A DNA stretch of 4,790 bases, from the IMG/VR virus record IMGVR_UViG_2693429601_000018; one strand, given 5' to 3'. This DNA comes from a virus (taxonomy: Duplodnaviria > Heunggongvirae > Uroviricota > Caudoviricetes). The notes below the pieces were generated by a model that was not told the DNA's origin, did not search any database, and was given only the letters and a program-made list of their open reading frames with translations. This document shows positions 1-4,790 of the stretch, piece after piece. A program made the position numbers and the translations under genes. Position 1 is the first letter of the stretch. Each line of letters starts with the position of its first letter.

Positions 1-1045
1 TAATACTGTAAAAATATCCAGTTGTGAGTTAATCAACGCCGACTGCCTGGAATTTATCCGGTCGTTACCCGAAAATTCTGTTGACCTGATAGTCACGGAC
101 CCGCCGTACTTTAAAGTGAAGCCTGAGGGCTGGGATAACCAGTGGAAGGGCGACGATGATTACCTGAAGTGGCTGGACCAGTGTCTGGCGCAGTTCTGGC
201 GGGTGCTGAAACCTGCCGGAAGTCTTTACCTGTTCTGTGGTCATCGCCTGGCATCTGATATCGAAATCATGATGCGTGAACGCTTCAGTGTGCTGAACCA
301 TATTATCTGGGCGAAGCCGTCCGGACGCTGGAACGGATGCAACAAGGAAAGCCTGCGGGCGTATTTCCCCGCCACAGAGCGCATTCTGTTCGCGGAACAT
401 TATCAGGGGCCGTATCGTCCGAAAGATGCCGGGTATGAGGCGAAGGGCAGGGCACTGAAACAGCATGTGATGGCCCCGCTGATTGCTTACTTTCGTGATG
501 CGCGCGCTGCCCTGGGGATAACGGCAAAACAGATTGCAGATGCCACAGGAAAGAAAAACATGGTGCCGCACTGGTTCAGTGCCAGTCAGTGGCAGCTACC
601 GAACGAAAGCGATTATCTGAAATTACAGTCGCTGTTTGCCCGGGTGGCAGAAGAGAAACATCAGCGCGGGGAACTGGAAAAGCCACACCACCAGCTGGTC
701 AGCACATACAGTGAGCTGAACCGGCAGTATACGGAACTGCTGAGTGAATATAAAAATTTGCGGCGGTATTTCGGTGTGACGGTGCAGGTGCCGTACACCG
801 ATGTGTGGACGTATAAACCGGTGCAGTACTATCCAGGGAAACATCCGTGCGAAAAACCGGCAGAAATGCTGCAGCAGATAATCAGCGCAAGTAGTCGTCC
901 TGGTGATCTGGTTGCGGATTTTTTCATGGGGTCGGGTTCAACGGTAAAAGCGGCGATGGCACTGGGGCGTCGTGCGATTGGTGTTGAGCTGGAGACCGGA
1001 CGTTTTGAGCAGACAGTCAGGGAAGTTCAGGATTTAATCGTTTGA
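1..1045 (+). CDS. DNA N6-adenine methyltransferase, beta-class (motif IV before motif I); 5' end lies upstream of the window
   Basis: The frame of the listed ORF 116..1045 stays open back to nt 2 with no in-frame ATG, so the true start is upstream. Translation from nt 2 gives ...INADCLEFIRSLPENSVDLIVTDPPY (DPPY motif IV, nt ~98-109) and, near the C-terminus, DLVADFFMGSGST (FxGxG AdoMet-binding motif I, nt ~910-950). The order IV...I with ~260 aa between them is the beta-class amino-methyltransferase layout. Stop TGA at 1043-1045. No restriction endonuclease partner is visible in the window. Confidence 0.9.
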   Translation, partial: NTVKISSCELINADCLEFIRSLPENSVDLIVTDPPYFKVKPEGWDNQWKGDDDYLKWLDQCLAQFWRVLKPAGSLYLFCGHRLASDIEIMMRERFSVLNHIIWAKPSGRWNGCNKESLRAYFPATERILFAEHYQGPYRPKDAGYEAKGRALKQHVMAPLIAYFRDARAALGITAKQIADATGKKNMVPHWFSASQWQLPNESDYLKLQSLFARVAEEKHQRGELEKPHHQLVSTYSELNRQYTELLSEYKNLRRYFGVTVQVPYTDVWTYKPVQYYPGKHPCEKPAEMLQQIISASSRPGDLVADFFMGSGSTVKAAMALGRRAIGVELETGRFEQTVREVQDLIV

Positions 1046-1056
1046 AACGGATGAGA

Positions 1057-1085
1057 TTGCAGTATTAATTCCGTAACGTTATTAT
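1057..1085 (+). promoter_or_regulatory. Candidate sigma70 promoter for the tRNA cluster
   Basis: TTGCAG (1057-1062), a 17 bp spacer, then TATTAT (1080-1085), placing a predicted start ~2-3 nt before the mature tRNA 5' end at 1095. Hexamer match only; the -35 keeps just the TTG core. Confidence 0.3.
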
Positions 1086-1094
1086 TCTGCGCGC

Positions 1095-1170
1095 GGCCCT
1101 TTAGCTCAGTGGTGAGAGCGAGCGACTCATAATCGCCAGGTCGCTGGTTCAAATCCAGCAAGGGCCACCA
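1095..1170 (+). tRNA. ileZ: tRNA with CAU anticodon, Ile2 (lysidine)-type, usually auto-annotated as tRNA-Met
   Basis: Cloverleaf folded by hand: acceptor GGCCCTT/AAGGGCC (7 bp), D-arm GCTC-AGTGGTGA-GAGC, anticodon arm AGCGA-CTCATAA-TCGCC (anticodon CAT at 1128-1130), T-arm GCTGG-TTCAAAT-CCAGC, discriminator A and encoded CCA (1168-1170). Closely resembles E. coli ileX-type tRNA-Ile2 as I recall it; the symbol follows the phage 933W naming from memory. Confidence 0.9.
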
Positions 1171-1179
1171 TATCACATA

Positions 1180-1256
1180 CCGCCATTAGCTCATCGGGAT
1201 AGAGCGTCAGCCTTCGAAGCTGGTTGCGCGGGGTTCGAGTCCTCGATGGCGGTCCA
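1180..1256 (+). tRNA. argN: tRNA-Arg (anticodon UCG)
   Basis: Acceptor CCGCCAT/ATGGCGG (7 perfect bp), D-arm GCTC-ATCGGGATA-GAGC, anticodon arm TCAGC-CTTCGAA-GCTGG (anticodon TCG), variable loop TTGCG, T-arm CGGGG-TTCGAGT-CCTCG, discriminator T and encoded CCA (1254-1256). Symbol assigned only by gene order (ileZ-argN-argO) recalled from Stx-phage literature. Confidence 0.88.
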
Positions 1257-1269
1257 TTATCTGTACCCT

Positions 1270-1346
1270 GCGTTGTTAGCTCAGCCGGACAGAGCAATTG
1301 CCTTCTAAGCAATCGGTCACTGGTTCGAATCCAGTACAACGCGCCA
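1270..1346 (+). tRNA. argO: tRNA-Arg (anticodon UCU, reads AGA/AGG)
   Basis: Acceptor GCGTTGT/ACAACGC, D-arm GCTC-AGCCGGACA-GAGC, anticodon arm ATTGC-CTTCTAA-GCAAT (anticodon TCT), variable loop CGGTC, T-arm ACTGG-TTCGAAT-CCAGT, discriminator G and encoded CCA (1344-1346). Symbol by gene order from memory. Confidence 0.88.
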
Positions 1347-1360
1347 GACTTATTTTTCCC

Positions 1361-1386
1361 GGCTCGCTTTTGCGGGCCTTTTTTTT
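1361..1386 (+). terminator. Rho-independent terminator after the tRNA cluster
   Basis: Stem GGCTCGC (1361-1367), loop TTTT, stem GCGGGCC (1372-1378) with one G-U pair, followed directly by a T8 run (1379-1386). Confidence 0.7.
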
Positions 1387-1582
1387 AAATGTCTCACAAT
1401 TCAGACGGTTGACAGTTGTCTGTTTTGCGGGGAGTTTGTTAAAAGAAACTGGCATGGTGAATCCCCCTGTGCGGAGGGGCAATCAGCGAGTAGGTATATG
1501 GGATAATCGCGGATTCAGGTGCTGGTACTGAATTCACCGGGAGGCACCCGGCACCATGCAATGGCACATAGCGCCACTCTCC

Positions 1583-1620
1583 AGCCCCTCTCCGGAGGGG
1601 CTGTTTATATTGATTTTGTC
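1583..1620 (+). terminator. GC-rich hairpin with an interrupted U-rich tail; terminator-like or RNA 3'-end structure
   Basis: AGCCCCTC (1583-1590) pairs with GAGGGGCT (1595-1602) as an 8 bp stem around loop TCCG, followed by GTTTATATTGATTTTG. The T-tract is interrupted, so intrinsic termination is uncertain. Confidence 0.35.
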
Positions 1621-1637
1621 AGATGTGAGTAAACTGC

Positions 1638-1973
1638 TTATGGACTTTGTTGTTTTAGCCCATAAGGACATATTTGCAGAGTGCAACGGTTATTAAAGCA
1701 TTCATTCAATACGTTATCTGTATTTGTAGGGCATTCCTGGCTGTTTTTGATTAAATTCCAGAATGTTTTATTGAATGGTACTACGTTGTAAATGGTTACA
1801 GGTAGCACTTTGTTATTGAGCATGATGCCTGTGTGAGTCAGTGTAAATATACTTTCAGGAGGTAAGAAAGCATCCGATTGATACCAGATTATTAATTTTA
1901 TTTTACTCCATATGACTGAAAAAGATATTCCGCATGATGGCTGGATAACTGTATCAATCACAATCCACTTCAT
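1638..1973 (-). CDS. Hypothetical protein (111 aa) in the AT-rich island; possible moron gene
   Basis: Minus-strand ATG at 1973 preceded by AAGGAA with 5 nt spacing; stop TAA at 1640-1638. It is the only long ORF in a ~32% GC segment where stop codons should be frequent. Six of 13 Ile codons are ATA. Four Cys fall in the C-terminal 35 aa ([26 protein letters not shown]). No motif I recognise. Confidence 0.3.
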
Positions 1974-2233
1974 TTAGTTTCCTTGTTTATGCCTTGCTGG
2001 TGATGTTCTGAAAAGTATAAATGATATTTTTGATTGTAAACCATAGAGCAGAATTATTTTTCTGATGTTGTTTATTGTTTATTTAAATGCAGGGTGGTTT
2101 ATATCTCGTCTTGTAGTTTATCCATGCATATCTGCTTGATGATGAGGTTTTTATTTAAGGTATGGTTTTGTGTTTTTTCTGTATTACATGTCAGGTATTT
2201 TAAAGAATCATTTTTCAGATGGTGGAAAGAACC

Positions 2234-4090
2234 ATGGCATTTAAACACTATGATGTTGTCAGGGCGGCGTCGCCGTCAGATCTTGCGGAAAAGCTGACAC
2301 ATAAACTGAAAGAGGGCTGGCAGCCGTTTGGTAGTCCGGTGGCCATAACCCCTTATACCCTGATGCAGGCGATTACAGCAGAAGGTGATGTGGTCGTCAG
2401 TGGTGCAACTGAGCCGGATTGGTACTACGTCATCGTACTGGCCGGGCAGTCCAATGCCATGGCTTACGGTGAAGGGCTTCCGCTTCCGGATTCTTACGAT
2501 GCGCCCCACCCACGCATTAAGCAACTGGCCCGTCGCAACACAGTGACTCCCGGTGGTAAAGCATGCGCATTTAACGACATCATTCCGGCAGACCACTGCC
2601 TGCATGATGTTCAGGATATGAGCGCACTGAATCATCCGAAGGCAGACCTGAGCAAAGGGCAGTACGGCTGTGTCGGCCAGGGCTTACATATTGCCAAAAA
2701 ACTGCTCCCGTATATCCCGAATAACGCGGGGATCCTGCTGGTACCATGCTGTCGTGGTGGTTCTGCATTCACCCAGGGCGCTGAGGGGACATTCAGTGCG
2801 GACACGGGGGCCAGCCAGGATTCGGCACGCTGGGGTGTGGGTAAACCGTTATATCAGGACCTGATTGCACGCACCAAAGCGGCATTACAGAAGAACCCGA
2901 AAAATGTGTTGCTGGCGGTGTGCTGGATGCAGGGCGAATTTGACATGAGCGCTGCCACCTACGCACAGCAACCGGACCTGTTCACGGCCATGCTGAAGCA
3001 GTTCCGTACTGACCTTTCCGGATTTAACGCGCAGTGCCATGGCGGCAGTGCTGCAGTTGTACCGTGGATTTGTGGCGACACGACGTATTACTGGAAAAAC
3101 ACATACGGCACACAGTATGACTCCGTCTACGGCGCGTACAAAAACAGGGAGAGCGACAACGTTTTCTTTGTGCCGTTCATGACCGACGGTAACGGCAACA
3201 ACACGCCCACCAACTTACCGGCAGAAGACCCGGATATTGCTGATGCAGGTTATTACGGCGCGCAATCCCGTAGTAATGGTAATTGGGTATCGTCAAATCG
3301 TCCGACACATTTCAGTTCATGGGCGCGCAGGGGCATTATTTCGGATCGCCTGGCAACCGCTATTCTGAACGCAGTTGGTCGAACCAGCGCCTTCATCAGC
3401 GGTACCGCACCGGAGATTAAACCCTCGCCCGGCGGCGACACGCCATCGGGGCCGTCTGATGGTGACACATCCGTTCGTACAGTCTCCCTGCTGCCGACAG
3501 CCGGAGAGGCTGCTGCGCAGGGCTGGACCATCACCGGCGGCAGTGTTGCGCTGGAAGATGGTGTGTTTAAGGTTACCAAGCAGAGCAATAAAACCTGGTC
3601 CCTGATGCATCCGGTGGATGACGCAGTCTCCCTGCTGACACGGGGTGGCAGACTGAGCTGTAAGTTTCGACTGTCAGGCGCACTGACCAACAACCAGTTC
3701 GGTCTGGGAATTTATCTGTATACCGATGTAGCGTTACCTGACGTCGTGGCGATGACCGGGACTGGTAACCCGTTCCTGATGTCGTTCTTCACCCAGACCA
3801 CAGACGGCAAACTGAATCTGATGCATCACAAGAAAGCAGGAAACACAAAGTTGGGCGAGTTCGGGAATTACAGTAACGACTGGCAGACGCTGGAGCTGGT
3901 GTTCACCGCCGGCAGTGCCACGGTTACTCCGAAACTGAATGGAGTGGCTGGCCCGGCATTCCAGGTCATAAAAGACAGTCTGACACTGGGGCTGAATGCG
4001 CTGACGCTGACGGATATTACCAAAAATGCAGCGTATGGCGTTGAGATAGAAAGTCTGGTTCTGGAGATAAATGCACCGGCATCATCATAA
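2234..4090 (+). CDS. nanS: Prophage sialate O-acetylesterase, NanS-p type (N-terminal DUF1737-like domain, SGNH/SASA esterase domain, C-terminal beta-rich domain)
   Basis: ORF 2219..4090. The second in-frame ATG at 2234 (MAFKHYDVV...) has the better Shine-Dalgarno (GGTGGAAAG 5-8 nt upstream), whereas ATG 2219 has none; either start is possible. SGNH block I motif VIVLAGQSNAMAYGEG sits at nt ~2438-2470. Established knowledge (from memory): EHEC prophages encode NanS-p 9-O-acetyl-sialic acid esterases with this N-terminus immediately downstream of the stx position. Stop TAA at 4088-4090. Confidence 0.88.
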   Translation: MAFKHYDVVRAASPSDLAEKLTHKLKEGWQPFGSPVAITPYTLMQAITAEGDVVVSGATEPDWYYVIVLAGQSNAMAYGEGLPLPDSYDAPHPRIKQLARRNTVTPGGKACAFNDIIPADHCLHDVQDMSALNHPKADLSKGQYGCVGQGLHIAKKLLPYIPNNAGILLVPCCRGGSAFTQGAEGTFSADTGASQDSARWGVGKPLYQDLIARTKAALQKNPKNVLLAVCWMQGEFDMSAATYAQQPDLFTAMLKQFRTDLSGFNAQCHGGSAAVVPWICGDTTYYWKNTYGTQYDSVYGAYKNRESDNVFFVPFMTDGNGNNTPTNLPAEDPDIADAGYYGAQSRSNGNWVSSNRPTHFSSWARRGIISDRLATAILNAVGRTSAFISGTAPEIKPSPGGDTPSGPSDGDTSVRTVSLLPTAGEAAAQGWTITGGSVALEDGVFKVTKQSNKTWSLMHPVDDAVSLLTRGGRLSCKFRLSGALTNNQFGLGIYLYTDVALPDVVAMTGTGNPFLMSFFTQTTDGKLNLMHHKKAGNTKLGEFGNYSNDWQTLELVFTAGSATVTPKLNGVAGPAFQVIKDSLTLGLNALTLTDITKNAAYGVEIESLVLEINAPASS

Positions 4091-4174
4091 AAAGTGAGCC
4101 AGCCAAATGGAAGGTATCGTTAAACTCACCGGTAGTGTCAGTGGGTCGTCTGAGACGCCTGCATGAGTTATCAG

Positions 4175-4206
4175 AGCCATCAGTACTTAACTGGTGGCTT
4201 TTTTTA
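4175..4206 (+). terminator. Rho-independent terminator between the esterase gene and the holin
   Basis: Stem AGCCATCAG (4175-4183), loop TACTTAA, stem CTGGTGGCT (4191-4199) forming 9 bp with one G-U pair, followed by a T-run (4200-4205). Confidence 0.65.
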
Positions 4207-4240
4207 TTGTTGTCAGCTTCCGGATAACGGGAGACGGGGT

Positions 4241-4456
4241 ATGTACCAGATGGAAAAAATCACAACAGGTGTGTCATACACCACGTCAGCGGTGGGAACG
4301 GGCTACTGGTTCCTGCAGTTGCTGGACAGGGTTTCCCCGTCTCAGTGGGCGGCGATAGGTGTGCTGGGGAGTCTGCTGTTTGGCCTGCTGACGTATCTGA
4401 CTAACCTGTATTTCAAAATCAGAGAGGACCGGCGTAAGGCGGCGCGGGGAGAGTAA
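4241..4456 (+). CDS. S: Class II holin, phage-21 S-type pinholin (71 aa) with dual start (Met1/Met4)
   Basis: [71 protein letters not shown]: two hydrophobic segments and a charged C-terminal tail, closely matching phage 21 S21 as I remember it (...[14 protein letters not shown]...[22 protein letters not shown]). GGGAG sits 7 nt upstream of ATG 4241, with a second ATG at 4250. The listed ORF start at 4163 lies inside the upstream terminator and is rejected. Confidence 0.88.
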
Positions 4457-4460
4457 AGTG

Positions 4461-4790
4461 ATGAATAAAAAATACGAACTGGTTGTTAAAGGGATAAATA
4501 ATTACCCGGATAAGATTACTGTTACTGTGGCACTGGAAATTGGTGGGTATCCGTCACTGTTGTTGCCATATGTGGCGATTAGTCTTGACCGTACTGAAGG
4601 TGCCACGCTGGAGTTTTACGAAGCTGAGGCGAAAAAGCAGGCGAAGCAGTTTTTCATGGATGTTGCTGCCGGGTTATGTGAAGGGGATGGTCCGTTGCCG
4701 GAAAAGCGGCCCATCATTTTAGAGGCGCAGGATGTGTTGATAACCTACAGAGGAAAACTACCGGGAATAATTACTGGTTCTCTGAAGACT
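4461..4790 (+). CDS. Hypothetical protein, 3'-truncated by the window end; lysis-cassette-associated, possibly DUF1327-like
   Basis: ATG at 4461 lies 4 nt after the holin stop, with GGGGAGAG upstream. The frame is open for 110 codons to the window edge (MNKKYELVVKGINNYPDKITVTVALEIGGYPSLLLPYVAISLDRTEGATLEFYEAEAKKQAKQFF...), so it is absent from the supplied ORF track, which lists only the out-of-frame 4540..4722. It has no lysozyme catalytic signature and no N-terminal SAR/transmembrane segment. The DUF1327 guess is from memory only. Confidence 0.6.
   Translation, partial: MNKKYELVVKGINNYPDKITVTVALEIGGYPSLLLPYVAISLDRTEGATLEFYEAEAKKQAKQFFMDVAAGLCEGDGPLPEKRPIILEAQDVLITYRGKLPGIITGSLKT

Follow-up and report, generated by a model that had tools for sequence, protein, structure and literature searches.

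What does a lambdoid prophage without stx carry in the interval where its Stx2-converting relatives carry their toxin genes? The question is raised by a 4,790-nt stretch of phage DNA (the window), in which a sharply AT-rich block lies between a set of tRNA genes and nanS-p. A preliminary description, made from the letters of the sequence, took the interval of ~830 bp to be the toxin slot, occupied in place of stx by an AT-rich insert (~32% GC across 1640-2218) whose cargo sits at a position used for highly expressed, induction-coupled genes. The answer that emerges from alignment, family searches and published transcript mapping is a different one: the AT-rich block, 1613-2220, is very probably a moron of a stx-negative lambdoid prophage that carries iraL, whose product acts by way of RssB to stabilise RpoS.

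The backbone and the vacant toxin site

The features of the window are collected in the table. Pfam and ARAGORN agree on the gene order that the preliminary description had read (methylase, three tRNAs, a gap, nanS-p, pinholin), and its assignment of this order to the backbone of Stx-converting lambdoid phages also holds. Positions 1-1387 align at 93.8% identity with the Stx2a phage Stx2_EH2246, the methyltransferase gene, which is a part of the late-operon backbone, being likewise 93.8% identical to the "DNA methylase" of that phage, and 944-1387 at 91% with phage 933W; on the right, nanS-p and the holin gene are homologous to those of both phages. The three tRNA genes correspond to ileZ-argN-argO in the 933W annotation, and the terminator behind them is, by alignment and by the 933W feature table, the "terminator upstream of the stx genes". 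The source element is a stx-negative lambdoid prophage of Escherichia; among complete genomes the best match to the window reaches 97.6%, and none of the loci retrieved is identical to it.

Features of the 4,790-nt window
Feature	Position	Strand	Basis and remarks
N6/N4 DNA methyltransferase gene, 3' 1045 nt	1..1045	+	PF01555, E=6e-38; start just upstream of window
tRNA(CAU)	1095-1170	+	ARAGORN (read as Met; ileZ-type), Rfam tRNA match
tRNA-Arg(TCG)	1180-1256	+	ARAGORN, Rfam tRNA match
tRNA-Arg(TCT)	1270-1346	+	ARAGORN, Rfam tRNA match
Intrinsic terminator after tRNAs	1361..1386	+	GGCTCGC-TTTT-GCGGGCC, then T8; terminator scan
Empty moron-CDS insertion point	1388..1389	.	1-1387 and 1390 onward flank the stx2AB cassette in alignments
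STnc100-family sRNA gene	1423..1612	+	Rfam RF02076, 133.6 bits (gathering score 47), model positions 1-206 (full length)
iraL CDS, 111 aa, RssB anti-adaptor of IraM/IraL/RssC family	1638..1973	-	Protein identity, NCBIfam
iraL 5' UTR	1974..2006	-	TSS at 2006 from published RACE; 32/33 nt identical to CFT073
Putative sigma-70 promoter of iraL	2012..2040	-	TTTACA 2040-2035; TATACT/TACTTT 2019-2012
AT-rich region upstream of iraL	2007..2220	.	GC 0.29; right end is the module's right breakpoint
nanS-p, phage sialate O-acetylesterase (DUF1737 + SASA + DUF6645)	2234..4090	+	Pfam
Class II (P21 S-type) holin or pinholin	4241..4456	+	PF04971, 111 bits, residues 31-93 of ORF 4163-4456

Two of the reading frames merit a comment on their starts. 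That of nanS-p is probably the ATG at 2234 and not the ATG at 2219 of the mechanically called ORF: the former (MAFKHYD) stands in an alignment column common to all the aligned phages, and the PGAP annotation of strain MLI109 begins at the equivalent of ~2233. (In other phages a GGAG-type ribosome-binding site precedes this ATG.) The holin frame has an in-frame ATG upstream, at 4163, but Pfam and PGAP favour the 71-aa product that starts at 4241; in MLI109, the corresponding place is annotated by PGAP as a "class II holin" of 71 aa. The shorter product begins MYQMEK, and the arrangement resembles the two-start holin/antiholin layout of P21-type holins.

The toxin site can be located precisely. 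Both 933W (over 944-1387) and Stx2_EH2246 (over 1-1387) match the window through the terminator that follows the tRNA genes, and from 1390 on the window matches sequence that starts, in the same two phages, just after stx2B. Since the left-hand match ends at 1387 and the right-hand match begins at 1390, stx2AB is inserted between these positions, and the point is empty here. The statement that nothing resembling stx is present is borne out: tblastn of the window with Stx1A/B and Stx2A/B yields a best E of 0.63 and blastn with the stx cassettes a best E of 0.23, both at chance level. In uropathogenic Escherichia coli CFT073 an insert of ~640 bp with a DUF3927 gene lies a few bases upstream of the stx point, at the equivalent of window 1360-1381 (L003:22567-23210). 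The region between the methylase or tRNA genes and STnc100 is variable in its own right, with the CFT073 DUF3927 gene at the stx insertion region, and in PPyecE_EH1910 (L005:2667-4265) the tRNA genes are replaced by a "plasmid stabilization protein", a transcriptional regulator and a TerB-like gene.

Immediately to the right of the vacant point lies a gene of the STnc100 sRNA family, with an intrinsic terminator hairpin of its own (1582-1603 in the terminator scan). It is a conserved element of the backbone, separate from the AT-rich module: RF02076 scores 102-208 bits in 933W, Stx2_EH2246, PPyecE_EH1910, 75/02 Stx, CFT073 and IMG/VR contigs, and in 933W, Stx2_EH2246 and Shigella phage 75/02 Stx the gene directly follows stxB, in agreement with a published report that puts STnc100 downstream of stx2, at a distance of 75 nt (PMC12370729). 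The promoter of STnc100 may include a TTGACA that is conserved at 1409-1414. In MLI109 and CFT073 the minus strand bears a pseudogene in the PGAP annotation, a partial "hypothetical protein" (window 1439-1567); it lies wholly within STnc100 and is probably an annotation artefact.

The drop in GC is confirmed by a sliding-window check (0.285-0.365 in 200-nt windows across 1601-2200, versus 0.49-0.61 in the flanks), but it does not extend over the whole interval. The module 1613-2220 has a GC content of 0.326, to be compared with 0.52 for the methylase, 0.556 for the tRNAs, 0.547 for STnc100 and 0.55 for nanS-p; the first ~225 nt of the interval, 1387-1612, hold STnc100 and are not AT-rich. The ~830-bp interval is no single unit: its right-hand part, 1613-2220, stands as an AT-rich block, and its left-hand part does not. 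Nor does the block occupy the toxin slot, which lies empty on the upstream side of STnc100 while the module lies on the downstream side. Judged from the alignments, the toxin genes and the iraL module enter the backbone at two different points, with the STnc100 gene between them. This correction of the layout, together with what iraL does to the general stress response of the host, is the main interest of the locus; the window itself, whose gene is known, annotated by PGAP and carried by roughly one complete E. coli genome in four, matters little.

iraL and its transcription

The AT-rich gene is iraL, already characterised and named in 2014, in its usual prophage context. All 111 residues of the minus-strand ORF are identical to those of CFT073 IraL (c1429; L003:23466-23801, in the potB prophage), and the cargo that the preliminary description had left without identity therefore is a protein already characterised (PMC4045071). 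The coding sequences agree at 335 of 336 nt, and window 1382-2453 as a whole is 97.9% identical to the potB prophage region. By a threshold of 95-96% nucleotide identity to CFT073 iraL and its upstream region, and by its iraL-type promoter and start site, the gene is the iraL allele as opposed to iraM. In CFT073, IraL acts on RssB as an anti-adaptor and so makes RpoS more stable during log phase (Hryckowian 2014, mBio, PMC4045071); it contacts RssB differently from IraM, and its gene lies on the potB island (PMC4045071). Family membership is equally clear. NCBIfam NF007393, "anti-adapter protein IraM", matches at 162 bits (cut-off 121) over its full length (1-110 of 114); the crystal structure of the IraM core (8TWD), the fold of which is described in bioRxiv 10.1101/2023.01.07.523045, can be aligned with residues 1-78 (E=9e-32); the protein is 62% identical to K-12 IraM; and the matching gene of E. 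coli genomes is labelled "anti-adapter protein IraM" by PGAP. (Pfam has no family for the 111-aa ORF.) The ratio dN/dS (Nei-Gojobori) is 0.17 both against the allele of Stx2 phages that is described below and against K-12 iraM, which places the ORF under purifying selection. Two small plus-strand ORFs, 1556-1696 and 2094-2297, have no Pfam family and are not preserved in the diverged allele, in which indels occur; they were rejected as genes.

[quoted passage not shown] The minus strand of the window between 2006 and 1975 agrees with this sequence at 31 of 32 nt, which places the transcription start at 2006 and gives a 5' UTR of 33 nt. The hexamers listed in the table as a putative promoter were assigned by their distance from the mapped start and are probably the right ones; one passage of the iraL study describes -10 and -35 elements near the sigma-70 consensus (PMC4045071). 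Three SNPs separate the promoter and UTR from those of CFT073: one at -2, one in the UTR and one at 2033, abutting the putative -35 element (2040-2035). Some copies of iraL carry a point mutation in the -35 element (PMC4045071). The terminator scan of the window detected no minus-strand intrinsic terminator for iraL. A bidirectional terminator shared by iraL and STnc100 was considered and is not supported, the hairpin at 1582-1603 having no T-run on the minus strand.

Transcription of iraL is driven by a sigma-70 promoter of its own and takes place in growing cells (PMC4045071). Directed against the late operon and active in growing lysogens from this promoter, iraL is not coupled to induction as stx is, and the expectation of an induction-coupled cargo has to be given up. 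iraL is a lysogenic-conversion gene, that is, a lysogen-expressed moron and not a late payload. The course of events in the source strain would be as follows. In the lysogen, the sigma-70 promoter would drive transcription of iraL from 2006 onward, opposite in direction to the late operon; the 111-aa IraL would bind the adaptor RssB, as the identical CFT073 protein does (PMC4045071); RssB so sequestered would no longer hand RpoS over to ClpXP, and RpoS would accumulate even in exponential growth, priming the general stress regulon. Upon induction, to go by the gene order, Q-antiterminated late transcription would read through iraL in antisense.

A site of many alleles between STnc100 and nanS-p

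Aligned with one another, the phages diverge after the STnc100 terminator and rejoin at the ribosome-binding site of nanS-p; the breakpoints of the iraL module fall at 1613 and 2220, between these two landmarks. The place is differently filled in different phages: the minus strand of 933W bears AsxR, AgvB is found in PPyecE_EH1910 and 75/02 Stx, and the window, CFT073 and Stx2_EH2246 have a module of the iraL/iraM type. Matches to AsxR and AgvB (RF02703 and RF02702) occur in 933W, PPyecE_EH1910, 75/02 Stx and IMG/VR contigs, and the window has none at E<=1. A census was taken of 78 IMG/VR contigs that carry a closely related nanS-p together with 900 bp or more of sequence upstream of it, a sample that is biased toward the nanS-p allele of the window. 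STnc100 is present in 77 of the 78, and the gap from it to nanS-p takes discrete lengths. A gap of 620-621 nt holds iraL, always antisense (33 contigs); one of 263-265 nt holds an anti-sRNA of the AgvB/AsxR type (20 contigs); one of 363 nt, in a single contig that also has stx, holds an anti-sRNA of the AgvB type; and gaps of 171, 180 or 232-233 nt (23 contigs) hold no known (Rfam) family. That the AT-rich block is a separately acquired moron (in the sense of Juhala and Hendrix), as had been proposed, is upheld by its presence or absence among related phages, by its sharp breakpoints and by its GC content of 0.326 against ~0.53. As to its being an autonomous transcription unit, the published RACE, mapped onto the window, supports a promoter and start site of its own, and the scan found no intrinsic terminator on the minus strand.

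CFT073 offers the closest comparison. Its iraL lies in the same context (Q, tRNA Ile/Arg/Arg, STnc100, antisense iraL, a nanS-p remnant, holin), but there the DUF3927 insert precedes STnc100, IS200C replaces the methylase and nanS-p is truncated, whereas in the window nothing occupies the moron-CDS site and nanS-p is complete. The stx2AB cassette of 933W and Sp5 shares the backbone (methylase or Q, tRNAs and terminator on one side; STnc100, nanS-p and the holin S gene on the other) but differs from the iraL module in its point of insertion (1388/1389 versus 1613-2220), in its orientation, which is opposite, in its sequence, to which iraL has no similarity, and in its expression, which is late and Q-dependent, that of iraL being driven in the lysogen by a promoter of its own. 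A third system has the same architecture as the iraL site. At the moron site of lambdoid phages, EcOnc27 and either AsxR or AgvB form a convergent sRNA pair (Tree et al. 2014, PMC4104026): the interval from the moron CDS to nanS-p holds an sRNA on the plus strand and, after it, an antagonist of a host regulator that is expressed in the lysogen from the minus strand. EcOnc27 is here equated with STnc100. The window departs from this pattern in having a protein-coding anti-adaptor module of ~600 bp in place of an anti-sRNA of 51-60 nt.

The allele of Stx2 phages brings the toxin and the anti-adaptor family together. Its product, 107 aa long, shares 72-74% identity with IraL and 66% with K-12 IraM; in Stx2_EH2246 the gene lies at L004:4475-4798, on the minus strand, directly downstream of stx2B and STnc100. 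In phages 2851, 1717 and Stx2_EH2246 alike it occupies the same site in the same antisense sense as iraL, the module as a whole, upstream region included, being ~73% identical in nucleotide sequence; it differs from the window in coexisting with stx2AB on one phage. It is found in all 17 records of Stx2c-converting phages, in phages 2851 and 1717 and in several Stx2a phages; of the 5426 complete E. coli genomes 236 have it, for the most part O157:H7/STEC. A gene of the iraM/iraL family and stx2AB occur together in 41 Stx2 phage records, where the former is mostly unannotated, and the literature search turned up no discussion of a gene of the IraM family flanking stx.

The 2014 study of iraL noted STEC with high RpoS in log phase but without iraL, in a survey by PCR and a BLAST criterion of at least 95% (PMC4045071). 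At ~73% nucleotide identity the third allele would probably have been missed by such a survey, and it may be an explanation for the raised log-phase RpoS of iraL-negative STEC. This third allele, travelling with stx2, could be the subject of a small follow-up. In the more general form that we offer tentatively, and consider somewhat less probable than its negation, the STnc100-nanS-p site would be a dedicated, multi-allelic place for lysogen-expressed antisense antagonists of host global regulators (the anti-sRNAs AsxR against FnrS and AgvB against GcvB, the anti-adaptors IraL and its relatives against RssB), and the stx2-linked allele may be a functional RssB anti-adaptor that accounts for the RpoS level of those STEC.

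Other readings, and the K-12 relative

The reading from which this analysis started, a segment that has taken the place of stxAB in the toxin slot and whose unknown cargo is highly expressed with the late genes upon induction, has understandable attractions: the flanking genes are those that flank stx in Stx2 phages, the compositional island is sharp, and late transcription from PR' must, by the order of the genes, cross the region. It is nevertheless very improbable. The toxin genes insert at 1388/1389, outside 1613-2220; the 41 Stx2 phage records with both genes show that one is no alternative to the other; the sole conserved ORF is directed against the late operon, from a mapped promoter of its own; and none of the plus-strand ORFs of the module is retained in the diverged allele, where there are indels. 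Still less credible, to the point of being nearly negligible, is that the segment is an ordinary spacer or a decaying, functionless remnant, its ORF an annotation artefact or a pseudogene. AT-rich DNA acquired by horizontal transfer is often silenced, and PGAP does put a doubtful "hypothetical protein" pseudogene over the neighbouring STnc100. The segment is also very common: of 5426 complete E. coli genomes, 1430 contain at least 80% of 1350-2250 (969 for the whole window at the same cut-off). But commonness is only half of what the preliminary description had said would count against a cargo gene, the other half being an ORF that is not conserved, and the ORF is conserved, with dN/dS of 0.09-0.17 across the three alleles. 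It is intact and identical to a protein of demonstrated activity (PMC4045071), its length of 111 aa was reached in only 4 of 2000 shuffles of the module, and its promoter and start-site region are conserved as well.

An iraL moron is compatible with a further proposal, namely that 2007-2220 holds an additional element (PhoP, H-NS or Fur sites, or a small RNA) tying iraL or nanS-p to signals of the host, which we regard as possible but rather unlikely. Upstream of the start site there are 214 nt of conserved non-coding DNA, 208 of them identical to CFT073 (97%). A PhoP-box-like direct repeat, TGTTTA-N5-TATTTA, with one mismatch, lies on the plus strand at 2069-2085, 63-79 nt upstream of the iraL start, with a counterpart, CGTTTA-N5-TGTTTA, at the aligned position of the Stx2-phage allele (L004:4894-4910), and a second promoter-like site on the minus strand lies at 2081-2053. 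Moreover, iraL mRNA is increased at 37 C (PMC12890032) and the level of IraL is raised in a fur mutant of CFT073 (PMC7157518). Against this, 147 of 200 shuffles match the PhoP motif at two mismatches or fewer, so that the repeat is not significant by itself; no Fur box matches at up to three mismatches; promoter-like sites are not enriched (2 found, 3.1 expected); and 2007-2220 has no Rfam family at E<=1. The region upstream of K-12 iraM has no PhoP-box-like match at one mismatch or fewer, and a PhoP box of iraL, statistically unremarkable as it is, was set aside as only a lead.

IraM (YcgW) of K-12 is an RssB anti-adaptor induced through PhoPQ at low Mg2+; it belongs to the same family as IraL and, according to the literature, has the same target, RssB. 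IraL, unlike IraM, is reported to be active in unstressed log-phase cells (PMC4045071). The two genes are homologous in their coding sequences only (70.9% at the nucleotide level), their flanks and promoters being unrelated, and K-12 iraM adjoins e14/icdC, with neither STnc100 nor nanS-p nearby. The thought that K-12 iraM is a relic of the same phage site was dropped: with homology confined to the CDS and no STnc100 in the vicinity, it cannot be shown. The IraM/IraL family itself is seemingly confined to Escherichia and Shigella, with relatives at 31-32% in Pseudescherichia and in one Enterobacteriaceae MAG.

Follow-up and report, generated by a model that had tools for sequence, protein, structure and literature searches.

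The lambda 6S leader (PR'-tR') and StxS are short, constitutive, terminated transcripts made between Q and the lysis genes, and StxS is such a terminated transcript acting as an Hfq sRNA. StxS is located at the 5' end of stxAB (PMC7873438). At the moron site, "convergent sRNA dyads" have been described by Tree et al. 2014 (PMC4104026; PMC7873438). E. coli and Salmonella carry several copies of STnc100 (Rfam RF02076), and few bacterial sRNAs without an assigned function have been annotated as often (PMC9029176). In EDL933, 11 STnc100 copies are transcribed, and STnc100_4 has been seen by Northern blot (PMC5331693). EcOnc27 (sRNA103), encoded downstream of stx2B in the Stx2 phage Sp5/933W, is supported by Hfq-CRAC and Northern data (PMC4104026; PMC7873438). 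The Pas sRNAs show Hfq-dependent stability, and RIL-seq targets have been reported for PasD1 and PasD2 of EPEC (Pearl Mizrahi et al., PMC8550237); a common ancestry of PasD and STnc100 has been proposed in a preprint (10.64898/2026.05.13.724894). The put RNAs of phage HK022 are, like STnc100, phage-encoded, structured and promoter-proximal.

Here, we show that a cluster of hairpins in a caudoviral DNA of 4,790 nucleotides (IMG/VR record IMGVR_UViG_2693429601_000018; the whole stretch is referred to as the window) is a real small-RNA gene of the STnc100 family. The segment is of an already catalogued kind and represents no new type of element. A sequence-only reading had suspected a structured, + strand non-coding RNA ending at a terminator-like hairpin (1583-1620) and had pointed, in general terms, to the sRNAs and anti-sRNAs of the late region in EHEC lambdoid prophages; both ideas are borne out, STnc100 being the sense partner of the dyads (PMC4104026; PMC7873438). 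It had been unable to place any named sRNA at the locus, whereas the name STnc100 applies, with EcOnc27/sRNA103 and PasD as relatives. Our own observations concern family membership, the fold and its covariation, conservation of the promoter position, the terminator and synteny.

Family membership and fold

The Rfam scan that had been proposed as a check returned a full-length match to RF02076 at 1423-1612 (+), which spans all model positions (1-206 of 206) and scores 133.6 bits against a gathering score of 47 (E = 2.6e-30). Folding energy by itself is marginal (-74.6 kcal/mol and z = -2.25 for the + strand, 3/200 shuffles being as stable) and cannot separate the strands, the - strand giving z = -3.08; the decisive support comes from homology and covariation. 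The features of the segment and its surroundings are as follows, with loops in brackets.

1361-1378 (+), terminator of the upstream tRNA operon; left boundary of the module, outside the RNA
1416-1421 (+), probable -35 element TTGTCT, from the best sigma-70 match (TTGTCT-18 nt-TAAAAG)
1437-1445 (+), extended -10 element TGtTAAAAG, from cross-copy conservation and the PasD2 offset
1451-1611 (+), predicted STnc100-family sRNA of ~160 nt, with its start at about G1451/G1452 and its 3' end in the U-rich tail
1452-1459 (+), closing stem P1, 5' strand GCAUGGUG, forming 8 bp with 1552-1559
1464-1479 (+), hairpin P2, CCCCU(GUGCGG)AGGGG, from the Rfam match and sequence inspection
1482-1488 (+), 5' strand of the pseudoknot, AUCAGCG, pairing with the P4 loop at 1520-1526
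1489-1510 (+), hypervariable insert, with indels of 11-21 nt, mostly not multiples of three, in alignments A1 and A2
1511-1535 (+), hairpin P4, GGAUUCAG(GUGCUGGUA)CUGAAUUC (1511-1518/1528-1535), with the 3' pseudoknot strand in its loop (1520-1526)
1537-1551 (+), hairpin P5, CCGGG(AGGCA)CCCGG, containing GGGAGG
1552-1559 (+), closing stem P1, 3' strand CACCAUGC, pairing with 1452-1459
1560-1581 (+), linker of ~22 nt from the folded domain to the terminator; candidate seed region by likeness to PasD1/2
1582-1611 (+), intrinsic terminator, a 9-bp stem (1582-1603) with an interrupted U-tail
1638-1973 (-), iraM (anti-adapter protein), from NCBIfam NF007393 (162 bits against a cut-off of 121) and the RefSeq annotation of a near-identical locus

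The three hairpins listed earlier, at 1464-1479, 1537-1551 and 1583-1602, are all present in the window and correspond to P2, P5 and the terminator. They had been taken for independent stem-loops; our results support instead a closed multi-helix domain with a pseudoknot, in which the closing stem P1, the hairpin P4 and the pseudoknot had been missed. The window copy forms each of P1, P2, P4 and P5, and covariation supports P1, P4 and the pseudoknot. A lack of covariation-supported structure had been named as the observation that would count against a structured RNA here, and covariation proved strong. For 90 non-redundant homologues the covariation score is 0.293 against 0.135 after shuffling, a value that 0/500 shuffles reach, and 84.1% of paired cells hold pairs, compared with 74.0% when shuffled and ~44% when the partners are slid.

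Among 72 parsed homologues the pseudoknot occurs as 63 distinct helices, with both-sided changes at 7/7 pairs, and its mean helix length of 6.19 bp (4.47 +/- 0.13 under permutation) is reached by 0/5000 permutations. Both-sided changes are likewise found at 8/8 pairs of P4, one of which is G-U in 40 sequences and A-U in 34; since such G-U pairs are valid on the + strand only, they fix the strand of the RNA as +. The three outer pairs of P1 covary, for example GCAUGGUG/CACCAUGC against GUGUGGUG/CACCACAC. In P2 the GCGG loop is conserved and the stem covaries between subfamilies (CCUUUC/GAAAGG; CCACC/GGAUGG). P5 is almost invariant in 104 unique viral copies recruited through the P2 motif, with single, G-U-compatible changes as the only substitutions. 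The near-invariant parts of the core are AAU, the GCGG loop and GGGAGGCA, and the hypervariable insert is short in the window copy and carries an extra hairpin in other subfamilies. The Rfam structure line for STnc100, as printed by cmscan, has small local hairpins where covariation here supports the pseudoknot, and we found no conserved pseudoknot in the accessible descriptions of the family; folding programs restricted to nested pairs miss it. The tandem GGCACC of the sequence-only reading is there, at 1543-1548 and 1550-1555, although not as a repeat element: it arises because the loop and 3' strand of P5 (GGCACCCGG) directly abut the 3' strand of P1 (CACCAUGC).

ARAGORN and the Rfam tRNA model called only three tRNAs in the window, at 1095-1346, and left the hairpin segment uncalled as tRNA or tmRNA. 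The closed multi-arm shape of the STnc100 domain has a superficial likeness to a tRNA. The + strand ORF 1298..1531 that had been dismissed for overlapping a tRNA exists, and the tRNA is tRNA-Arg (1270-1346).

Promoter, RNA ends and linker

The RNA most likely starts at about 1451-1452, and neither at 1423, where the Rfam match begins, nor at 1440, as first read. We place the 5' end at the start of P1 because of the promoter position and of the measured ends of PasD2, which fall on the P1 start and on the U-run of the terminator. The Rfam model would then begin ~28 nt before the start, in a stretch that resembles promoter DNA. With no terminal T in its -10 element, the promoter of the RNA escaped a plain sigma-70 scan of the window, and the assignment rests on cross-copy conservation and on PasD2. 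Across the 12 phage and prophage copies, T1437, G1438, T1439, T1440, A1443 and A1444 are invariant, as is the TTG of 1416-1421. A perfect TTGACA at 1409-1414 was considered as the -35 element and rejected: it lies 25 nt from the -10, too distant, and it is lost in two copies that retain the TTG of 1416-1421. The PasD2 promoter (TTGACT-18-TAAAAA) has the same offset as that of the window copy. When 131 copies from a wide range of genera were compared, 52% had the end of their best promoter 8-11 nt upstream of GGUGAAU, against ~22% after shuffling, and in Salmonella an RpoD ChIP-exo signal has been reported at STnc100 promoters (PMC10794520).

At the 3' end, AGCCCCTC-TCCG-GAGGGGCT at 1583-1602 extends to a 9-bp stem (1582-1603) and is followed by TTTATATTGA. 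The U-tail, UUUAUAUU, is interrupted and weaker than typical Hfq-binding tails. A terminator is present in 80/147 homologous copies, mostly 20-40 nt past P1. The linker between P1 and the terminator (1560-1581) is most likely the target-pairing (seed) region, by analogy with PasD1/2, in which the RIL-seq-derived seed UGUGAG lies in the linker just 5' of the terminator (PMC8550237).

The position of the start may matter for the copy adjacent to stx2, in which sequence variants have been reported as predictors of HUS (PMC12711010). With a start at the closing stem, ~28 nt at the front of the Rfam annotation would be promoter. The HUS-associated variants +90 and +103 would then lie at about -14 and -1, in the TG of the extended -10 and beside the start site, and not in the body of the RNA, and the stxB complementarity proposed for "positions 5-15" would fall outside the transcript.

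Locus, relatives and distribution

The order of the window is methylase, tRNAs, STnc100 RNA, iraM, SASA esterase, holin. This synteny is the same in 12 phage loci, and STnc100 takes the same position in 12/12 phage and prophage loci examined. Homology to copies that follow stx2B, where there are no tRNAs, begins at ~1393, and inter-phage homology stops directly 3' of the terminator stem. Convergent with the sRNA, iraM stands where other phages have AsxR or AgvB; in VT2-Sakai and Shigella phage 75/02, AsxR and AgvB stand directly 3' of STnc100 on the other strand. The models of these two RNAs (RF02702 and RF02703) both matched in the phage loci L002 (VT2-Sakai), L011 and L010 and gave no window match at E <= 1. 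No STnc100 remnant was found beside iraM in K-12. The PasA segment is absent from the window; when the esterase-holin interval (4091-4240) was compared, a + strand terminator-like hairpin was its sole likeness to the PasA region.

The window RNA can be compared with its relatives on this basis. EcOnc27 is a homologous gene at a homologous position, and its VT2-Sakai copy (L002:3024-3229) scores 207.7 bits, but it is only ~71% identical to the window copy, and the central insert, linker and terminator differ. It follows stx2B and is paired with AsxR, whereas the window copy follows a tRNA operon and is paired with iraM. PasD1 and PasD2, the EPEC homologues of EcOnc13, lie upstream of the SASA/nanS-p esterase, as does the window copy, and share the architecture of P1, P2, pseudoknot and P4 (31 bits with the core model), the promoter at the same offset and a terminator. 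PasD differs in having no P5 hairpin, of which only GGGAGG is retained, in scoring below the Rfam gathering score, and in its longer linker with the seed UGUGAG. The PasD-type terminator, GGCUGCGCA(U)UGCGCAGCC (cf. L255:660-729), is also different; the window copy has the linker AAUGGCACAUAGCGCCACUCUC, in which UGUGAG is absent, and the terminator CAGCCCCUCUCCGGAGGGGCUG, so that it shows neither of the two marks of PasD, the seed and the PasD-type terminator. With respect to the convergent dyads, the window RNA corresponds to the sense-strand member, at the moron site between PR' and the lysis genes, but the antisense partner is missing and the protein gene iraM stands in its place. The lambda 6S RNA has no sequence or structure homology to STnc100: in the lambda Q-S interval the core model found at best 11.6 bits, for a match limited to a stem downstream of tR'. 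The STnc100 of Stx phages has its own promoter, is encoded on the downstream side of the morons and is not a PR' transcript; in VT2-Sakai the annotated PR' and tR' are 2 kb upstream of it.

Of 5426 complete E. coli genomes, 3080 have STnc100 homologues, and a single genome may have as many as 13. Without exception they are flanked by the tRNA/stx moron slot and the nanS-p esterase gene, a prophage context that the window copy shares. A copy of the window segment that is 99-100% identical occurs in ST131, for example. The same core occurs in many genera of Enterobacterales, sometimes in tandem, and in other genera it is found between Q and holin. About 46% of family copies are without a terminator and look like mRNA leaders. 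In 19 species such copies (Rfam 70-96 bits) precede kdgM porin-pectate lyase loci, and others precede different ORFs. The leader-type copies argue that the STnc100 domain has a function of its own, and outside phages it may double as an mRNA leader.

Function and competing explanations

For transcription, Hfq binding and seed position we draw on the literature on homologues, which accumulate in lysogens as discrete terminated RNAs of ~170-190 nt (PMC5331693, PMC8550237). We think it likely that 1451-1611 (+) is the gene for a ~160-nt prophage sRNA of the STnc100 family that associates with Hfq and acts in trans by base pairing. Such an RNA would be transcribed from its own sigma-70 promoter, with an extended -10 TGtTAAAAG and a weak -35, and would start at the base of the 8-bp closing stem. 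Its first ~108 nt would form a compact domain in which P1 encloses P2, P4 and P5 and the pseudoknot joins the segment after P2 to the P4 loop, followed by the ~22-nt linker and the intrinsic terminator. Pairing with targets would fall to the linker that immediately precedes the terminator, as in PasD, and the conserved 5' domain may serve as a scaffold, possibly for stability or for a partner protein. In the sRNA dyads found at the moron site in lambdoid prophages, the RNA would take the "sense" position. The ends, the expression and the targets of the window copy are in this scheme predictions from its relatives.

Several observations bear on how far this scheme reaches. No STnc100 member is known to have a validated target, and the reported effects on fimZ and espA come from overexpression only (PMC7873438). 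The levels of pasD1 and pasD2, unlike those of pasA and pasB, did not change significantly between the compared strains (padj > 0.05; PMC8550237 supplement), which is an uneasy fit with strict Hfq dependence. In RNAduplex comparisons of the window sRNA with the translation-start regions of iraM, the esterase, the holin and the next ORF, pairing was no better than with shuffles, and the same was true of VT2-Sakai STnc100 against AsxR and its shuffled controls. The near-invariant P5 and the complexity of the fold exceed the needs of a plain base-pairing sRNA. It is tempting to speculate, though we hold this more doubtful than the trans-acting reading, that the ~108-nt core is an autonomous RNA module across the Enterobacterales which binds a protein or a small molecule. 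Multi-copy sRNAs of prophages would carry it as their 5' domain, and chromosomal genes (kdgM, for example) would have it as a 5' leader lacking a terminator; to class STnc100, EcOnc27 and PasD as ordinary sRNAs of the seed-plus-Hfq kind would then be wrong.

For the window RNA itself, the corresponding explanation would place the function in the conserved domain (P1-P2-PK-P4-P5), as an RNA that binds a ligand or a protein (aptamer, sponge or recruiter) and acts in cis or by titration, with linker pairing secondary or absent. Helices arranged around a junction with a pseudoknot, an invariant AAU, GCGG loop and GGGAGGCA among freely covarying stems, the conservation of P5 in sequence and not merely in pairing, the tandem arrays and the terminator-less copies before kdgM and other ORFs all speak for it. 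We nevertheless consider it unlikely here: the terminator sequences are not conserved relative to the domain, the genes downstream are heterogeneous (porins, lysis genes, small phage ORFs, regulators) and suggest no coherent ligand, no partner is known, and PasD2 has lost P5 and is still an abundant, Hfq-recovered sRNA. Nor do the phage copies have an evident expression platform, since the terminator is separated from the next + strand gene by an sRNA on the other strand or by iraM. For a riboswitch the observations point both ways: the domain has the complexity of an aptamer and leader-type copies occur, but the downstream genes are heterogeneous, the window gave no Rfam riboswitch match, and no conserved alternative pairing was found. 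That the segment works at the level of DNA or of transcription, as a promoter-terminator cassette that insulates the lysis genes from moron transcription and as a recombination boundary, with the RNA a by-product like the lambda PR'-tR' 6S, appears improbable. A DNA-level role would not select compensatory changes in RNA helices and a pseudoknot or strand-specific G-U pairs, the homologues are Hfq-bound and form chimeras with many mRNAs, and the lambda Q-S interval holds no homologue of the fold. Yet the idea would account for inter-phage homology that runs from ~60 nt before the RNA to exactly past the terminator stem, for the varied cargo on either side (tRNAs, stx1, stx2 or tciAB upstream; AsxR, AgvB or iraM downstream), and for the placement of STnc100 between Q and holin in other genera, as with PR'-tR' in lambda.

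A cis-acting antitermination RNA like HK022 put, promoting read-through of terminators into the late or lysis genes, would likewise be structured and would be expected where the window RNA is found, with a promoter immediately ahead of it, a terminator behind it and lysis genes downstream. We regard this as very improbable. With filters off, the core covariance model gave at best 10.5 bits anywhere in the HK022 genome, put regions included, compared with 97.3 for the window; accumulation of the homologues as terminated RNAs is the opposite of read-through, and so of what put does; constitutive read-through into lysis genes would be lethal; and the phages that carry STnc100 have Q. Hardly any weight falls on a small minus-strand protein (ORF 1439..1567, 42 aa), although RefSeq (PGAP) places a "hypothetical protein" under the match in many genomes and a partial pseudogene here. 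The best-matching genome flags that feature as incomplete and a pseudogene, homologues carry indels of 11-21 nt inside it that are mostly not multiples of three, the variation obeys RNA pairing rules, including G-U pairs that form on the + strand only, and the frame is not preserved in other subfamilies. The annotation of the window is in this respect settled, as a named and widely distributed prophage sRNA gene and not the minus-strand protein of RefSeq.

Three further candidates were rejected. GGA motifs at the hairpin loops brought a CsrA sponge to mind, but the GGA of P2 is not conserved (GCGGA, GCGGU or GCGGC) and the P5 loop is AGGCA, not ANGGA. A small ORF could be imagined from AUG 1556, behind the SD-like GGGAGG; the AUG is missing in most genera (CACCAC), and the frame passes through the terminator without a stop. 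Finally, in the window copy the 3' strand of P2 (GGAGGGGC) resembles the 3' strand of the terminator, as would a riboswitch-style antiterminator; because the terminators of other genera are unrelated, we take this resemblance to be a coincidence.

STnc100 identity and genomic neighbourhood

The cluster of hairpins at window 1440-1620, proposed in a sequence-only reading to be a structured non-coding RNA, is of an already known kind, STnc100, with EcOnc27/sRNA103 and PasD as relatives. In an Rfam scan, RF02076 (STnc100) matches window 1423-1612 (+) over its full length with 133.6 bits (E = 2.6e-30; gathering score 47 bits). This match, together with covariation, synteny and the literature on homologues, bears out that interpretation. 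By BLAST, 3080 of 5426 complete E. coli genomes carry the segment, at 10,015 places and up to 13 per genome, as do 285 phage records, mostly of Stx-converting phages; among the phage records listed, only LC710660 labels it STnc100. Twelve phage or prophage loci spanning 69-95% identity were fetched for comparison, and STnc100 was found by Rfam in all twelve (107-208 bits), invariably on the late-operon strand. Their upstream neighbour differs (tRNAs, stx2B, stx1B or tciAB), and the downstream gene is a SASA/DUF1737 esterase, nanS-p. The window is laid out as follows.

Features of the window
Upstream of the tRNAs: adenine methylase, in the same order as in other phage loci
After the methylase: tRNA-Met(CAT), tRNA-Arg(TCG), tRNA-Arg(TCT) (ARAGORN/Rfam calls)
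1361-1378: tRNA operon terminator, after tRNA-Arg(TCT)
~1451-1611 (+): STnc100-family RNA, predicted ends (Rfam, promoter position, PasD2 analogy)
1638-1973 (-): iraM (NF007393, 162 bits, cut-off 121)
2219/2234-4090: esterase (DUF1737, SASA and DUF6645 domain matches)
4241-4456: holin, downstream of the esterase

Ahead of the tRNA operon, at 1057-1094, is a promoter of the stringent type (TTGCAG, 17 nt, TATTAT, GC-rich discriminator tctgcgcgc), directly followed by tRNA-Met(CAT); a 'putative tRNA promoter' is annotated at the homologous place in VT2-Sakai, and RefSeq names the CAT-anticodon tRNA tRNA-Ile in a near-identical locus. The plus-strand ORF 1298..1531 noted earlier does exist, and it overlaps tRNA-Arg(TCT) at 1270-1346.

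EDL933 has 11 STnc100 copies, most of them transcribed, with STnc100_4 confirmed by Northern blot (PMC5331693). The Hfq-crosslinked EcOnc27 (sRNA103) is overlapped by an STnc100 copy downstream of stx2B, and fimZ and espA mRNA levels rose when it was overexpressed (PMC12711010; PMC7873438). At least eight Sakai prophages have 'convergent sRNAs' at their moron site (Tree et al. 2014, PMC4104026), for example EcOnc27 paired with AsxR and EcOnc06 paired with AgvB (PMC4104026; PMC7873438). PasD1 and PasD2 are abundant EPEC sRNAs found in Hfq RIL-seq, and the stability of Pas sRNAs is Hfq-dependent according to Pearl Mizrahi et al. (PMC8550237). Shared ancestry of PasD and STnc100 was proposed in a 2026 preprint (10.64898/2026.05.13.724894), Salmonella STnc100 promoters give an RpoD ChIP-exo signal (PMC10794520), and STnc100 appears in a survey as one of the sRNAs annotated most abundantly, without an assigned function (PMC9029176). 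The present analysis adds a gene model corrected for promoter and start, covariation support for a pseudoknot, iraM in place of the partner anti-sRNA, and use of the family as an mRNA leader outside phages.

Fold, covariation and the pseudoknot

The three stem-loops described from sequence are present and correspond to P2, P5 and the terminator, but the fold also has a closing stem (P1), a further hairpin (P4) and a pseudoknot. Both GGCACC hexamers, at 1543-1548 and 1550-1555, exist; the tandem 'repeat' arises because the 3' part of P5 adjoins the 3' strand of P1.

Anatomy of the window RNA (+ strand; P1, P4 and pseudoknot from homologue alignment)
1452-1459 with 1552-1559: P1, 8 bp, GCAUGGUG with CACCAUGC
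1464-1479: P2, CCCCT-GTGCGG-AGGGG
1482-1488 with 1520-1526: pseudoknot, AUCAGCG just after P2 with UGCUGGU in the P4 loop
1511-1518 with 1528-1535: P4
1537-1551: P5, CCGGG-AGGCA-CCCGG
1560-1581: variable linker, after the 5' domain
1582-1603: terminator, 9-bp stem in the terminator scan (8 bp at 1583-1602 with U-rich tail in the earlier description), then TTTATATTGA

Taken by itself, folding energy is weak support. For the plus strand z = -2.25, and 3 of 200 shuffles fold equally well; for the reverse strand z = -3.08 against its own shuffles; since both strands fold comparably, stable hairpins prove neither function nor strand. Covariation is more telling. Pairs were counted on 90 non-redundant copies in a plain MAFFT alignment to which the pseudoknot had been added. 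Of the cells, 84.1% were paired, versus 74.0% in shuffled alignments and 40-46% with slid partners, and the covariation score was 0.293, which none of 500 shuffles reached, versus 0.135. Changes on both sides were seen in 7/7 pseudoknot pairs, 8/8 P4 pairs and the three outer P1 pairs. At one P4 pair, 40 sequences have G-U and 34 have A-U, an exchange that pairs only on the plus strand and therefore fixes the strand.

The pseudoknot strands vary in concert between copies, with 63 distinct helices in 72 parsed representatives.

Pseudoknot helices (5' strand, 3' strand)
Window: AUCAGC, GCUGGU
VT2-Sakai: CUGGUG, UACCAG
Klebsiella: GCCAGUC, GACUGGC
Kosakonia: UUUGAUC, GAUCAAA
PasD2: AAUGAUC, GAUCAUU

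An alignment-free permutation test compared each RNA's own two segments with segments exchanged between RNAs (5000 permutations). The mean helix was 6.19 bp versus 4.47 +/- 0.13 permuted, and the mean duplex energy -8.17 versus -4.38 kcal/mol, neither value being reached in any permutation. The Rfam structure line, as printed by the scan, has small local hairpins where the pseudoknot is placed here, and the preprint, which folded with RNAalifold, mentions no pseudoknot (10.64898/2026.05.13.724894).

Promoter, start and 3' end

Homology between copies starts ~60 nt upstream of P1, and the TG and TA bases at 1437-1441 are invariant. Of 131 copies drawn from many genera, 52% have their best sigma-70 match ending 8-11 nt ahead of GGUGAAU, versus ~22% when shuffled, so that transcription would begin with the first bases of P1. 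In the window, the promoter (+) would read TTGTCT (1416-1421), an 18-nt spacer, TGtTAAAAG (1437-1445) and 6 nt before G1452. The ends of PasD2 (NC_011601 741157-741328), estimated from RNA-seq coverage and Northern size (Table S6, PMC8550237), map to the first G of GCAUGGUG, preceded by TTGACT-18-TAAAAA-7 nt, and to the end of the terminator U-run. By analogy, these EPEC ends lend independent support to a start at P1. From promoter position and PasD2 ends, the window RNA is thus predicted to span ~1451-1611, roughly 160 nt, and promoter DNA probably accounts for Rfam model positions 1 to ~28 (window 1423-1450).

The first base of P1 in VT2-Sakai is +104 after stx2B. On the stx2B-based numbering, variants associated with (predictive of) HUS are +90 (T<->C) and +103 (delta-T) (PMC12711010). 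If transcription starts at P1, and depending on numbering conventions, these would fall at ~-14, in the extended -10 TG, and at ~-1, beside the start site (L002, the fetched VT2-Sakai locus, 3038-3053; window 1437-1452), and would be promoter variants outside the RNA. Under the same provisos, the 11-nt complementarity to stxB proposed for 'positions 5-15' of STnc_100 in an OMV study (PMC12370729) would lie upstream of the transcript.

Convergent cargo, wider contexts and function

In VT2-Sakai, a gap of 2 nt separates AsxR (L002:3231-3283, -) from the 3' end of STnc100, and AgvB overlaps that end in Shigella phage 75/02 (L010:1666-1725, -); an anti-sRNA also sits at the opposite-strand 3' end in another fetched locus (L011 1731-1783, -). 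All three anti-sRNAs have their own terminator, AAAAAAAGCCCG... on the plus strand. In the Rfam scan of the window, neither AsxR nor AgvB was matched at E <= 1. Here, homology with other phages ends directly after the terminator stem, and an AT-rich island (1613-2218) follows with minus-strand iraM, convergent with the sRNA, in the slot held by AsxR or AgvB elsewhere. The slot right after the STnc100 terminator therefore takes varied convergent cargo and behaves as an exchange point. Since the hairpin shared by both strands has no U-run after it on the minus strand, iraM transcription may run antisense into the sRNA gene. IraM is an anti-adapter that inhibits RssB and so stabilises RpoS. The window iraM is ~76% identical in DNA to K-12 iraM, which lies just outside the e14 prophage; no STnc100 core was found beside the latter.

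The family extends well beyond E. coli. The 21-mer ACCGGGAGGCACCCGGCACCA, made up of P5 and the 3' strand of P1, was found in species-representative genomes, in at least 120 stretches, from genera including Kosakonia, Enterobacter, Klebsiella, Raoultella, Citrobacter, Buttiauxella, Trabulsiella, Superficieibacter, Pantoea and Erwinia, with tandem copies 220-270 bp apart in some genomes. Clustering of flanking genes, followed by Pfam, gave two main contexts. One is the lambdoid late region, where Q (PF03589) precedes the RNA and holins and lysozyme follow it. In the other, seen in 19 species, the RNA sits ~140 nt ahead of genes for a KdgM porin (PF06178, 8.9e-74) and a periplasmic pectate lyase, and a LuxR-type regulator lies divergently on its upstream side. 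A terminator follows in 80 of 147 copies, mostly 20-40 nt after P1, and the others run into ORFs. Copies in kdgM leaders, lipoprotein leaders and tandems are recognised by Rfam as STnc100 (69-96 bits).

The kdgM context is chromosomal, non-phage and leader-like, and goes unmentioned in the STnc100 literature cited here; its loci (including L018, L031, L033-L035, L041, L043, L059, L093, L114 and L128) carry the domain without a terminator at 78-96 bits. Superficieibacter, Enterobacter and several viral contigs have tandem arrays of two or three STnc100-type genes (L040 6323-7018, L039, L036, L137, L153, L187), in which every copy seems to have a promoter-like sequence and a terminator of its own. 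A subfamily below the Rfam gathering score (L021 2316-2443, L022 4085-4214, L028 1787-1921) has a different P2, UGCGGCUCAGCGCA, a covarying P1 extended to 17-22 bp, and a Shine-Dalgarno and small ORF ~30-50 nt later.

How the window RNA acts is most likely, by analogy with PasD, through Hfq-assisted base pairing by the linker at 1560-1581, for which the 5' domain would serve as a conserved scaffold. PasD RIL-seq targets share the motif CUCACA(GG), complementary to UGUGAG, and PasD1 chimeras map to its last ~50 nt (PMC8550237); in PasD, UGUGAG lies inside the linker, immediately 5' of the terminator. Confidence is limited because the window linker differs from that of PasD, its U-tail is interrupted, STnc100 members are without any validated target, and no meaningful complementarity to neighbouring genes was found. 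That the domain has a biochemical function of its own is a tentative and rather unlikely reading, kept alive by leader-type use, terminator-less copies and the conservation of P5. In 104 unique IMG/VR copies gathered via the P2 motif, which leaves P5 unforced by the search pattern, P5 is nearly invariant, with single, G-U-compatible changes only; the P5 sequence, not pairing alone, is under selection. PasD2 is the exception, lacking the P5 hairpin and keeping GGGAGG.

Other identities fare poorly. A homologue of put (HK022) or of the lambda 6S RNA was rejected, since R1, our covariance model of the STnc100 core, scores 97.3 bits on the window versus at most 11.6 bits on the whole HK022 genome and the lambda Q-S interval. 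ARAGORN made no tRNA-like call on the window RNA. The 'hypothetical protein' that RefSeq/PGAP places opposite the sRNA in many genomes, here a partial pseudogene at 1439-1567 (-), is not credible: indels are mostly not multiples of three, and variation tracks RNA pairing. No ncRNA feature was annotated at the sRNA locus in the one genome inspected.

The 11.6-bit lambda match consists of a stem lying between tR' and S, UUGUGCUGAAU...CAGCACAA (L254, the lambda locus, 1357-1443; lambda 44856-44942). It weakly resembles P1 and the GAAU junction but lacks P2, P4 and P5, and is probably a chance match. Further downstream in the window, the esterase-holin spacer (4091-4240) is without the minus-strand PasA gene found there in EPEC and carries, at ~4178-4207, a conserved plus-strand hairpin that resembles a terminator, GCCATCAGT...ACTGGTGGC with a T-run after it.

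Follow-up and report, generated by a model that had tools for sequence, protein, structure and literature searches.

The 111-aa open reading frame (ORF) on the minus strand of the window, by which we mean the whole 4,790-nucleotide stretch analyzed here, is the already known and characterized gene iraL. At a probability of roughly 95%, we consider it a lambdoid-prophage cargo gene ("moron") that is expressed in the lysogen, has its own promoter and encodes a protein that binds RssB and raises RpoS in log phase. Transcription from its own sigma-70 promoter, starting at position 2006 and running antisense to the late operon, would produce the protein while the uninduced lysogen grows; the predicted PmrD-like barrel (residues 1–78) would bind the response-regulator-like adaptor RssB, and RssB bound in this way would no longer deliver RpoS to ClpXP, so that RpoS and the stress regulon would be up already in log phase. 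[quoted passage not shown] The copy in the window would be expressed in the same manner.

The initial annotation had regarded the ORF as a candidate novel gene whose product resembled nothing recognizable. This was contradicted by several comparisons, beginning with the 111/111 amino acid identity to the characterized anti-adaptor IraL of CFT073 (C_RS06710, WP_000871291.1), from which the coding sequence (CDS) differs by one synonymous nucleotide. RefSeq names the homologous ORF "anti-adapter protein IraM" in every full-length match listed, the NCBIfam model for IraM (NF007393; curated whole-protein cut-off of 121 bits) covers residues 1–110 with a score of 162 bits (E=4.7e-48), and the crystallized IraM fragment in PDB entry 8twd is matched at E=9e-32. 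Identity to K-12 IraM is 59.5%; the published value for IraL versus IraM is 58.9%, from the study by Hryckowian et al. (2014) that gave the CFT073 gene the name iraL (PMC4045071). An hmmscan search of Pfam had no hit at E<=1, yet PF11183 (PmrD) appears in precomputed annotations of this protein and of all close homologues, a mismatch that looks like a difference in library version or threshold. The NCBIfam PmrD model (NF011994) was not matched by IraL and was matched by 2 of 49 relatives; we therefore treat PmrD as a relative in fold and IraL as a non-member of the PmrD family.

Table 1. Features of the window, with positions counted from its first nucleotide.
Feature	Position	Strand	Remarks
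N6/N4 DNA methylase gene, 3′ part	1–1045	+	349 aa in related loci
tRNA trio, anticodons CAU, UCG, UCU	1095–1346	+	
CAU-anticodon tRNA	1095–1170		76/76 identity to ileZ of phage 933W
STnc100 prophage sRNA family, strong Rfam match	1423–1612	+	133.6 bits vs gathering score 47
AT-rich cargo cassette, ~620 bp	1613–2233		~33% GC; between tRNAs/STnc100 and nanS-p esterase
iraL CDS, 111 aa, ATG start, TAA stop	1638–1973	−	RssB anti-adaptor, IraM/IraL family
IraL tail, codons 79–111	1641–1739	−	C81-P-x9-C92-x4-C97-x4-C102-P-Y-G; pLDDT 67–83
Predicted PmrD-like beta-barrel, codons 1–78	1740–1973	−	RssB-contacting by prediction; pLDDT 92–98
iraL 5′ UTR, 33 nt, TSS 2006	1974–2006	−	Published 5′-RACE
AT-rich region upstream of iraL	2007–2233	−	227 bp; accompanies the gene as part of the cassette
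−10 hexamer TATACT	2014–2019	−	Identical in all 14 loci compared
−35-like hexamer TTTACA	2035–2040	−	15-nt spacer; same as CFT073
nanS-p-type sialate O-acetylesterase, 618 aa	2234–4090	+	DUF1737 + SASA + DUF6645
Class II holin gene	4241–4456		

The features that had singled out this ORF from the letters alone held up on inspection. It is the sole long ORF of the island, with no other exceeding 70 aa inside the AT-rich stretch, and a chance origin had correctly been judged unlikely, as 12 out of 5000 mononucleotide-shuffled versions of the island contained an ORF of 111 aa or more beginning with ATG. The GC content is 35% for the ORF and 33% for positions 1620–2215, compared with 50–60% for the flanks, and the proposed ribosome binding site, AAGGAA, is present at 1979–1984 on the minus strand, 5 nt before the ATG. 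We conclude that the ORF is a genuine, conserved gene. A hydrophobic N-terminal third had also been described; it does exist, but the residues concerned form the beta-strand core of the PmrD-like barrel in the predicted structure (strands 2–11, 16–22 and 26–33) and not a membrane segment. With a Kyte-Doolittle maximum of 1.44 over 19 residues and a longest uncharged run of 16 aa, the protein has neither a transmembrane helix nor a signal peptide, and we rejected a membrane or secreted protein on hydropathy together with the predicted barrel strands.

The window is the late region of a lambdoid prophage, and the boundaries of the cassette within it were computed by comparison with Stx phages, for which homology stops at about 1608 and restarts at 2233/2234, the latter being the ATG of the esterase gene. 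In phage 933W, the segment between argO and the SASA esterase harbors stxA2B2 (NC_000924.1, 21409–23188); because the same interval holds the toxin genes there, iraL represents an alternative cargo in the stx slot. Both cargoes are located 3′ of Q and the ileZ-argN-argO cluster and 5′ of the SASA esterase and holin, but stx runs in the direction of the late operon and is Q-dependent, whereas iraL is transcribed antisense to it from its own promoter, with a TSS of its own, in agreement with the earlier suggestion that it would be expressed opposite to the late operon and independently of Q. A discrete insertion in a conserved phage backbone, a deviant GC content and an autonomous promoter, three hallmarks of a moron, are found here. 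The exact protein occupies the same slot in 10 out of 10 places retrieved, with neighbors that vary among them: two antiterminator families, a methylase that is present or absent, and an esterase that is full-length or truncated. The prophage of CFT073 shares the gene order (antiterminator, tRNA Ile/Arg/Arg, opposite-strand iraL, DUF1737/esterase, holin, lysozyme) as well as the protein, the −10 and −35 hexamers and the TSS sequence, but differs in having a truncated esterase pseudogene and, nearby, an IS200 and a DUF3927 ORF, neither of which is in the window. A search of the open-access literature found no paper joining iraL, lambdoid and RpoS. One phage hot-spot would thus carry either induction-dependent cargo (stx) or lysogen-expressed cargo (iraL).

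The minus-strand hexamers proposed in the initial annotation as a possible promoter turned out to be the real one, as the published 5′-RACE start lies 7 nt downstream of TATACT. The iraL mRNA 5′-RACE sequence matches the window from 2006 down to 1975 at 31 of 32 bases, and a sigma-70 promoter was assigned to iraL in the same study (PMC4045071). Calling both gene and promoter de novo from sequence alone was accurate here, a result that validates scanning of this kind. A spacer of 15 nt is suboptimal, and a consensus promoter scan was silent on TTTACA-TATACT because it allows spacers of 16–18 nt only. Across the 260 nt upstream, identity to CFT073 is 97% (eight changes), and the differences near the promoter and UTR fall at 2034 (spacer), 2007 (−1) and 1976 (UTR), where the window has A, A and T, respectively. 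The spacer variant seen in the window is the commonest among the sampled loci (9 out of 14). In the iraL copy of E. coli EBJ001 (L017:2711–3306), TTTATA replaces TTTACA; judging by this hexamer, it may correspond to the "−35 point mutation" of JJ1886 iraL2 mentioned in the IraL paper, where doubt is expressed over copies with a −35 mutation (PMC4045071).

A terminator of its own would also be expected of a moron, but no terminator-like site for iraL was found on the minus strand in 1350–2260, and the only hairpin downstream of the gene (1582–1603) has its T-run on the plus strand. IraL was reported to rise in a CFT073 fur mutant. The best match to a Fur box in 2007–2233 was 11/19, which was equalled in 96% of shuffles, and with no Fur box above chance the fur effect is probably indirect. 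Regulatory DNA common to iraL and iraM was considered and rejected, as the two genes align at the nucleotide level within the CDS alone (70.9% over 323 nt); since this homology ends at the CDS edges, the promoters and regulation of the two genes are unrelated.

For structural comparison, we built an AlphaFold2 model from a 49-sequence alignment (mean pLDDT of 89.7). Residues 1–78 are predicted to adopt an antiparallel beta-barrel followed by a C-terminal helix, as expected for the family, in which IraM is a PmrD-like beta-barrel (PMC10844676). Foldseek aligned the model to 8twd_A, the IraM chain of the crystal structure with RssB, over 78 residues with a target-normalized TM score of 0.90 and an rmsd of 1.3 Å, and the next-best structural matches were the PmrD structures 4hn7, 2jso and 2rqx (TM 0.70–0.74, normalized to target). 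PmrD is similar in logic too, being a small protein that binds a receiver domain, but it shares only 14–20% identity with IraL, has PmrA as its partner and lacks the Cys4 tail. K-12 IraM (YcgW) resembles IraL in length class, PmrD-like barrel and four C-terminal cysteines; it is, however, a PhoP-induced RssB anti-adaptor whose gene adjoins the e14 remnant and not a lambdoid late region, while IraL is active in log phase and its two-hybrid contact with RssB is limited to the N-terminal domain. The RssB contacts of IraM differ in how well they are retained. Contact cluster I, which faces the receiver domain (I4, I6, W22, K26, I42), is kept in IraL at all five positions, cluster II, facing the RssB C-terminal domain, at three of five (with T13S and L75I), and cluster III, facing the RssB linker, at two of four (with H63N and I64V). 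Pro66 is kept as well. An intact N-terminal-domain cluster alongside altered C-terminal-domain and linker clusters would fit the two-hybrid result with the N-terminal domain only.

The gene is widespread and well preserved. Of 5426 complete E. coli genomes, 1429 contain the island at >=80% coverage. The assembly index lists the exact IraL protein in 34,862 blocks, and iraL is frequently found in extraintestinal pathogenic E. coli and in Shigella. Across 14 loci, the 596-bp block comprising the gene and its upstream region is free of indels, with an identity of 97.8% or more. Frameshifts or stops at orthologous positions had been named as an outcome that would refute the gene; none occurred in any locus examined, and the ORF is intact in the four loci that had not been picked by protein identity (L001, L004, L016 and L017). 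Between iraL and iraM, dN/dS is about 0.17 (0.16 for the barrel and 0.18 for the tail), an approximate value given a dS of 1.5 that is near saturation. On these sequence comparisons, the ORF and its four C-terminal cysteines are under purifying selection. IraL/IraM homologues are conserved across at least eight enterobacterial genera, with carriers in Escherichia, Salmonella, Citrobacter, Enterobacter, Kosakonia, Klebsiella, Cronobacter and Franconibacter.

The copy in the window could instead be a silent or decaying passenger, an intact ORF left unexpressed through, for example, H-NS silencing or its promoter-proximal variants. A GC content of 33%, as found in the island, is typical of xenogeneically silenced DNA, and the three differences listed above separate the window from the CFT073 allele in which the TSS was mapped; copies with a −35 mutation are also the ones doubted in the IraL paper (PMC4045071). 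Yet both hexamers of the window are those of CFT073, its spacer variant is the commonest, and the selection on the ORF and four cysteines, with no frameshift or stop in the loci examined, speaks against decay, such that we regard a silent copy as unlikely. Much less probable still is that IraL serves mainly as a PmrD-like connector acting on a response regulator other than RssB. The PmrD-like fold, the three PmrD structures as next-best matches and the ability of IraM, as of PmrD, to increase net phosphorylation of its partner would agree with such a role, but RssB binding and RpoS stabilization were demonstrated directly for the identical protein (PMC4045071), and the missing NCBIfam PmrD match and the low identity to PmrD structures count further against it. 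An ORF arising by chance in non-coding DNA of high AT content would be in keeping with the small size and unusual composition and with nothing more; it is set against the 12 in 5000 shuffles, a curated family match, a solved homologue, a dN/dS of 0.17 and homologues in at least eight genera, which leave it a negligible probability.

With the gene itself adding nothing new, the remaining novelty is the conserved Cys4 tail. The protein has cysteines at positions 14, 81, 92, 97 and 102, and the C-terminal four-Cys cluster that had been pointed out is real and better conserved than the literature implies. All 16 close homologues have C81, C92, C97 and C102, and these cysteines are present in 45, 43, 44 and 44, respectively, of 45 full-length distant representatives (clusters at 50% identity, 20–63% identical to IraL). 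By conservation, these four are all within the top six positions of the family, while C14 is not conserved. The usual family spacing is C-x10-C-x5-C-x4-C-P-[YF]-G, which is not a classical CxxC knuckle, and the tail residues between the cysteines vary (mean majority-residue frequency of 0.35 vs 0.45 in the barrel). PmrD-sized relatives end before the tail. The model does not predict disorder in this segment, given the pLDDT values in Table 1.

Structural work on IraM removed residues 79–107, as the full-length protein was proteolysed or insoluble, and termed the tail less conserved and flexible, with cysteine and zinc unmentioned in that context; the tail-less protein still binds RssB (PMC10844676). 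The tail appears to have been overlooked because the solved structure lacks it and because of this description, and our search of the open-access literature for zinc or cysteine in IraM/IraL found nothing relevant, nor any paper in which the function of the tail was assayed. Since tail-less IraM binds RssB, any role of the tail would lie in stability or regulation rather than in binding. Tentatively, and at somewhat less than even odds, we suggest from the motif C-P-x9-C-x4/5-C-x4-C-P-[YF]-G that the tail may bind a metal (Zn or Fe-S) through a Cys4 site, or may act as a redox-sensitive module, governing the stability or activity of the anti-adaptor, which would link RpoS stabilization to metal or oxidative status. 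If metal-bound, the tail could account for the instability and insolubility of full-length IraM in vitro, and it could constitute a new input to RpoS control.

A functional coupling between iraL and the adjacent tRNA-Ile(CAU/lysidine) gene ileZ, which would decode the many ATA codons of the ORF, had also been put forward. The underlying observations are correct: the 13 Ile codons comprise 6 ATA, 3 ATT and 4 ATC, and the CAU tRNA is of the Ile type, as seen from its full-length identity to 933W ileZ (Table 1). The genomic ATA share of E. coli is about 8%, and relative to this assumed value 6 out of 13 greatly exceeds what a typical E. coli gene shows (P ~3e-4); a CAU tRNA is moreover found within 3.5 kb in 12 of 14 iraL loci. 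The ATA fraction is nonetheless the one expected from the third-position composition of iraL (0.43; P=0.51), and K-12 iraM has 8/18 ATA without an adjacent phage tRNA cluster. The iraL loci carry 0, 1, 2 or 3 of the tRNAs nearby, with none in L012 and L016, and the single Arg codon of iraL is CGT, so that neither of the two Arg tRNAs has a codon to read in this gene. The same trio accompanies stx2 in 933W, and its occurrence beside an unrelated cargo indicates that the linkage reflects the phage backbone, not the cargo. Composition, iraM and the tRNA-less loci thus all argue against a need for coupling, which we consider unlikely; a minor translational benefit from ileZ is conceivable, and nothing requires more.

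Elsewhere in the window, the stretch from the tRNAs up to about 1612 is GC-normal. The second and third tRNAs are identical to argN and argO of the Stx2 phage 933W at 74/77 and 76/77 positions, respectively. The CAU tRNA was called as Met by ARAGORN and is annotated as Ile both by RefSeq in homologous loci and by the 933W record, and a terminator-like hairpin (1361–1378) lies 3′ of the trio. The match to STnc100, a family that a 2026 preprint connects with the PasD sRNAs found in pathogenic E. coli, closes with a terminator hairpin at 1582–1603; it is convergent with iraL, at a distance of 26 nt from the iraL stop codon. On the opposite strand, RefSeq places a partial "hypothetical protein" pseudogene at 1442–1567 (equivalent to L001:6093–6218) in several genomes, which is probably an annotation artefact on the sRNA gene. 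The DNA methyltransferase gene is carried by some iraL prophages and is missing from others, including that of CFT073. For the nanS-p esterase, RefSeq uses the start at 2234 and not the in-frame upstream ATG at 2219; the gene is full-length in the window and cut to a DUF1737 fragment in CFT073 and several other iraL loci.

Follow-up and report, generated by a model that had tools for sequence, protein, structure and literature searches.

The stretch of DNA analysed here (the window, 4,790 bases) is late-region DNA from a lambdoid prophage of E. coli, of the Stx-phage type. Its features are collected in the table. A standard late lysis cassette begins in the last part of the window, in the order terminator, holin gene S and ydfR. 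Past the window, the cassette continues with a SAR-type (signal-arrest-release) lysozyme gene R, a small membrane ORF and Rz/Rz1.

Table. Genes and signals of the window, with position, strand and details
Feature	Position	Strand	Details
DNA methylase gene	116-1045		
Three prophage tRNA genes	1095-1343		3' of the methylase gene
STnc100 sRNA family (Rfam)	1423-1612	+	full-length match with 133.6 bits (gathering score 47); directly 3' of the three tRNA genes
iraM (anti-adapter protein)	1638-1973	minus	between the prophage tRNA genes and the nanS-p-like esterase gene
Sialate-esterase (NanS-p-like) gene	2219-4090		623 aa
Intrinsic-terminator-like hairpin	4173-4209	+	12-pair stem and T run; 3' of the nanS-p-like esterase gene and 5' of the holin gene
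Small predicted hairpin, CUUCCG-GAUAA-CGGGAG	4217-4233	+	3' arm is the holin Shine-Dalgarno sequence; predicted about -8.4 kcal/mol
S21-family class II holin (pinholin-type) gene	4241-4456	+	71 codons and stop; ATG 4241, TAA 4454-4456
Shine-Dalgarno sequence of ydfR, GGGGAGAG	4446-4453	+	in the last holin codons; GGAG 4448-4451, 9 nt before ATG 4461
ydfR-family gene (DUF1327)	4461-4790	+	110 of about 114 codons in the window

At least 80% of the window was found in 969 of 5,426 complete E. coli genomes, with a best identity of 97.6%. Bases 4100-4790 share 95-97% identity with Stx2 phage 86, BP-4795 and many Stx1a, Stx2a and Stx2c phages, and the same values are reached over holin and ydfR with 933W and H-19B. 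Hundreds of phage and E. coli records carry identical or near-identical genes, so that chance ORFs are of no concern. The late context of the Stx phages (methylase, tRNAs, nanS-p esterase, S) is also the same, the difference being that iraM is found here in the position that carries stx in those phages. From the terminator-like hairpin ahead of the holin gene, and by analogy with lambdoid phage biology, the holin would be reached by antiterminated late transcription.

In terms of the holin itself, the original prediction of an S21-like protein agrees with the match to the Pfam family PF04971, “Bacteriophage P21 holin S”, which covers residues 5-67 (E 9e-33, 112.5 bits, cutoff 26). PHROG holin families likewise match. 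Phage 21 S21 is also a PF04971 protein of 71 residues, and the two share the two transmembrane helices of S21-type class II holins and the conserved residues of the second one. The first helix (residues 8-28) is composed of G, A, S or T at 11 of 21 positions. For the second helix (TMD2), S34, Q35, W36, G40, S44, G48 and T51 are invariant in an 18-member alignment, with N55 nearly so, and hydrophobicity peaks at residues 36-54. Pinholins form small heptameric channels that depolarise the membrane, and the window holin, judged by its sequence, is expected to act as one. The lysis genes of Stx phages have already been described in two genomic surveys as a pin-holin (P21-family) with a SAR endolysin (PMC8136144, PMC10462455).

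The holin reading frame is open back through 4163-4240, and some database entries report a “holin” of 91-97 aa starting at the in-frame ATG 4163. We rejected this start, which has no Shine-Dalgarno (SD) sequence and lies inside or overlaps the terminator hairpin. The longer annotations are probably miscalled starts.

The holin starts with M-Y-Q-M-E-K, in which Met1 is encoded by ATG 4241 (ATG1) and the in-frame Met4 by ATG 4250 (ATG2). The M-x-x-M arrangement is that of phage 21, where S21-68 is the holin and S21-71 the antiholin. According to later papers, the antiholin action of S21-71 comes from its extra basic residue, which hinders the exit of the first helix. As the original prediction had pointed out, the Met-Tyr-Gln extension of the window holin adds no positive charge, unlike the Met-Lys-Ser of phage 21. 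It has no charged side chain, and the computed net charge is +2.51 in the 71-aa and 68-aa forms alike; the positive charge in the extension that marks an S21-type antiholin is therefore absent.

On the sequences compared, the uncharged extension is typical of the holin clade to which the window belongs, with MYQM as its norm. Members of this clade start with MYQM, MDQM, MNQM, MHQM or MFQM, codon 2 being variable (Y, D, N, H). An IMG/VR pattern scan gave at least 120 copies, and among the matches listed 104 are MYQM, 15 MDQM and 1 MNQM. Both ATGs are unchanged among these copies (at least 120), the variation being confined to the first base of codon 2. M1 and M4 are also invariant across the 18-member alignment. 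Most holin classes have a basic residue at position 2 or 3, as in MKSM (K-12 EssQ and relatives), MKFM, MMKM, MYRM, MLRM and MHRM. Uncharged dual-Met starts were found as well in distant members of the family (MITM, MQLM and MTDM). A literature search for treatments of the dual start in Stx-phage holins returned none.

The SD sequence of the holin gene, GGAG at 4230-4233, is separated by 7 nt from ATG1 and by 16 nt from ATG2, which has a weak GGGG 10 nt on its 5' side. As in S21, the SD lies in a sequestering hairpin. MYQM loci keep the stem of this hairpin, with a variable loop, and analogous SD-sequestering stems with covarying inner pairs are found in the MKSM, MYRM and MLRM relatives; such a stem is present in every N-terminus class. 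These leader hairpins were compared by per-sequence folding, and their z-scores are modest in the MYQM group (-0.6 to -1.5). A consensus RNA fold of the holin leaders predicted zero pairs from the MAFFT alignment, in which the stems are out of register. We take the hairpin at the window holin to be the stem-loop that Barenboim et al. described for S21 in 1999, which reportedly sets the start ratio there.

The hairpin over the SD, the spacing of the SD and ATG2 have all been retained, so that both ATGs are probably used, as has been reported for S21. It is possible, if not what we would expect, that only one start is used, most likely Met1, with M-x-x-M as a relic and a single 71-aa holin without an antiholin. 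The 7-nt spacing is optimal for ATG1, ATG2 is preceded only by the distant GGAG and the weak GGGG, and the loss of the charge would lift selection for a second product. However, the same SD spacing is seen in S21-type genes with K or R, both starts are reportedly in use in S21, and Met4 is invariant across the 18 aligned sequences, while codon 2 varies between two unchanged ATGs in the copies scanned.

By the charge rule of S21-71, the 71-aa form would here be an ineffective antiholin, and that of the MDQM variant even less effective. We find it unlikely that this form is still an antiholin without side-chain charge, its longer N-terminus or free amino terminus slowing the exit of the first helix. 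Such a role would agree with a dual-Met start that is kept in the uncharged clade and recurs in MITM, MQLM and MTDM, and with the conservation of the SD hairpin. Against it, published accounts assign the inhibition by S21-71 to the extra basic residue, and the negative charge added in the frequent MDQM variant should favour helix exit.

The next gene begins with ATG 4461, after the 4-nt gap from the holin stop (4457-4460) that had been noted from the sequence, and an in-frame GTG is found at 4458. The suggestion of DUF1327 for this ORF proved right, with a match to PF07041 (E 1.3e-43, 147.5 bits, cutoff 25). In PHROGs it matches phrog_406, and all of its PHROG matches are of “unknown function”. 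There is no lysozyme match in Pfam, PHROGs or PDB. In a Kyte-Doolittle profile (19 residues), no membrane or hydrophobic segment was found, the N-terminus included, the peak being 1.29 as opposed to 1.74 for the N-terminus of the neighbouring lysozyme. With neither a lysozyme domain nor a hydrophobic N-terminus, the ORF was rejected as a SAR endolysin, in agreement with the original prediction. That prediction would have fallen if the full-length gene belonged to a known endolysin family; its 114-codon relative is of the YdfR family. This relative, in the chromosome NZ_CP101257 (97.6% identical), ends 15 bases past the window, which is thus short of the last four ydfR codons and the stop.

The YdfR product is predicted from its sequence to be soluble and mildly acidic (pI 5.45). 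It shares 46% identity with K-12 YdfR over residues 1-74, and the tails of the two are wholly different. The DUF1327 family is mosaic, and its members differ in which version of the N-terminal strands and of the helix they carry. Protein lengths go from 103 to 328 aa, and the long forms carry a second module that exists in some loci as a free-standing gene at the same place. AlphaFold2 places three strands and a helix in the core (residues 1-73, blockwise pLDDT about 73-91). The tail, residues 74-110 (window 4680-4790), reads PEKRPIILEAQxVxITYxGKLPGxITGSLKTPP and is conserved more than any other part of the DUF1327 alignment. This same tail is predicted to be disordered (pLDDT below 50), and may be a partner-binding peptide. 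Fold searches with YdfR gave weak, non-specific matches alone, and no NCBIfam matches were found. A role as a defence system, for YdfR or for the alternative genes at the junction, was rejected on zero PADLOC hits.

K-12 YdfR binds the N-terminal half of RNase E via residues 1-72, as reported in a 2026 study by two-hybrid and co-purification (PMC13232886); these data are on the K-12 allele, which shares no more than 46% identity with the window protein over residues 1-74. RNA copurifies with K-12 YdfR, and according to the authors a contaminant may have been what bound the RNA (PMC13232886). Overproduction was not toxic and changed few transcripts (PMC13232886), and a screen cited in the same study tied ydfR to envelope integrity. 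We infer, with low confidence, that YdfR is a soluble cytoplasmic protein acting late on RNase E and/or RNA, and that it is neither a lysis effector nor a substitute antiholin.

As for the rest of the cassette, prophages 97.6% identical are annotated as holin, YdfR family, lysozyme rrrQ and lysis protein. In the closest relative (locus L002), a 177-aa lysozyme is encoded about 50 bases 3' of ydfR, 400 nt after the holin stop. It matches PF00959, and its relatives of solved structure include R21 and RrrD (3hde, 4zpu). Its N-terminus, MNTKIKYGLSAAVLALIAAGAPAPE, contains K4 and K6 and then an 18-residue stretch rich in Ala and Gly (YGLSAAVLALIAAGAPAP), after which comes the triad E35-x8-D44-x5-T50. 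On these sequence features, the downstream lysozyme has the look expected of a SAR endolysin. The lysozyme is followed by a 45-aa membrane ORF, and then by Rz with an embedded Rz1 that bears a lipobox. In the nearest relatives, then, the endolysin and Rz/Rz1 that were to be sought downstream are found after ydfR, in this order. The ORF between lysozyme and Rz (L002 11547-11684) has a single transmembrane segment and matches phrog_6632, of unknown function.

The GGGGAGAG junction that precedes ydfR in the window also serves the lysozyme gene in cassettes that have no ydfR. The gene thus takes over the ribosome binding site (RBS) in the last holin codons, and should in consequence be made late, together with the holin. 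Since the RBS context of the lysozyme differs with and without ydfR, the gene may alter the amount of lysozyme produced. In cassettes with ydfR, the lysozyme gene has no recognisable Shine-Dalgarno sequence. Ahead of it lies a conserved spacer of about 50 nt (L002 10804-10853, with equivalents in L001, L003, L005, L013 and L020), which contains a small hairpin (CAGGG...CCCTG) and an A/T-rich stretch.

To relate ydfR to the holin N-terminus, we fetched 80 IMG/VR loci and 66 loci from GTDB (one genome per species), and classified 138 holin loci by N-terminal motif and next gene, the latter with an HMM of DUF1327 homologues and the lysozyme sequence. The IMG/VR loci are the best-scoring 80 and contain MYQM holins alone, so that the counts do not represent independent events. 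In this sample, MYQM holins are followed by DUF1327 in 50 cases, directly by the lysozyme in 12 (same 4-nt junction), and by another gene in 12. For the MKSM holins of the genomes, DUF1327 is next in 7 and the lysozyme in 8, with no other gene at this place. The MYRM and MLRM holins of other enterobacteria have the lysozyme directly next in 17, overlapping or abutting the holin stop, and neither DUF1327 nor another gene in any. A few further MKSM, MYRM and MLRM loci have no recognisable downstream lysozyme match. The DUF1327 family comprises 274 clusters, and every source named among the best 120 of them is Escherichia or Shigella. On these sequences, ydfR is an optional, mosaic accessory gene at the S-R junction, restricted to Escherichia and Shigella as far as the best 120 of the 274 clusters are concerned.

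We consider it very doubtful that YdfR is a cytoplasmic regulator of lysis timing, that is, an antiholin with a gene of its own, like P1 LydB or T4 RIII, replacing the charge-based antiholin lost by the MYQM holin. Like LydB and RIII, it is small, soluble and encoded beside the holin gene, in this case directly after it and with the RBS in the last holin codons. Its most conserved segment is the disordered C-terminal tail, as expected of a partner-binding peptide, and the envelope-integrity link reported in the screen cited in PMC13232886 points in the same direction. On the other hand, Pfam and PHROG searches revealed no sequence or profile similarity to LydB or RIII, nor to any annotated antiholin, and overproduction has no growth phenotype. 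DUF1327 also follows charged MKSM holins, K-12 EssQ included, whereas the lysozyme gene comes directly after the MYQM holin in at least 12 loci and a different gene occupies this place in 12 others. The ORF at 4461 thus shows neither similarity to a known antiholin nor co-occurrence with holins that lack an antiholin of their own. Compensation, with ydfR making up for the charged antiholin that the holin has lost, was rejected, as motif and next gene show no association in the 138 loci, the distribution of ydfR being uncoupled from the type of holin N-terminus.

The original prediction of an extra gene intercalated in the lysis cassette stands in that a DUF1327/YdfR gene lies between holin and endolysin, and what it missed is that this is not unusual, being found in the K-12 Qin prophage and in many Stx phages. 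The holin-ydfR-lysozyme arrangement is an already known, common layout. In Qin, the order is essQ, a 4-nt gap, ydfR, rrrQ and rzpQ/rzoQ, thus with the same order and the same gap, a holin that is 79% identical (EssQ) and a DUF1327 protein. The differences are that EssQ starts with the charged MKSM, and that the K-12 YdfR has 103 aa with an unrelated tail and an ATGA overlap with rrrQ, where the closest relative of the window has a YdfR of 114 aa and then the spacer of about 50 nt. Compared with phage 21, the GH24 lysozyme with a SAR-like N-terminus (R21 in that phage) is found further along the cassette and not immediately downstream of the holin, ydfR being in between. Among Stx phages, the YdfR-family protein varies in length from 104 to 328 aa and some phages have none, while Stx2 phage 86 has s, a YdfR-family gene of 268 aa, r, ant, rz/rz1 and bor.

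Taken as a whole, the locus is likely to be an ordinary lysis cassette, with a pinholin, a weak antiholin and an accessory ydfR. The holin would accumulate in the inner membrane, the first helix, which is weakly hydrophobic, would leave the bilayer, and the second helices would assemble into small channels. Depolarisation of the membrane would then release and activate the membrane-tethered SAR lysozyme. With Met-Tyr-Gln as the extension and not Met-Lys-Ser, the 71-aa product would not be held at the membrane by an added positive charge and would be at most a weak antiholin; start-codon use and the role of this product are what we infer for this allele. Lysis timing would be set mainly by the level and allele of the holin, and not by a charge-based holin/antiholin pair. 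YdfR would be made together with the holin, as a cytoplasmic protein that acts late, on RNase E and/or RNA. A role of ydfR in lysis would also agree with its conserved place right behind the holin gene and its tight coupling to it.

Quite unlikely, in our view, is a broader change, in which the Stx-phage clade of S21-type pinholins has dropped the charge-based switch and sets lysis timing otherwise, by a charge-independent effect of the 71-aa form and/or by the variable accessory genes at the junction. YdfR could then act on the late transcript via RNase E or RNA, or else on the holin.

Lysis timing in Stx-type prophages governs phage yield and the release of Shiga toxin, and is for this reason of medical interest. 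The textbook account of pinholin timing, with S21-68 opposed to the Lys-bearing S21-71, has no obvious fit to the commonest holin allele of Stx phages. As for ydfR, few genes of unknown function are as widespread in E. coli prophages. RNase E binding is the first biochemical lead, and its placement as an optional gene, expressed late and together with the holin, gives experimenters the time and place at which to study it. Neither the uncharged extension nor ydfR alters the annotation of the region.

Some further observations were made on the loci compared. The holin-lysozyme junction is modular (L003 1612-2511; L013 3217-3705; L024 968-1609; L012 3134-3610). The C-terminal module of the long DUF1327 proteins, a coiled coil and then ...PSEDEKKRRDEQFAAF..., is also found as a free-standing gene right after the holin. 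In L003, a divergent DUF1327 ORF of 75 aa is placed after the free-standing module gene and not before it.

Lastly, in terms of unusual database entries, two predicted proteins of about 2,200 aa (P0268 and P0272) have holin profile matches in 15-16 separate stretches and look like artefacts. Near-identical E. coli-type holin loci were also found in eight cases (L085, L087, L090, L094, L107, L112, L132 and L145) in assemblies labelled Xanthomonas pisi, Bacillota, Nanosynbacter, Veillonella, Segatella, Geobacteraceae and Alkalicoccobacillus. Such foreign-labelled loci are most likely contamination or mis-binned contigs.
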